Shown here: positions 1 through 64,000 of the stretch, piece by piece
Numbering within the stretch: the first letter of the stretch is position 1
How the letters are laid out: each line of letters begins with the position of its first letter
Assembly: GCA_037444405.1 (NCBI GenBank)
Contig: JBBIML010000011.1
Location: forward strand, 4,643 to 68,642
DNA from: Armatimonadota bacterium
Lineage (GTDB): Bacteria; Armatimonadota; Fimbriimonadia; Fimbriimonadales; GBS-DC
Length of the DNA stretch: 64,000 nt
Reading direction: 5' to 3'
The notes under the pieces: generated by a model
What the model saw: the letters and a program-made list of their open reading frames with translations, nothing else
What the model was told of the DNA's origin: nothing
Database searches by the model: none
Made by a program: the position numbers and the translations under genes

Positions 1-700
1 CGACGGCATAGGAGCCTGTGAACACGACCACATCGACGCCGGGGTGATGCACCAGCGCGTCGCCCGCGTCCTCGCCGTAGCCCTGAATCACATTGATAAC
101 GCCGGGTGGGAAGCCCGCCTCCACGAACAGCTCGATCAGCCGATGGGCGCAGATGGGCGTGTCTTCGGACGGCTTGAACACCACCGTGTTGCCTTCTAAC
201 AGGCTGGGCAGGATGGTCCAGAGGGGGATAGCAATCGGGAAGTTCCACGGGGTGATGCACGCCACGACGCCTTTGGGTTTGCGCAGGATGTAGGCATCCT
301 TCTCGGCGATTTCGCTGTCAATAATCTCGCCGTGCGGCATGCGCGCCATGCCCGCCACATATTGCGCCATATGGAGCGCTTCGACCACATCGGCGCGCCC
401 CTCGTTGATGGGTTTACCGCACTCGCGCGTCACCAGCTCCGCCAGCGCGTTCAGGTCGCGCTTGATCAGCTGGGCTAACTGGTCGATATACTCGCCGCGC
501 TTGATGCGCGAGGTGCGTCGCCAGCTTTCGAACGCCTCGCGGGCGGCGTTAACGGCTCTATCGACATCTTCCGGGGTGGAACGCGGCGCGGTGCCGATAA
601 TCTCGCGCATGTCGGCAGGGTTATAGCTCTCGAAGCGGTTGCCCGAAACCGATTCCTGCCACTGCCCTCGAATCAGGTTCATCGCCTCTACAGGTTTCAT
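1..700 (-). CDS. NAD(P)-dependent aldehyde dehydrogenase, N-terminal ~233 codons (3' end lies beyond the left edge)
   Basis: My own minus-strand translation from ATG (comp 698-700) reads MKPVEAMNLIRGQWQES...ITPWNFPIAIPLW...VVFKPSEDTP...VVFTGS, which are ALDH-family motifs. AGGAGG lies 8 nt upstream. It is absent from the ORF track because it runs off the edge. Confidence 0.85.
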   Translation of the reverse strand, partial: MKPVEAMNLIRGQWQESVSGNRFESYNPADMREIIGTAPRSTPEDVDRAVNAAREAFESWRRTSRIKRGEYIDQLAQLIKRDLNALAELVTRECGKPINEGRADVVEALHMAQYVAGMARMPHGEIIDSEIAEKDAYILRKPKGVVACITPWNFPIAIPLWTILPSLLEGNTVVFKPSEDTPICAHRLIELFVEAGFPPGVINVIQGYGEDAGDALVHHPGVDVVVFTGSYAV

Positions 701-815
701 CGTTTCAACCTCCTTCCTCCTGGCTCGGCATCGAGCCTGTAGAGAGTGTACCTTAACCGAGCGGGATTAGGATGGAGGCGATGCATCTGCCTGCGCGGGT
801 ATACTTTCCATCGCT

Positions 816-1042
816 ATGCCAACCTTAGTGTGTAAGGGGCGAATTATCGGCAAAACGATTGTGCTGGAATCGGAAACGGGCTTACCAGAGGGTGTGCCCG
901 TAGAGGTGGAGATTCACTTCCGCGAGCCAGAGTCTGCCATCGAGGAGCGGCTGCGTGCCCTGCAGGAGCTGTTCTCGATGAACCTGCCTGTTGCCGACTG
1001 GGAGCAGATGGAGCGTGAAACGATCCAGGGAGCGATCGAAGA

Positions 1043-1046
<4 letters not shown>
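816..1046 (+). CDS. Small antitoxin-like protein paired with a PIN toxin (VapB-type role)
   Basis: 76-aa ORF that overlaps the downstream PIN gene by 4 nt (ATGA). Its size and position are typical of type II antitoxins. No specific fold was recognised. Confidence 0.6.
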
Positions 1047-3856
<2,810 letters not shown>

Positions 3857-3864
<8 letters not shown>

Positions 3865-4972
3865 TTCTAGCCCCAGATGACGGGTGAACAGATGCGCGAA
3901 GCTCAAGAAACTTTCGTTTAAGTTCGTGGCTCACAGCACTCTCAGGCTCTTGTAGCAGCAGCTGTTCGTATCTGTTTAAAAATTTTATTCTCAATTCATA
4001 AAATAAATGAATAAAATGTTTTATAAAATTAATACAATCTAAAATCATAAATTCGGTTTCGGATTGCTCTGAAAGTTTTTTAGCATGTTCGTGTACAGCA
4101 GTATCGACAGGAACCGTCGTTACAATCACATATTGCTCGACTTTGATGGCGGTAACCTTTTGCGCCGCTCTATCGAGATCGGCAGGTGTTATTCGACGGG
4201 CTTTCATTTCGTATACAACAGCCATTCGGTTGTCAGTTGCAAACTCTACCTCCAGGTCACCAATCGTGCCTGCCCGAATATCAGCTGCAGTGTGGGGGTG
4301 CAGAGGCTTTGGGCGCTTGCGCAGATATTCTTGTGCAACATCATATGCAGCGGTTATCAGAAGCACCGGTAAGCGACTTGAGCGTCTCGATTCTAAATGC
4401 TTGCTCACAATTTGTATAATAGATTCTGCCGAAAGCTCACTTTGCGTATCGGCTCTCTGAATGAGTAAGCTTATTTGCTGTTGTTGTTCTTTTTTTAACA
4501 AGATAAGCTGTCGGATTACCTCTGTGAGAAGCGCTTTCGCATCCAGCAAGCCATTTTGCACCAGTTGCAACAGGCTAATGAAGGCATCATATGGCTCGCG
4601 CGGTTTACCTGATAGCCGGACATCAGGTTCAAGTGGTTGATTGAATGTGCGAAAAGCGGGCGTCAAAAAGGCTGTGGTCGGATTACAGGGAAGATCATAG
4701 CGGTAAATGAATGGGGTAATATAGCGTTCATCGTAGGTACGCCCGGAGTACGAATCGTCGGTTCCAATCTCGGTGTACGGCTTGCGAATATCCAGCTGCG
4801 GGCGGTGAACCTTTGCCAGTAAACATGCCAGTAAGGCGCGCATTGGCGCACGAGTAGAGCTCTGGCATATCTGCTCTATCAGCTTCACCTCCGCAGGATT
4901 TGTAATCAGGGGTTGATCAGGTCGAGTTGATGCCTCTGTGTAGCACTCCTCGAGGATTTGATCTGGTTCCAT
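3857..4972 (-). CDS. Candidate type II restriction endonuclease (PD-(D/E)XK-like core), partner of the adjacent Dam-family methylase
   Basis: 371 aa counted from ATG 4972, which has AGGAGG 7 nt upstream. IGDLEVEF...VVYEMKAR fits a D...ExK nuclease motif. The ORF overlaps the methylase 3' end by 67 nt. It is strongly AT-rich, especially 3940-4100, compared with its neighbours. No specific REase family was recognised. Confidence 0.55.
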
Positions 4973-5832
4973 TGGATAGCCTCCTGCGGGTCGTAGTTGG
5001 TCCAGAGGACCTCCTGTCGAACCTTCTTGATAGAGTGGCAGATTCGCGGTGGTGCCTCGATGCAGAACCAATCGCGGTAGAGGTGATCCATCAATTCACA
5101 GCGATAGCCAGAAAGCGCGACCTTACCTCTGACACCATGTAAAACTTCTGCCAGCAGGATGTGCTCCTGATCGCTCATTTCATAGGCGTACGCACTTCGA
5201 TCGCCTCGCACCTCGTGAACATAGGGTGGGTCGCAGTAAAAGAGCGTGTCCTCACTGTCATATTTTTGAATAACCTCAACGGCTGGCAGGTTTTCGATCT
5301 GGACGCGAAGCAGACGGTCGGCGATGTAAAACAGCTCCTCGATGCCGCCGAACCAGCGTGAGATAGCGCCTGCCATACCTGCACGGCTGGTGGCGACGCA
5401 ATATGCCCAGCGACCGGGCGAGGCGGTTTGGGCTAAGCCAGTGCGAGTCTGGCGGGCGCGCACATAGAAGCGTCGGGCGCGTTCGAGAACGGATAGCCCC
5501 TCATTGACAGAACTGCAGGCAATTTCTAACTCTTGGCGCGAAAAGGGTGTGAGAGCAATCAGGCGAATCAGTTCATCGGGCTGGTCGCGCAGGACGCGAA
5601 AGAAGTTCACTACCTCGCCGTCAATATCGTTGTAGGTTTCCACTGGCGACGGCTCACGATTGAGCAGCACAGCAGCCGAGCCGCCGAAAGGTTCGCAATA
5701 GTGGTGCGCAGGCGGCAATAGGGGCAGAAGCCAGTCAAGATGGCTGAACTTGCCGCCATACCAGCCAAAAGCGAGCAACCTGCCATTTCGCTTGACAGTC
5801 CCTGCCCCATGCGGCATGCTATTGCCCTCCAT
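4906..5832 (-). CDS. N6-adenine DNA methyltransferase, Dam/D12 class
   Basis: AFGWYGGK...CEPFGGSAAV (FxGxG-like) and FYCDPPYVHE (DPPY) are present. ATG 5832 has GGAGGTG 6 nt upstream. The track ORF extends to 5910, overlapping ltaE. Confidence 0.85.
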   Translation of the reverse strand: MEGNSMPHGAGTVKRNGRLLAFGWYGGKFSHLDWLLPLLPPAHHYCEPFGGSAAVLLNREPSPVETYNDIDGEVVNFFRVLRDQPDELIRLIALTPFSRQELEIACSSVNEGLSVLERARRFYVRARQTRTGLAQTASPGRWAYCVATSRAGMAGAISRWFGGIEELFYIADRLLRVQIENLPAVEVIQKYDSEDTLFYCDPPYVHEVRGDRSAYAYEMSDQEHILLAEVLHGVRGKVALSGYRCELMDHLYRDWFCIEAPPRICHSIKKVRQEVLWTNYDPQEAIQWNQIKSSRSATQRHQLDLINP

Positions 5833-5854
5833 CCAAGCCACCTCCGCAATTATA

Positions 5855-6871
5855 TTACCCAAGCTGTCGGAACGCGCGGATGGCGTAGTCAATGCCTGCA
5901 TCATCCACATCGTGGTGCGTGACGAGGCGCAGGCGGTGCGGATCGAGCGCGATGGTCAGCACGCCCTGCCTGGCGAGCTGCTGCTCCACCTGGGGGGCGG
6001 GACGCGCCGTGCGCACAAAAACGATATTGGTCTGAACGGTTTCCAGGTCGACTTCGAAGCCTGGCAGTTCAGCAATCGCTTCCGCCAGCTGGCGAGCGCG
6101 GCGATGGTCTTCGGCAAGGCGTTCAATCATTGTTTGCAACGCGACGATGCCCGCCGCCGCCAGCACGCCCGCCTGCCGCATGCCGCCCCCGAACAGCTTG
6201 CGCACCCGATGCGCCTCGCGAATGAACTCACGCGAGCCGACCAGCACCGAACCCACAGGGCAGCATAGCCCCTTGGAAAGCGCGAAGAACGCCGAGTCGA
6301 CATGGCGCGTCCACACCTGTGGCGAGACGCCCAGCGCGACGGCTGCATTAAATAGCCGCGCCCCATCTAAATGCACCATCAACCCGCGCCGATGCGCCAG
6401 CCGACAGATTGCCTGAAACTGCTCTGGTGGCAGAATCGTGCCCCCACAGCGGTTGTGGGTGTTTTCCAGGCAGAGCAGTGCCGTGCCGGGCGTGTGATCA
6501 TCGGCGACGCGGATGCGCGCCTCGATCTCGGCAGGGTCAATCCGCCCGCGCGTGATGGGGTACGGCTCCAGCATCACGCCCGACAGCACCGCTGGACCTG
6601 CCAGCTCGTAGTGCAGGATGTGGCTTTCGGCGTCCACCAGCACGGCGTCGCCGGGCTGGGTCCAGACCTTGATAGCGATTTCGTTCGCCATCGTGCCGCT
6701 GGGCACAAAGAGCGCGGCTTCGTGCCCCAGCAGTTCCGCGGCCATCTCCTGCAGGCGATTGACCGTGGGGTCTTCGCCGAACACATCGTCGCCCACTTCG
6801 GCGTCTGCCATCGCCTGACGCATGGCGGGCGTGGGCTTCGTCACGGTATCGGATCGGAGGTCGACTCTCAC
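5855..6871 (-). CDS. ltaE: Low-specificity L-threonine aldolase
   Basis: [21 protein letters not shown]...[12 protein letters not shown]...SGTMANEIA is a canonical LtaE N-terminus. GTG start. Confidence 0.9.
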
Positions 6872-6872
6872 A

Positions 6873-7802
6873 TCAGGAGTTTACCTGTTGAAGGCAGGCA
6901 TCGCGCACGGCATCTAAAGCCTGCTGAACGCCCACTGTTGGCACCACGCCGCAGCCCTGCGCCGGGCGAATGTGCCAGCCCTGTGGCGTGTGAGCGATCT
7001 CTATCCAGAAGTGCTGGGTGAGGTCCTCTTCCACAACCACCACGCGCACCATCGCCACCTGACGGCGCGGGTCGTACAGCATCGCTTTGAAATGCACATG
7101 TACTGGCTCCGATTGATCCTCCAGTTGCAGCCTGTCGGGGTCAAAATGGGGCACACGATGGGTCTGCATCGGTACATCCTCCTTCAGCGGCACGGGCATC
7201 GGCTCCACGCGGCGCAGGGTCAGCTCATAGAAAATCGTCTGTCCGCCAGCGAGCCACTTGCGCTCGTACTTAGTGCCGAAGCTAGGCGGCAGTGTGCGCG
7301 CGTAAGCCACAAAGCCCGTGTCGGTAATCTGGCTCAACACCCAGCTGAAATAGTCGGCGTGGTCGGTGACCACCTGCACCTCGCCGTTCGCCTGCAGGCG
7401 GCTGTTGAGCAGTTGCAGAAACGACTGGCTGAAGAGGCGATATTTGTGGTGATGCTTTTTGGGCCAGGGGCAGGGGAAGAGCGAATAGATGCGGGTGAAC
7501 GATTCGGGCGGGATGGCGCGATAGAGGATGGGCGTCGCGTTGCCCAGCAGCAGGCGAATATTGGGCACCTGTGCCTGCGCGATGCGGCGCAGCGTGCGCT
7601 GAACGCTCTCCCATTCGATCTCGATACCCACAAAGTCGCGTTCAGGGTGCTGGCGGGCGCGGGCGACCAGATAATCGCCATTCCCGAAGCCAATTTCCAG
7701 CTCGCGGGGCGCGTCGCGCCCGAAAATCGCCACCCAGTCCAGCGGGCGTGCCACCTGCTTCCACAAAATCAGCGGGCGCAGCGAGAGATAGGTCGCACGC
7801 AT
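6873..7802 (-). CDS. trmB: tRNA (guanine-N7)-methyltransferase with a C-terminal extension
   Basis: [11 protein letters not shown]...FVGIEI...[15 protein letters not shown] are TrmB motifs. About 100 extra C-terminal residues are present, as in long-form TrmBs. An alternative GTG start exists at 7823. Confidence 0.85.
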
Positions 7803-7806
7803 CGCT

Positions 7807-8466
7807 TCAGACCAGCCCCTCACGCACCGCCAGCAGCGCCGCCTCCGTGCGCGAGTTCACCTGCAACTTGAACAGAATGTTAGAAATGTAGTTTTTAACG
7901 GTCTTCTCGGTGATGAACAGCTCATCGGCGATTTCGCGGTTGCGTTTCCCTGCAGCAATCATCTTCAGGATTTGTAGCTCGCGGGCGGTTAGCTCCGAGA
8001 ACAGGTGGGCAGCCTGAGGCATCCGGGCAGACTGGCGCTGGAACTCGGTAATGATTCGCGCCGCGACGGTCGGATGCAGGATCGATTCGCCATGCGCCGC
8101 GCTGAGGATGCTCTGCACAATCGTGTCAGGCGGGCTGTCTTTGAGCAGGTAGCCAATTGCGCCCGCCTTGATCGCCTCGAACACATTCTGGTCATCGCCA
8201 AAGATAGTCCAGATGACCACCTGCACGCTCGGCAGGGCGCTTTTGATGCGGCGCGTTGCCTCGATGCCGTCCATACGCGGCATCCGGATGTCCATCAGCG
8301 CCACCTGCGGCTCGAACTGCATCGCGAGCTGAACCGCCTGCTCGCCGTCAGCGGCGGAGCCAAGCAAGTCAAGCGAATCGTGGCGCATCAAAATAGCCTG
8401 CAGATGCTCGCGCAGTCGCGCTTCATCCTCCGCGATGATCAGGCGCACCTTCTCTTGCGTTTCCAT
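7807..8466 (-). CDS. Response regulator, NarL/FixJ (LuxR-type HTH) family
   Basis: The receiver domain (VRLIIAEDE...DLLGSAADG...MDIRMPRMDG) is followed by LTARELQILKMIAAGKRNREIADEL. The real start is probably METQEK. The 80 codons upstream in the track are a frame extension overlapping the kinase gene. Confidence 0.9.
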   Translation of the reverse strand: METQEKVRLIIAEDEARLREHLQAILMRHDSLDLLGSAADGEQAVQLAMQFEPQVALMDIRMPRMDGIEATRRIKSALPSVQVVIWTIFGDDQNVFEAIKAGAIGYLLKDSPPDTIVQSILSAAHGESILHPTVAARIITEFQRQSARMPQAAHLFSELTARELQILKMIAAGKRNREIADELFITEKTVKNYISNILFKLQVNSRTEAALLAVREGLV

Positions 8467-9631
8467 CATCAGACACCTCTTCATCAGGTTCGATGGGCAC
8501 ACTGAACTCGATGCAGGTGCCCCTGCCGGGCGCGCTCTGGACGGTGAACTGCCCGCCGAGGCTTTCGATGCGCTCCTGCATCGAGCGCAGACCGAACCCC
8601 AGCAGCGCTCTGGAGACATCGAAGCCCTCGCCGTCATCTTCGATTCGTCCGACGAGCTGCTTACCCTGCTGGGCGAGCGTGATTCGCACGGTGCGCACGC
8701 CGGTGGCATGCTTGATGATGTTGTTAAGTGCTTCCTGCACCACGCGGGCGATGGTCAGCGTTCGTGAAGGGCTTAACGCCGGCAGCGGCTGCGGGCATTC
8801 GAACTGAAACTCGATATTCAGGCGCTCTGCCACATGGTTGCCCATCTGCTGGATGCGCTGGCACAGATCGAGGTTCTCGTCCGCGTACAGTTGCTGAATA
8901 ATCAGGCGGGTCTCGTCCAGCGCCGCTCGCAGCAGTTGGATCTGTTCCTGGATGGGGCAGGCAGGCTGGCTGGTAGATGAACGAGCCTCATGGCTGACGC
9001 GCTCCAGTCCCAGGATTACCTGAACGAGGGTGCTGCCCAGCCCGTCGTGGAACTCGCGCGCGATGCGTTCCCGCTCGCGACCGAGTTCCACGCGCTCGCG
9101 CAGTTCCGCCAGCTCCGCCCTGTATTCTAAGTGGGTGCGATGCACCTGATGAATCAGCCATGAGAGCAGCCCCAGCGACGCCACCCGATAGCCGAAGTCG
9201 ATCCATAGTCCTGATGGCAGGGGATAGCACGCCAGCGCGTAGCCCAGCCCCGCCAGCCCGATCATCACGAACAGCATCGGCGTGGTCATCACCGCGGCTT
9301 CGGACACCAGCAGCATAAAGTAGAGCAGCCATACCTCGCTGGCGTACTTACCCGTCATCGCCACCGCGACCGAAATGAGCAGGATATCAAAAGTGGCTAA
9401 CGGGATGGTGAACGAGTACATGATGTGCGGGTCGCGCAAGCCGACCCATGTGCGGGCAGATGCGGACAGAATCGCCAGCACGGCGAGCGTAATCAGCTGG
9501 GCGAGGGTGAGGTCGAGCGTGCCCTGCAGATGGCGCAACACGCCCCATCCAATCGCTGCCAGCACGACCAGCCAGACGCTGGAGTTGACGCGCTGGAACC
9601 GCTGGTATTGACGCCTGAGCTGGGTCGCCAC
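8423..9631 (-). CDS. Membrane sensor histidine kinase (HisKA_3/NarX-DegS type)
   Basis: Four to five N-terminal TM segments are followed by REFHDGLGSTL (H-box) and a HATPase_c region (DDGEGF...GFGLRSMQER). GTG start. Confidence 0.85.
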   Translation of the reverse strand: MATQLRRQYQRFQRVNSSVWLVVLAAIGWGVLRHLQGTLDLTLAQLITLAVLAILSASARTWVGLRDPHIMYSFTIPLATFDILLISVAVAMTGKYASEVWLLYFMLLVSEAAVMTTPMLFVMIGLAGLGYALACYPLPSGLWIDFGYRVASLGLLSWLIHQVHRTHLEYRAELAELRERVELGRERERIAREFHDGLGSTLVQVILGLERVSHEARSSTSQPACPIQEQIQLLRAALDETRLIIQQLYADENLDLCQRIQQMGNHVAERLNIEFQFECPQPLPALSPSRTLTIARVVQEALNNIIKHATGVRTVRITLAQQGKQLVGRIEDDGEGFDVSRALLGFGLRSMQERIESLGGQFTVQSAPGRGTCIEFSVPIEPDEEVSDDGNAREGAPDHRGG

Positions 9632-9637
9632 CGCGCA

Positions 9638-9880
9638 TCACTCCCCTTGTGCAAGGGGCGCAGGTTGTGGACTGAACCCAGCCTGCCGCAGACGGCTCAC
9701 AATCGCGCTTTCGTCCACCTGTGCAGGGTCGTATAACACGCGCACACGCTTGCCCTCCAGGGTGACCGTTACTTGCTGGACGCCTGCCAGCTCATTCAGT
9801 GCCCGCTGGATTGCCCGCACGCACCCTTCGCAGCTCATGTCGGGAACCAGCCATTCCTTCTCCGATTGCTGTACCATCAC
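9638..9880 (-). CDS. Heavy-metal-associated (HMA) domain protein, CopZ-like
   Basis: 80 aa with an MSCEGC metal-binding motif and the HMA fold pattern VTVTLEGKRVRVLYD. It ends 7 nt upstream of the kinase gene. Confidence 0.8.
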   Translation of the reverse strand: MMVQQSEKEWLVPDMSCEGCVRAIQRALNELAGVQQVTVTLEGKRVRVLYDPAQVDESAIVSRLRQAGFSPQPAPLAQGE

Positions 9881-9915
9881 ACAAACCTCCGTGTCGATTT
9901 TACCCGTTTCGGCAA

Positions 9916-10293
9916 ATGTTCGACAGGTGCATGGAGGAGCTTTTTCGCGTAGGGTACAATTGTTATGTGATACACGGTGCCGGTCGACATTCGCAAGAGG
10001 CGAATCGTCAGAGCGGTCAAGCGGAACCCCACCCTGTTGTTAATGGGGAACAGTTTCGCGCCTGGCTGGCGGGTATCCGTCAGGCGCAGGCAGTGCTGGA
10101 GCGCGAGAGGGCGCACTGGCTGCGCCAGCTGACCCCGCAAGAATCGCTTCGCCTCTATCATGCCCTCTGGGAGCGCGCCCATCACCAGTTCGACTACTCC
10201 ACGCCTTCACCGCTGGTTTCGCGTGTGCGGGCGGTTTTTCGACGCTATCTGGAGGCACAGTCGCGTGAACCCGCTGGACACTGCCGCGATTGA
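9916..10293 (+). CDS. Hypothetical protein (start uncertain; same frame stays open after the TGA)
   Basis: The ORF reads ...NGEQFRAWLAGIRQAQAVLERERAHWLRQLTPQESLRLYHALWERAHH... with no recognised domain. The upstream part of the track ORF overlaps copZ antisense. Confidence 0.3.
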   Translation: MFDRCMEELFRVGYNCYVIHGAGRHSQEANRQSGQAEPHPVVNGEQFRAWLAGIRQAQAVLERERAHWLRQLTPQESLRLYHALWERAHHQFDYSTPSPLVSRVRAVFRRYLEAQSREPAGHCRD

Positions 10294-10442
10294 CAGGACT
10301 ATATCCGTTCCTGCCTGCGCCTCTTTGCGCCCTATGTGGAGGAGTTTAATCCTTTAGAGGTCTTCGAGCGCAATCTGCAGGTGGTGGAGTCCAACCAGAA
10401 TGAGGACATGTGGTGAGCGGGAACACAGGTACAATAAGCGTG

Positions 10443-11447
10443 ATGGCGAGGCGGATCAGCCCGTTGCGGCAGGCGGTGCAGCTCATCATGGAGGCGGAGA
10501 CCTGCCTGGTGGTGTGCCATCTGAACCCGGATGGCGACACACTGGGCAGCGGGCTGGCGCTTTATCACGGGCTGTGCGCTCTGCGCAAGCACACCGTGCG
10601 CCTGCTGTGCCATGACCCTGTGCCAGAGATTTATCGCTTTCTGCCCGGCAGCGAGGTGGTGGTGACCGAGCCGCAGCCCGTCACGGTGTATGACCTCGCG
10701 CTGGTGTGCGACATGAGCCAGTTGAATCGGGCGGGGCGGCACGAGCCGCTGGTGCGCGCTGCCCGCCACATCCTGCAGATTGACCATCATGTGGCGCAGG
10801 AGCCGTTCGCCGATGTGCGCCTGGTGGATGAGAGCGCGGCTGCCACCGCCGAGATTGCCTATCGGCTGCTGCAGGCGTTGCGCATCCCGCTCACTCCAGA
10901 GATTGCGACCTGCCTGCTCACGGGCATCGTGACAGACACCTTCTCCTTCAAATTTCCGAACACCACGCCGCGCACCCTGCGCATCGCGGCGCATCTGCAA
11001 AGCTGTGGCGCGGACATCAGCGAGATCAACGAGCAGGTGTTCGAAACGCGCTCCTTTTCGGCGGTCAAGCTGCTGGGGCTGGCGCTCGCCACACTCAAGC
11101 GAACCGAGGATGGGCGCATCGCGTGGGCGGTCATCCCGCGCAGCGCGTTCGAAGAAGCGGGCGCCAGCGAGGAGGAGACCGAGGGCATCGTGAACTTCGT
11201 GCGCTCCATTCACGGCGTGCAGGTGGCGATGCTGTTGCGCGAAGCGCCCAACCGCAAGATTCGGGTGAGCCTGCGCAGTCGGGGCGCGATTAATGTGGCG
11301 CAGATTGCCCAGCGGTTCGGCGGTGGCGGGCACGAGAACGCTGCCGGCTGCACGCTGGAGATGAGCCTGGCTGACGCTGAGCAGGCGCTGCTGCAGGAGG
11401 TGCAGAAATGGATGGCGTGCTTAACCTCTGCAAGCCCGTCGGCATGA
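10443..11447 (+). CDS. nrnA: DHH/DHHA1 phosphoesterase (NrnA-type oligoribonuclease/pAp phosphatase)
   Basis: HLNPDGDTLGS, DHH, and GGGHENAAGC (DHHA1 GGGH) motifs are present. ATG lies 7 nt after a TACAAT box. Confidence 0.85.
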   Translation: MARRISPLRQAVQLIMEAETCLVVCHLNPDGDTLGSGLALYHGLCALRKHTVRLLCHDPVPEIYRFLPGSEVVVTEPQPVTVYDLALVCDMSQLNRAGRHEPLVRAARHILQIDHHVAQEPFADVRLVDESAAATAEIAYRLLQALRIPLTPEIATCLLTGIVTDTFSFKFPNTTPRTLRIAAHLQSCGADISEINEQVFETRSFSAVKLLGLALATLKRTEDGRIAWAVIPRSAFEEAGASEEETEGIVNFVRSIHGVQVAMLLREAPNRKIRVSLRSRGAINVAQIAQRFGGGGHENAAGCTLEMSLADAEQALLQEVQKWMACLTSASPSA

Positions 11448-12289
11448 CCTCGCACGATGTGGTGGAGCGCATTCGCGAAGCGTCCCGCCAGAAAGAGGTG
11501 GGGCACACCGGCACGCTCGACCCGATGGCGGACGGCGTGCTGGTTCTCTGCCTCGGACGCGCCACCCGCCTCACCCCCGTGCTGCAGCCTCTGACCAAAA
11601 AGTATCGGGGCGTCATTCAGTTCGGCATCCGCACCACCACGCAGGACATCGAAGGGCAGGTGTTCTCGCAGATACCCGCACCGCACCTCACCCTCGAAGC
11701 GGTGCAGGGGGTTGCCCGGCGGTTCGTCGGGCGCATCGAGCAGATACCGCCGATGTATTCCGCCGTGAAAATCGAGGGCAAACGGCTCTATCAGCTGGCG
11801 CGTGAGGGCAAGGAGGTGGAGCGCCCACCCCGCACCGTCACCATCTATCAGCTGGAGATTCTCGATTTCGAGCCGGGCGAGTTCCCGACGGCGACTTTTT
11901 ATTTAGAGTGTTCGGCGGGCACCTATGTACGCACGCTGGCGTCCGATATAGGCGACGCGCTGGGCACAGGGGCGCACCTGAAACAGCTCACGCGCATCGC
12001 AGTGGGGCACTTCACGCTGGAGACGGCACAGCCACTGGAGCGGTTCACCGATGTCGACTCGGTGGCGGCGCATCTGATCCCGCCTGCGGACGCCCTGCCG
12101 CACCTGCCGCGCTGGAAGCCCTCGCCACCCTATCTGGAGCGACTGCTGAACGGCAACTTTGTGCAGGCGGAAAACCCGCTGTGGACGCCCGGCGGCTATG
12201 TGCTGGTGATGGAGGATGAGCAGCGGATCGCGCTGCTTGCCCGCTGGTTGCCGCCGCTGCTGCGCCCCGTGCGGGTGATTCGAGCATAG
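11408..12289 (+). CDS. truB: tRNA pseudouridine(55) synthase
   Basis: GVLNLCKPVGMTSHDVV...GHTGTLDPMADGVLVLCLG is the catalytic Asp motif. AGGAGG lies upstream. Confidence 0.95.
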   Translation: MDGVLNLCKPVGMTSHDVVERIREASRQKEVGHTGTLDPMADGVLVLCLGRATRLTPVLQPLTKKYRGVIQFGIRTTTQDIEGQVFSQIPAPHLTLEAVQGVARRFVGRIEQIPPMYSAVKIEGKRLYQLAREGKEVERPPRTVTIYQLEILDFEPGEFPTATFYLECSAGTYVRTLASDIGDALGTGAHLKQLTRIAVGHFTLETAQPLERFTDVDSVAAHLIPPADALPHLPRWKPSPPYLERLLNGNFVQAENPLWTPGGYVLVMEDEQRIALLARWLPPLLRPVRVIRA

Positions 12290-12306
12290 CAGGGTATACT
12301 TCGCGC

Positions 12307-13551
12307 ATGAGCAGTCTGCAGCGCAAAGCGTTGCTGATTATTGGTGACGGGATGGGCGACCGCCCGGTGGCTGAGCTGGGCAATCGCACGCCGCTGGAAG
12401 CCGCGCACACGCCCTGCATGGATCGCCTCGCGCGGGAGGGCGAGTGCGGACTGATGGACCCGATTGCGCCCGGCATCCGCGCAGGCTCCGACACCGCGCA
12501 CCTCGCCATTTTAGGCTACGACCCCTACAAAGTCTACACAGGGCGCGGTCCGTTCGAGGCGCTGGGCATCGGCATGGAGGTGCATGGAGGCGATATTGCC
12601 CTGCGCTGCAACTTCAGCACCGTCGATGAGCAGTGGCGCGTGATCGACCGCCGCGCAGGACGCATCACCCAGGGCACCGATCAGCTCGCGACCGCGCTGA
12701 ACGGCGTTGAGATCGAGGGTGTGCAGTGCTTTTTCAAGGAGTCGGTGGCGCATCGGGGTGCGTTGGTGCTGCGCGGCGAGGGACTGAGCGCGCGCATCAC
12801 CGATGTGGACCCACACGCCGAGGGTGAGTTCGTCGCCGAGTGTCGCCCAATCGACCCCGATGACCCCGCCGCCCAGCGCACGGCGCGCGTGGTGAACGCC
12901 TTCGTGCGCCTCTCCTATGAGCGGCTCAAAGACCATCCCGTCAATCGGGAGCGGATGGCGCAGGGCTTGCTGCCCGCGAACATCATTTTGCCGCGCGGGG
13001 CAGGCGTCGCGCCCCATCTGGAGCCGTTCCCACAACGGCACGGCGTCCGCGCCGTCGCCGTCGTCGAAACGGGGCTGATCCGCGGCATCGCCCGATTCGT
13101 CGGCATCGACACCCTGCACGCGCCCGGCACCACGGGCGGACTCGACTCCGACCTGATGAGCATGGGGCGCACGCTGCTGCAGGCGCTGCAGGCGTACGAT
13201 TTTGTGCTGTGCAATGTTAAAGCGCCCGATATCTGCGGGCACGACGGCAACCCCATCCAGAAGGTGAAGGTGATTGAGCGGATGGACGCGATGCTGGGGC
13301 TTATATTAGATTCTGCGGATCGCGACCTCTATATCGCGCTGACCGCTGACCACTCCACGCCCTGCTCGGTGCGCGACCATTCGGGCGATCCTGTGCCGCT
13401 GCTGATCTGGGGACCCGACCTGCGCGGCGATACGGTGCAACAGTTCCACGAGCGCGCCTGCATGCAGGGCGGGCTGGGACGCCTGCGCGGGTGCGACCTC
13501 GTGCCCATCCTGACCCAGCTGATGGGTGCCCAGCAGAAGTTCGGCGCGTGA
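12307..13551 (+). CDS. apgM: Cofactor-independent phosphoglycerate mutase, archaeal-type (ApgM)
   Basis: LLIIGDGMGDRP...TPLEAAHTPCMD...ADHSTP... matches the ApgM/metalloenzyme superfamily pattern. Confidence 0.88.
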   Translation: MSSLQRKALLIIGDGMGDRPVAELGNRTPLEAAHTPCMDRLAREGECGLMDPIAPGIRAGSDTAHLAILGYDPYKVYTGRGPFEALGIGMEVHGGDIALRCNFSTVDEQWRVIDRRAGRITQGTDQLATALNGVEIEGVQCFFKESVAHRGALVLRGEGLSARITDVDPHAEGEFVAECRPIDPDDPAAQRTARVVNAFVRLSYERLKDHPVNRERMAQGLLPANIILPRGAGVAPHLEPFPQRHGVRAVAVVETGLIRGIARFVGIDTLHAPGTTGGLDSDLMSMGRTLLQALQAYDFVLCNVKAPDICGHDGNPIQKVKVIERMDAMLGLILDSADRDLYIALTADHSTPCSVRDHSGDPVPLLIWGPDLRGDTVQQFHERACMQGGLGRLRGCDLVPILTQLMGAQQKFGA

Positions 13552-13589
13552 CTTCTGGACTGCGGAAGCCCTGCTTCCGCACTCAGAAG
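13552..13589 (+). terminator. Hairpin downstream of apgM (no U-tract)
   Basis: Core stem tgcggaagc/gcttccgca (13561-13581) with loop cct, flanked by cttctg...cagaag. Confidence 0.45.
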
Positions 13590-13659
13590 CAGGAATCGAA
13601 TCGGCGAGGGCGAAGCCTGTATCTGGAGCAAAAACCAAAACGGAGGAGAGTGATGCACT

Positions 13660-14397
13660 ATGCCGACAGTTGCGATAACGCTGGATTGTGAGGCAGCCGA
13701 TTACCCGCGCTGCTATACCCGTGACTACATCAAAGTGGCTGAAGAGTTCACCATCCCCATCACCTGGATGATTCAGGTCTCCGGCAAAGACCCTATGGGC
13801 AATGTGCAGCTCTATTATCGGGAGTATCTGCATCGAATCCCGTCGTGGCATGAGTTCGGCTTGCATTTACATTTTGAGGACAGGGACGGACGCTATGTGG
13901 AGGACCCGCGCGAGCGTGGCGAACTCATTCAGATGGGCAAAGATATGCTGAAGCAGGCACACCTGAAGCCGACCGCTTTCCGCGCGGGCAGCTACGCGCT
14001 CATCCCGCCCGACCTGAAATATCTGGAAGATATGGGCATTCTGGTCGATTCGTCCGCAGTGCCCGATGCCGACTACAAGATGTTCGTGGACTGGCGCGGT
14101 GCGCCCGCACGCCCCTATCACCCCTCTTACGAAGACCTGCGCCGCCCCGGCGAAGCGAAGATTTTGATGGTGCCGATAGCCACCGCGAACGGCAAGATTG
14201 CCTATCTGGATCAGGGCTGGGATGTGGTGCGCCCCATTCTGGAGTATCATCTGGAGGCGCAGACGCCTGTAATCTGCATCGGCGGCTACGACTATCAGGA
14301 CAGCACCGAAACACTGCGCGAGACCATTCTGTTCCTCAAAAAGCACAGCGCCCGCTTCACCACACTCACCCAGATTGTATCGGAGTATACGCTATGA
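13660..14397 (+). CDS. Hypothetical protein, possibly polysaccharide-deacetylase-fold
   Basis: 245 aa. ITLDCEA...HLHFED...FRAGSYAL loosely resembles deacetylase/GH-57-like beta/alpha barrels. Weak assignment. Confidence 0.45.
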   Translation: MPTVAITLDCEAADYPRCYTRDYIKVAEEFTIPITWMIQVSGKDPMGNVQLYYREYLHRIPSWHEFGLHLHFEDRDGRYVEDPRERGELIQMGKDMLKQAHLKPTAFRAGSYALIPPDLKYLEDMGILVDSSAVPDADYKMFVDWRGAPARPYHPSYEDLRRPGEAKILMVPIATANGKIAYLDQGWDVVRPILEYHLEAQTPVICIGGYDYQDSTETLRETILFLKKHSARFTTLTQIVSEYTL

Positions 14398-15551
14398 TCG
14401 ACGCACGCTGGCAACGGTTGGCGGATGTGCTGGTGTTCCATTCGGTGCGGGTTCAGCCGGGCGAGCGCGTGCTGATCGAAGCGTTCGATATGCCGCCGGA
14501 GTTCGTCGCGCTGCTCGCCCGCACCATCGCACAGGCGGGTGGCGTGCCGATTGTTGAGCTCAAGAGCAGCACGGTGCTGCGCGCGCTCTATCAGAACGCC
14601 AGCGAGGAGCAGATTCGCTTCATCGCGGGGTTGGAGCGCGCCCGCATGGAGCAGGTACATGGCTATATCGGCTTGCGCGGCACGCCCAACTTCGCCGAGA
14701 TGTCCGATGTGCCCGCCGATAAGATGAAAATGGTGCGCCAGCTGTGGTGGACACCTGTCCATCAGGAGGTGCGCGTGCCCCGAACGAAATGGGTCGTGCT
14801 GCGCTGGCCCACCGTCGGCATGGCACAGGCGGCGAACATGAGCACCGAAGCCTTCGAGGAGTTCTACTTTCGGGTCTGCACGCTGGATTATGCCCGTATG
14901 GAGCGGGCGGTTCAGCCGTTGGTGGAGCTGATGGAGCGCACGCGCGAGGTCCACATCAAGGGACCTGGCACCGACCTGCGTTTCTCCATCGAGGGCATCG
15001 GCGTCGTGCCGTGCTTCGGCTTGCGCAACATCCCCGACGGCGAATGCTTCACCTGCCCCGTGCGCGACTCGGTGGAGGGCGAGATCACCATCAACACCGG
15101 CAGTGTGTATGAGGGCAACCTCTACCGCGATATTCGGTTCCGCCTGCGGCAGGGCAGGATTGTGGAGGCGACCTGCGCCGATGATGGCGACCGCCCTGGC
15201 GCGGGCAACCCGCGCAAGCTGAACGCTATTCTGGACACCGACGAGGGCGCCCGCTACATCGGCGAATGGTCGCTCGGCTTCAACCCCCACATCCTCTACC
15301 CGATGAACGACACCCTCTTCGATGAGAAGATTGCAGGTTCGTTCCACTTCACACCTGGCAACGCCTATCAGGAAGCGGACAACGGCAACCGTTCGTCGGT
15401 ACACTGGGACCTGGTGGTGATCCAGCGTCCCGAATATGGCGGCGGCGAGATCTACTTCGATGGGCGACTGGTGCGCAAGGATGGGCTGTTCGTGCTACCT
15501 GAACTGCAGGGACTGAACCCGCAGGAACTGGCGCGGGCTGAAGGGGAGTAA
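14394..15551 (+). CDS. Aminopeptidase, M29 (AmpS/PepS) family
   Basis: MIDARWQRLADVLV.HSV.VQPGERVLI... and the C-terminal HFTPGNAY...VHWDLV match the M29 family pattern. 4-nt overlap with the upstream ORF. Confidence 0.85.
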   Translation: MIDARWQRLADVLVFHSVRVQPGERVLIEAFDMPPEFVALLARTIAQAGGVPIVELKSSTVLRALYQNASEEQIRFIAGLERARMEQVHGYIGLRGTPNFAEMSDVPADKMKMVRQLWWTPVHQEVRVPRTKWVVLRWPTVGMAQAANMSTEAFEEFYFRVCTLDYARMERAVQPLVELMERTREVHIKGPGTDLRFSIEGIGVVPCFGLRNIPDGECFTCPVRDSVEGEITINTGSVYEGNLYRDIRFRLRQGRIVEATCADDGDRPGAGNPRKLNAILDTDEGARYIGEWSLGFNPHILYPMNDTLFDEKIAGSFHFTPGNAYQEADNGNRSSVHWDLVVIQRPEYGGGEIYFDGRLVRKDGLFVLPELQGLNPQELARAEGE

Positions 15552-15565
15552 TATCCTTCAGGCAG

Positions 15566-18500
15566 ATGCAGCGCGCGATTTTTGTTGACCCATCGGGCAG
15601 GCGTCGCCGCCGGGTGCAGATGGCGAGCGGGGTGCTGCTTGCGCTGATGGGCGTGCTGGGCACGGCTTTCGTGCTGAGTTTGCTGCTGCCCGCGCTCATT
15701 CCGCAATGGCGGCAGGGCTGGAGCGACCGTTCATTGTTGCCGCGCCCAGTGGCACGCAGTGTGGCGCTACGGCGTTACCTCTATCGTCGCGCTCGCGCTC
15801 AGCTGCTCCGCGCCATTCAGCACGAGCAGCAAGCTATCCAGGTCGAACAGCAGGGCAACCAGCAGGGTCAACATGAGGATGGTGACCGCCCTCATCGTTC
15901 GTCATCCTCTGCAGCGCCGATTGTGGCAGCCTTCTACGCGCCCTGGCAGGAGGTGGGCTTGCATACGCTGCGGGCGAACGCCAGCCATCTGACCCATCTG
16001 TTCCCGGTGTGGCTGAATCTGACCCCTGACGGTCAACAGCTGGACACGCGCCCCGCATCGATCAAGCTGGCGCCCCTCAACCAGCAGGTGCTGGCGATTG
16101 CCCACCGCGCCGGCTTGCAGATTCATCCCGTTTTCAGCAACGCGGGCACGAACGGCTTCGACGCGCAGCGTGCCCATCGACTGCTGCAATCGCCTGCTTC
16201 CCAGTGGCGCATCGCTCAATCGCTGTGCCACTGGCTGCTTGCCAATCGTTTTCAGGGCGTGAATGTGGATTTTGAGTCGTTGTCGCCTGCCGACTACCCG
16301 CGCCTGGTGGCATTCGTGCGCCGGCTGCGTCGCGTGCTGGCGCCGGCGCACCTGCAGGTCAGCGTCGATGTGGAGGCGCAGATGCCCGTTTCTGTTGTGC
16401 GTGCGCTGGCAGAAAGCAGCGATTTCATCGTGCTGATGCTCTATGACGAGCATTACCAGTCAGGCGAGCCAGGTGCCATCGCGTCGATTGGCTGGACAGA
16501 TCGGTTGCTGCGGCAGGTGCTCACGCAGGTGCCTGCGCAGAAGGTGGTGGCAGGGTTCGCGAACTATGCCTATGACTGGCAGCGTGGTCGGCGTGACGCC
16601 GAAGTGTTGTCCTTCACCCAGGCACTCTCGCGGGCCCGCGACAACCGCCCCGATGAACCACCCCAGAAAGTGGTCGACTTCGACCCTGTCGCGCTCAACA
16701 CCACCTTTGAGTACCTCGATGAAGCGGGACACGAACATGAGGTGTGGCTGCTGGATGCCATCTCCTTTTACAATCAGTGGCAGGTTGCGCGGCGCTACGG
16801 CGTGCGCGGCGTGAGCCTGTGGGTGCTGGGGCTGGAAGACCCCACCGTGTGGAACCTGCTGGATCGCCAGCACTTGATGACTCCTGACGCCCGCACCCTG
16901 CGCGAAATTCATTACCCATTTGACATCGAGTTCGATGGTGAAGGGGAGATATTGCAGCTGCGCTCTGCACCTGCGAAAGGTGAACGCACGCTGGAGATCG
17001 ATGCGCGCACGCAGCTCTGCACCGATGTGGTCTATCAGCGCTATCCCTCGCCTTACCTGATAGAGCGATGGGGTTACCATCCGCACACAGTGGCGCTCAC
17101 CTTTGATGACGGACCCGACCCGCGCTACACGCCCCTGATCCTGAACTTGCTGCGCCGCTATCATGTGCCTGCGACCTTCTTCGTGATCGGGCTGAACGCG
17201 GAGCGGTATCCTGAGCTGATTCGCCGCATGTGGCAGCAGGGTCACGAAATCGGCAATCATACCTTCAGCCATCCGAACATGAGCGCAATATCGGAGTGGC
17301 GGGCGGAGCTGGAATTGAACGCGACGCAACGCCTCCTGCAGAGCCTGCTGGGACGCACCACGCGCCTGTTCCGACCACCCTACGATGCCGATGCAGAACC
17401 CAGCACCGCTGCCGAAGTGCGTCCTATTCTTATCGCCACCCGCATGGGCTATCTCACCATCGGCGAACTGATCGACCCCACCGACTGGCAAACGGAATGG
17501 GCGGACGGTGCGGGACATCTGCATCGGCGCACCGGGGCGGACATAGCGCAGGATGTGCTGAACCAGCTTGACAGTCGTCAGGGCAATGTGATCCTGCTGC
17601 ATGATGGTGGTGGCGACCGTTCGGCAACGGTAGAAGCGCTGCAGATTCTCATTCCCGAGTTGCAGCGGCGGGGCTATCGGTTTGTGCCTGTGTCGGCGTT
17701 GATGGGTGTCTCCCGCGAGCAGGTGATGCCGCCGCTCACGGGTAAGGAGCGCGTGCTGGCGGGCGCAGATGCCCTCGTGTTCACCCTGATGTTCTGGTGG
17801 CAAAATGCGCTGATTGTGCTGCTGTATGTGAGTCTGATTCTGGGTGTGGGGCGGTTGCTGTGGGTGGTGCCGCTGGCGGTGTGGGAGGCGCGTCGGCGCG
17901 TGCTGACGGCGCCTGGTCTGCCCGTCGAGCCGCCTCTCGTAAGCGTGTTGATTGTTGCCTACAATGAGGAGCCTGTCATCGCCCGCACCATCGAGACCGT
18001 ACTCCATAGCGATTATCCTGCGCTGGAAGTGGTAGTGGTGGACGACGGTTCGCAGGATGGCACGGCGCAGGTTGTTCAGCAACGGTTTGGCGACGACCCG
18101 CGCGTCAGGCTAATCTGTCAGCCCAACATGGGTAAAGGTGCCGCGCTCAATCGCGCTCTTCAGCATGCGCAGGGCGAAATCGTGGTCTGCATCGATGCCG
18201 ACACGCAGGTTGCCCCCGATGCGATTCGGCGCCTCGTGGCACACTTTGCGGACCCGCAGGTGGGTGCGGTTGCGGGCAATATTAAGGTGGGCAACCGCCA
18301 GAATCTGCTCACGATCTGGCAAGCCATCGAGTATATCACCAGCCAGAACGCGGAGCGGCGTGCTGGCGCCCTGCTGAACGCGGTGCTGGTGGTGCCGGGC
18401 GCGCTGGGCGCGTGGCGGCGTCCAGCAGTGCAAGGTGCAGGTGGCTATGAGACCGACACGCTGGCTGAAGATATGGACCTGACCTGGCGGCTGCGCATGG

Positions 18501-19090
18501 CGGGCTGGCGTATCGAGCATGAGCCGCTGGCACACGCCTATACCGAAGCGCCGACCACGCTCCGCGCCTTCCTGCGCCAGCGGTTCCGATGGAGCTTCGG
18601 AACCCTGCAGTGCCTGTGGAAGCATCGGCGGGCACTGGGGCGCTATGCATGGTTCGGCTGGTGGCTGCTGCCTTCGGTAATCCTGTTTCAGGTGCTGTTT
18701 CAGCTGGTGGCACCCTTTATTGACCTTAAGCTGCTCTGGCTGCTGGGCTATGGGTCTATTGGCTGGCTGCAAGCGGGGCTGGTACTGCACCACTGGGCGC
18801 CGCCAGCGGACTGGATGGCGGCGCTGGGGCGCGTCGGACTGTTCTACAGCCTGTTTTACTGCCTGGAATTGCTGATGGCGTGGCTGGCGTTCGGGCTGGA
18901 TCGGGAGCCGCGCCGCCTGCTGATCTGGCTGTTCTGGCAGCGACTGGCGTATCGATGGCTGCTGCATCTGGTGATGTGGCGTGCGATTGCCGCTGCCATT
19001 GTAGGCACACGCCAGAGCTGGGGCAAACTGCGACGGTACGGCACCGTGACCATCACGCCCGCGTCCACCCAGAAACCCGCTCTCGATTGA
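15566..19090 (+). CDS. Multidomain exopolysaccharide enzyme: TM anchor + GH18-like domain + NodB/CE4 deacetylase + family-2 glycosyltransferase with C-terminal TM bundle
   Basis: GVNVDFESL (GH18-like DxE), TFDDGPDPRYTP...ATFFVIG...GHEIGNHTFSHPNM (NodB), and VSVLIVAYNEE...VVVDDGSQDGT...DADT...QRFRW (processive GT2, PgaC/NodC/chitin-synthase-like). Confidence 0.85.
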   Translation: MQRAIFVDPSGRRRRRVQMASGVLLALMGVLGTAFVLSLLLPALIPQWRQGWSDRSLLPRPVARSVALRRYLYRRARAQLLRAIQHEQQAIQVEQQGNQQGQHEDGDRPHRSSSSAAPIVAAFYAPWQEVGLHTLRANASHLTHLFPVWLNLTPDGQQLDTRPASIKLAPLNQQVLAIAHRAGLQIHPVFSNAGTNGFDAQRAHRLLQSPASQWRIAQSLCHWLLANRFQGVNVDFESLSPADYPRLVAFVRRLRRVLAPAHLQVSVDVEAQMPVSVVRALAESSDFIVLMLYDEHYQSGEPGAIASIGWTDRLLRQVLTQVPAQKVVAGFANYAYDWQRGRRDAEVLSFTQALSRARDNRPDEPPQKVVDFDPVALNTTFEYLDEAGHEHEVWLLDAISFYNQWQVARRYGVRGVSLWVLGLEDPTVWNLLDRQHLMTPDARTLREIHYPFDIEFDGEGEILQLRSAPAKGERTLEIDARTQLCTDVVYQRYPSPYLIERWGYHPHTVALTFDDGPDPRYTPLILNLLRRYHVPATFFVIGLNAERYPELIRRMWQQGHEIGNHTFSHPNMSAISEWRAELELNATQRLLQSLLGRTTRLFRPPYDADAEPSTAAEVRPILIATRMGYLTIGELIDPTDWQTEWADGAGHLHRRTGADIAQDVLNQLDSRQGNVILLHDGGGDRSATVEALQILIPELQRRGYRFVPVSALMGVSREQVMPPLTGKERVLAGADALVFTLMFWWQNALIVLLYVSLILGVGRLLWVVPLAVWEARRRVLTAPGLPVEPPLVSVLIVAYNEEPVIARTIETVLHSDYPALEVVVVDDGSQDGTAQVVQQRFGDDPRVRLICQPNMGKGAALNRALQHAQGEIVVCIDADTQVAPDAIRRLVAHFADPQVGAVAGNIKVGNRQNLLTIWQAIEYITSQNAERRAGALLNAVLVVPGALGAWRRPAVQGAGGYETDTLAEDMDLTWRLRMAGWRIEHEPLAHAYTEAPTTLRAFLRQRFRWSFGTLQCLWKHRRALGRYAWFGWWLLPSVILFQVLFQLVAPFIDLKLLWLLGYGSIGWLQAGLVLHHWAPPADWMAALGRVGLFYSLFYCLELLMAWLAFGLDREPRRLLIWLFWQRLAYRWLLHLVMWRAIAAAIVGTRQSWGKLRRYGTVTITPASTQKPALD

Positions 19091-19096
19091 AACCGC

Positions 19097-19720
19097 TCAC
19101 AACAGCAGCAGATAGAGGCTGGCTTCGACCTGTTCCATCGTGTAGAACTCATACCCGCGTGCCCGCAGCTTGATCAGCATGCGGGGCAATACCTCCAGCA
19201 TCGGCAGAATGCCATCGTGCAACAGGATAATCGCGCCGTTGACCACACGCTCCAGCACGCGCGCCTCGATCAGCGCGCCCTGCGATATGCGGTAATCTTT
19301 GGGCGCAACGGTCCATAGCACCGTCGTTAGCCCTTCCGCCCGCGCCATCTCAATCACCTTGCGATTGCAATCGCCACCCGGCGGTCGACAAAAACGCATT
19401 CGGTAGCCCGTAATCAGCTCAACCGCGCGGTTGCACAGTCGCCACTCCGCTCGCACGATGGCAGGCGGCAAGGAAATCAGGCGACGATGGGTAAAGCTGT
19501 GATTGCCCAGCGTGTGCCCTGCATCATGGATGGCACGCACCAGATGGGGGAGCTTGAGTGCCTGCTTACCCACCACGAAGAAAGTTGCCTGCACGCGCTG
19601 CTGCTCCAGAATGCGCAACAGGCGTGGCGTGCGGTTCAGATGGGGACCGTCGTCAAAAGTGAGTGCCACCGCCCGCAGATAGGGGTTCCCCCGCATAATC
19701 TTGTCTAAACTCAGACTCAC
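19097..19720 (-). CDS. Polysaccharide deacetylase (NodB/CE4)
   Basis: VALTFDDGPH...ATFFVVG...GHTLGNHSFTH motifs. Confidence 0.85.
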   Translation of the reverse strand: MSLSLDKIMRGNPYLRAVALTFDDGPHLNRTPRLLRILEQQRVQATFFVVGKQALKLPHLVRAIHDAGHTLGNHSFTHRRLISLPPAIVRAEWRLCNRAVELITGYRMRFCRPPGGDCNRKVIEMARAEGLTTVLWTVAPKDYRISQGALIEARVLERVVNGAIILLHDGILPMLEVLPRMLIKLRARGYEFYTMEQVEASLYLLLL

Positions 19721-19763
19721 TGCCCGCTCCCTCCGCGCAATAGGATTACGATAGAAATATATC

Positions 19764-20288
19764 TCAAGCGTTTACTTCCTCAGCATGGAGGGAACCCTTT
19801 GTAATCCAGCGATCGAACATGAAGTGGAAAAGCGGGGTGTGAAGCGAGATGATGAACGCATGGAATTTGTAATTCGTGCCCCAGTGGAAGAGCGCACCAA
19901 TACCCACTATGAAGAGAAAGGTGCAGACACCGATAGTCAGCCAGCCTGTCAGCATGGACGGCGTGCCACGCGGCAATCGCACCCATTCGGGAGCAGGATA
20001 CCCAAGCCATTCTGCTGGCGGGTTGAGTAGCTGGGGGTATATGAGGTGGTAAGGGCGCTCGGTATAGCGCTGGAGCATCGCGATCAGCCAGAGGGCGCCC
20101 AGCGCCATGACAGGGACCGTGTCGAGCCATCGCCCGCGCCACAGCCCCAGCACATCCAGCAACCCGACCGAACAGAAAAAGAGGATTGCACCGCCCAGTA
20201 GCTCTATACCAATCGGCAGCTGCGGCGGTTTCAGGTTGCTACCTTTGTAGCTCTCAATCGCTTCGCTATCCCTTTGCTCCTCGCCCAT
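19764..20288 (-). CDS. Hypothetical integral membrane protein
   Basis: About 4 hydrophobic segments. The probable start is MGEEQRD (ATG 20288). No recognised family. Confidence 0.5.
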   Translation of the reverse strand: MGEEQRDSEAIESYKGSNLKPPQLPIGIELLGGAILFFCSVGLLDVLGLWRGRWLDTVPVMALGALWLIAMLQRYTERPYHLIYPQLLNPPAEWLGYPAPEWVRLPRGTPSMLTGWLTIGVCTFLFIVGIGALFHWGTNYKFHAFIISLHTPLFHFMFDRWITKGSLHAEEVNA

Positions 20289-20383
20289 GTGCGCCTCCTG
20301 AAAGGGGGTGTCCTCTGGCGACGCCTGTAAATAAGGATACCACACATGGTTGGTGCTTTCGTGCCTGACGGTGCAGAGGTATA

Positions 20384-22507
20384 ATGCGGGCGATGAGTGC
20401 AACTGCGACGCTGTTGCTGGAGATTGGCTGTGAGGAGATACCCGCGGCGTTCATGCGCAGTGCGCTGGAGCAGCTGAGAGCGCGGCTGGAAGAGACCCTG
20501 CGCGACTCGCGCCTGCCATTTGAAACCGTGCGCGTTTATGGCACGCCCCGCCGCCTGATCGCGCTCGCCGATTCGGTGGCAACCCATCAGACGCCTGAAG
20601 AGCGCGTAGTGCGCGGTCCCGCCAAGCGAGCATGCTTCGATGCGGAGGGCAAACCAACCCAGGCGCTGCTCGGCTTCGCCCGCTCGCAGGGCGTGGAGCT
20701 CGATCAGGTGCAGTTTGTGGAGACCCCACAGGGCGAATACGCCATCGTGCAAAAGCGCGACGAGGGTCAGCCCGCCGTTACGGTGCTGGCGAACGCCCTG
20801 CCCGCGCTCATCCGTGAGATGAGCTTCCCCAAAACCCTGCGCTGGGGCACGCACAAACTGCGCTTCGGGCGACCCATCCGCTGGATCGTCGCCATGCTGG
20901 GCGAGCAGGCAATTGAGTTCGAGCTGGACGGCATCCCATCGGGGCGATTCAGCCGCGGGCATCGATTCAGGGCGCCAGAACCGTTCGAAGTGCGCTCGCC
21001 TGAAACCTTTCTCCAGCAGCTGCGCGAGGTGTGGGTGATGGCAGACCCGGAGGAGCGCAAGGCTCTCATCCGTGAGGAGGCTTTTCGGCTCGCCCGCGAG
21101 GTGGACGCCCAGCCGCTCATCAGTGATGACCTGCTGGAAGAGAACACCTTTCTGGTGGAGTACCCGCATCTGCTGCGCGGCGCCTTTCCCGAAGCCTTTT
21201 TGCGCCTGCCCGCGCCCGTGCTGATCTCCGCGATGAAAAAGCACGAGAAGTTTTTCCCGCTGGTGAACGCCGAGGGCAGGCTGTTGCCCGGCTTCATCTC
21301 GGTCTACAACAACGGCAAGCCTGACCATGTGCGCGAGGGCAACGAGTGGGTGCTGATTGCCCGCTTCAACGATGCGAGCTTCTTCTTTGAGGAGGATTTG
21401 AAGCAGCCGCTGGAGGCGTTCGTGCAGGGGCTGGAGCGGATGCTGTTCCAGCAGAAGCTGGGCACGCTGGCGGACAAGACGCGCCGCCTGCAGAGGCTGG
21501 CAGAGCGGCTGGCGCGCGCACTCGACTGGGATCAGCCGACGCGCGAATGCCTGCTGCGAGCCGCTTTCCTGTGCAAAGCCGACCTCGCCACCCAGATGGT
21601 GATGGAGTTCCCCGACCTGCAGGGGATTATCGGCGAGGAGTACGCGGTTCGGTCGGGCGAGCCGCTGTGCGTGGCGCGAGCCATCGCCGAGCATTATCAG
21701 CCGCGCACCGCCGACGACGAACCGCCCCGCACGCCCGCTGGACGCGCGCTCGCCGTGCTGGATCGCATCGACACGCTGGTCGGCTATGTGGGGCTGGGCT
21801 ACCTGCCCAAAGGCTCCTCGGACCCGTTCGGACTGCGCCGCGCGGCGGCAGGCGTGGTGGAAATCCTCGCGGAGGAACCCGATTATCCCACGCTGTCGGA
21901 GCTGGTGCAGGTGGCGCACGATGAGTACCGCGCGGGCGGTGTCGCGCTCAAGCCGCTGCCCGCCGTGCAGACCGACCTGCGCACCCTGTTCTATAGCCGA
22001 CTGGAGGCGCTGTTAGAGGAGCAGGGCGTTCGGTACGATTTGATTCGCGCGGCGCTGGGCGGCGGCTGGGACGATTCGGTGTACGGCTTCGTTCAGCGGG
22101 CGCGACTGCTGCAGGCGCATCGGGATGAACCGACCTTCCGCGCGCTGGTGCTGACCGCGACGCGCCCCGCCAACATCATCGCCGCCGCCCGCAAGAAGAA
22201 CATTAACGCCCTCGCCAGCCTGAACGAGGTGGACCCCACCCTGTTTGAGCATGAGGTCGAATCGCGCCTCTACGCGGTGCTGCAGTCGCTGACTCCGCAG
22301 TTTGAGGCGCTCGCCTACCGACACGACTACGGCACGCTCTACACCCTTCTGCAGGAGCAGCTGGGCGAGCCGGTGAACAGGCTATTTGACCATGTGCTGG
22401 TGATGGCGGAGGACGAGGCGTTGCGTCGCAATCGCCTCAATTTGCTCGCCTGCGCCAACCGCCTCTACCTCGCGCTGGCGGACTTCACACAGGTGGTGGA
22501 GGGATAG
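20384..22507 (+). CDS. glyS: Glycine--tRNA ligase beta subunit
   Basis: LLLEIGCEEIPAAFM... is a typical GlyS N-terminus, and the ~700-aa length fits. A TATAAT lies at 20370-20375. Confidence 0.95.
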   Translation: MRAMSATATLLLEIGCEEIPAAFMRSALEQLRARLEETLRDSRLPFETVRVYGTPRRLIALADSVATHQTPEERVVRGPAKRACFDAEGKPTQALLGFARSQGVELDQVQFVETPQGEYAIVQKRDEGQPAVTVLANALPALIREMSFPKTLRWGTHKLRFGRPIRWIVAMLGEQAIEFELDGIPSGRFSRGHRFRAPEPFEVRSPETFLQQLREVWVMADPEERKALIREEAFRLAREVDAQPLISDDLLEENTFLVEYPHLLRGAFPEAFLRLPAPVLISAMKKHEKFFPLVNAEGRLLPGFISVYNNGKPDHVREGNEWVLIARFNDASFFFEEDLKQPLEAFVQGLERMLFQQKLGTLADKTRRLQRLAERLARALDWDQPTRECLLRAAFLCKADLATQMVMEFPDLQGIIGEEYAVRSGEPLCVARAIAEHYQPRTADDEPPRTPAGRALAVLDRIDTLVGYVGLGYLPKGSSDPFGLRRAAAGVVEILAEEPDYPTLSELVQVAHDEYRAGGVALKPLPAVQTDLRTLFYSRLEALLEEQGVRYDLIRAALGGGWDDSVYGFVQRARLLQAHRDEPTFRALVLTATRPANIIAAARKKNINALASLNEVDPTLFEHEVESRLYAVLQSLTPQFEALAYRHDYGTLYTLLQEQLGEPVNRLFDHVLVMAEDEALRRNRLNLLACANRLYLALADFTQVVEG

Positions 22508-22510
22508 AAG

Positions 22511-23671
22511 ATGCAAGATGGCATGCAGAGGCAGCTGGAGATATTTCGGAAGGGCTTGCTGGGGCAGCGGGAGGCGTTTCCGATATCGCCGGAGGCGCTG
22601 GAGGAGGCTGCCCGCGCCGTGCTGAAGCCAGAGGCGTATGACTATGTGGCGGGCGGAGCTGGCTCCGAATCGACGGTGCGGGCGAATCGGGAAGCGTTCG
22701 AACGGTATCGGCTGGTGCCGCGCCTCCTGCGCGATGTGTCCCAGCGCGATTTGAGTATTGAGCTTTTTGGCAACCGCTATCCTGCGCCTGTGCTGATTGC
22801 TCCCGTGGGCGTGCAGAAGATTCTCCATCCCGACGGCGAGCTGGCGATAGCGCGGGCAGCTGCCGCGCTGGGTATCCCCTTCATCTTGAGTACGGTCTCT
22901 TCGTATCCCATCGAGCAGGTGGCGCAGGCGGCAGGCGACACCCCACGCTGGTTCCAGCTCTACTGGAGCCGTGACCCGAATGTGGCGGCGAGCTTCGTGC
23001 GCCGCGCCGAAGCCGCCGGCTATCAGGCAATCGTGGTCACGGTGGACACCTCCCTGCTGGCGTGGCGAGACCGCGACCTGAGCCATGCCTATCTGCCCTT
23101 TATGCACGGTGAGGGGCTGGCGAACTACTTCACCGATCCCGCCTTTCGCGCCGCGCTCGCTCAGCCGCCAGAGGAGGACCCTGGCAGCGCGGTGCTGCAC
23201 TTCGCGCAGATTTTCGGCAACCCTGCGCTCACATGGGACGATCTCGAGTTCCTGCGCCAGCAGACGCGCCTGCCAATCCTGCTCAAGGGCATTCTGCATC
23301 CCGACGACGCACGGGAGGCGGTGCGACGCGGTGTGGATGGGATTATCGTGTCCAATCATGGCGGGCGGCAGGTGGACGGCGCGATCGCCGCGCTGGATGC
23401 CCTGCCGATGGTGGCGGAGGCGGTGGAAGGTCGCATCCCTGTGCTGTTCGATGGCGGCGTTCGGCGCGGCGCCGATGTGCTGAAGGCGGTCGCGCTCGGC
23501 ACGGAGGCGGTGCTGCTGTCGCGACCCGTGATGTGGGCGCTGGCTATCGGCGGCGCAGAGAGCGTGCAGACCTATCTGCGCAACTTCCTCGCCGAACTCG
23601 ACCTGACGCTCGGTCTCATCGGCTGCCGCACCATCGCTGAGGCGAAGCAAGCAACAATAAGCCGATCTTAA
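22511..23671 (+). CDS. FMN-dependent alpha-hydroxy-acid oxidising enzyme (lactate oxidase/monooxygenase family)
   Basis: YDYVAGGAGSE...FQLYW...VVTVD...VSNHGGRQVDG... match the family pattern. Confidence 0.85.
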   Translation: MQDGMQRQLEIFRKGLLGQREAFPISPEALEEAARAVLKPEAYDYVAGGAGSESTVRANREAFERYRLVPRLLRDVSQRDLSIELFGNRYPAPVLIAPVGVQKILHPDGELAIARAAAALGIPFILSTVSSYPIEQVAQAAGDTPRWFQLYWSRDPNVAASFVRRAEAAGYQAIVVTVDTSLLAWRDRDLSHAYLPFMHGEGLANYFTDPAFRAALAQPPEEDPGSAVLHFAQIFGNPALTWDDLEFLRQQTRLPILLKGILHPDDAREAVRRGVDGIIVSNHGGRQVDGAIAALDALPMVAEAVEGRIPVLFDGGVRRGADVLKAVALGTEAVLLSRPVMWALAIGGAESVQTYLRNFLAELDLTLGLIGCRTIAEAKQATISRS

Positions 23672-23678
23672 AGTGTAC

Positions 23679-23706
23679 CCCTTCTCCCCTTGTGTGGGGA
23701 GAAGGG
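23679..23706. terminator. Bidirectional hairpin between convergent genes (member of the CCCTCTCCC/GGGAGAGGG-like family)
   Basis: 11-bp stem cccttctcccc/ggggagaaggg with loop ttgtgt, between the stop codons at 23671 (+) and 23714 (-). Confidence 0.55.
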
Positions 23707-23713
23707 CAGAGTC

Positions 23714-24799
23714 TTACATTCGGCGGAGCATCTGGCGCAGTTCGGAGTGGATGCCCGCGTAGTTGAGCGCCTCTTCAGGGGTGATCAGCCCTTTTTGCAC
23801 ATAGCCGAACAGGCACTGGTTCATCGTGCGCATGCCCCAGTGCCCGCCTTCGGCAATCGCTTTATAGATGTCGCTGATATGCCCATCCTCGATCATCTTT
23901 TCGACGGTGGGCGTGTTAATCATAATCTCCACCGCCGCGATGCGCCCCTTGCCATCGGCGCGGGGCACCAGCTTCTGCGCGACGATGCCGCGAATGCTGT
24001 TTGCCAGTCGCTGAAGGATATGCTTCTTGTCCTGTGGCGGGAACATGTTCACGATACGGTCCATCGTCGCATACGCGCTGGGCGTGTGGACGGTGGAGAA
24101 GACGAGGTGTCCCGTTTCCGCCGCCTGCATACAGGCTTGCATCGTTTCCACATCGCGCATCTCGCCGATGAGGATGATGTCGGGGCTTTCGCGCACCACC
24201 ACGCGCATCGCGTCGATGAACGATTCGGTGTCGATATCCACCTCGCGCTGGCTGACGATGCATTGCTTATCCTGATGCATGAACTCGATGGGGTCTTCGA
24301 TAGTTACGATGTGCCCGCGCCGCTCCTCGTTGATGAGGTCGATCATCGCGGCGAGCGTGGTCGATTTGCCGGAGCCAGTAGGACCAGTGACCAGGATCAG
24401 CCCCTGTCGGTAGCGGGTGAGGCTGGCGAGCACCTGCGCGATCTCTGGCTCTTCGGGCCAGAGTTCTTCCAGCCGCCAGTGCTGGAGGGGGATCAGGCGG
24501 AACACGCCCGCGACGGTCTGGCGCTGTTGATAGACATTGGCGCGCACGCGGCACACATCGCCCACCGTGAAGGCGAGGTCAATCGCGAGCCGATGCTCGA
24601 AGCGGGCAATCTGCTCGTGTGTCATGATGCTGAAGCAGAGGTCGCGGCTTTGCGCGGGTGTGAGCGGCTCGCGGTAGTTCTCGAAGGGCGCGATTTTGCC
24701 GTGCAGGCGTATCATGGGAGGTGTGCCCGCCTTAATAAACACATCCGAGGCGCGAAGGGCGAACGCCTCCCGCAAAAGCGTCTCCAGGTTGTAGTTCAT
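23714..24799 (-). CDS. pilT: Type IV pilus retraction ATPase
   Basis: ASDVFIKAGTPPMIRLHG...GPTGSGKSTTLAAMID...TIEDPIEF...LIGEMRD matches the PilT/PilU family. Confidence 0.95.
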   Translation of the reverse strand: MNYNLETLLREAFALRASDVFIKAGTPPMIRLHGKIAPFENYREPLTPAQSRDLCFSIMTHEQIARFEHRLAIDLAFTVGDVCRVRANVYQQRQTVAGVFRLIPLQHWRLEELWPEEPEIAQVLASLTRYRQGLILVTGPTGSGKSTTLAAMIDLINEERRGHIVTIEDPIEFMHQDKQCIVSQREVDIDTESFIDAMRVVVRESPDIILIGEMRDVETMQACMQAAETGHLVFSTVHTPSAYATMDRIVNMFPPQDKKHILQRLANSIRGIVAQKLVPRADGKGRIAAVEIMINTPTVEKMIEDGHISDIYKAIAEGGHWGMRTMNQCLFGYVQKGLITPEEALNYAGIHSELRQMLRRM

Positions 24800-24814
24800 C
24801 GCTCTCTAACCTCC

Positions 24815-25594
24815 TCAATCTCTGTAGATTTCTGTTTGGACGGTCTGACCGTGCGTTTGTCGCCTGAGCAGATACGCCACCGAGAGGTAGATTCCTATCC
24901 CCACCAGCAGCGCGATCAGCACCACACCGAGCAATCCCCAGCCGAGCCAGGGATTGGGTCGGGGGGCGGGTGGAGGGGCGGGCTTCGGTGGCGGACGCTT
25001 GAGCGGTATCTCCAGCACATTCGGGTCATGGGTGGCTATCTGCAGCACGAATCGCCACAGGCGCGGCTCGGTCTGCGCCCACATCTGCAGATGGGGTGAA
25101 GCGTAAAACGGATAGCCCTGATAGCGGGCTTGTTGGGGCAACACGGTATAGACATGGATGGTGGTAAGGTCGGCGAAGGTGCGCGCCAGCGGTGTGAGCG
25201 CGACCGTGCCCTCCCTGAGATTCACCAGCCCGGCGGTGTAGAAGCTGACCGTGGTGAGCAAATCTTCGGGGTGCGGGTTGCGCTTGAGGCTATCGTCCCG
25301 AATCTCCAGTCGGGACGCGGGTTGCTGGCTCCACTGCTGATAGTGCGCCACGCGCGCCCGCACCTGCTCGTGCGGAACGCGCCGATCAAAGGTCCATGTC
25401 ATTAGGTAGGAGCCATCAGGCTGAACATAGAGCATGATGACCACTTCGGGGCGCTGTGTGAGGTCGGGCGCAGGCTGAGGATTGATGGGCGCAACCAGCG
25501 CGATACTCACGAGCAGGCTAACTGCTCGCACCATTCCTGCAGCGTCTTGCCATCCGCGCGATAAAGCCCCCATCGCCAATCTCACTCCCGACAC
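24815..25594 (-). CDS. Hypothetical exported protein with Pro-rich linker and C-terminal TM anchor
   Basis: N-terminal hydrophobic segment, PPPKPAPPPAPRP, then WGLLGVVLIALLVGIGIYL. It lies 15 nt upstream of pilT and 12 nt downstream of the GH127 gene. Confidence 0.5.
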   Translation of the reverse strand: MSGVRLAMGALSRGWQDAAGMVRAVSLLVSIALVAPINPQPAPDLTQRPEVVIMLYVQPDGSYLMTWTFDRRVPHEQVRARVAHYQQWSQQPASRLEIRDDSLKRNPHPEDLLTTVSFYTAGLVNLREGTVALTPLARTFADLTTIHVYTVLPQQARYQGYPFYASPHLQMWAQTEPRLWRFVLQIATHDPNVLEIPLKRPPPKPAPPPAPRPNPWLGWGLLGVVLIALLVGIGIYLSVAYLLRRQTHGQTVQTEIYRD

Positions 25595-25606
25595 ACCCTG
25601 CGGAGT

Positions 25607-27463
25607 CTACCCGACGGCGGGCATCCAGACGCGCATGGGGCACGGCTCGCGGTTGTCCCATGCATAGTACGGGATGGCGCGGAAGCGGGTCGGCTCGCGC
25701 GGTTTGAGCGGGCGGTAGAGCGCGTCGCCCCAGTCCGATTCGGGTGGCAGGGCGAGCGCCGCGCCCTCGATCACCATCATGCCGCCCAGCAGGCTCGCCT
25801 CCCAGCGTGCCTCCAGAGCGTTATCGGTGCGTACTGCCAGCCGATGCAGCGGCACCGACTGGTCCCGCTCTTCGAGGCAGTAGACGAAGGGACCGCGCTG
25901 GATGGCGACCTGCCAGCGGTCGGCTTCCACCTGCGGGTGGGCTTCCATCAGGCGCGGCTCCATCGGCAGGTGCAGCTCCACGCGGTCGCCCTCGCGCCAT
26001 TCGCGCCGAATGACCGCGTAGCCGTTCTCGCGCGTGATGGGTGTGGCGACGCCGTTCACCTTCAGGCTGGGCTGGTCGCACCAATCGGGCAGGCGCAGAT
26101 GCAGCCCGAAGCGCATCGGGGCTTCCGGACGCAACGCCAGATGAACCACGCCCCGCCACGGGTATTCGGTCAGCACCTCCAGCCGCACCCTGTGCCCCAT
26201 GAGTTCCGTCTGCATGCGGCTCTCCACATAGAGGTTGACCCACAGGTCGCTCTCGCTCTGCGCGTAGAGGTAGCCGCCCAGCGACGCCAGCAGGCGGGCG
26301 ATATTGGGCGGACAGCAGGCGCAGCTGTACCACGCCCGCCGATGGTGGCTGCCGTCGCTCTCCAGCGGGTTCACATAGAAGAAGCGGTTGCCACTCAGCG
26401 AGATGCCTGCCAGCGCCGCATTATAGAGCGCGCGCTCCAGCGCGTCGAAGAAGCGTGCCTCGCCCAGCAGAAGCCCCATCCGATGCGCCCAGAAGATAAG
26501 CGCGATCGACGCGCAGGTCTCCTGATAGGCGGTGCGGTTCGGCAGCTCATAATCGCGCGTGAAGCCTTCATGGCGGGCTTCGTTGCCGATGCCGCCCGTG
26601 ATGTAGGTGCGCCGACTGATCATGTTGTCCCACACGCGCAGCAGCATGCGCAGCAGCGTCTCGTCGCCCGTCTCGGCGACCAGATCGGTCGTGCCCGCGA
26701 AGAGATAGGCAGCCCGCACCGCGTGCCCGACAATCTCCTTCTGCTCGGCAAGCGGCACATTGTCCTGCCAGATGGAGCCATCGTACTGATCGAGCGGGAT
26801 GTTATGCTCTTTCGCGAAGAATTTGCTCCCGCGATTGATCAGGAAGAAGCGGGCAAGTTGCAGATAGCGCCGTTCCCCGGTGGCGCGATAGAGGCGGATG
26901 AGCGCGAGTTCGATTTCGGGATGCCCGCAGTAGCCCATGCGCTTGCCGGGCGCGTCGCCGAACACCGAGTCGATGTAGTCGGCGTAGCGGGTGGCGATGT
27001 TGAGCAGGCGGTCGCTGCCCGTCGCCTGATAATGGGCGACGGCGGCTTCAAACAGGTGTCCCGCGCAGTAGAGTTCATGCCAGTCGCGCAGATTGCTCCA
27101 GCGTTTATCGGGCGCAACCACCTGAAAGTAGCTGTTGAGGTAGCCTTCAGGCGTCTGCGCCCGCTCCAGAATGCCAATCACCTCGTCGAGCTTGTCGCGG
27201 ATAGGGTCGTCGGGATGGTGCGCCAGCACACAGGCGGCGGCTTCCATCGCCTTGTAGAGGTCGGAGTCCATGTAGAGGGGTCCCTGGTAGCCCTCGCGTT
27301 TGCCGTCGGCGGCGAGGCGCATGTTGGGGATGTTGCCCGCCTGCTCCAGCTGCTCGAACAGGTGGGGTAGCGTGATGCGCCGATTGGTCTGCAGGCGCGG
27401 CTCCCAAAACTGGTCGTGTATCTCCACCTGTGTATGTGCAATCGCCCTCGCTTTGCCTGCCAT
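25607..27463 (-). CDS. Glycoside hydrolase family 127 (beta-L-arabinofuranosidase/DUF1680)
   Basis: The N-terminus and the Cys-rich CACCPPN motif are characteristic of GH127. 618 aa. Confidence 0.85.
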   Translation of the reverse strand: MAGKARAIAHTQVEIHDQFWEPRLQTNRRITLPHLFEQLEQAGNIPNMRLAADGKREGYQGPLYMDSDLYKAMEAAACVLAHHPDDPIRDKLDEVIGILERAQTPEGYLNSYFQVVAPDKRWSNLRDWHELYCAGHLFEAAVAHYQATGSDRLLNIATRYADYIDSVFGDAPGKRMGYCGHPEIELALIRLYRATGERRYLQLARFFLINRGSKFFAKEHNIPLDQYDGSIWQDNVPLAEQKEIVGHAVRAAYLFAGTTDLVAETGDETLLRMLLRVWDNMISRRTYITGGIGNEARHEGFTRDYELPNRTAYQETCASIALIFWAHRMGLLLGEARFFDALERALYNAALAGISLSGNRFFYVNPLESDGSHHRRAWYSCACCPPNIARLLASLGGYLYAQSESDLWVNLYVESRMQTELMGHRVRLEVLTEYPWRGVVHLALRPEAPMRFGLHLRLPDWCDQPSLKVNGVATPITRENGYAVIRREWREGDRVELHLPMEPRLMEAHPQVEADRWQVAIQRGPFVYCLEERDQSVPLHRLAVRTDNALEARWEASLLGGMMVIEGAALALPPESDWGDALYRPLKPREPTRFRAIPYYAWDNREPCPMRVWMPAVG

Positions 27464-27573
27464 CGTGAAGAGTATACCTGCTCTCTGAAAAATCCCCGCG
27501 TTTTTGCCGATAATCGAAGCCAGCGTGATGGAAAGAGTGCCAACAGGTTGCCGTCACAGGGAGGCATACGCGC

Positions 27574-28389
27574 ATGTATGAGGCGTACTGGGGCTTAACG
27601 GAACCGCCGTTCACCCTGACCCCCGACCCACGCTTCCTCTATATGAGCAAGGAACATGAGGACGCGCTGGTGATGCTGCATTACACCATCACCCGCAATC
27701 GGGGCGCAGGAATGCTGGTCGGCGATATCGGGCTGGGCAAGACGACGCTCAGCCGTAAACTGCCGGAGCTGCTCGACCCTGTCGAGTACAAAATCGTGCT
27801 GATAGTGAACCCCGTGCTGACGCCTATCCAGCTGTTGCAGGAGGTGCTGCACCAGCTCGGCGTGCCCACCATCAGCCGCAATCGGCAGGTGCTGGTTCAG
27901 CAGCTGTTCGATCACCTGTTGCAGCTGTATGAGCATGGTCAGCGCGTGGTGCTGATTGTGGACGAGGCGCACCTGATCCGCTCACTCCAGACTTTTGAGG
28001 AGTTGCGCCTTTTGCTCAATTGCCAGATGAACGACCGGTTCCTCATCAGTTTGCTGCTGCTGGGTCAGTTGGAGTTGCGCAAGAAGATTGAGCGGGTGCC
28101 TGCGCTCAAGCAGCGTCTGGCGGTACGCCATCAGCTGAAACCGCTGGACCAGCAGGAGACCGCCGCCATGATTGAGTTTCGGTTGCGCACGGCGGGCTAC
28201 GCAGGCGAGCGTATCCCGTTCACCCCCGATGCGCTGTACGAGCTGTATCAGCACACAGGCGGCTACCCGCGCCTGATCTGCCAGCTCGCCGATAACGCGC
28301 TGATGATTGGGATGGCGGAACGCGCCAGCCAGATCGACGGGTTTTTAATGCACAGCGTGATTATGGACTTCGAGGGCAAGGAGTGGTGA
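27574..28389 (+). CDS. ExeA/MshM-like AAA ATPase (pilus/secretion accessory), no peptidoglycan-binding domain
   Basis: YWGLTEPPFTLTPDPRFLY...GDIGLGKTTL...LIVDEAH matches the ExeA (GspA) N-terminal ATPase pattern. 271 aa. Confidence 0.85.
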   Translation: MYEAYWGLTEPPFTLTPDPRFLYMSKEHEDALVMLHYTITRNRGAGMLVGDIGLGKTTLSRKLPELLDPVEYKIVLIVNPVLTPIQLLQEVLHQLGVPTISRNRQVLVQQLFDHLLQLYEHGQRVVLIVDEAHLIRSLQTFEELRLLLNCQMNDRFLISLLLLGQLELRKKIERVPALKQRLAVRHQLKPLDQQETAAMIEFRLRTAGYAGERIPFTPDALYELYQHTGGYPRLICQLADNALMIGMAERASQIDGFLMHSVIMDFEGKEW

Positions 28390-28390
28390 G

Positions 28391-28819
28391 ATGAACCTGG
28401 TGGACGCTATTCGCAAAGCGGCGCAACAGTCGCAGGGTGTGCAGGGTGAGAGCGCAACGACCGCGCCTCGTGCGCCAGCCAGCGCGCCCGCAAATGCATC
28501 CGACGCCCCTCAGCATGAGCCAGAGGCGATGCAGACCGTGCGCTTCGAGGTGCGGCTCACCAATCAGCAGCTCTATGACCTGCTCAGCTGGCTGGCTCGC
28601 GCGTTGCACCCTGTGATGACCTTGCGCGAGGCGGCGCACTATCTACGCCTGCGCATTGCCGAACTCGAAGCGCTCGCCGAGCAGGGAGCCATCCCCGCGT
28701 TCAAAGTGGATGGGCGCTGGCGGTTCCTCAAAAATGCGCTCGACGAGTGGATGCTGCTGCAAAAAGCGAGCGATCTTGAGACCCACCTTGAGGAGAAGGA
28801 GGAGAGCCATGCCGCGTAG
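28391..28819 (+). CDS. Helix-turn-helix (excisionase/MerR-superfamily HTH_17-like) protein
   Basis: The C-terminal LREAAHYLRLRIAELEALAEQGAIPAFKVDGRWRF is typical of HTH_17. The N-terminal half is low complexity. Confidence 0.6.
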   Translation: MNLVDAIRKAAQQSQGVQGESATTAPRAPASAPANASDAPQHEPEAMQTVRFEVRLTNQQLYDLLSWLARALHPVMTLREAAHYLRLRIAELEALAEQGAIPAFKVDGRWRFLKNALDEWMLLQKASDLETHLEEKEESHAA

Positions 28820-30032
28820 GAACGAGCCGATTCTGGCGATTGACATCGGCGCGACCGCTGTGCGTGCCTGCATCGGGCGTCTGAACCCCGACGGGTTGGT
28901 TGTGGAGCGTTTGATCGACGCACCCCTGCCTCCCAACAGTGTACGGGAGGGGCTGATTCTGGAGCCGGATACGGTGGCGCGAGCGTTGCGCACGCTGCTT
29001 CAGCAAGTGGGCGTTCGCCAGCGGAACGCGCTGGTCTCGGTCGGCGGTCCGCAGGTGACGGCGCGCCCCGTGCGCCTGCCACCGATGACCCCCGAAGTGT
29101 TGCGCAAATCAATCCAGTATGAAGCGGCCCGCTACCTGCCCTCCGCTGCTGAAGAACATCTGATCGGCTTCGAGATATTGCACAGCGGCGAGGACTATCT
29201 GGAAGTGTTGCTGGTGGCGGCGCCGCGCTCCACAGTGGATAGCATAGTGAACACTTTGGAGAGCGCGGGGCTGGAGGCGGAGCTGCTGGAGATTCAGCCG
29301 TTCGCCTGCCTGCGAGCGGTGCATGCGAGCTGGCAGGAGTCGATGCCGTCGCTGTTCGCGCTGGCGGATATCGGCGGCGGGCACACCCAGATTAGCGTGG
29401 TGCGGCAGGGCACGCTCGCGCTCACGCGCTACATCCCCATCGCCGGTGAGACGCTGACCGCCGCCCTTAAGGGCTACTTCCACTACTCCGACGAGGAAGT
29501 CAGCCATATCAAGCAGGCGTTGAACCTCGAAGAGCTGCTTCAGACGGGCGCGCCCCACGAGAATCCGCCTCTGCGCCTGGTGCAGCCCATTCTGGACGAG
29601 CTGATTCGGGAGATCCGCCGCTCGCTGAACTACTATCAGTCGCAGGTGCAGGCGAACCCGGCGCATGGGGGGCGCATCGATCAGCTGATCCTGACGGGAG
29701 GTGGCGCGCTCATGCGCGGGATTGCCCCTTACTTCGAACATCGGCTCGGCATCCGCGTGCAGGTGTTCAATCCGCTGCCGTTCGATGAGCCTCTCTCGAC
29801 ACCGCTTACGCCGCTGCCCGATAATGGGGCTGACCAGCCAGTGGCTGAGGCGTCCCGCCCCGGTCGGACTTTTGCCGCGGCACGCTCGCTGGTGCATGCA
29901 TCAGCAGTGCCGCCAGAGCAGTGCGCTCAGGGCGCGCAGTGGGTGGTGGCAATCGGCACTGCGCTGGCGCCGCTGGAGCAGCGGATGCCGTTCCGCCTCA
30001 CCGAAGAGCAACCCGAACTGCAAGCCGCATGA
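28809..30032 (+). CDS. pilM: Type IV pilus assembly protein PilM (actin-like ATPase fold)
   Basis: ILAIDIGATAVRACIG...LADIGGGHTQISV...LTGGGA. The ATG at 28809 overlaps the end of the previous ORF. The track ORF starts at 28656 in the same frame. Confidence 0.9.
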   Translation: MPRRNEPILAIDIGATAVRACIGRLNPDGLVVERLIDAPLPPNSVREGLILEPDTVARALRTLLQQVGVRQRNALVSVGGPQVTARPVRLPPMTPEVLRKSIQYEAARYLPSAAEEHLIGFEILHSGEDYLEVLLVAAPRSTVDSIVNTLESAGLEAELLEIQPFACLRAVHASWQESMPSLFALADIGGGHTQISVVRQGTLALTRYIPIAGETLTAALKGYFHYSDEEVSHIKQALNLEELLQTGAPHENPPLRLVQPILDELIREIRRSLNYYQSQVQANPAHGGRIDQLILTGGGALMRGIAPYFEHRLGIRVQVFNPLPFDEPLSTPLTPLPDNGADQPVAEASRPGRTFAAARSLVHASAVPPEQCAQGAQWVVAIGTALAPLEQRMPFRLTEEQPELQAA

Positions 30033-30047
30033 ACCGGAGGTGAAGGG

Positions 30048-30653
30048 ATGCCCGTTATCAATTTGATTGAGCCAGAGATTCAGCTCCGTCAGCGACTGCA
30101 ACGGCGGGTGCGCCTGCTGGGGCTGGTCGGTTTCGCCCTGCTAACGCTTGCCGCTGTGGGCTGGGGCGGGCTAATCCTCTATGCAGGCTACCTACAGATG
30201 CAGAAAGCCAGCATGGAAGCCGAAATTGTGCGCCTCACACCAGCGCTGCACGCTGTCCAGCAAACCCAGATGGAGCTGAACGCCCTGCAACCGCTCATCA
30301 GCACCCTGCAGACCGCCCGCACCCAGACCGGACGCTGGCGGCTACTGCTCCAGCACCTGAGCGTGCAGACTCCACCCGCCTGCTACCTCACCAGTGTAGA
30401 ACTGGGCAAGCGCACCGACCCCAAAAAGCCGATAGAGATAGTGATCAAAGGCATCGCCGCCAGCCAGCAAGCGGTGGGCGACTTCATGCTGCGACTCAAT
30501 CAATATAGCGAGCTGGAGAATGTGCGCCTGGACTACACGCAGGAGCGCGAACTCAGCGAGCAGGGCAGAGCCTTCGAGTTCCAGATAACGGCACAGGTCA
30601 AAGGCACCGCCGCACCGCAATCATCCTCTGGAGGTGGCAGCAGTGGCTCTTAG
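30048..30653 (+). CDS. pilN: Type IV pilus assembly protein PilN
   Basis: INLIEPE...RR..L then one TM segment. Position and size are typical. GGAGGTG lies upstream. Confidence 0.75.
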   Translation: MPVINLIEPEIQLRQRLQRRVRLLGLVGFALLTLAAVGWGGLILYAGYLQMQKASMEAEIVRLTPALHAVQQTQMELNALQPLISTLQTARTQTGRWRLLLQHLSVQTPPACYLTSVELGKRTDPKKPIEIVIKGIAASQQAVGDFMLRLNQYSELENVRLDYTQERELSEQGRAFEFQITAQVKGTAAPQSSSGGGSSGS

Positions 30654-31404
30654 CCGACGCACGCAGCGATTGGAGCAGTTCGCTAAACTGCTAAGCATCG
30701 GGCTGATCGGACTGCTGGCGCTCAGCGTGGGCAGCGTCTATCTACCCTTCAGTATGGTTCAGCAAGCCCGGCAGCAGGTGGCGGAACGCCAGCAGCAGCT
30801 GGACAAAGCGCGTCAGGCGCCCCAGCAACTGCGCCTGCTCCAGCAGCAGCACGAAAATGCCTTGCGCGAACTGCGATTCCTGGAGCAGGGCGTCTCGCAA
30901 GCTGCGTATATCCCCACCATGCTCAAACAGATCGAGCAAACCGCCCGACAGCTTCAGCTGGAAATCGTCGCCGTCCGACCCCAGCAGAACCAGCAACAGA
31001 GCGGTCAGACCACCCAGAGCGGCTCCAGTCAGGGCAATCAGCAGGGCAACGGCGCCGCGCCTGCCCGCAAAGCCTATGAGGAGCAACTCATCGAAGTGAG
31101 CCTGCAGGGCAGGTTCTGGAGCCTTATGAGCTTCCTGCGCCAGCTGGATGAGTTTCCCAAGATTCTGGCGGTGCAATCGCTGAATGCGCAGGCGAAACCC
31201 AAAATCGACCAGCCGAACGCGAACCCCGATCTGGAGATTCGCATGACGATCAAGGCGTTCATCTTCCCGTCGACCCGATTGCCGCTTCCCGCTGGTCAGG
31301 GCATGCAACCGCCTCTCCCCGGAGGGGAAAGCGCGGGGGTGAGGAACGCTCCCCTCTCCCACAGCGTGGGAGAGGGGCTGGGGGTGAGGGGTGAAGGAAG
31401 GTGA
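30634..31404 (+). CDS. pilO: PilO-like pilus assembly protein with a repeat-derived C-terminal tail
   Basis: A TM segment, a coiled coil, and a C-terminal ferredoxin-like region follow pilN. The last ~25 codons read through a GGGAGAGGG/GGGGTGAGGG element. The start could be 30634 or 30643. Confidence 0.65.
   Translation: MAAVALSRRTQRLEQFAKLLSIGLIGLLALSVGSVYLPFSMVQQARQQVAERQQQLDKARQAPQQLRLLQQQHENALRELRFLEQGVSQAAYIPTMLKQIEQTARQLQLEIVAVRPQQNQQQSGQTTQSGSSQGNQQGNGAAPARKAYEEQLIEVSLQGRFWSLMSFLRQLDEFPKILAVQSLNAQAKPKIDQPNANPDLEIRMTIKAFIFPSTRLPLPAGQGMQPPLPGGESAGVRNAPLSHSVGEGLGVRGEGR
31351..31391. repeat. REP-like hairpin element inside the pilO 3' end
   Basis: cccctctccc-acagcgt-gggagagggg hairpin plus a ctgggggtgagggg tail. 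Positions 31364-31390 are identical to 60568-60594. Confidence 0.8.
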
Positions 31405-32066
31405 AAATTATGGAAAAACCCCCTGAGATGAAGACGAACCAGATCAGTCTGAAGCAGGGTCTCGCGATTGGCGTGCTGGTGCTGATCCTGCTCAGCGTTG
31501 GGGTCTGGCAGTGGCAGTCGATGGGCGGGCGTCGGAACCCGTCGCGCCCTGCGAGCGCGTCCACTTCCAACAGCAACATGGGCGTTTCGGCGACTGTCAG
31601 CACTTCGGGTGTGGTGCTGGCGAGCGTGCCGCTGGCGCCGCTGCCCGCGCGCGACCCGTTCCGACCCACCATCCAGATCGGCGAGCTACCCGGTCGCGTG
31701 GCGTCGCCTGCCACCAGCAGCACGAACCAATCGCCCCGACGCGCGATCACGGGCACGCCGCCCGTGCCGCCTGTCGCGCTGCCCGCGCCCGGAGGGCTGG
31801 AAATCAGACGCGCAGAAGAGCCTGCCCCCATACCCGACTGGACACTGGTCGGCGTTGTGCAGGGACCGCGCACGATTGCCATTCTCAAAGATTCGGAGGG
31901 GCATCGCCGCTTCGTGCAGATTGGCGACCTGCTGGAAGAGGGCTGGCGTGTGCGCCGCATCGAGCGCGGCGTTATCACCCTTCAAAAAGGGAAGCAGACA
32001 ATTGCCATTCAGGTCGGCACTTCCACGCAACAAGATTCGCAGTCCACAGGAGGCACACAGCAATGA
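31401..32066 (+). CDS. PilP/PilW-like pilus assembly protein
   Basis: An N-terminal TM segment and a Pro/Ser-rich linker precede the C-terminal DWTLVGVVQGPRTIAILKD...GWRVRRIERGVITL, a PilP/GspC-like beta domain. Sits between pilO and pilQ. Confidence 0.5.
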   Translation: MKIMEKPPEMKTNQISLKQGLAIGVLVLILLSVGVWQWQSMGGRRNPSRPASASTSNSNMGVSATVSTSGVVLASVPLAPLPARDPFRPTIQIGELPGRVASPATSSTNQSPRRAITGTPPVPPVALPAPGGLEIRRAEEPAPIPDWTLVGVVQGPRTIAILKDSEGHRRFVQIGDLLEEGWRVRRIERGVITLQKGKQTIAIQVGTSTQQDSQSTGGTQQ

Positions 32067-34228
32067 GAGTTATCGGGCGTACTGGATGGATGGTTGGCTT
32101 GCTGATTCTGGCGTTGCCGCCCTGCTGGAGCCAGTCGGTGAAAGCGGTCAAAGCCTTCGAGCAGGGCGGTCAGGCAGTTGTGCAGGTGATCGGTGAGCGA
32201 TTGCCGCGTCCTGGCGTCTCCGTCTGGCGCGGGCGCTATCTCACGCTCGATTTTCGGGCGCGGCTCGCCACACGCCGTCAGGAGACCCGCTTCATCACGC
32301 CCGTCACCACCTATCTGCGCTACGGTTGGTTCAGCAGCAATCCGCCACGCGTGCGGGTGGTCATTACCATGCGCGGCACGAAGCCCTATCAGCTTGAAGC
32401 GATTGAGGGCGGCTGGCAGGTTCGAATTGGCGTCGCGTCATCCCCCTCATCGGACGCTGGCGAGCGCACCGCGATCGGCTTGCCCCAGCAAGAGCCGAAG
32501 ACCGCTGAACCCCAGCCTGCCTCGCAGAAAGGGAGCCGGTCGACTCAGCCAGTAAAAGAGGAGGGCTGGCAGATTGCGCAGCGCACGGATACGAGCCTCC
32601 CGCGCCCGCCACGCCCGTCCGATGTGCAACCGCGCCAGAGCCAGCAGGTGGCAAGCAAACCGGCTGGCGCCGCGCCACCGCCTGAGCCAACCATCTCGCT
32701 CGACTTCGTGGGCGCCGAAATCGGCGATGTGCTGAAAGCGCTCGCCATCCAGTCGGGCGCGAACATCGTCACCGCGCCCGATGTGAAGGGCACCATCACC
32801 ATCAGCCTCAACCGCGTAACGGTCGAAGAGGCGCTCAACCTCATCACGCGCCTCAGCGGCTACCGCTACGAGCGCATCGCGAACACCTATGTGGTCGGCA
32901 CGCCCAAATCGATTGAGGCGTTTAAGGGCAGCGAGCCGAAACCAGAGCCGCCGCGCACCGCCGAACTGCTGACGCTGAAGCAGGCGAACGCGACAGCCGT
33001 CGCCACTTTCTTGAGCGCGCGCTATCCGAACCTCAAAGTGACTCTGCCCGGCGAGAAGAATGCGAACTACCTGATTGTGGAGGGCGAGGCGAGCGTGGTG
33101 AACGAGGCGAAAGCGGCGGTCGCTCGCTTCGAGGAGGCAACCGCTCAGGGCGAGGAGATTATCACGGAGGTCTATCGCGTGCGGTTCGCCGACGCGCGCG
33201 ACTTGATGCGCATTCTGAACCAGCTGGTGCCCACCGTGAGCGTGTCGCTGGGACCGGGCGCGATGCTGAGCGCCGCGCGCACGGGCAGCGGCGCGAGCAG
33301 CACGGCCATGAGCGCCGGCGATATGCCAAACGCGGCTGCCCAGCAGATGGGCGCCGCGATGCCCGCCGCCTCAGGCGCCAGCGCCAGCACGGGCGACCAG
33401 CCACCCAACCTGCTGGTGCTGATGGGCGCCTCCCGCGATGTGCAACGCGCCCTCGATGTGCTGCAGAAGGTGGATGTCAAACAGCCACAAGTTCTGATCG
33501 AAACGCGCGTGATGGATATCTCCGAAGCCAGCCTGCGCTCGCTGGGGCTGTCATGGAGCATCTTCCAGTCCAGCAGCATCCAGACGCTGGATCGCACGCA
33601 GCAGCCGCCGTTCCCTGCTGGCACCACCGTGACACCGAACCAGCAGGGCATCCGCTTCAACAAAGATGGGCAGCTCGGCATCGACATCATGGTGCTGAAG
33701 CAGCCCACCGATGTGACAGCGACTCTGAACGCGTTGGCGCAGGATCAGCGCAACCGCCTGCTGGCAAACCCGCGAATCGCCACACTCGATGGGCGACCTG
33801 CCCGAATCTTCATCGGCGACGAAATCAACTATGTCAAGCTCATTCAGCAGACCCAGCAGGGCGCGAATGTGCAGACCGATTCGGTGCAGGCAGGCATCAT
33901 TCTGGAGGTGCTGCCGCGCGTGCATGAGGACGGCTCCATCACGCTGCAGATTAAGCCGGAAGTGAGCGTGATTACAGGCTTCCTGCAGGTGCCCGGCGGC
34001 GGTTCGCTGCCCCAGCTGGCGCGACGCAACGCCGAGACCACCATCCGCCTCAATAATGGCGAAACGCTCGTGATTGGCGGGTTGATTCGGGAGAGTGACA
34101 TCAAAACCATCCAGAAGGTGCCCCTGCTGGGCGATCTGCCTTTCTTTGGCTACCTGTTCCGCAAGACGAACACCCAGCGCGACCGCTCGGAGATTGTGAT
34201 CACGCTCACCGTGCGTGTGCTGGAATGA
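32063..34228 (+). CDS. pilQ: Type IV pilus secretin PilQ
   Basis: ATG 32063 (ATGA overlap) gives a signal peptide MRVIGRTGWMVGLLILALP. An AMIN-like N-terminus, secretin-N repeats and a secretin core (VPLLGDLPFFGYLFR) follow. The track ORF start at 31511 is only a frame extension. Confidence 0.9.
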   Translation: MRVIGRTGWMVGLLILALPPCWSQSVKAVKAFEQGGQAVVQVIGERLPRPGVSVWRGRYLTLDFRARLATRRQETRFITPVTTYLRYGWFSSNPPRVRVVITMRGTKPYQLEAIEGGWQVRIGVASSPSSDAGERTAIGLPQQEPKTAEPQPASQKGSRSTQPVKEEGWQIAQRTDTSLPRPPRPSDVQPRQSQQVASKPAGAAPPPEPTISLDFVGAEIGDVLKALAIQSGANIVTAPDVKGTITISLNRVTVEEALNLITRLSGYRYERIANTYVVGTPKSIEAFKGSEPKPEPPRTAELLTLKQANATAVATFLSARYPNLKVTLPGEKNANYLIVEGEASVVNEAKAAVARFEEATAQGEEIITEVYRVRFADARDLMRILNQLVPTVSVSLGPGAMLSAARTGSGASSTAMSAGDMPNAAAQQMGAAMPAASGASASTGDQPPNLLVLMGASRDVQRALDVLQKVDVKQPQVLIETRVMDISEASLRSLGLSWSIFQSSSIQTLDRTQQPPFPAGTTVTPNQQGIRFNKDGQLGIDIMVLKQPTDVTATLNALAQDQRNRLLANPRIATLDGRPARIFIGDEINYVKLIQQTQQGANVQTDSVQAGIILEVLPRVHEDGSITLQIKPEVSVITGFLQVPGGGSLPQLARRNAETTIRLNNGETLVIGGLIRESDIKTIQKVPLLGDLPFFGYLFRKTNTQRDRSEIVITLTVRVLE

Positions 34229-35931
34229 ATATTGGCGAGCTGTTTGTGCAGGCAGGTCTGGTCAGCCATGAGCAGCTGCAGGATGCCCTGCTGAAGCAAC
34301 AGGAGGGCATCCCACTACCGCTGGATCGGCTGCTGGTTCAGCTGGGCTACATCACCGAAAAAGACCGCGTGCGTATCCTGGGTCAGCACTGGGGCATCCC
34401 CTTTATCGATCTGGTAGAAACACCGCCAGACCCCAGGTTGAGTTCAGTGATTCCTGCTGATATGGCGAAGCGCTATCGCGCTGTGCCTGTGATGCAACAG
34501 AACGGCAAGCTCACCGTTGCCCTTGCGGACCCGCTCGATATCTTCGCCATCGACGAGATTCGCCAGCACACCAAACTGGAAATCGAAGCCGTTATCGCCA
34601 CCGAGGACGACATCCAGAACGCTCTGCGCCAGCTCTATCGGGTGAGCGCTGCTGTCTCCGAGACGGTGCAGGAGCTGATGCGCGATATGGGCGAGGCGCA
34701 GATTCAGACTCTTGCGAGTGAAGAGGAGGACCTCTCAGCGGAGGAGCTGCGCGAAATCGCTGACGATGCGCCCGTCGTGCGCCTCGCCAACATGATTATC
34801 ACGCAAGCCATCAACGACGGCGCCAGCGATATTCACATCGAACCCGCGCGCGATTGCGTGAAGGTGCGCTACCGCATCGATGGCGTAATGATCGATTCGC
34901 TGGTGCTGCCCAAGCGCGTGCAGGCGTCGCTCACCTCCCGCTTCAAGATCATGGCGGATATGGACATCGCCGAGAAGCGTGTTCCCCAGGATAACCGCAT
35001 CAGCGCAACGATTGATGGACGCGAGTATGATTTCCGTGTTTCAACCCTGCCATGCATCTACGGCGAGAAGATTGTGATGCGCGTGCTGGACAAGTCGAGC
35101 GTGCGCGTCGGGCTGGACAAGCTCGGCTTTTTGCCCGACACCCTCGCCAAACTTGAAGAGGTGATCAGCCGCTCCTACGGCATTATTCTGGTGACGGGTC
35201 CGACAGGTTCGGGCAAGTCCACCACGCTCTACTCGATTCTGTCGCGCCTGAACACGGGGCTGGTCAACATTATCACCGCGGAAGACCCTGTGGAGTATGA
35301 GTTGCCGGGCATCAATCAGGTGCAGGTGAACCCGAAGGCGGGGCTGACTTTCGCATCAGCGTTGCGGGCGATGCTGCGCCAGGACCCCGACATCATCATG
35401 GTGGGCGAGATGCGCGACACCGAGACCGCCACAATCGCGGTTGAAGCTGCGCTCACGGGGCATCTGGTGCTGTCCACGCTGCACACCAACGATGCGTCCA
35501 GCGCGCCGCCGCGCCTGATCGAGATGGGCGTGGAGCCGTTTATGATTGCTTCGTCGCTGATTGCGGTGCTGGCGCAGCGACTGGTGCGCACGCTCTGCCC
35601 GCGCTGTAAGCAGCCCTATCATCCCACTGAGTCGGACTTCCTGCGCTACGGCTTTACTCCCCCCGACAATCTGCATGCTATCGAAATCTTCCGCGCTAAA
35701 GGTTGCGACTATTGTAAGCAGACGGGCTACAAGGGGCGTACAGGCATCCACGAGCTGCTGGTCATCAACGACGCCATTCGCGACCTGATTTTGCAACATG
35801 CCGCGGCGTATGCCATCCAGAAAGTGGCGGTCGAACATGGGCTGCGCCTGCTCAAAGAGGACGCCCTGCAGAAGGTGCTGCTCGGACGCACCAGCATCGA
35901 GGAGGTTGTGCGCGTGATCTACAGCGGTTAA
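34225..35931 (+). CDS. pilB: Type IV pilus assembly ATPase PilB (GspE family)
   Basis: T2SSE N-domain, GPTGSGKSTTLYS, the tetracysteine CPRC...CDYC, and EDPVEY are present. Confidence 0.95.
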   Translation: MNIGELFVQAGLVSHEQLQDALLKQQEGIPLPLDRLLVQLGYITEKDRVRILGQHWGIPFIDLVETPPDPRLSSVIPADMAKRYRAVPVMQQNGKLTVALADPLDIFAIDEIRQHTKLEIEAVIATEDDIQNALRQLYRVSAAVSETVQELMRDMGEAQIQTLASEEEDLSAEELREIADDAPVVRLANMIITQAINDGASDIHIEPARDCVKVRYRIDGVMIDSLVLPKRVQASLTSRFKIMADMDIAEKRVPQDNRISATIDGREYDFRVSTLPCIYGEKIVMRVLDKSSVRVGLDKLGFLPDTLAKLEEVISRSYGIILVTGPTGSGKSTTLYSILSRLNTGLVNIITAEDPVEYELPGINQVQVNPKAGLTFASALRAMLRQDPDIIMVGEMRDTETATIAVEAALTGHLVLSTLHTNDASSAPPRLIEMGVEPFMIASSLIAVLAQRLVRTLCPRCKQPYHPTESDFLRYGFTPPDNLHAIEIFRAKGCDYCKQTGYKGRTGIHELLVINDAIRDLILQHAAAYAIQKVAVEHGLRLLKEDALQKVLLGRTSIEEVVRVIYSG

Positions 35932-35962
35932 AGGCAGGCTGGGCATAACGGAGGGACAGAGC

Positions 35963-36817
35963 ATGTCAACCCAAACGCAGGCGATTATCGAGAAAATCAA
36001 GGAGTTGGCGGTGCTGCCGCAGGTGGTCTATCAGGTGCTGGATTTGACCAACGACCCGAACGCGACCGCCCGCGATCTGGAGCGGGTCATCAGCATCGAT
36101 CAGGGCATGTCGGCGCGGGTGCTGAACACGGTCAACTCCGCCTATTACGGCTTGCCCCGCAAAATCGCCTCCATCAAAGATGCCGTGGTGCTGTTAGGCT
36201 TCAAGACCATTCGCAATCTGGCGATGACCGCCAGCGTGTTCGATCTGTTTGTCGGCAAGATTGATCGGCAGAATCTGCGGCGGGGCAAGTGGTGGCGGCA
36301 TTCACTTGACACTGCGCTCTGCTGCCGCCTGATTGCCAGCCAGCTGCCCGGCTGCTCGCCTGACGAAGCGTACACGGCGGGCTTGCTCCACGATATTGGC
36401 AAGCCGCTGCTGGATCGGTACGGGCAGTCGCCGTATGAGGAGGTGGAGTCGCTGATGGAGCTGGGTGTGCCCGAGCTGCAGGCGGAGCGTGAGGTGTTCG
36501 GCTGCGACCATGCGGAGCTGGGGCGCGAGGTGAGCCTGCACTGGGGCTTCCCGGAGAAGCTGGCAGAGGCGATTGGCGCGCACCACGCCGAGAGCGTGTT
36601 CGGGCTGAATGAGCCGACGCTCACCGCGCTCACCGCGCTGGGCAACTATATCGCCCACTGGCTGCGCATGCCTGACCATTCGGAAGACAATTTCCTGTTT
36701 TCCATCCCGCAGTGGATTTACGAGGTGCTGAATCTGCAGCCGACGAATCTGCGCCCACTCAAGCTCGCCTGCGAGGCGGAACTCCACGCCTCGCCGTTGC
36801 ACACGCTCGCCCGCTAA
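35963..36817 (+). CDS. HDOD-domain signalling protein
   Basis: LPQVVYQVLDLTNDPNATARDLERVISIDQGMSARVLNTVNSAYYGLPRKI...LLHDIGK matches the HDOD pattern. Confidence 0.85.
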   Translation: MSTQTQAIIEKIKELAVLPQVVYQVLDLTNDPNATARDLERVISIDQGMSARVLNTVNSAYYGLPRKIASIKDAVVLLGFKTIRNLAMTASVFDLFVGKIDRQNLRRGKWWRHSLDTALCCRLIASQLPGCSPDEAYTAGLLHDIGKPLLDRYGQSPYEEVESLMELGVPELQAEREVFGCDHAELGREVSLHWGFPEKLAEAIGAHHAESVFGLNEPTLTALTALGNYIAHWLRMPDHSEDNFLFSIPQWIYEVLNLQPTNLRPLKLACEAELHASPLHTLAR

Positions 36818-36825
36818 AGGCTAAC

Positions 36826-37689
36826 TTATGTTTCACGGGGAATGAGCGCGATACCCACGCTCCCTTCATGCGCCAGCTGCCGAACGGGAGGTGCAATCCA
36901 TCTACCCATCACGACGGGCATAGCGCGTTTGCCCATCTTTTCGAGAATGTGCGCCCGCCGTATCGCGTGCTCCACATCGCCCTTGCCGATGCCCCATGAG
37001 GCTTCCACCACCAGATACAGCTCCTGCTGATCCACACGGCTGCGCCCGCGCAGCACAAAGTCCGCCCGATGGAGTTCGTCCCACTCGTCTTCCGTGATCA
37101 GACCCGCGTCGAATGCCGGCTCCAGCAGGTCATCCAGCTCCTCATGGGAGAGCAGGCGGCAGCGTCGCACGAATCGGCTCAGATACGCCGGCGCGTGCCG
37201 ACAGATTTTCCACTCCACATGCATCCCTTTGAGCGGCGCCAGGTCCTGCTCAATCTGGTCCAGATGCTGATCATGCCGCTGCAACAGCATCGTGTGTGTC
37301 TGCAGAATCGTTGCCTGTTCCTGCAGAGCCGCCGTGTGTTCCCGCAGGATTGCTGCATGTTCCTGCAGGATTTGTTCATGATGCCTCTGCATCTCTAAAA
37401 TTTGCTGAGCCAGCTGTTCGAGGCGTTCCAGTCGCTCTTCATGCCGCTGGTGTAGCCTCGCATGCTCCTGCAGAATCTGCTCGTGGCGCAGCTGCACCTC
37501 CAGAATCTGCTGCAAGAGCTGCTCGTGGCGATCGACGCGCGTAACTAGCTGCTGTGCCAGCTGCGCCACCAGTTCGGGCAGGCGCAACAGTTCGTCGGTC
37601 AGCAGCAGTCGGCGCAGCTCTGCCCGCCACTCTGGACGCTTTTCCAGCAGTTGAATCAGTTCCCGAAAATCGAGCTCATCGAACGGCAT
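36826..37689 (-). CDS. Coiled-coil repeat protein with C-terminal PD-(D/E)XK-like module (hypothetical)
   Basis: Repeated HEQILQEH/LQRH heptad-like blocks precede ADFVLRGR...LYLVVEASWGIGKGDVEHAIRRAHIL, which resembles the nuclease-fold tail seen in multi-copy hypothetical proteins of thermophiles. Confidence 0.5.
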   Translation of the reverse strand: MPFDELDFRELIQLLEKRPEWRAELRRLLLTDELLRLPELVAQLAQQLVTRVDRHEQLLQQILEVQLRHEQILQEHARLHQRHEERLERLEQLAQQILEMQRHHEQILQEHAAILREHTAALQEQATILQTHTMLLQRHDQHLDQIEQDLAPLKGMHVEWKICRHAPAYLSRFVRRCRLLSHEELDDLLEPAFDAGLITEDEWDELHRADFVLRGRSRVDQQELYLVVEASWGIGKGDVEHAIRRAHILEKMGKRAMPVVMGRWIAPPVRQLAHEGSVGIALIPRET

Positions 37690-37715
37690 CGGCTATCCCA
37701 GCAGGGATTATACCA

Positions 37716-40526
37716 TTAAAACTGGAAATTCAGGTTGGCGTCCAGTGAGCGGGCGCGGTAGCTGTACTGGCGGTACTGTGGGTCGAGGTTCAATTGCTCG
37801 CGGAAGCGATAGCTCAATACAAACGAGAGATTGCGCGCGATTCGGTACTCGTAGCCGAAGTTGAACAGCGTATCGCGCGACGCCAGATAGCCGCGCAGGT
37901 CGGTGCGCTGCCACTCGGCGAACAGGCTCTGATTCTTGCCAATCGCGTAGCTGGCGCGGAACGCCAGCCCGACAGGTTGCTGGGTGAACGCGCCGGGCGT
38001 GCTGCCGAACCCCTCACCCAGCACGCTGCGCGTGGTCATCTGATAAAAGCTCAGGTTGAAGGTCCATCGGTTCAGCGGTCCGATTTCCGCCGTGAGCGAG
38101 AGGTATTCATTATTCGAGCTGCCCGTCGCGGTGAGAAACCGCACATCCTGTCGTGACCAGTTCGCGTTCAATGAGAGCCACTCGAACGGCAGGTAGCTGA
38201 TGCCCACATTGAGCGCGCGCTGTTCGCTGTTGGTCTGAAAGTCGCCGGCGGAGCGCTGGATGCTTGCCTGCACATCGACGGAGACGGTATCGAGGGGCGT
38301 CCAGCGGATGCTCAGGTCGTGCCCTTTGCCGCGCACGCCGAAGTAGGTGTAGCCGCTGTAGAAGGGTGCGCCTGACGAGAAGCCGTTGCCGTTGTAGCCG
38401 ACGCCCCACGGGTTCTGGAAGCCGTTCCCGAACGGCGGCTGGAAGCCGCCCGTCTGACGCGAGCGCCCGATAAAATCGCTGCCCAGTCGCCCCGAATCGA
38501 GGTCGCTCCAGCGGTAGCTGACCTCCAGCCGATCGGATGGTCGCCAGGAGGCGCTCAGGCTGAAATCGCGTGCCCGTGAAGCTGAGCCAGACTGATTGAC
38601 ATTGCTAACAGCGGCGGTGCCCTGCAGGCTCAAGCGCGGGTTGACCGTCCAGTCCACTCGTGCCCGCAGGCTCTGAATCCGATAGGTCTGCAGGGTGGGG
38701 TTGCCCTGCGTGCCCTGAAAGCGTGCGGTCGCCTCCGTGCGGTCATAACCCAGCGAGAAGTTCACGCGCTTCCATGTGCGCCCGATGCTGATGGAATCGA
38801 TGGTCTGCTGATTGTGGCTGCCGGTTGAAGTGGCACGGTTGAGGGTGCGTGTGAGGCTCAGGCTAAAGCCGTTCGCGGGCGCGTGCGACAGGGTGTAGGT
38901 CTGGATATCGGTGTCGGTGAAGCTGGTGCTGAAACCGCCGCTGAGCGGGTTGAGCGACGCGACGCGCGACTGGCTCCAGTTGAGCTGGAACTGGGTCGCA
39001 CTGCCCAGCCGATAGGCGAGGCTGCTGCGGTGCCCCGTCTCGTTGCGGCGGAAGCCTGTCGATTCGATGCCGATAAACTCGGCGGGGATGCGGTAGTAGC
39101 TGCTGTTCAGGTTAAGCCGACCAAAGTTGGACTTTATTTCGCCGATATGGGCGATTCCTTCCAGCGATGTGGTGAGCGCCTGCGCCCGACTGCGAGCCAC
39201 ATTCCATGCGAGACTCCCCACCTTGCCCAGCGGCAGGGTGATGTCCAGCCCCACCACCTCGCGGTCGCCGCCAATCGTGGAACCCGGATCGGGCAGCGGC
39301 GTGTAGGTCACCTGCACAATCAGATTCTGCGGGATGAAGCGCGTGAAGAAGAAGCGATAGGGCAGCACAGGGTCAAAATAGTAGTCTTCCCCTTCGCGCT
39401 GGGGCACGCCTGCCACCAGCACCGTGATGGGATGGGCGCTGTCGCGCAGGGGCGGAAACTCAAGGTCGTAGGGCACACTGGGCGCGCCCCGCCCGTAAAA
39501 CTGCTCCGTCCTTGTGCGTAATCCCAGCCCCCCGCGCACCTTCTGGCTCAGCATGCTGATGCCCAGATTGATGCCCTGGCCCAGACTGGTTTCCAGTCGC
39601 CAGCCCTCCAGTCGGCTCGGACGCGAGTTGAAAGCGTAGGTCTCATAGGTCACCACGATTGTGGAGGTGCGCGGGATAATCATTCCCTCGCGGAACTGTA
39701 GGATGCCCGCATAGTAGTCGATGGTGTAGTCCTCGCCGCGCCGTTTCTCGACGCCATCGACCTGCACGCGCTCGCTACCGTCCACAATCTGGCTGCCCTG
39801 CAGGTAATAGGGGCCGGGGCTGTCGTTGCCCTGGATGGTGATGGTACGCGCGGCGGCTTTGGTCTCGGAGGTGATGTAGCGCATGGAGCTGCGCCCGAAC
39901 TTCGCAGTAGCGATTGCGCCTTTCAGCGTGCGGTTGAACGCCACCAGCTGATTGGAACCGCCCAGAATCGCGTTAATATCGCCCCACTCCAGCGTGAAGT
40001 TCGGCGATTCATAGGTCCAGGTGATGCGGGAGTCGAACGGGTTGCGGAAGCGGCTGTTGCTCCAGCGCCAGTCGAAGCTGAACAGTCCGAACAGCCGATC
40101 GACGCGGATGCTGAGGTCGGTGTAGTCGGTGGTGCGTTGACCGCCCTGGCCGTAGTAGTTCTGGTCGCGGAAGGAGGCGGTGTCGCCCTCCACCTGATGC
40201 AGATGGAAGCCCATCGTTTTGCGCCCGCTGATGGTGACGCGCTCGCGCAGCTCCTGTTCAAAGGCGTCCCATGAGCGCAGGGCGTTCCGAATCGCGTCCA
40301 GCGTGTTGCGCCGTCCAGCACGGGCATGGACAGGTGGCTGATTAGGCGGGCGATTTGGGGGTGGGTTCTCTGGCGGCGCTTTCCAGCCGAAGTAGTCGGC
40401 GACCTCCTTGGGAATGGTGATGACAGGCAGCGGCACCTGCGACCAGCCTGCTGACCAGAGTCCCATCAGCAGGCTCACAAGCCCCGCGCACCCGATAGTG
40501 CTAACCCCTGTCAGATGCCGCCTCAT
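37716..40526 (-). CDS. Large putative outer-membrane beta-barrel protein (unknown family)
   Basis: Signal-like N-terminus, alternating beta-strand-type sequence rich in Y/F/W/G/S/T/N throughout, and a C-terminus ...LDANLNFQF ending in Phe, as in OMP beta-signals. Confidence 0.6.
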   Translation of the reverse strand: MRRHLTGVSTIGCAGLVSLLMGLWSAGWSQVPLPVITIPKEVADYFGWKAPPENPPPNRPPNQPPVHARAGRRNTLDAIRNALRSWDAFEQELRERVTISGRKTMGFHLHQVEGDTASFRDQNYYGQGGQRTTDYTDLSIRVDRLFGLFSFDWRWSNSRFRNPFDSRITWTYESPNFTLEWGDINAILGGSNQLVAFNRTLKGAIATAKFGRSSMRYITSETKAAARTITIQGNDSPGPYYLQGSQIVDGSERVQVDGVEKRRGEDYTIDYYAGILQFREGMIIPRTSTIVVTYETYAFNSRPSRLEGWRLETSLGQGINLGISMLSQKVRGGLGLRTRTEQFYGRGAPSVPYDLEFPPLRDSAHPITVLVAGVPQREGEDYYFDPVLPYRFFFTRFIPQNLIVQVTYTPLPDPGSTIGGDREVVGLDITLPLGKVGSLAWNVARSRAQALTTSLEGIAHIGEIKSNFGRLNLNSSYYRIPAEFIGIESTGFRRNETGHRSSLAYRLGSATQFQLNWSQSRVASLNPLSGGFSTSFTDTDIQTYTLSHAPANGFSLSLTRTLNRATSTGSHNQQTIDSISIGRTWKRVNFSLGYDRTEATARFQGTQGNPTLQTYRIQSLRARVDWTVNPRLSLQGTAAVSNVNQSGSASRARDFSLSASWRPSDRLEVSYRWSDLDSGRLGSDFIGRSRQTGGFQPPFGNGFQNPWGVGYNGNGFSSGAPFYSGYTYFGVRGKGHDLSIRWTPLDTVSVDVQASIQRSAGDFQTNSEQRALNVGISYLPFEWLSLNANWSRQDVRFLTATGSSNNEYLSLTAEIGPLNRWTFNLSFYQMTTRSVLGEGFGSTPGAFTQQPVGLAFRASYAIGKNQSLFAEWQRTDLRGYLASRDTLFNFGYEYRIARNLSFVLSYRFREQLNLDPQYRQYSYRARSLDANLNFQF

Positions 40527-40534
40527 CACCCTCG

Positions 40535-40540
40535 ATTATA
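40535..40540 (-). promoter_or_regulatory. TATAAT -10 box 8 nt upstream of the OMP gene ATG (leaderless or near-leaderless arrangement)
   Basis: The minus strand reads tctaaaaTATAATcgagggtgATGagg. Confidence 0.45.
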
Positions 40541-40590
40541 TTTTAGACGCTCGAACCCCGCTCATGGAATGCCGTTCTGGTGGCTGGCAC

Positions 40591-40629
40591 AAAAAGAGGA
40601 CCGGGTGCGAGGGGGGCAACACCCGGTCC
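40591..40629 (-). terminator. Rho-independent terminator of groEL
   Basis: Stem ggaccgggtg/cacccggtcc (40598-40629), followed on the minus strand by tcttttt (40591-40597). Confidence 0.75.
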
Positions 40630-40655
40630 TTGGGGGTGGGAGGGGAAGGAAAGGC

Positions 40656-42293
<1,638 letters not shown>

Positions 42294-42581
42294 CTATTCG
42301 CGAATAGCGAAGATTTGATCCTCATCCAGAATGAGATACTTCTTGCCGTCATATTCGAACTCGTTGCCCGCATATTTGGAGAAGACCACGCGCTGTCCAA
42401 CCTGCACGCTCATCGGGGCGCGCTCGCCGTTTTTGAGCAGTCGTCCCGGTCCGACGGCGACGACAACCCCCTCTTGCGGACGCTTTTTAGCGGTATCGGG
42501 CAGAATAATACCCGCGCTGGTCTTCTCATCTTCCTCTATCAGCTCCACCACAACCTTGTCACCAAGCGGTTTGAAAGTCAT
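42294..42581 (-). CDS. groES: Co-chaperonin GroES
   Basis: [13 protein letters not shown]...[29 protein letters not shown] lies 6 nt upstream of ATG 42581. Confidence 0.95.
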
Positions 42582-42646
42582 ACATCTCACCTCCTTCGAA
42601 AGTCTGGAATAAAACGCTCAGGCACGCGGCTTGCGTGTCGCCTTAA

Positions 42647-42677
42647 TATATACCTGATGCGGGATGGGGGTTGTCAA
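42647..42677 (-). promoter_or_regulatory. Candidate groES promoter (TTGACA, 17-19 nt spacer, TATATA)
   Basis: The minus strand reads ccccTTGACAacccccatcccgcatcaggTATATAttaagg. The -35 box is the last part of the inverted-repeat arm. Confidence 0.45.
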
Positions 42678-42887
42678 GGGGTGGGGAGGGTGTTCGAAAA
42701 TTCGGGGCATAATATCGACCTGAGCGAAGCCCCCTCACCCATACCCTCTCCCTCAAAGGGGGAGAGGGGGCTTAGTTTCTCCCTCTCCCCAGCGGGGAGA
42801 GGGTCGGGGTGAGAGGCATCTTTGCCTCTGGGCTGGGAATCCTACTCCCAGATTGGAATTTTCGAACACCCTCTCCCCCCCCTTGAC
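42672..42887. repeat. ~216-bp element bounded by 33-bp imperfect inverted repeats, containing two REP-like hairpins
   Basis: Arm A (comp 42672-42704) is GAATTTTCGAACACCCTCCCCACCCCTTGACA. Arm B (42855-42887) is GAATTTTCGAACACCCTCTCCCCCCCTTGACT. Interior hairpins are at 42744-42768 and 42781-42803. Confidence 0.6.
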
Positions 42888-42911
42888 TTTTCTGTCATCG
42901 ATGTGGTATAA
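42882..42911 (+). promoter_or_regulatory. Candidate nosZ promoter (TTGACT, 18 nt spacer, extended -10 TGgTATAAT)
   Basis: cccTTGACTtttctgtcatcgatgTGgTATAATaaacgg lies 66 nt upstream of the nosZ ATG. A 5'-UTR hairpin gtcattag/ctaatgac sits at 42919-42945. Confidence 0.55.
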
Positions 42912-42977
42912 TAAACGGTGTCATTAGGCTGAGCAGGTCTAATGACCTCATAAATGCGGTCAACGGGAGGAGATACA

Positions 42978-44960
42978 ATGAAAAGCTGGCTGAAGTACCT
43001 GACTGGAGCTGTGGTGTTGATTGTGGTGATCGCGATTGTGCTGGTAGTGCGCAATATGCGCCAGACGGCTCTACCAGCTGGTTTACCTGCAGACGCGCTG
43101 TCAGTTGCACGCGAGCGCGGTCTGACCCCCGACGATGTGTATGCTGCGCTGGCGACCTATGTGCCAGGCGGCAAACCCGACGAGTATGTGATGTTCGCCT
43201 CGGCTGGACACGGCGGACAGGTGATCGCCATCGGCATCCCCTCGATGCGCATTCTGAAGGTGATCGCCGTGTTCGCTCCGGAACCGTGGCAGGGCTATGG
43301 CTATGGTGTGAAGGAGAACCCGCTCCATGAGCTGTACGGGCGTGGTCCCTATCCCGCTGCGGACACGCATCACCCCGCCTTGAGTGAGACCAACGGCGAA
43401 TATGATGGGCAGTTCCTGTTCATCGGTGATAAGGCGAACGGGCGCGTTGCCGTGATCGACCTGCGCGACTGGGAGACCAAGCAGATTGTGAAGAACCCCG
43501 TGTTCGAGAACAACCACGGCGCGGCGTTCGTCACGCCCAACACCGAGTATGTGGTGGAGGTCTCGCAATACGGCTTACCGCTGGGCAACAAATACGCGCC
43601 GATCGAGCGCTACAAGGAGGAGTATCGCGGGCTGATTACTTTCTGGAAGTTCGACCGCAAGAAGGGGCGGATTATCCCGGAGCAGTCGTTCGGCATCGAG
43701 GTGCCGCCTTACTGGCAGGACCTTGCCGATTGCGGTAAGGCTGCCAGCGACGGCTGGGTGTTCGTGAACTCCTTCAACACCGAGCTGGCGACAGGCGGCA
43801 TCGAGAAGGGTCGGCCGCCCTTCGAAGCGGGCGTTTCCCAGAACGACATGGACTACCTCCATATCATCAACTGGAAGCAGGCGGAGAAACTGGTTCAGCA
43901 GGGCAAGTTCGTCACCATTAATGGCTTCAAGGTGCTGCCGCTGAAGGAGGCGGTCGCGGGTGGCGTGCTTTACTTTACTCCTGAGCCGAAAAGCCCGCAC
44001 GGCGTCGATGTGTGCCCCTGCGGGAAGCATATCGTGGTCGGCGGCAAGTTAGACCCGCATGTCACCATCTACAACATCGAGAAGATTAAGCAGGCGATTG
44101 CCCGCAAGGACTACGAGAAGATCGACCCGTACGGTGTGCCCGTGCTGCGATTCGACGCCACCAAAGAGGCGCAGGTGGAGGTGGGGCTGGGACCGCTGCA
44201 CACCCAGTTCGACGACAAGGGCTACGCCTACACCAGCCTGTTCCTGGACACGGCGGTCGCCCGCTGGACGCTGGGCGATTGCAAATACAAAGCGCCGGAA
44301 GAGCCGTGGAAGCTGGTGGGCAAGATTCAGACCCACTACAACATCGGGCACCTCGCCGTAACGGAGGGCGACACGGTCAACCCGCAGGGCAAGTACCTCG
44401 TCGCGCTCAACAAGTGGTCGGTGGACCGCTTTGCGAACGCTGGTCCGCTGCTGCCGCAGAACCTGCAGCTGATTGATGTTAGCAACACGGGCGAGACTAT
44501 GCGCCTGCTGTACGATATGCCTGTGGGCATCGGTGAGCCGCACTATGCCCAGATTATCCGCGCCGACCGCCTGAAGAGCTGGGAGGTCTACCCCGAAGTC
44601 GGCTGGGACGCGCACCAGCAGGCGAAAAGCCCGCATGCCGCGACCAAAGGGCGCGTCGAGGTGCGCGGCAATACCGTCACGATTTACCAGACGCAGATCC
44701 GCAGCCACTTCGAGCCGGAGCATATCAAGGTGAAGAAGGGTCAGCGGGTCATCTGGCATCTTACCAACCTGGAGCGCACGCGCGACGCCACTCACGGCTT
44801 CACCCTGCCCGGCTACGGGATCAGCGCGAGCATCGAACCCGGTGAGACCGTCACGATTGAGTTCGTGGCGGATAAGGAAGGGGTCTACTCCTTCTACTGC
44901 ACGGAGTTCTGCTCCGCGCTGCACCTGGAGATGATGGGCTATCTGCTGGTGGAGCCGTGA
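42978..44960 (+). CDS. nosZ: Nitrous-oxide reductase, clade II (Sec-type/TM N-terminus)
   Basis: Hydrophobic N-terminus MKSWLKYLTGAVVLIVVIAIVLVV has no twin-arginine motif. The beta-propeller His ligands are present, and the C-terminal CuA site reads FYCTEFCSALHLEMMGYLLV. Confidence 0.95.
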   Translation: MKSWLKYLTGAVVLIVVIAIVLVVRNMRQTALPAGLPADALSVARERGLTPDDVYAALATYVPGGKPDEYVMFASAGHGGQVIAIGIPSMRILKVIAVFAPEPWQGYGYGVKENPLHELYGRGPYPAADTHHPALSETNGEYDGQFLFIGDKANGRVAVIDLRDWETKQIVKNPVFENNHGAAFVTPNTEYVVEVSQYGLPLGNKYAPIERYKEEYRGLITFWKFDRKKGRIIPEQSFGIEVPPYWQDLADCGKAASDGWVFVNSFNTELATGGIEKGRPPFEAGVSQNDMDYLHIINWKQAEKLVQQGKFVTINGFKVLPLKEAVAGGVLYFTPEPKSPHGVDVCPCGKHIVVGGKLDPHVTIYNIEKIKQAIARKDYEKIDPYGVPVLRFDATKEAQVEVGLGPLHTQFDDKGYAYTSLFLDTAVARWTLGDCKYKAPEEPWKLVGKIQTHYNIGHLAVTEGDTVNPQGKYLVALNKWSVDRFANAGPLLPQNLQLIDVSNTGETMRLLYDMPVGIGEPHYAQIIRADRLKSWEVYPEVGWDAHQQAKSPHAATKGRVEVRGNTVTIYQTQIRSHFEPEHIKVKKGQRVIWHLTNLERTRDATHGFTLPGYGISASIEPGETVTIEFVADKEGVYSFYCTEFCSALHLEMMGYLLVEP

Positions 44961-44973
44961 GACCTCTCCACTG

Positions 44974-45005
44974 GGGGCAGGGGACGCCCCCCTGCCCCAC
45001 TTTTT
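44974..45005 (+). terminator. Rho-independent terminator after nosZ
   Basis: Stem ggggcagggg/cccctgcccc with loop acgcc, then acTTTTT. Confidence 0.75.
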
Positions 45006-45029
45006 GGACGCACGCCCAAAAGCAAGATC

Positions 45030-45136
45030 GGGCATCCTGCCCAAGATGGAATAAAGTAGCCCGGGCATCCTGCCCGGGATGAGGCAAAGTGGCTTGAGCA
45101 TTCTGCTCAAGGGATTTCACAGGCAAGATGCCTGTG
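45030..45136. repeat. Array of four short GC hairpins (GCA-N3-TGC cores) between nosZ and the nosBDFY ORF
   Basis: gGGCAtccTGCCc (45030-45042), cccGGGCAtccTGCCCggg (45060-45078), cttGAGCAttcTGCTCaag (45093-45111), cacAGGCAagaTGCCTgtg (45118-45136). A related tGGGCAtccTGCCCa lies at 49003-49017. Confidence 0.7.
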
Positions 45137-45170
45137 CTACGACGAAAGAGTCTGGTGAGGAGGAATAACT

Positions 45171-48100
45171 ATGGCAACAACTGGTCACTGTCCAAGAGAG
45201 GTTCGAAACAAAGTGATGCTGGGCGTCGCGGCGTTGCTGGTGTTCATCTCCATCTGGCTGCCCTACTGGCAGATGCACATCGTCGCGCCGCAGTACCCGA
45301 AAGGGTTGAATGTGATTGTCTATGTAACGGGCGCAGGCGGCGATGTGCGCGAGGTGGATGGACTGAACCACTATATCGGCATGCGTCCACTGGGCGAGGC
45401 GGCGCCTTTTGAACGCAAAATCTCGGTGCCCGGTTTGAGCGCGATTGCGCTTGCGCTGCTTTTCATCATGCTCATTCCGCGCGCCCCACGCTGGTTCCAG
45501 ATTCTGCTGGCGTTGCCCGTGTGGGCGGTTCCGTTCGTGTTCGCAGGCGACCTCTACTACTGGTTGCGTGAATACGGCTTGAATCTGGACCCTAAAGCGC
45601 CGCTGAGCGCGATGATCAAGCCCTTTATCCCGCCGCTGGTCGGACCAGGCAAGGTGGGACAGTTCCATGTGATTGCGTGGTTCCATATCGGCTACTTTGT
45701 GGTGATCGCAGCGGGCGTGCTGACGCTGATTGCCATCCGGCAGCGGTTCCGGTGTGAGCAGTTGCGGCAGGCGGTGCCAGCGATAGCGAAAGCTGCTGCC
45801 GCGCTCCTGCTGATGGTCGTTCTGCCGAACGGCTGGGCGCACGAATGGGTCATCAGCCCACAAAGCGACCAGAGCCTGCAGGCGGTCATCCAGCAGGCGC
45901 GGGCAGGCGACACCATTCGGGTGATTGGCGGCGAATATCGGGGCAACTTCATCGTTGACAAGACGCTCACTCTGGTGGGCGAGCGCTCCCCCGTCCTCGA
46001 CGGCGAGCGGCGGGGGAGCGTCATTCACCTCAAAGCGCCCCGATGCGTCCTCAAGGGCTTCATCATTCGCAACAGCGGTATCACGCTCAGCACCCAGGAT
46101 AGCGGCGTGCGGGTCTCCGCACCCAATTGTATCGTGGAAAACAATCGCATCGAGCAGGTGCTGTTCGGCGTCCATCTGGAGCATGCCGACCGAACAGTTA
46201 TTCGCAATAACGAAATCTATTCGCATGACCTGCCCATCGCTCGACGCGGCGACCAGATTCGAATCTGGTACAGCCACCACACCCTTGTGGAGGGCAATCA
46301 GGTGGTGGGCGGGCGCGATCTGGTCTTCTGGTATTCGGAGGGGCTGACCATCCGCAACAATCGCGTGCGCAACAGCCGCTACGGTATCCACTTCATGTAT
46401 TGTAACGATAGCCATGTGGAGAGCAACCTGCTGGAGAACAACTCGGTGGGCATCTACATTATGTATAGCGAGGGGGTGCAGGTGCGCGGGAATCAGATTC
46501 TGAACTCGCGCGGACCGAGCGGTATGGGGCTGGGCATTAAAGACGGCTACCGCCTGCTGATTGAAAAGAATCTGGTTGCGCACAATCGCACGGGGTTATT
46601 TATTGACAGCGGGGAAGGGGTCTATCGAGAGAACTGGTTTCTGCGCAACGATGTGGGCATCCATCTGGTGTTGGCGGTGAAGCCGAACCGTTTTGAGGCG
46701 AATCGGATGGTGGAGAATATCGAGATGGTGCGGATGGATCGCCCCGATTCGGTGGCGGGCGTGCGCTGGGAGGGCAACTTCTGGAGCGATTACACGGGCT
46801 ATGACGCGAATGGCGATGGCGTCGGCGATGTGCCCTATCGGGCGGTGAGGGTTTTCGATCAGATTGCGGCGCAGAATGCGGCGTTGCGCCTGCTGGCGTA
46901 CAGCCCATCGGCACAGGCGCTCGATTTCGGGGCGCGGCTGTTCCCGCTCTTTGCGCCACAACCGCTGGTGGCAGATGCGCGTCCGCTGGTGCGGGCGGGC
47001 GAGCCGCCACGCCCGATGAGTCCAGCCCAGACACCCTCGCGAGCGAAGGGGCTGCTGTTCATGGCAGGGCTGCTCGCGCTCGGTCTGTTGAGCCTGCGGA
47101 CGCCGGGCACCTCGCGAGCGGGAAAGTACCGCCCCATCACGAATGGAAAGCCATCCCGGAAGTCGCTCATGAGCCGTTCAGCGAAGCCCGCAATGGTGAT
47201 TCGAGTGGAGCATCTGACCCGGCGATTTGGCAGGCTGGTGGCGGTGGATGATCTCACCTTCGGCGTGCGCGCGGGCGAGACGGTCGCGCTCTGGGGCGCG
47301 AATGGCGCGGGCAAGACCACCATCCTGCGCTGCCTGCTCGGACTGCTGCGCTTTGAGGGGTCGGCATCGGTGCTGGGCTATTCGGTCAAACAGCAGGGCA
47401 CCGCTGTCCGTCAGCGTGTCGGCTATGTGCCCCAGCTTGTTCACCTGCATCCCGATATGAGCGTGCAGGAGACCGCCCAATTTTATGCGCAGTTGCGCGG
47501 CGTTTCAGCGGAGCGTGCCGATGCCCTCCTACGGGAGTGGGGCTTGAGCGAGCATGCTGACAAACCCGTGAGCGCGCTCTCTGGCGGCATGAAGCAGAAG
47601 CTTGCGCTGGTACTGGCGCTGCTGTCCGACCCGCCTGTGCTGCTGCTGGATGAGCCGACCGCCCATCTGGACACCGCCGCCCGCGCCGAATGGCTCCAGC
47701 TGCTGCAACGGCTCAAAGCGCAGGGCAAAACGCTGCTGTTCTGCACGCACCAGTTCAACGAGGTGCGCACGCTTGCCGATCGGGTGGTGGTGCTGGAGCG
47801 CGGGCGCAAGGTGGCGGAGCTGACAGGTGCGCAGTTCGTCGCGCTCTGGCAACGGCATGGCAGCCTGCGATTGTCTGTGCCCCAGGAGCAGGTGCAGGTC
47901 GCCATCGGGATTCTCAAGCAAGCAGGCTACGATGCGCAAGCCGTCGACGGTGTCCTGCTGATTCGCCATCTGGAGGCGAAGCAGGTGGAACCGCTCAGCC
48001 GACTGCTGCAGGGAGGCATCGAGGTGCTGGATTACGAGTGGCGTCCGCCCAGCGAGCCGCCCGACTGGAGCCAGATTCCCGAATCGGTACGCTTCGCGGC

Positions 48101-48992
48101 TCTGACCTCCTCACTTGACGATACACACCCCAACCCCCAGCATAAAGGAGAGAAACCCCCCTTGCGGCGTGTGGTGGGGTTAATCGCAGGCAAAGAGATA
48201 CGCGACGCCCGCCGCAACCGCTGGCTGGTGCTGCTGATGGGCGTCTTTATTCTGCTGTCGCTGCTGTTGACCCTGTTCGGGCTGACGGGCGCAGGCGCGG
48301 GCAGCATGGCGGGCTTCGGGCGCACCTTCGCCAGTCTGCTCAACTTATCGCTGTTGATTGTGCCGCTGATGGGACTGCTGATGGGCGCGCTGAGCATCGC
48401 TTCCGAACGCGATCAGCGCACGCTGGACACCCTGCTGGCTCAACCGCTCACCCCCGCGTCGATTCTTGCGGGCAAGCTGCTCGGCGCCATGCTCGCCCTC
48501 AGCGCCGCTGTCCTGATCGGCTTCGGCAGCAGCGGGTTGCTCATCTACATGGCGGGTGCGAATCTGCCCCTGACGCCCTTCCTGACCCAGCTCCTGCTCA
48601 CCATCCTGCTGGGATGGGGCTGCCTGTCGCTGGGCACGCTCGTGTCGGTGCTGGTGAAGCGGGGTGCAACGGCGGTCGGTATCGCCCTCCTGCTTTGGCT
48701 GATGCTGGTGTTCGTCAGCGATCTGGGGCTGATCGGCACAGCCATCGCGCTCCAGCTGAGGGCGTCCACCCTGCTCTGGCTGACCCTGCTCAACCCGCTG
48801 CAGGTGTTCAAGCTTGCCGTGATCCAGGTGATGGAGGGCAATCTGGAGGTGCTGGGTTCGGCAGGGCTGTACGCGCGCGAGGTGATGGGTGATGCGATTT
48901 TACCCATCCTGTCGGGTATCCTTCTGATGTGGGTCGCGGTTCCGTTACTGCTCGCGCTGCTCTGGTTCGTGCGCCGGGGAGCAGTCGAATGA
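45171..48992 (+). CDS. nosDFY: Single ORF fusing NosB-like membrane module + NosD (beta-helix) + NosF (ABC ATPase) + NosY (ABC permease)
   Basis: 1273 codons with no in-frame stop. aa 1-200 contain 4 TM segments. A signal-like LLLMVVLPNGWA/HEW is followed by NosD repeats (IVENNRIEQVLFGVHLE...IRNNRVRNSRYGIHFMY...). MVIRVEHLTRRFG...GANGAGKTT...LSGGMKQK...LLLDEP is NosF. LIAGKEIRDARRNRWLVLL followed by 6 TM segments is NosY. GAGGAGG precedes ATG 45171. Confidence 0.85.
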   Translation: MATTGHCPREVRNKVMLGVAALLVFISIWLPYWQMHIVAPQYPKGLNVIVYVTGAGGDVREVDGLNHYIGMRPLGEAAPFERKISVPGLSAIALALLFIMLIPRAPRWFQILLALPVWAVPFVFAGDLYYWLREYGLNLDPKAPLSAMIKPFIPPLVGPGKVGQFHVIAWFHIGYFVVIAAGVLTLIAIRQRFRCEQLRQAVPAIAKAAAALLLMVVLPNGWAHEWVISPQSDQSLQAVIQQARAGDTIRVIGGEYRGNFIVDKTLTLVGERSPVLDGERRGSVIHLKAPRCVLKGFIIRNSGITLSTQDSGVRVSAPNCIVENNRIEQVLFGVHLEHADRTVIRNNEIYSHDLPIARRGDQIRIWYSHHTLVEGNQVVGGRDLVFWYSEGLTIRNNRVRNSRYGIHFMYCNDSHVESNLLENNSVGIYIMYSEGVQVRGNQILNSRGPSGMGLGIKDGYRLLIEKNLVAHNRTGLFIDSGEGVYRENWFLRNDVGIHLVLAVKPNRFEANRMVENIEMVRMDRPDSVAGVRWEGNFWSDYTGYDANGDGVGDVPYRAVRVFDQIAAQNAALRLLAYSPSAQALDFGARLFPLFAPQPLVADARPLVRAGEPPRPMSPAQTPSRAKGLLFMAGLLALGLLSLRTPGTSRAGKYRPITNGKPSRKSLMSRSAKPAMVIRVEHLTRRFGRLVAVDDLTFGVRAGETVALWGANGAGKTTILRCLLGLLRFEGSASVLGYSVKQQGTAVRQRVGYVPQLVHLHPDMSVQETAQFYAQLRGVSAERADALLREWGLSEHADKPVSALSGGMKQKLALVLALLSDPPVLLLDEPTAHLDTAARAEWLQLLQRLKAQGKTLLFCTHQFNEVRTLADRVVVLERGRKVAELTGAQFVALWQRHGSLRLSVPQEQVQVAIGILKQAGYDAQAVDGVLLIRHLEAKQVEPLSRLLQGGIEVLDYEWRPPSEPPDWSQIPESVRFAALTSSLDDTHPNPQHKGEKPPLRRVVGLIAGKEIRDARRNRWLVLLMGVFILLSLLLTLFGLTGAGAGSMAGFGRTFASLLNLSLLIVPLMGLLMGALSIASERDQRTLDTLLAQPLTPASILAGKLLGAMLALSAAVLIGFGSSGLLIYMAGANLPLTPFLTQLLLTILLGWGCLSLGTLVSVLVKRGATAVGIALLLWLMLVFVSDLGLIGTAIALQLRASTLLWLTLLNPLQVFKLAVIQVMEGNLEVLGSAGLYAREVMGDAILPILSGILLMWVAVPLLLALLWFVRRGAVE

Positions 48993-49054
48993 GCATAGTG
49001 GATTGGGCATCCTGCCCATATCTTACAGGGGTTCGTGCGCAGGGAGGCAATCGA

Positions 49055-49504
49055 ATGAGGACCTGTCCGCTCCTGATGTTGGCGTTGATCGCGGGCTGTC
49101 AGCCAGCGGATCGCCCGCCCACCATTCGCTACGGGGAGGACGCCTGCGCGAACTGCCGCATGATTATCAACGAGCCGCCCTACGCCTGCGCCGTTGAAAC
49201 CGAGCAGGGCGAACTGCGCAAATACGACGACCTCAACTGCATGGTGCTGGACAGCACGCGCATTAAGCCCCGGCGCTACTGGGTGCATGACTTCGAAAAG
49301 CCTGACCGCTGGCTGGACGGCACGCGGGCGTTCTATGTGCGGGCGGACCATCTTCAGACGCCGATGGGCAGCCGCACGATTGCTCTTGCGACGCGCGAGC
49401 AGGCGGAGCGCAAAGCGCGCGAACTCAACGGCAGGGTGTTCACTTTCGAGCAGATTCGGCAGGAACTCCTGCCGAAAAAACAACCTTCAGAGAGCAGGAG
49501 GTGA
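49055..49504 (+). CDS. nosL: NosL copper-chaperone lipoprotein
   Basis: Lipobox MRTCPLLMLALIAGC, then DACANCRMII...YDDLNCM, the NosL pattern. AGGGAGG at 49041-49047. Confidence 0.85.
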   Translation: MRTCPLLMLALIAGCQPADRPPTIRYGEDACANCRMIINEPPYACAVETEQGELRKYDDLNCMVLDSTRIKPRRYWVHDFEKPDRWLDGTRAFYVRADHLQTPMGSRTIALATREQAERKARELNGRVFTFEQIRQELLPKKQPSESRR

Positions 49505-49509
49505 AGAGG

Positions 49510-50349
49510 ATGGAACGATGGACATATTTCTGGGCGAAGCGCGTTGCCCTCTGGGGCGCAATCGCGCTGATGGTCGTGATGTTCACCAGTTGCAGAGGCG
49601 GTCAGCAGCAGCAACAGGGTCAGCAGCCTGCTGCTCCGCAGGCGCCGTCGGCGCCAACCGGTCAACCGGCTGCAACCGCACCGACGCCGCCACCTGCCCC
49701 CACCGATGGCACAGCCACCATCTTCGGGCTGGTCAAGTTCGAAGGCACGCCGCCCAAGCCAGAACCCATCAGCTTCGGCGCGGAACTGCAGTGCGCTGCC
49801 ATGCACCCCACACCGCCCACCAAAGAAGACCTGGTGGTGAACCCCAACGGCACCCTGCGCTGGACGCTGGTCTATGTGAAGGCGGGACTGCCTGCCGATT
49901 ACAAACCGAGCGTGCCTTCCGAGCCTGTCGTGCTGGATCAAAAAGGGTGCGTGTTTATTCCCCATGTGGTAGCCGTGATGGCGGGGCAGGAGATAATCTT
50001 CCGCAACAGCGACCCCGTGCTGCACAACACGCGCGGCACATCCAAAAACAACGGCAGCTTCAACTACACTCAGCCGAAGCAGGGTGAAGAAACCCGCCAT
50101 GTGTTCAAAAACCCTGAACTGGGCATCAAAACCGTGTGTGATGTGCATCCGTGGATGGTCAGCTACATCCATGTGCTGTCGAACCCCTTCTTCGCCGTGA
50201 TGGGCGAGGACGGCAGCTTCACCATCAAGGGTCTCCCGCCTGGCAAATACACGCTGGAGTTCGTCCACGAGAAGCTGGGCACGCGCACCGTCGAGGTGGA
50301 GGCGAAAGCGAACGCCGTCACTCAAACGGAGGTGGCGTTCAAGCAGTAG
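49510..50349 (+). CDS. Lipoprotein with cupredoxin-like type-1 copper site and C-terminal CarboxypepD_reg-like beta-sandwich
   Basis: Lipobox-like VMFTSC and a Gln/Pro-rich linker. PVLHNT...CDVHPWM gives a His...Cys-x2-His-x2-Met spacing, as in amicyanin/pseudoazurin-type sites. Followed by DGSFTIKGLPPGKYTLEF. AGGAGG lies 9 nt upstream of ATG 49510. Confidence 0.6.
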   Translation: MERWTYFWAKRVALWGAIALMVVMFTSCRGGQQQQQGQQPAAPQAPSAPTGQPAATAPTPPPAPTDGTATIFGLVKFEGTPPKPEPISFGAELQCAAMHPTPPTKEDLVVNPNGTLRWTLVYVKAGLPADYKPSVPSEPVVLDQKGCVFIPHVVAVMAGQEIIFRNSDPVLHNTRGTSKNNGSFNYTQPKQGEETRHVFKNPELGIKTVCDVHPWMVSYIHVLSNPFFAVMGEDGSFTIKGLPPGKYTLEFVHEKLGTRTVEVEAKANAVTQTEVAFKQ

Positions 50350-50362
50350 TGGCGTTCAAACG

Positions 50363-50427
50363 GTAGGGGCGAGGCATGCCTCGCCCCTACCGACCCATAC
50401 CCTCTCCCCCGCTGGGGGAGAGGGTAT
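50363..50427. terminator. Two strong hairpins between convergent genes
   Basis: A 28-nt perfect palindrome gtaggggcgaggc/gcctcgcccctac (50363-50390) and a 14-bp stem ataccctctccccc-gct-gggggagagggtat (50397-50427). Confidence 0.65.
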
Positions 50428-50445
50428 GCTTTGACCTGAACAGGT

Positions 50446-51114
50446 TCAGACGCTCCCCGCCCCGCCCTGTTCGACGCTTTGCGCCTGCAGGCGCACCTGC
50501 AGAATCGTGCGCAATGTTGGAATTGCCTGACGCAGCACCTTCGCGCGGTGGCTGATACGGTTCTTGAAGGCGGGAGGCAGCTCGGCGAGCGTGCAGCCGA
50601 ACGCGGGCAGGTAGAAGATGGGGTCATAGCCGAAGCCGTACTGTCCGCGCGGCGCCTGTGCGATACGCCCCTCCAGCGTGTCTTCAAAAAGGTGCAGGTC
50701 GCCTTCGGGCGTGGCAATCGCGACGGCGCAGCGGAAGCGTGCGGTGCGCCGCTCGTCGGGCACCGCCTGCAATCGCTCCAGTATCAGCCCCATCTTGACG
50801 GTGAAGGGCGTCCGCTCGCTTGCGAATCGGCGCGAGTGCAAGCCGGGTTGACCATCCAGCGCGTCGATCTCCAGCCCCGCGTCGTCCGCCAGCGAGACCT
50901 CGCCGGTGAACCGGGCGCAGGCGCGCGCCTTCAGCGCGGCGTTGCCCGCATAGGTCGATTCGGTCTCTTCAGGCACGGGCGCGTTCGGATAGTCGCACAA
51001 CAGCTGAATCTCCACTGGCAAATCGCGCAGACCCTCGCTCAGCAGCGCAACGATTTCGCGCGACTTGGCGCGATTGTGGCTCGCAATCACCACACGCAGT
51101 CGCTCAGCAGCCAT
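50446..51114 (-). CDS. rdgB: Non-canonical purine NTP pyrophosphatase (RdgB/HAM1)
   Basis: VVIASHNRAKSRE...ETESTYAGNA.LKA...GFGYDPIF matches the family pattern. Confidence 0.9.
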   Translation of the reverse strand: MAAERLRVVIASHNRAKSREIVALLSEGLRDLPVEIQLLCDYPNAPVPEETESTYAGNAALKARACARFTGEVSLADDAGLEIDALDGQPGLHSRRFASERTPFTVKMGLILERLQAVPDERRTARFRCAVAIATPEGDLHLFEDTLEGRIAQAPRGQYGFGYDPIFYLPAFGCTLAELPPAFKNRISHRAKVLRQAIPTLRTILQVRLQAQSVEQGGAGSV

Positions 51115-51520
51115 CGCCCTCCATCAGCAATCGGTTAATCAGCGCCTTGACCCGCTCGCCAATCGTGTCGCGAATGCGGCGGAACTCCTCCATCGGCAGC
51201 CCGACGGGATCGGGGATGTTCCACTGCTCGCGCACGCCCCCGAAGTTCGCAGGGCACAGCGTGTCGGTGGATGCATCGCACAGGCTGACCACCGCATCGA
51301 AGCTGCCCATATCGAACTCCTCCACCGACTTGGGATACTGGCGGGAGATATCGATGCCGATCTCGCGCATGGCTTCGACGGCGAGCGGATGCACCCGCGC
51401 AGCAGGCATCGTGCCCGCGCTGAAGGCGACCACTTTGCCCTGACCGAGCGCGTTGGCGAACCCCTCCGCCATCTGGCTCCGACACGAATTGCCCACACAC
51501 ACAAACAGTATCGTTTTCAT
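51104..51520 (-). CDS. arsC: Arsenate reductase / low-molecular-weight phosphotyrosine phosphatase family (thioredoxin-coupled ArsC type)
   Basis: ILFVCVGNSCRSQMAEG (CX5R P-loop) and a downstream LCDASTDTLCP Cys pair. Confidence 0.8.
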   Translation of the reverse strand: MKTILFVCVGNSCRSQMAEGFANALGQGKVVAFSAGTMPAARVHPLAVEAMREIGIDISRQYPKSVEEFDMGSFDAVVSLCDASTDTLCPANFGGVREQWNIPDPVGLPMEEFRRIRDTIGERVKALINRLLMEGDGC

Positions 51521-51521
51521 C

Positions 51522-52268
51522 TCAATAGCCCCGTTGTCTGAACTGTTCGATGCTCTGCTGATAGCGTTGTTGCCCGTCGGGACGGTTAATGCTGGCGAAG
51601 ATGGTGGGGGGCTTGCCCGCCGCCACCATTATTTCAACGATACCTGCCACCAGCGCCCACAGTGCGGCGGCGGCGCCGATGCCCGAAGCGGGGCAGAATG
51701 GCGTTTCCAGCCCCTCAAGGCTCATCATCGCATCACCATAGGGCGCGGCGTTATCGATGACCAGATCCGCCACCTCAAAGAGCCGCTTGCCCGACTCATG
51801 TTCCGATTCGAGGCGGGACGAGTAGTCGAGGGCGGTGAGCGCGATGGTGAACACTCCGCGCTGCCGTGCCTGCAACGCCAGCTCCACAGGGATTGGCGTC
51901 TTGCCCGACACGCTGCCGATAATCAGCACATCGCCTGGCACGATGCGACTGCGATCCAGTGCGGCACGCACAATCGCGCGAACAGTATCAGGCGTGGGCC
52001 CAGCGCTGATCCCATGCGCCTCGCGATAGGGGTGCGGGTTCTGCACCTGCAGGTCGAAGCTGAACGGGATGAACGCTGCCAGCCCGCCCGCGCGATTGAT
52101 AAGTTCACGCGAGACGAGATGCCCTGTGTCGTACACATGGATCGCGCCACCGCGTAGCAGGCACTGGGCGCACCGCTCAGCTGCCTGCTCAATCGCGCTC
52201 AGCGAGCGGCGCTCCAGCTCCTCCAGCTGCTGACGCAGCCGTTGAAAATAGGCTCCGGGCAGGTTCAT
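51522..52268 (-). CDS. SIS (sugar isomerase)-domain protein
   Basis: GGAIHVYDTGH...DVLIIGSVSGKTPIPVELA matches the SIS phosphosugar-binding pattern. Confidence 0.75.
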   Translation of the reverse strand: MNLPGAYFQRLRQQLEELERRSLSAIEQAAERCAQCLLRGGAIHVYDTGHLVSRELINRAGGLAAFIPFSFDLQVQNPHPYREAHGISAGPTPDTVRAIVRAALDRSRIVPGDVLIIGSVSGKTPIPVELALQARQRGVFTIALTALDYSSRLESEHESGKRLFEVADLVIDNAAPYGDAMMSLEGLETPFCPASGIGAAAALWALVAGIVEIMVAAGKPPTIFASINRPDGQQRYQQSIEQFRQRGY

Positions 52269-52295
52269 CGGGTTCGATTGTACCCGCCCGCTATC

Positions 52296-53030
52296 TCACC
52301 ATGGTGTGGGCACGCGGCTCGGATCCTCGATCGCCCGTATCTCCGTTTTGATGCCCCACTGCTGCAGGTCTTTGACCAGCATTTCGGCTTTTCGGCGTGG
52401 CAGGTTGGTCAGAATGACCACGGGCGCACTCTGGAGCAGTTTCTTCACATCGGGTCGGGTGAGCGTGAGGAACGACTCCAGATGGGCGATGGCTTCTTCT
52501 TCCTTCAGGCGTTCCACGCCGAGCAGCACCAGTTCGTAAGGTGTGGGGTCGTCCTGCGGCAGGGGCATAGAGACCTGTGTTTGTGCGGGGGCGACCACGC
52601 TGAACTCGCGCTGGCAATGCTCGCAGATGGCGGTTCGGGCACGGGGTGAGACCTTCTCGGTGGCGCGGCAGTGGGGGCAGCGCACCGTTACCACCTCCAG
52701 CACATGCCCGTTCTCCACCGGCACGAGCCGCCGACAGTGTTCGCAGGTGAAGTCGCTTTGCGGCGGCGCCACGAACACATTCTCCTTCTGGCAGTAGGGG
52801 CAGCTCACGGGATAGGCGGGGATATTGCGCGTTTTATAGAGTGACCAGCCCGCATATGCCCACGAGCCGAGCCACACCAGCCCGAAACCCCATGAGAAGG
52901 AGTGGAACATGCCCCCATAGCGCCAGAACAGCCATGTTAGCAGCAGCATCACCAGCCCCAGCAAACCATAGATGACGGCTTGCGTGTACTCTTTTTCCAC
53001 AGCGTCAGAGCGCTTAACTGGCTCTTCCAC
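52296..53030 (-). CDS. Membrane protein with two zinc ribbons and a ribosomal L7/L12 C-terminal-like domain (hypothetical)
   Basis: GTG 53030 has GGGAGG 8 nt upstream. 2 TM segments; CPYC...CEHC and CPHC...CEHC; C-terminal EEEAIAHLESFLTLTRPDVKKLLQSAPVVILTNLPRRKAEMLVKDLQQWGIKTEI resembles the L7/L12 CTD. The track ORF start at 53210 overlaps acs. Confidence 0.5.
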   Translation of the reverse strand: MEEPVKRSDAVEKEYTQAVIYGLLGLVMLLLTWLFWRYGGMFHSFSWGFGLVWLGSWAYAGWSLYKTRNIPAYPVSCPYCQKENVFVAPPQSDFTCEHCRRLVPVENGHVLEVVTVRCPHCRATEKVSPRARTAICEHCQREFSVVAPAQTQVSMPLPQDDPTPYELVLLGVERLKEEEAIAHLESFLTLTRPDVKKLLQSAPVVILTNLPRRKAEMLVKDLQQWGIKTEIRAIEDPSRVPTPW

Positions 53031-53082
53031 GCTTATCGCCTCCCTGTGGAAAGGGTTCGACCGACTGCCGCGCGATTCCTGC

Positions 53083-55050
53083 CTATTCCTCCTGACCCTC
53101 GTATTTCTCTTTGAGCGCCTGCACGACGGCAGGGTCGGCGAGGGTGGTGGTGTCGCCCAGCGCACGCCCTTCCGCCACATCGCGCAGCAGGCGACGCATA
53201 ATCTTGCCACTGCGCGTTTTGGGCAGGTCGGCAGTGAAGATTATATCGTCGGGTCGGGCAAGCGCGCCGATTTTCGCCACCACATGCTGCTTAAGTTCCT
53301 CGCGCAATCGCTCATCGGCGGTGTAGCCCTCTTTGATAATCACGAAGGCAGCCACCGCCTGGCCCTTGATCTCGTGCGATTTGCCGATGACGGCAGCTTC
53401 GGCGACTGCCGGGTGATCCACCAGCGCGCTTTCGATTTCCATCGTGCTGAGGCGATGCCCCGACACATTGATCACATCGTCCACGCGCCCCAGCAGCCAG
53501 AAGTAGCCGTCCTCGTCGCGCTTGGCGCCGTCGCCCGTGAAATAGATGCCGGGGTACCGGCTCCAGTAGATTTGCTGGAAGCGTTCGGGGTCGCCGTACA
53601 GCCCGCGCGTCATCGCCGGCCAGGGGCGCGTCAGCACCAGATAGCCACCCCTGTTCGGCGGCACCGGGTTGCCCAGCTCATCCAGAATGTCGGGGAACAC
53701 CCCTGGAAACGGCTTGGTGGCGGAACCGGGCTTGGTCGCCACGATGCCTGGCAGCGGGGTGATCAGAATCATGCCCGTTTCGGTCTGCCACCAGGTGTCG
53801 ACAATCGGGCAGCGTCCGCCGCCGATATGCTCGTGGTACCACATCCACGCTTCGGGGTTGATGAGTTCACCGACGGTGCCCAGCAGGCGCAGACTGCTCA
53901 AATCGTGGCGGCGCGGGTACTCTTCGCCCCACTTCATAAAGGCGCGGATGGCAGTCGGCGCGGTGTACAGAATGTTCACCCGATATTTCTCCACTATCGC
54001 CCAGAATCGGTCGCGGTCGGGATAGTCGGGTGCGCCCTCGTAAATCACGCAGGTCACCCCGTTCGCCAGCGGACCGTACACGATGTAGCTGTGCCCTGTA
54101 ACCCAGCCCACATCGGCGGTACACCAGAAGATGTCTTCGTCCTTGAGGTCGAAAACCCATTTGCTGGTGATGGCGACGCCCACGAGATAGCCGCCTGTGG
54201 TGTGCATGATGCCTTTCGGCTTGCCCGTGGAGCCGGAGGTGTAGAGCAGATAGAGCAGGTCTTCGCTGTCCATCGGCTCTGGCTCGCAGGTGAGCGGCGC
54301 GTTCGCCATCAGCTCGTGCCACCAGAGGTCGCGCCCTTCCTGCATCGGCACGGTGTAGTCGCCACCGATACGCTGATAGACAATCACTTTTTCGATGGAG
54401 GGTGTGTTGCGCAGGGCTTCGTCGGCATTGCGCTTGAGCGGCACGATCGAGCCGCGGCGCCAGCCACCATCGGCGGTGATCAGCACCTTCGCCTGCGCGT
54501 CGTTGATGCGGTCAGCGAGGCTCTCCGCGCTGAACCCGCCGAACACCACCGAATGGGGCGCACCGATTCGCGCACACGCCAGCATTGCAATCACCACTTC
54601 GGGGATGAGCGGCAGATAGATACACACACGGTCGCCTTTGCGCACGCCCAGCGCCTTCAGCACATTGGCAAACTTCTGCACCTCGCGATAGAGGTCGTTG
54701 TAGGTCAGCACGCGCTCCTCGCCTGGCTCGCCCTCCCAGATGAGCGCGGCTTTGTTGCGCCGCCATGTCTTCACATGTCGATCCACGCAGTTGTAGCAGG
54801 CGTTCAGCTTGCCGCCGACAAACCACTTCGCATAGGGCGGGTTCCACTCCAGCACCGTGTGCCATCTCTGATACCAGTCGAGAATCTCGGCGCACTTCGC
54901 CCAGAACGCCTCATAGTCGCGCGCCGCCTCTTCATAAATAGCCGCATCGCTGATATTCGCCTGTCGCACGAACTCTTCCGAAGGCGGGAAGACCCGCTGC
55001 TCCTGCAACAACGCCTCAATCGCCATTGTGGTCTGCATCGTCTCCATCAT
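53083..55050 (-). CDS. acs: Acetyl-CoA synthetase (AMP-forming)
   Basis: [18 protein letters not shown], the C-terminal [12 protein letters not shown], and the 655-aa length all fit. Confidence 0.95.
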
Positions 55051-55170
55051 CTCACCTCACAGGGGAACGATTCGCCAGCAGGCAGCCCTTTTCCTGCTTT
55101 ATCTATGCCTCTGGGGGGCGAAACGGGATTTTTCTCCCTCTTGCAGGGAACTCTTGACAGAGGTCTGGGG

Positions 55171-55176
55171 TATAAT
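55171..55176 (+). promoter_or_regulatory. TATAAT -10 box upstream of the ubiquitin-like operon
   Basis: ctcTTGACAgaggtctggggTATAATaggggtgaggtgttgcatATG. The TTGACA is only 11 nt away, so the true -35 is unclear. Confidence 0.4.
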
Positions 55177-55194
55177 AGGGGTGAGGTGTTGCAT

Positions 55195-55395
55195 ATGGCA
55201 ACAAGGAACGCAGTCAAGGAAAAGGTTCGCCTGAACGGCGTCGACTATGAGATCACGCTGACGCCTGCGACCACGAACGACCCGACCACGCTGAACACGC
55301 CGATCACTCCGTCTCAGCCGACCACGCCGCAGGAAGTGGTGCGTCGCGCACCTGCCGTCACCGAGCTGCCGCGCTGGGAGGACGGTATCGGCTAA
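55195..55395 (+). CDS. 66-aa Pro/Thr-rich protein ending in Gly (candidate modifier or adenylation substrate)
   Basis: MATRNAVKEKVRLNGVDYEITLTPATTNDPTTLNTPITPSQPTTPQEVVRRAPAVTELPRWEDGIG-stop. High GC3 codon usage. Lies in the acs/E2 intergenic region, 30 nt upstream of the E2-like gene. In the track it appears only as the tail of the antisense-of-acs ORF. Confidence 0.5.
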   Translation: MATRNAVKEKVRLNGVDYEITLTPATTNDPTTLNTPITPSQPTTPQEVVRRAPAVTELPRWEDGIG

Positions 55396-55425
55396 GCCCT
55401 GGATCGCTGTTGCGGGGATGACACC

Positions 55426-55875
55426 ATGAACGCACGCCTGCAGCGGATCGCCTACGAGGCGGCGCTTGCTGCGACGCACTACTCGCAGACGAAGCAAGCC
55501 TCCTATGACGACGAGGACGGGGAGTGGGTCATTATTCACGACTTTCCGCTCCCCCGCGGCTACAACTACACCACCACCGATGTGCTGATTCTGCTGCCGC
55601 GTCACTACCCCCAGACCCCGCCTGACTGGTTCTATGTGGATTACAACCTGCGCTTAGCGAACGGGCAGCGTCCGCCCCATGTGTTCTATGGCGACACCTC
55701 CTATGACCCCAATCGGGGTCAGTTCCGCGAGGCGCCGCCCGCGCTGAAGGGCTGGACCGCCTGCTGCCTGCACATCCATGAGTGGCGCCCTGCAGCGAAC
55801 CCGCTGGCAGGGCATTCCCTGCTGAGTGTGTGCGAACTCATTAAGAAGGCGTTTGAACGCTGGCGACGCGGGTAG
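55426..55875 (+). CDS. Prokaryotic E2/UBC-like protein
   Basis: 149 aa. GEWVIIHDFPLPRGYNYTTTDVLILLPRHYPQTPPDWFYV...RPPHVFYGD...GWTACCLHIHEWRP resembles bacterial E2 families found next to E1/JAB genes. Candidate catalytic residues are Cys113/Cys114. Confidence 0.7.
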   Translation: MNARLQRIAYEAALAATHYSQTKQASYDDEDGEWVIIHDFPLPRGYNYTTTDVLILLPRHYPQTPPDWFYVDYNLRLANGQRPPHVFYGDTSYDPNRGQFREAPPALKGWTACCLHIHEWRPAANPLAGHSLLSVCELIKKAFERWRRG

Positions 55876-55878
55876 GGA

Positions 55879-57366
55879 GTGGAGCCGTTGCAAGCTCTGT
55901 GTGGCGAGGTACGCATCACGCGCACGCTCTGGACGCGCCTCACCGAAGCGCTTCTCGCTGACCGCTGTGTCGAGACGAAGTGCTTCATGCTGTGTCGCAC
56001 GCTGGAGCTGCCAGGGCGAGCGGTGTTCCTTGTGCGCGAGCTGGTGGAGGTGCCGCCGGACGCCTACGAGGAGCGCTCCGCCAACCGCGTCATCACCCGC
56101 CCGGAGTTCGTGCATACCTTGCTGACGCGCTGCGAAGCGGAGGGCTGGTCGCTGCTGGAAGCCCACTCCCATCCGTGGACGCCCCGACCGCGCTTCTCCT
56201 CGATTGACCACCAGAGCGACTATCAGAAGTTCCGCGTCACCGAGGTGCTATCGCCCCCGTTTCGGCACGGCACGCTGGTGTTCGGCTCCGACATGGGCTT
56301 CGACGGGCACATGTGGGACTATGCGAACCAGCAGGTGGTGCCGATTGAGCGTATTCGCATCGTGGGGCTGCCCTGCGAGACGCGCTATGCGACCGACCTC
56401 GCGCCGCCGGAGCTGGACAAAGCCCAGCGGGAGCTGTACGACCGTCAGGTACGCGCGCTCGGTGTGGAGGGTCAGGCGCTGTTGAGCCACCTGCGCGTGG
56501 CGATTGTGGGCGCGGGCGGGCTTGGCTCCCAGATTGCGCAGGCGCTCACCCTGCTCGGCGTCGGACATCTGACGCTGATCGACCCCGACCGACTGGAGCT
56601 GAGCAATCTGAACCGCATCGTGGGCGCCACCTGGTATCGCGCGATTCGGCGATGGCGCAAGGTGAAAGCGCTCGCGCTCTGGTTCAACCGCGCTCGCAGC
56701 CCCGAATGGCGCACCATCACGCCCCTGCCCGCCGATGCGCGCTCGCCTGAACTGCTGACCACCCTGCTCGAAAGCGATATGCTGATCGGCGCGGTGGACA
56801 GCGCGACCGTGCGCCAGTATCTGAACCTGCTGGCGGTGTGCGCATTAATCCCCTATCTGGACGCGGGTGTCGGTATACGCGCGGAGGCGGGACGCATCGC
56901 GCAGGGCGGCGGACAGGTGCAGCTCATCCTGCCGGGCGAGACCGCCTGCCTCAGCTGTGTCGGGCATCTGGTGCGCCAGAGCGTGGAAGAACAGCTCACC
57001 CCTGAACAGCGTGCCATGTCGATCCAGCATGGCTACATTCAGGGCGAGCGGATACCCAACCCGCAGGTGGTGTTCCTGAACGGCGTCGTGGCAAACCTGC
57101 TGGTGTGGGAGTTCGTGAAGCTGACCACGGGTTGCCTGCCCGCGCAGCCGTATGTCTATTACGACCTGGTGGCACAGCAGGCGTTCCCTGCCGAAGCCGA
57201 ACGCAATCCGAACTGCTTCCTCTGTTCCTATGAGGCAGGTAGCCTGCTGGCAACCGGGCTGGACGGCATCAATGGCTACCTGAAGCCGCCCCGCCAGAAG
57301 GCGCCGCCCGTGCCACGATCCCGAAGCGAATCTCCATCCCCTGACACGGAGGAGAGACCCGCATGA
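55879..57366 (+). CDS. JAB/MPN metalloprotease fused to an E1-like (ThiF/MoeB) adenylation domain
   Basis: N-terminus: E...EAHSHPWTPRPRFSSID (HxH...SxxD JAMM-like). C-terminal half: VAIVGAGGLGSQIA (GxGxxG), DPDRLELSNLNR, DAGV, and the CxxC pairs CLSC and CFLC. Start is 55879 (GTG) or 55888 (TTG). Confidence 0.85.
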   Translation: MEPLQALCGEVRITRTLWTRLTEALLADRCVETKCFMLCRTLELPGRAVFLVRELVEVPPDAYEERSANRVITRPEFVHTLLTRCEAEGWSLLEAHSHPWTPRPRFSSIDHQSDYQKFRVTEVLSPPFRHGTLVFGSDMGFDGHMWDYANQQVVPIERIRIVGLPCETRYATDLAPPELDKAQRELYDRQVRALGVEGQALLSHLRVAIVGAGGLGSQIAQALTLLGVGHLTLIDPDRLELSNLNRIVGATWYRAIRRWRKVKALALWFNRARSPEWRTITPLPADARSPELLTTLLESDMLIGAVDSATVRQYLNLLAVCALIPYLDAGVGIRAEAGRIAQGGGQVQLILPGETACLSCVGHLVRQSVEEQLTPEQRAMSIQHGYIQGERIPNPQVVFLNGVVANLLVWEFVKLTTGCLPAQPYVYYDLVAQQAFPAEAERNPNCFLCSYEAGSLLATGLDGINGYLKPPRQKAPPVPRSRSESPSPDTEERPA

Positions 57367-57779
57367 AGCCAATCCCGGAAAATCGTCGTTGGGTCGAGCA
57401 GGGCAAACCGAATCAGTCGCCTCAGCGCATATCGAACGAGTCGATTATAGAGATCGATCTTCTTGCTGATGAACTGCTCGCCCTGTTGACGGAGCAACAG
57501 GGGCAGGTGCTGGAAGCGGGTGCGCCACTGCTCTTTGCTCGCTATGAGGGCACATGTCCTGCCTGTCTGCAACCGATTCAACGGGGCGCGCTGATCACGC
57601 GCCACGCTCGAAGCGGACGCTGGGTGCATGTGGACTGCCTGAACGCTCCCGTTCAGCACAGCATTCTTGCCCGCTATGAAGGCTTCTGCCGCATCTGCCG
57701 CCAGACGATCGCCGTCGGCGAACCCATCACCCGCGACACCAACCGCGGCTGGGTTCACCTGCGCTGTGTGCAGGGTTGA
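57363..57779 (+). CDS. Tandem C2HC zinc-finger (treble-clef/PHD-half-like) protein
   Basis: 138 aa with two ~40-aa repeats: ARYEGTCPACLQPIQRGALITRHARSGRWVHVDC and ARYEGFCRICRQTIAVGEPITRDTNRGWVHLRC. ATGA overlap with the E1 gene stop. Confidence 0.6.
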   Translation: MKPIPENRRWVEQGKPNQSPQRISNESIIEIDLLADELLALLTEQQGQVLEAGAPLLFARYEGTCPACLQPIQRGALITRHARSGRWVHVDCLNAPVQHSILARYEGFCRICRQTIAVGEPITRDTNRGWVHLRCVQG

Positions 57780-57812
57780 TTCCCGCATCACGGGTAAGGT
57801 ATCCTGCTCTCT

Positions 57813-59399
57813 ATGCAAACTGTTCGGCGTTGCGACCTCCTGCTGCGAGGCGGCACTCTGTACGACGGCACAGGCGCACCCGCTCAGCGTGGGGATATTG
57901 CCATTCGGGACGACCGAATCGTCGCGATGGGCGCGCTGGACGACTGGGAGGCGGGCATGGTGGTGGATGTGGCGGGGCTATGCGTGGCGCCCGCCTTCAT
58001 CGACATCCACACACATTCCGACTTCTCCCTGCCACACCATCCCGAACAGCTGAGCGTGCTGTATCAGGGCGTGGGCACGCAGGTGGTCGGCAACTGCGGG
58101 CTGGGCGTCGCTCAAACCGACACCACCCCCATCTTCCAGCAGGAGCAGCGCTGGCTCAAGCCTTATGGCGCGGAGATCAACTGGAACAGTTTCGCCGAGC
58201 ATCTGCGCCAGCTGGAGGAGCGCGGCGTCGGCACCAATGTGATTTTCCTCTGTGCGCATGGCACACTGCGCAAGAAAGTGATGGGCTTCGATCAGCGTCG
58301 TCCCATGCCCGCCGAACTCGAAGCGATGAAGCGTGAGGTGGCGACCTGCATGGAGGCGGGCGCGTGGGGACTCTCCACCGGGCTGGAGTATGTGCCCGGC
58401 TGCTACGCCGACACGCAGGAGCTGATTGAGCTGGCGACGGTCGCGGCGCAGTACGGTGGATTCTACGCCACCCATCTGCGCAGCGAGGGCGACCACCTGA
58501 TTGAGAGCGTGGCGGAAGCCATCGAGATTGCCGAACGCGCCGAACTGCCCCTGCAGCTATCGCACCACAAAGCCGAAGGACGCGCCAACTGGGGCAAGGT
58601 CAAGCAAACGCTACAGATGGTCTCCGATTCAGTCAAGCAGGGGCTGGATGTGATGCTCGATGTCTACCCCTACACGGCGTACCAGACCTCGATGGGTGTC
58701 GCCTGCCTGCCGAGCTGGGTGCTGAACGGCGAGCCGCAGGCAGTGTATGAGCGCCTGCGCGACCCTGCAACCCGCGAACGCATCGTGCAGGAGATGCGCG
58801 AGCGGCACGACGACTGGAACAGCATCGTGATTGGCTCCGTCGCGGGTAATCGGTCTCTGCAGGGGCTGACCGTTGCGGAAGCCGCCGCCGCTGTTAGTCA
58901 ATCACCTGAAGAGTTCGTGATTGACCTGCTGCTGGAGCATGGTCTCTATGTGGGCGTCGCCTGCTTCCATCTGAGCGAGGATGACCTGCGCATGGTGCTG
59001 CGCTATCCGCTCACAATGATTGGCTCCGATGGCGTCGGCTACGACCCGCAAAAGATGAGCGCGGAACGCCCCCACCCGCGCAGTTATGGCACTTTCCCGC
59101 GCGTGATCCGACGCTATGTGCGCGAAGAGGGGCTGCTGACGCTGGAGGAAGCCATCTTCAAGATGACGGGGCTGCCCGCTGCCCGACTGGGACTCACGGA
59201 TCGCGGCACCCTGCATGCAGGCGCGTATGCCGATATTGTGGTGTTCGATGATGCCCGAATCGCCGACCGCGCCACCTTCCGTGAGCCGCACCAGCTGTCC
59301 GAAGGCGTGGTCCATCTCATCCTCAACGGGCGCTGGGTGCTGAGCGACGGGCAGTTCACCGGCAACCGCGCCGGCAGAATCCTGCGCAAGGGTCACTGA
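57813..59399 (+). CDS. N-acyl-D-amino-acid deacylase (D-aminoacylase, amidohydrolase superfamily)
   Basis: DLLLRGGTLYDGTG...VAPAFIDIHTHSD...ATHLRSEG and the 528-aa length fit. Confidence 0.9.
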   Translation: MQTVRRCDLLLRGGTLYDGTGAPAQRGDIAIRDDRIVAMGALDDWEAGMVVDVAGLCVAPAFIDIHTHSDFSLPHHPEQLSVLYQGVGTQVVGNCGLGVAQTDTTPIFQQEQRWLKPYGAEINWNSFAEHLRQLEERGVGTNVIFLCAHGTLRKKVMGFDQRRPMPAELEAMKREVATCMEAGAWGLSTGLEYVPGCYADTQELIELATVAAQYGGFYATHLRSEGDHLIESVAEAIEIAERAELPLQLSHHKAEGRANWGKVKQTLQMVSDSVKQGLDVMLDVYPYTAYQTSMGVACLPSWVLNGEPQAVYERLRDPATRERIVQEMRERHDDWNSIVIGSVAGNRSLQGLTVAEAAAAVSQSPEEFVIDLLLEHGLYVGVACFHLSEDDLRMVLRYPLTMIGSDGVGYDPQKMSAERPHPRSYGTFPRVIRRYVREEGLLTLEEAIFKMTGLPAARLGLTDRGTLHAGAYADIVVFDDARIADRATFREPHQLSEGVVHLILNGRWVLSDGQFTGNRAGRILRKGH

Positions 59400-59495
59400 G
59401 GTTTGATACCAATCGGGCAGTCCGCGTATCACGGGCTTGCCGTGACAGATGTTCGGGTCACGCGTGATTCGGCTCAACGGCTCGTTTGCTTCCAT
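59400..59495 (-). pseudogene. 5' remnant of a DUF433-type gene
   Basis: MEANEPLSRITRDPNICHGKPVIRG matches the DUF433 N-terminal signature (DP.I..GKP.IRG). The similarity stops where the frame runs into the convergent D-aminoacylase gene. Confidence 0.4.
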
Positions 59496-59543
59496 CAGGT
59501 ATCTCCCGCTATCTTTGCGCCAGTTGCTGTCTGGTGAGGAGTT

Positions 59544-60515
59544 TCACTCGCTTTGAGGCGGTTCGGGCGCGCGCTCGCGGCTGGGTTCGGGTGCCAGGCG
59601 CTCGATGCGTACCTGCACCTGCACCTCGCGCGCGCCAATAATCTCGACCCCGCGCGGCACCTGCAGCGGCACTTTGAGCGTGGCGTCCTGCGTCAGGTTG
59701 CGAAGCGAGATGGGCGCGGTCTCGATCACATTAATCTCCTTCAGGCGACCGGGGCTGCCCCGCACCTGCACCGCGACTGGCTCCACCGCGAACCATGCCA
59801 CCCGATAGGGGAACTGGGGCAGCTCGCCCAGTCGCGGGCTGACCGGCACCGTCTTGACCGTCGGCTGCGGGATCAAGCGTAGTTTAAGGCGCACGCTCGC
59901 CGGGTTCAACTGCACGCTCAACACGGGGTTGCCCGCGCTATCTAATGCCATCGGGGTGATGTCCACTTCGATATCACCCTGCAAGCCTGTCAGGTCAAAG
60001 GGCACCAGCACCTGCTGGATGCGGCGCACTTCGCTCACCGTGCCGCTCACCCGAATGCTGCCAGGCTCCGTAAAAGCCTCTGCCAGCACCTCGCGCACTT
60101 CGGGCGTGCCCGTGAGGCGCACGCGCACAGGCAGCTGGCGCGTCAGGCGCGGCTCGATCATCACCCGCACGCGCTGTCGCTCCGCCTGCAAGCTCAACTC
60201 ACCGTTCCAGCCCGGCGGGTACTGCAGGGTGATGGGCAGCCAGTTCTCGCCCGGCTTCGCCATGCGCAGATCGACGGCGGCGCGAATGCGATCCGCGCTG
60301 GTTGCCTCCACCACCTCCTTGACCCCACGCAGCGTGACGCGCACGCGCGGGCTACCCTCCAGCCGCACCTCGTATCCAGCGGGCGCGTTCAGCAACTCAA
60401 TCGGCACTTCGTAGGCGCGCTCCACCATCGGGTGCAGCTGCGACTGCACATACAGCACCAGCACGATCGCGATAATCAGCGAGCCAATCTTCTCGATAAG
60501 GTTCTGTCGTAGCAT
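59544..60515 (-). CDS. cdaR: YbbR-domain protein (CdaR, diadenylate cyclase regulator)
   Basis: An N-terminal TM segment followed by repeated YbbR-like beta modules, immediately downstream of cdaA. Confidence 0.85.
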   Translation of the reverse strand: MLRQNLIEKIGSLIIAIVLVLYVQSQLHPMVERAYEVPIELLNAPAGYEVRLEGSPRVRVTLRGVKEVVEATSADRIRAAVDLRMAKPGENWLPITLQYPPGWNGELSLQAERQRVRVMIEPRLTRQLPVRVRLTGTPEVREVLAEAFTEPGSIRVSGTVSEVRRIQQVLVPFDLTGLQGDIEVDITPMALDSAGNPVLSVQLNPASVRLKLRLIPQPTVKTVPVSPRLGELPQFPYRVAWFAVEPVAVQVRGSPGRLKEINVIETAPISLRNLTQDATLKVPLQVPRGVEIIGAREVQVQVRIERLAPEPSRERAPEPPQSE

Positions 60516-60527
60516 CGCGGTTCTCCG

Positions 60528-61481
60528 TCAGCCTTTTCTGACCTGCTGTCCACTTCCCTCACTTGCCGCGTGGGAGAGGGGCTGGGGGTGAGGGTTATCC
60601 TTCTCGCCCGCAGGCTCGGATGAGGAGTTCACCGTGCGCTGTGGCGCGCGCATGCGGGTGGAGAAGGCGTGCCCCACGCGCCGCAACAGGCGCGGGCGCG
60701 TCTCACCAATCAACAGATCGATCAGCAGGCGGCGCAGATGCTCACCGTCCACATTCTGCGTCCACGCGCCGTCCACCGCCACCGTGATCTGACCCGTCTC
60801 CTCCGATACGATAATCGCGATGCAGTCGGCGTTCTCGGTCGCGCCGATGCCCGCGCGATGGCGCGTGTGCAGCGTGTCGGGGATAGCAGGGTTCTCACTG
60901 ATCTCGCTGAAGTAGACGGCAGCCTCCACAATCTGGTTGCCTCGCAAAATCACGGCGCCATCGTGCAGGGGCGAACCCGGATAGAAAATCGTGCGCAACA
61001 GCGGCGCGCTCACCTCCGCCTGAACCTCGATGCCGCGCCCCTCCGCCACCGTGTCCTGACGCTCCCAGACAATCAACGCGCCGATGCGGTCACGCGCCAT
61101 CTGTTGCACGGCGGTGACCACCTGATCGATGGCGCGGCGCAGCGGCTCCCCTTCACTGCCGCCAAAGCTGGCACGCCAGAACTCCACGCGCCCAATCGTC
61201 TCCAGCCCCCGCCGCAACTCCGGGAAAAACAGGATGACCAGCGCCACTGGCCCCAGTGTGGTGGCGCGATCGAGCAACCAGTGAATCGTCTCCAGGCGCA
61301 TCAGGTCGCTCAAGTAGAGCGCCAGCGAGAAGATGAGCAGCCCGATCAGCACCTGGTAGGCGCGCGTGCCTTTCGCCAGCAACAGCAGCCGATAAATCAA
61401 ATATGCCACCAGCAGCGTGTCGAGAGCCAGCAGCAGCCAGCGTGAAGAGAGATGCTCGATAAACCTCAGCCAGTCGCTCAA
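60528..61481 (-). CDS. cdaA: Diadenylate cyclase CdaA (DisA_N domain) with a repeat-derived C-terminal tail
   Basis: 3 TM segments, then GALIVWER...PLHDGAVIL...TRHRAGIGATE...IIVSEETG. TTG start with GAGGTG upstream. The tail ...DNPHPQPLSHAASEG is encoded by the 60568-60594 repeat copy. Confidence 0.9.
   Translation of the reverse strand: MSDWLRFIEHLSSRWLLLALDTLLVAYLIYRLLLLAKGTRAYQVLIGLLIFSLALYLSDLMRLETIHWLLDRATTLGPVALVILFFPELRRGLETIGRVEFWRASFGGSEGEPLRRAIDQVVTAVQQMARDRIGALIVWERQDTVAEGRGIEVQAEVSAPLLRTIFYPGSPLHDGAVILRGNQIVEAAVYFSEISENPAIPDTLHTRHRAGIGATENADCIAIIVSEETGQITVAVDGAWTQNVDGEHLRRLLIDLLIGETRPRLLRRVGHAFSTRMRAPQRTVNSSSEPAGEKDNPHPQPLSHAASEGSGQQVRKG
60568..60594. repeat. Copy of the GGGAGAGGGGCTGGGGGTGAGGG element inside the cdaA 3' end
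   Basis: 27 nt identical to 31364-31390. Confidence 0.8.
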
Positions 61482-61532
61482 TCCACCACCTCACCCTATA
61501 TTATAACCGACGGCGAAGCGGTATAATAAGAG

Positions 61533-61878
<346 letters not shown>

Positions 61879-61879
<1 letters not shown>

Positions 61880-61910
61880 TGACTCGACACTCGACTGCAG
61901 AGTGTATCCT
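61879..61910 (+). promoter_or_regulatory. MerR-type promoter/operator: TTGACT, 20 nt spacer, TATCCT, with the dyad ACACTC-N7-GAGTGT in the spacer
   Basis: TTGACTcgACACTCgactgcaGAGTGTATCCT lies 10 nt upstream of the MerR-family ATG. The long spacer with a dyad is the classic MerR architecture. Confidence 0.55.
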
Positions 61911-61920
61911 GAATCGCACG

Positions 61921-62574
61921 ATGGCACGGCTCTGGCAGATTGGGGAGATGGCGAAACGGGCGGGTGTGAAGGTCTCCACCCTGCGCTATTATGACGCCTG
62001 TGGACTGCTTCCGCCCGCTTATCGCGCCGAATCGGGCTACCGCCTCTACGCCCCACAGCAGCTGGAGCGGCTCCAGTTCATTCTGGAGGCGAAACGGCTG
62101 GGGCTGAACCTGCGCCAGATTCGGCAGATTCTGACACTCAGCGACGCGGGCGAGCAACCGTGCGAGCGAGTTGCGCTCCTGCTCCAGCGCATGGTGGCGC
62201 GACTCGACGAGCGGATCGCCCAGCTACGGGCGCGGCGCGACGCCCTGCTGTACGCCCTGTCGCACGCCCAGCGCACTGGTTCGCCATTCCCCTGCGCGTT
62301 GCTGACCACTGCCATCGACTATCAACGGAGGTGTTCCGAAATGGCGCGTACCATCGAAGTGTTCACAGCGGGCTGCCCCCTGTGTGATGAGGCGGTGCAG
62401 CGGGTGCGGAACGCGGTCGCTCACTGCGGCTGCACGGTCATCACCCGCGCGCCCGACAGCCCCGAAGCACAACAGTATGGCATTCGGGCAGTGCCCGCGA
62501 TTGTTGTAGACGGGCAACTGGTCTTCACAGGGCTGCCCACGCAGGAGCAGGCGAACGCCTTGCTCAGTCGCTAA
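61921..62574 (+). CDS. MerR-family HTH regulator fused to a thioredoxin-fold (CPLC) domain
   Basis: MARLWQIGEMAKRAGVKVSTLRYYDACGLLPP (MerR HTH) is followed by a coiled coil. The C-terminal 80 aa read RTIEVFTAGCPLCDEA...GIRAVPAIVVDGQLVF, a small thioredoxin/glutaredoxin-like pattern. Confidence 0.8.
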   Translation: MARLWQIGEMAKRAGVKVSTLRYYDACGLLPPAYRAESGYRLYAPQQLERLQFILEAKRLGLNLRQIRQILTLSDAGEQPCERVALLLQRMVARLDERIAQLRARRDALLYALSHAQRTGSPFPCALLTTAIDYQRRCSEMARTIEVFTAGCPLCDEAVQRVRNAVAHCGCTVITRAPDSPEAQQYGIRAVPAIVVDGQLVFTGLPTQEQANALLSR

Positions 62575-62582
62575 CATGCTGG

Positions 62583-62608
62583 GGGCAGAGGGGAGATACC
62601 CTCTGCCC
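62583..62608 (+). terminator. Hairpin after the merR-like gene (no U-tract)
   Basis: Stem gggcagaggg/ccctctgccc with loop gagata. Confidence 0.4.
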
Positions 62609-62718
62609 ACTGCACAGGTAGGGAGATGCAACCGCCTATTAGGGGCGGGAATCCACACTGCGATGTGGTATAATGGAAATCGGGCGGCAAGCGTTGCCAG
62701 CCCCAGAAAAGGGGGTCG

Positions 62719-63606
62719 ATGACGATGATGAGACGAGCGCTTTTGCTGATTGGCGCGCTGCTTGCGGGCAGCGCAACGGCGCAGTGCCTGCTGACCGACT
62801 TCGAGGGCTACACGGTTGGCTCCAACGGCATCGTGATGTTTCGCCAGCCCAGCTTCTCCGGCTCCACGGCAGGTTTCCTTGCCTACACCGGTTCCTGCAG
62901 TCTCGGACCCAACTGCTCCATCATCTCCGACGAGCAGAACCATACGGCGAACGGTTCCCAGTCACTGAAGGTGGTGTGGCAGTTCACTGGGACGGCATCG
63001 AACGCCTGGCTGAGGCTGACCACCTTCAACACCTTGAACCTGCCCAACCCCACCATCGATTTCAGCCACAAGCTGGTGGTGTGGGTCTATGTGCCGAGTG
63101 GCACGCCCGACTTCTATCTGACGCTGGGCGTGCGCGAGACTGGCAGCACCGCTGGTTGTGGCGGGAACGGAGGTACCTCGGGCGGCATCGAATGGGTTGG
63201 CGCCACCTCCGGGTATCCACCCGTCGGCAAGCTGATCGACCAGAAAGACCAGTGGGTGCGGGTGGAGTTCGACATCCCGAATGAGCCGCTGGTCGCCTTC
63301 GCAGGGAGCACTGCCAACGGCATCCTGGACACCACAACAGGCACGCTGGAGCATCTGGCGTTCACACCTGTGGACCCGTTTCTAACCGACATCTACACGG
63401 TCTATCTGGACGACATCGAGACGATAGCGGCGGGTATTCCGGGTGATGTGAACGGCGACGGCTGCGTGGACGACGCGGACCTGCTGGCGGTGCTGTTCGC
63501 CTTCGGGCAGTCGGGCAGTGGCTTGCCTGAGGATGTGAACGGCGACGGCGTGGTGGACGACGCCGACCTGCTCACAGTGCTGTTCAACTTCGGGCAGGGC
63601 TGCTGA
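62719..63606 (+). CDS. Secreted protein: CBM-like beta-sandwich N-domain + two dockerin-type (EF-hand-like) repeats
   Basis: Signal peptide MTMMRRALLLIGALLAGSATAQ. C-terminal GDVNGDGCVDDADLLAVLFAFG and EDVNGDGVVDDADLLTVLFNFG. Extended -10 TGgTATAAT at 62666-62674. Confidence 0.75.
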   Translation: MTMMRRALLLIGALLAGSATAQCLLTDFEGYTVGSNGIVMFRQPSFSGSTAGFLAYTGSCSLGPNCSIISDEQNHTANGSQSLKVVWQFTGTASNAWLRLTTFNTLNLPNPTIDFSHKLVVWVYVPSGTPDFYLTLGVRETGSTAGCGGNGGTSGGIEWVGATSGYPPVGKLIDQKDQWVRVEFDIPNEPLVAFAGSTANGILDTTTGTLEHLAFTPVDPFLTDIYTVYLDDIETIAAGIPGDVNGDGCVDDADLLAVLFAFGQSGSGLPEDVNGDGVVDDADLLTVLFNFGQGC

Positions 63607-63609
63607 ATC

Positions 63610-64000
63610 TCAGGCGGCATGCTGTTGCTGGGCGGCGGCGGGCAGGCGCAGGATGAAGCAGGCGCCTGCTGGCGAATCACCTAACAGCAGTGTGCCACCA
63701 TGCTTTTGCGCAATCTCCAACGAGATCGACAGCCCCAGCCCCGTACCTTTGCCCGGCTCTTTGGTGGTGAAGAAGGGGTCAAAAATCTGCATACGCAGGT
63801 CGGGCGGCACGCCCGGACCGTTATCCTGCACGCAGAGTTCGACCCATTCGCGCCCGCTTTCCTGCACGCGGCGCGTGCGGATGACCACGCGCCCATCAGG
63901 CTGACCCTCCAGCGCGTCGCGCGCGTTGGTCAGTAAGTTAATCACCACCTGCTCCAGCGAGTTCGGCTCGCCCAGCACGGGCGGAAGGCTGGATTCGTAT
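63610..64000 (-). CDS. Histidine kinase, C-terminal HATPase_c part (5' end beyond the right edge)
   Basis: VVINLLTNARDA (N box), DNGPGV (G1), FDPFFTTK (F box), GTGLGLS (G2). Confidence 0.8.
   Translation of the reverse strand, partial: YESSLPPVLGEPNSLEQVVINLLTNARDALEGQPDGRVVIRTRRVQESGREWVELCVQDNGPGVPPDLRMQIFDPFFTTKEPGKGTGLGLSISLEIAQKHGGTLLLGDSPAGACFILRLPAAAQQQHAA

Follow-up and report, generated by a model that had tools for sequence, protein, structure and literature searches.

A 66-residue mini-protein without a predicted beta-grasp fold as the candidate modifier of a Bub-related E2/JAB-E1 cassette

The stretch of DNA analysed here (hereafter the window; 64,000 nucleotides of an Armatimonadota bacterium) contains a four-gene cassette related to Type I Bub, the first gene of which encodes a mini-protein of 66 aa. 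We consider this mini-protein to be the tag that the cassette conjugates, or at any rate the dedicated substrate of its E1, with a probability of roughly 0.6; its adenylation, cleavage and conjugation are deduced from homology and gene order. The mini-protein gene is followed by those of an E2, of a JAB-E1 fusion and of a double CxxC…HxxC zinc protein (Table 1). Comparison of related loci indicates that the 66-codon ORF is a genuine gene which has been conserved and is located in the Ubl slot of a Bub-type operon; it is under purifying selection and is always the first gene of the cassette. The first-pass annotation had regarded the ORF as a candidate non-beta-grasp modifier, and this idea gains support from its position in the Ubl slot of an E2/JAB-E1 operon, from the failure of all searches to find a beta-grasp, and from the size of the smallest homologue (50 aa).

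Table 1. Positions of the cassette genes, their predicted functional residues and upstream signals in the window
Feature	Position	Strand	Remarks
Candidate promoter region	55146..55176	+	GGGAAC box 55146-55151, ~18 nt 5' of GGGTATAAT; putative function
Shine-Dalgarno-like GAGGTG	55183..55188	+	6 nt 5' of ATG; read from the sequence
Mini-modifier gene	55195..55395	+	66 aa plus stop; ATG 55195, TAA 55393-55395
N-terminal beta-hairpin VKEKVRLNGVDYEITL (aa 7-22)	55213..55260	+	AlphaFold2 strands 7-13 and 16-22 in two runs
Variable Pro/Thr-rich linker (aa 23-46)	55261..55332	+	Coil in AlphaFold2, pLDDT ~60
C-terminal segment EVVRRAPAVTELPRWEDG	55333..55386	+	LPRWEDG 55366-55386; Gly64 codon 55384-55386
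Two-residue tail 'IG'	55387..55392	+	Predicted to be removed; removal by JAB by analogy with BubCD (PMC11601596)
E2, BubB-like, 149 aa	55426..55875	+	Pfam Prok-E2_E, E 4e-14
E2 predicted catalytic set	D67 in PPDWFY 55618-55635; C114 and H116 in CCLH 55762-55773	+	From alignment
JAB-E1 fusion, BubCD-like, 495 aa	55879..57366	+	Pfam ThiF, E 3e-36
JAB-E1 JAMM residues	E32, H96, H98, S107, D110; HSHP…FSSID 56164-56208	+	Conserved relative to BubCD
JAB-E1 ATP loop GAGGLGS	56509-56529	+
JAB-E1 R246	Within NLNR	+
JAB-E1 crossover-loop Tyr386	GYIQG 57031-57045	+	Aligns to BubCD 'GYITG'
JAB-E1 CxxC pairs	CLSC aa 357-360, CFLC aa 446-449	+
Fourth gene, 138 aa	57363..57779	+	Overlaps the E1 stop by 4 nt

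The mini-protein gene and its family

The ORF, ending in WEDGIG-stop, is present as it was first described, and its product is MATRNAVKEKVRLNGVDYEITLTPATTNDPTTLNTPITPSQPTTPQEVVRRAPAVTELPRWEDGIG. Its third codon positions are indeed as rich in G and C as those of the local genes (GC3 0.79 versus 0.78-0.81 in the neighbours). Since a 66-codon ORF is to be expected here by chance (136 ORFs of at least 40 aa were counted in 16 kb), the case for a gene rests on comparison. The reading frame itself is open over 807 codons because it is antisense to acs, which lies on the opposite strand, and the long ORF in the same frame (52972..55395, 807 aa) was rejected as an artefact of this arrangement. Another rejected candidate, the antisense ORF 55099..55605 (168 aa), is open only because it is antisense to a high-GC3 gene, and contains stops in the loci L001 and L032.

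According to the first-pass annotation, the ORF should be translated, and should be neither lost nor frameshifted in relatives that keep the E2 and E1 genes. The comparison agrees with both expectations: a homologous ORF of 50-78 aa adjoins the E2 gene on its 5' side in 41 of the 41 related loci examined (33 from genomes and eight from metagenomes; the homologue in L023 has an in-frame stop), the dN/dS of the mini-protein gene is 0.08-0.34 (15 pairs), and a GGAGG-like Shine-Dalgarno sequence is kept 6-10 nt ahead of the ATG in the homologous loci. The mini-protein is still present where the E2s have diverged to about 50% identity; its 95%-identical relative comes from a locus of the same species (L002).

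A single-sequence protein search returned only the mini-protein itself and one 69%-identical relative, thus underestimating the conservation because of the word index and of small ORFs that had not been called. The family was recovered by tblastn on loci fetched via the E2 and then by profile searches; hence the conserved small ORF which had been expected 5' of E2/JAB-E1 homologues was found, its conserved glycine being that of the WEDG motif. An indexed profile search retrieved 49 proteins, all of them small (52-97 aa), and an exhaustive one 21 clusters of 50-85 aa. The weakest, 22nd match of the latter (P0093, 402 aa, E 9e-4) turned out to be an unrelated repeat protein and was discarded. 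Pfam and PADLOC matched no family to the mini-protein, Rfam had no match over positions 54800-55600, and tblastn revealed no second copy of the mini-protein in the 64-kb window.

Upstream of the gene, the TATAAT sequence at 55171-55176, within GGGTATAAT, and TTGACA at 55154-55159 are only 11 nt apart, and a scan for the sigma-70 consensus and terminators gave no promoter on the + strand. A GGGAAC(Y)YTT box with GTATAAT behind it is also seen 5' of the homologous ORF in L001, L003, L004, L020, L026, L029 and L030, despite the unlike flanking genes of these seven loci.

Architecture and C-terminal motif of the mini-protein

Two AlphaFold2 runs, with 26- and 36-sequence alignments, produced only a hairpin plus coil (pTM 0.23-0.24, pLDDT 67-68), in line with the earlier view that nothing but the N-terminal part is hairpin-like. 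The hairpin pattern V-x-V-N/D…phi-x-phi is kept in alignments A2 and A5. Nine Thr and six Pro are found among the 24 residues of the middle part (residues 23-46), which had initially been described as low-complexity and probably disordered; this part is Pro-rich, variable and predicted as coil. In the homologues, the linker varies in both sequence and length, roughly 10-30 residues separating the hairpin from the C-terminal motif; in the smallest family member of 50 aa the two are linked by 11 residues, four of which are Pro.

Foldseek comparison of the model with the PDB gave no match at E<1 (the best had E 3.7), and a Multi_ubiq match was sought in the mini-protein and not found. When alignment A2 was compared by hhalign with the Ubl profile A4, the hairpin alone was aligned, without significance (probability 1%, E 0.05); this comparison neither supports nor speaks against a common origin of the mini-protein and the Ubls of related operons. 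The models, the Foldseek result and the family minimum of 50 aa with its Pro-rich centre argue strongly, if not absolutely, for a protein that lacks the beta-grasp and is too small for the ubiquitin fold. As the AlphaFold2 models are of low confidence, folding on binding, or a fold invisible to AlphaFold2, is possible.

Across 36 diverse family members, the C-terminal motif shows no variation at P59, D63 and G64, and conservation of at least 90% at L58, W61 and E62. In the wider set of about 70 homologues the glycine of WEDG (G64 in the window) is likewise invariant, and the tails after it are GVH, GLR, AF, AY, ATKR, GGDA, GC, APA, C, HAGDVR or none. Members from the profile searches with intact C-termini have 0-6 aa after WEDG, five of them (P0077, P0081, P0084, P0087 and P0088) stopping exactly at the Gly, which is where the JAB cut is predicted. 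By analogy with BubCD, an invariant glycine with a variable tail is what one would see in a precursor that the JAB peptidase of the operon trims. The C-terminus of the mini-protein is Asp-Gly and not the usual Gly-Gly.

The other cassette genes and their relation to Type I Bub

The E2 gene starts 30 nt 3' of the mini-protein gene. The best PDB match of its product is Citrobacter BubB (9eae_C, E 1.7e-9), with D67 aligned to BubB D299, and its C-L-H motif shares an alignment column with the S-x-H of classical Bub E2s (S333/H335 in PMC11601596). Ser occupies the nucleophile column within the clade only in L032 and L033, and also in the classical L034-L036. PADLOC gave no match on the E2. Stop-codon read-through, yielding a mini-E2 fusion that would mimic BubAB, was considered and rejected: the window, L001 and L006 have the two genes in one frame, whereas L003 and L012 do not.

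In a phmmer search against the PDB, the JAB-E1 protein matched best Citrobacter BubCD (9ea4_A, E 9.6e-24; query residues 12-425 on chain residues 10-408), and it keeps the residues that align to BubCD E28, D104, R227 and Y370. Matches of the PADLOC E1-E2 models to this protein are confined to residues ~170-370, i.e., to the E1 domain. The CLSC pair is located at the start of the E1 crossover loop, which holds the conserved Y386. Together with CFLC it probably makes up a structural Zn site, and a Cys nucleophile in the crossover loop is conceivable as far as the sequence alone can tell. BubCD supports BubA with a beta-hairpin (residues 312-328) whose counterpart in the window E1 lacks about 5 residues, and Ubl recognition may therefore differ.

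The fourth protein combines a KPIPENRRW motif at its N-terminus with an acidic linker and a pair of CxxC…HxxC repeats of zinc-ribbon/treble-clef-like type; its gene is found 3' of the JAB-E1 gene in 21 loci. Its Pfam matches are all sub-threshold (zf-ANAPC11 8e-5, DUF2175 2e-5, PHD 7e-3), and PF20137 (DUF6527) was not matched at E<=0.1. We regard it as a candidate adaptor, E3 or target. The cassette is self-contained, as the loci share these genes only and their flanks vary: no conserved flanking genes were found among the loci, acs and an amidohydrolase being common only to the same-species L002. Its range covers Fimbriimonadales/Armatimonadota and a few related metagenomic lineages, and no E2 relatives, which might have pointed to a phage origin, were found in IMG/VR viral contigs. 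There is no CD-NTase in the cassette, and its immediate surroundings showed neither CapK/CapS-type nor other defence regulators. In the distant relatives L034-L036 a Multi_ubiq Ubl ending in …FRRG-stop stands ahead of E2, JAB and E1, and L037 contains a Ubl-E2 fusion.

Type I Bub operons (Aravind class 6e/6E.1) consist of BubAB, BubCD and BubE (Ye et al., bioRxiv 2024, PMC11601596; Iyer et al. 2006, PMC1779556). In Citrobacter, the JAB of BubCD cuts BubAB directly after a conserved Gly, whereupon the Ubl is conjugated by the E1 and E2 of Bub (PMC11601596); the BubA proteins described so far comprise 1-3 beta-grasp domains (PMC11601603). The window cassette resembles these operons in the order modifier, E2, JAB-E1, with a small metal-binding protein closing the operon; in the full-length homology of its JAB-E1 to BubCD, the JAMM residues, the adenylation Arg and the crossover-loop Tyr being kept; in its E2, which belongs to Prok-E2_E, the same Pfam family as the E2s of L034-L037, has BubB as its best PDB match and keeps the catalytic Asp and His; and in a conserved Gly followed by removable residues, the removal being here predicted. 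The differences are as follows. The modifier of the window is a separate gene of 50-78 aa without a beta-grasp, whereas the Ubl of Bub is fused to the E2 as BubAB. The E2 nucleophile is predicted to be Cys (C-L-H), whereas Bub E2s have an invariant Ser and no catalytic Cys. The last gene encodes a double CxxC…HxxC protein in place of the DUF6527 serine protease BubE, which is present in all described Bub operons and missing from the window cassette. Finally, the window E1 contains two CxxC pairs, which Citrobacter BubCD does not have. The Bub E1 uses an invariant crossover-loop Tyr (Y370) as nucleophile and has no catalytic Cys; in the window E1 the Tyr is kept, with CLSC nearby.

The Multi_ubiq (PF14452) Ubls of L034-L036 occupy the same slot as the mini-protein, and share with it a single C-terminal Gly after a basic/aromatic tail (…APRFRRG versus …LPRWEDG) and the N-terminal V-N-x-x-G hairpin pattern. 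Unlike it, they are beta-grasp proteins of 81-99 aa, with Pfam E-values of 5e-5 to 4e-4, just under the gathering cut-off.

Proposed mechanism and alternative explanations

To our knowledge, all dedicated E1-E2 modifiers (ubiquitin, SUMO, NEDD8, UFM1, ATG8/12, URM1, SAMPs, BilA and BubA) are beta-grasp proteins, and the beta-grasp fold is generally held to be part of cargo recognition by E1, E2 and DUB. The mini-protein is like the ubiquitin-like modifiers in its predicted activated C-terminal Gly and in the adjacent E2 and JAB-E1 genes, and unlike them in that no beta-grasp is predicted. Since we know of no E1/E2 pathway with a non-beta-grasp dedicated tag, the E1 might not recognise the mini-protein. 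A precedent for such E1 enzymes working without a beta-grasp substrate is provided by Type II CBASS Cap2/Cap3, where the bacterial E1/E2 machinery activates a protein without the ubiquitin fold at its disordered C-terminal tail, and a JAB peptidase does the trimming or the reversal. However, the substrate in CBASS is a cGAS-like enzyme, E1 and E2 are fused and JAB is separate, while the window has a dedicated mini-protein, a separate E2 and a JAB-E1 fusion. The likeness to Pup suggested by the first-pass annotation stands as far as "disordered tag" is concerned: Pup is likewise a small (~60 aa), intrinsically disordered tag with a conserved C-terminal motif, processed before ligation in some species. 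It does not extend to the machinery or to the C-terminus. Pup, which ends in GGQ/GGE and is ligated via its Glu side chain by the glutamine-synthetase-like PafA after deamidation by Dop, involves no E1, E2 or JAB and has no sequence similarity to the mini-protein, which lacks a GGQ/GGE end.

The odds seem to us evenly balanced for a more specific scenario, in which a dedicated, largely disordered mini-protein of ~50-65 residues, made up of the beta-hairpin, the Pro-rich linker and the LPxWEDG tail, is activated by the E1 and conjugated to targets by the E2. It would be the first non-ubiquitin-fold tag of an E1/E2 cascade, having arisen within the lineage of Bub when the Ubl was either replaced or drastically reduced, with an E2 nucleophile changed from Ser to Cys or a retained Cys. 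In the mechanism that we propose for the mini-protein as tag or E1 substrate, the JAB domain would trim the 66-aa precursor directly after Gly64, 'IG' being lost. The E1 domain would then bind the extended RAPAVTELPRWEDG tail and adenylate Gly64, the N-terminal hairpin serving as a second docking element in place of the beta-grasp body. The acyl group would be passed, possibly via the crossover-loop Tyr386, to E2 Cys114, which replaces the classical Ser, and the tag would finally be transferred to an amine on the target; for the zinc protein, a part as adaptor, E3 or substrate is conceivable. The cassette makes it testable how much of ubiquitin activation and transfer require; a hairpin and a tail of about 15 residues may suffice. 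Within the clade, Cys and Ser can moreover be compared as natural E2 nucleophiles of one family, which otherwise uses oxyesters. If active, the cassette would be a compact tagging system and a possible tool. A canonical Ubl encoded elsewhere in the genome could conceivably be the real substrate; tblastn found none in the 64-kb window.

Against conjugation one may argue that the mini-protein lacks the beta-grasp body normally gripped by E1s, and that it ends in Asp-Gly and not in Gly-Gly. Moreover, some genomes carry "orphan" mini-E2-(Zn protein) modules without E1, which shows the mini-protein and the E2 to be a tight pair. The mini-protein might then be a non-conjugated partner (a pseudo-substrate/inhibitor, an assembly factor or a specificity subunit), binding E1 or E2 via its WEDG tail, and the acyl donor would be a Ubl encoded elsewhere or, as in CBASS, the C-terminus of another protein. 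We find this rather unlikely. An invariant Gly before a disposable tail, which some members lack altogether, is what one expects of an activated C-terminus and not of a binding motif; the mini-protein stands in the exact Ubl slot of related operons, in a window without a Ubl; and the orphan modules can use the E1 of a complete cassette in the same genome, given the locus pairs from the same assembly (L020/L024, L012/L022 and L019/L025). A full and an orphan cassette are found side by side in the complete genome AP024673.1. If the mini-protein is not conjugated after all, it would represent a new kind of E1/E2-binding regulator.

If the mini-protein is a conjugated tag, as we prefer to think, which glycine is activated has to be decided. 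The first-pass annotation took the terminal Gly to mean that no processing is needed, i.e., that in this species the modifier is used as translated and Gly66 is the activated residue; both the window protein and its 95%-identical relative from L002 do end in Gly. The family alignment contradicts this, and we consider such use of Gly66 improbable: of about 70 sequences only these two near-identical ones have G66, the aligned position being elsewhere H, R, F, Y, N, C, A or nothing, whereas G64 is invariant and is followed by a variable tail; in addition, the JAB active site is intact. Judging from the alignment, the final Gly of the 'IG' tail appears to be a coincidence, the conserved reactive glycine being Gly64.

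Still less probable is a RiPP-like precursor, also raised initially, whose C-terminus the E1-like enzyme would adenylate for a modification of the MccB or thiocarboxylate type and not for conjugation. In the microcin C7 system, the ThiF-fold enzyme MccB does adenylate the C-terminus of a short ribosomal peptide, MccA; MccB is among the PDB matches of the window JAB-E1 (E 2e-5), and the mini-protein is small and largely unstructured. However, MccB carries a peptide-clamp domain at its N-terminus, its substrate is a heptapeptide whose last residue is Asn, and it works without E2 and JAB; the window E1 is a BubCD orthologue (E 1e-23) with JAB as its N-terminal domain, and the precursor ends in Gly. 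Besides, the JAB-E1 never occurs without an E2, and this E2 retains the D/C(S)/H set; no transporter, immunity or tailoring gene was found in the cassette; and a conserved C-terminal end with a variable middle is the opposite of the conserved-leader/variable-core layout.

It is hardly credible that the ORF is a decaying remnant of a beta-grasp Ubl, a chance ORF or an upstream leader without a protein function, even though ORFs of its size are frequent by chance in GC-rich DNA and its sole, non-significant hhalign alignment to a Ubl profile falls on the N-terminal hairpin, for the antisense ORF is broken, Rfam gave no match, and the conservation (a dN/dS far under 1, invariant residues at the C-terminus and a conserved Shine-Dalgarno sequence) effectively refutes it.

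The mini-protein gene and its conservation

The 66-codon mini ORF heads a four-gene cassette (see the table) and lies exactly where the first-pass annotation had placed it, with a GAGGTG Shine-Dalgarno sequence 6 nt upstream of its ATG and a GC3 of 0.79 versus 0.78-0.81 in the flanking genes. The ORF and its GC3 alone mean little: 136 ORFs of 40 aa or longer occur in the surrounding 16 kb, and the acetyl-CoA synthetase gene on the opposite strand keeps this frame free of stops for 807 codons. Its status as a gene must therefore rest on comparison.

Direct protein search with the mini-protein retrieved only itself and one 69%-identical relative, which ends in WEDGGVH and has the same gene order. 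Among 36 genome loci fetched through the E2, tblastn and ORF extraction revealed a homologous ORF of 57-78 aa in all 33 from Armatimonadota (L001 among them), with 0-90 nt between its end and the E2 start; the question raised in the first-pass annotation, whether the ORF is lost or frameshifted in relatives keeping E2 and E1, is thus answered in favor of a gene. A profile search yielded 49 proteins (52-97 aa), all of them lacking Pfam domains, and an exhaustive HMM search (1.84 billion cluster representatives) gave 22 clusters, 21 of them proteins of 50-85 aa; the weakest, a 402-aa repeat protein, was discarded as unrelated. All five distant members looked up (P0082, P0084, P0087, P0088, P0090) adjoin a Prok-E2_E gene on its upstream side, and a ThiF or JAB-E1 gene comes after the E2 in every locus except L040, the shortest contig. 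Because the genes on either side differ from lineage to lineage, what is shared is the cassette of four genes. Rfam gave no match at the mini ORF region, and an antisense ORF there was rejected, being interrupted in some relatives. The mini ORF of L023 matches that of L027 except for an in-frame stop within the hairpin (…KIND*EFEI…), for which an error in the assembly, recent pseudogene formation or recoding could each account.

Upstream of the mini ORF, a GGGAAC(Y)YTT box located about 18 nt 5' of GGGTATAAT is kept in L001, L003, L004, L020, L026, L029, and L030, loci with unrelated flanking genes, and may act as a promoter or operator peculiar to the cassette. The -35 element at this site is similar to those of ECF sigma factors; L006 and L012 carry the palindrome CTGGAAACTTTTCCAG at the equivalent site.

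Coordinates of the cassette, its counterparts and its neighbors (L, loci of relatives)
Feature	Source	Position	Strand	Remarks
Mini ORF	window	55195..55395 (ATG 55195, TAA 55393-55395)	+	66 aa, MATRNAVKEKVRLNGVDYEITLTPATTNDPTTLNTPITPSQPTTPQEVVRRAPAVTELPRWEDGIG
E2	window	55426..55875	+	149 aa; Pfam Prok-E2_E, E 4e-14
CCLH of E2	window	55762..55773
JAB-E1	window	55879..57366	+	495 aa; ThiF/E1 domain E 3e-36; weak N-terminal Prok-JAB match
First CxxC pair of JAB-E1	window	56947..56958		aa 357-360
Second CxxC pair of JAB-E1	window	57214..57225		aa 446-449
Fourth gene	window	57363..57779	+	138 aa; two CxxC…HxxC repeats; RING-H2/PHD/DUF2175 similarity sub-threshold
Fourth-gene counterpart	L001	10174-10659
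Fourth-gene counterpart	L022	4503-4928
Fourth-gene counterpart	L032	5895-6596
Fourth-gene counterpart	L042	4196-4702
GGGAAC(Y)YTT box region	window	55146..55176
Mini ORF with in-frame stop	L023	3403-3597
Genes before cassette	L041	256-1840
Genes after cassette	L042	4746-8325
Acetyl-CoA synthetase gene	window	53083..55050	-
groEL	window	40656..42290	-	unrelated to cassette
nosZ-like nitrous-oxide reductase	window	42954..44960	+	unrelated to cassette
Very long nosD/ABC-ATPase/permease-like fusion ORF	window	45171..48992	+	unrelated to cassette

C-terminus and fold of the mini-protein

Alignments divide the family into four parts: a conserved N-terminal hairpin, (V/I)-x-E-K-V-x-(V/I/L)-N-x-x-E-(F/Y)-E-I-x-L-x-P; a Pro/Thr-rich linker, variable in both sequence and length; a conserved C-terminal segment, E-(V/I)-(L/V)-x-R-(V/A)-P-(A/S)-(V/I)-x-x-L-P-R-W-E-D-G; and a tail. 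No variation occurs at P59, D63 or G64, and conservation at L58, W61, and E62 is 90% or higher. The 0-6 residues beyond the invariant Gly show no conservation (IG in the window; elsewhere GVH, GLR, AF, AY, AN, ATKR, ATE, TC, GGDA, GANA, GC, GY, AC, AR, APA, ASF, C, I, EA, ERA, GKR, YEP, and HAGDVR), and five members (P0077, P0081, P0084, P0087, P0088) end exactly at WEDG. Taken together, the invariant Gly, the variable tails and these five ends point to Gly64 as the predicted functional C-terminus and make Gly66 most probably incidental. The first-pass annotation had regarded Gly66 as the activated end, a view that gives way here, this residue being common only to the window protein and near-identical L002. 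Precursors of ubiquitin-like modifiers are classically laid out in this way, with an expendable tail behind an invariant Gly.

The evidence speaks against a ubiquitin fold, in line with the non-beta-grasp reading proposed earlier. AlphaFold2 (alignments of 26 and 36 sequences) predicts strands at 7-13 and 16-22 and otherwise coil (pLDDT 67-68, pTM 0.23-0.24); hhalign against a Ubl profile gives 1% probability with the hairpin alone aligned; Pfam detects no Multi_ubiq signal in the family; and Foldseek of the model against the PDB found nothing (best E 3.7). In P0088 (50 aa), 11 residues, four of them Pro, connect the hairpin with the C-terminal motif and therefore leave no room for the helix and beta3-beta4 strands of a beta-grasp. 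The described Bub and Bil Ubls all consist of one to three beta-grasp domains (PMC11601603). In the distant loci L034-L036 (Omnitrophota, Planctomycetales) the mini slot holds an 81-99 aa Ubl (Pfam Multi_ubiq, E 5e-5 to 4e-4) ending in …PRFRRG, and L037 carries Ubl-E2 and JAB-E1 fusions, as in Type I Bub. The mini-protein may be either a Ubl reduced to beta1-beta2 plus the C-terminal tail or an unrelated replacement.

Predicted conjugation enzymes and the fourth gene

The three genes downstream of the mini ORF share its direction and are tightly packed. Among solved structures, the JAB-E1 best matches Citrobacter BubCD (9ea4, E 1e-23, residues 12-425 aligned) and the E2 profile best matches Citrobacter BubB (9eae_C, E 1.7e-9). 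The residues shown to be catalytic by Ye et al. (PMC11601596) were mapped by offsetting chain numbers to the numbering of that work. JAMM residues E28 and D104 of BubCD correspond to E32 and D110 (H96-x-H98 and S107 are present too), adenylation residue R227 to R246, and crossover-loop Y370 to Y386 within GYIQG; D299 of BubB corresponds to D67 of the E2, within PPDWFY, and the S333-x-H335 column aligns with C114-L-H116. These correspondences point to Bub-type conjugation machinery (Aravind class 6e; PMC1779556) with predicted active sites intact and Cys at the E2 nucleophile position.

That position is Cys in most of the WEDG clade, often within a CC doublet; S-L-H takes the place of C-L-H in two distant clade members (L032, L033; GSLH), as does S-W-H in the classical relatives L034-L036 (FSWH), a switch that offers a natural thioester/oxyester comparison inside one family. 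The JAB-E1 also has two CxxC pairs, the first at the crossover-loop start, which Citrobacter BubCD lacks and L036 and L042 keep; we take them to be a putative MoeB/ThiF/UBA5-type structural zinc site.

Conserved across 21 loci, the fourth gene encodes an N-terminal M(A)KPIPxNRRW motif, an acidic linker and two predicted zinc-binding ARY-G-x-C-x-x-C…ITRH…WVH-x-x-C repeats; it is not DUF6527/BubE. In distant L032, L033, and L042 the 'IPxN(R/P)R' motif sits instead on a membrane or low-complexity protein, and it resembles a short docking or target motif. The product of the fourth gene could serve as an adaptor, an E3 or a substrate.

Proposed conjugation and known systems

We favor the mini-protein as a modifier or E1 substrate, with a probability of about 0.62. 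The JAB domain would trim the precursor after G64; in Citrobacter, the JAB domain of BubCD cleaves directly after the conserved Gly of BubAB (PMC11601596). The E1 domain would then bind the conserved extended tail, docking on the hairpin as well, and adenylate G64; the acyl group would pass to E2 Cys114, possibly via Tyr386 as in Bub, and from there to an amine on the target. The main rival, an E1/E2-binding partner that is never transferred, is unlikely, and use of the unprocessed protein with Gly66 as its end is somewhat less likely still. We consider a RiPP-type pathway improbable; a non-functional remnant is the least credible reading of all, pairwise dN/dS of the mini ORF being 0.08-0.34.

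Several Fimbriimonadales genomes have a second, orphan module of mini ORF and E2 without a JAB-E1 gene (L018, L019, L020, L022, L028, L029, L031), with the zinc protein gene directly after E2 in L022 and L029. Their assemblies also carry full cassettes (L016, L025, L024, L012, L021, L030), implying trans action by the E1 that the full cassette encodes.

In the literature that could be searched, we found no account of the mini family. By its enzymes the cassette groups with Type I Bub/6e, but it departs from that type in four defining features: the modifier is apparently not a beta-grasp protein, it is not fused to E2, Cys stands where the E2 nucleophile of Bub is an invariant Ser, and a different zinc protein replaces BubE (DUF6527). 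The nearest functional precedent for E1/E2 action on a C-terminus without ubiquitin fold is Type II CBASS, where the substrate is a signaling enzyme rather than a candidate dedicated tag. The likeness to Pup suggested in the first-pass annotation holds for a disordered tag and goes no further. The cassette, with a mechanism that we infer at every step, should genuinely interest those who study bacterial ubiquitin-like systems.

Two distant loci carry further genes beside the cassette: L041 has, before it, a second ThiF protein of 438 aa that lacks JAB, together with a 69-aa ORF ending in …RFNRD, while in L042 it is followed by an ARPP-1 domain protein and a DUF87/HerA-like ATPase, a neighborhood that may represent a conflict system.
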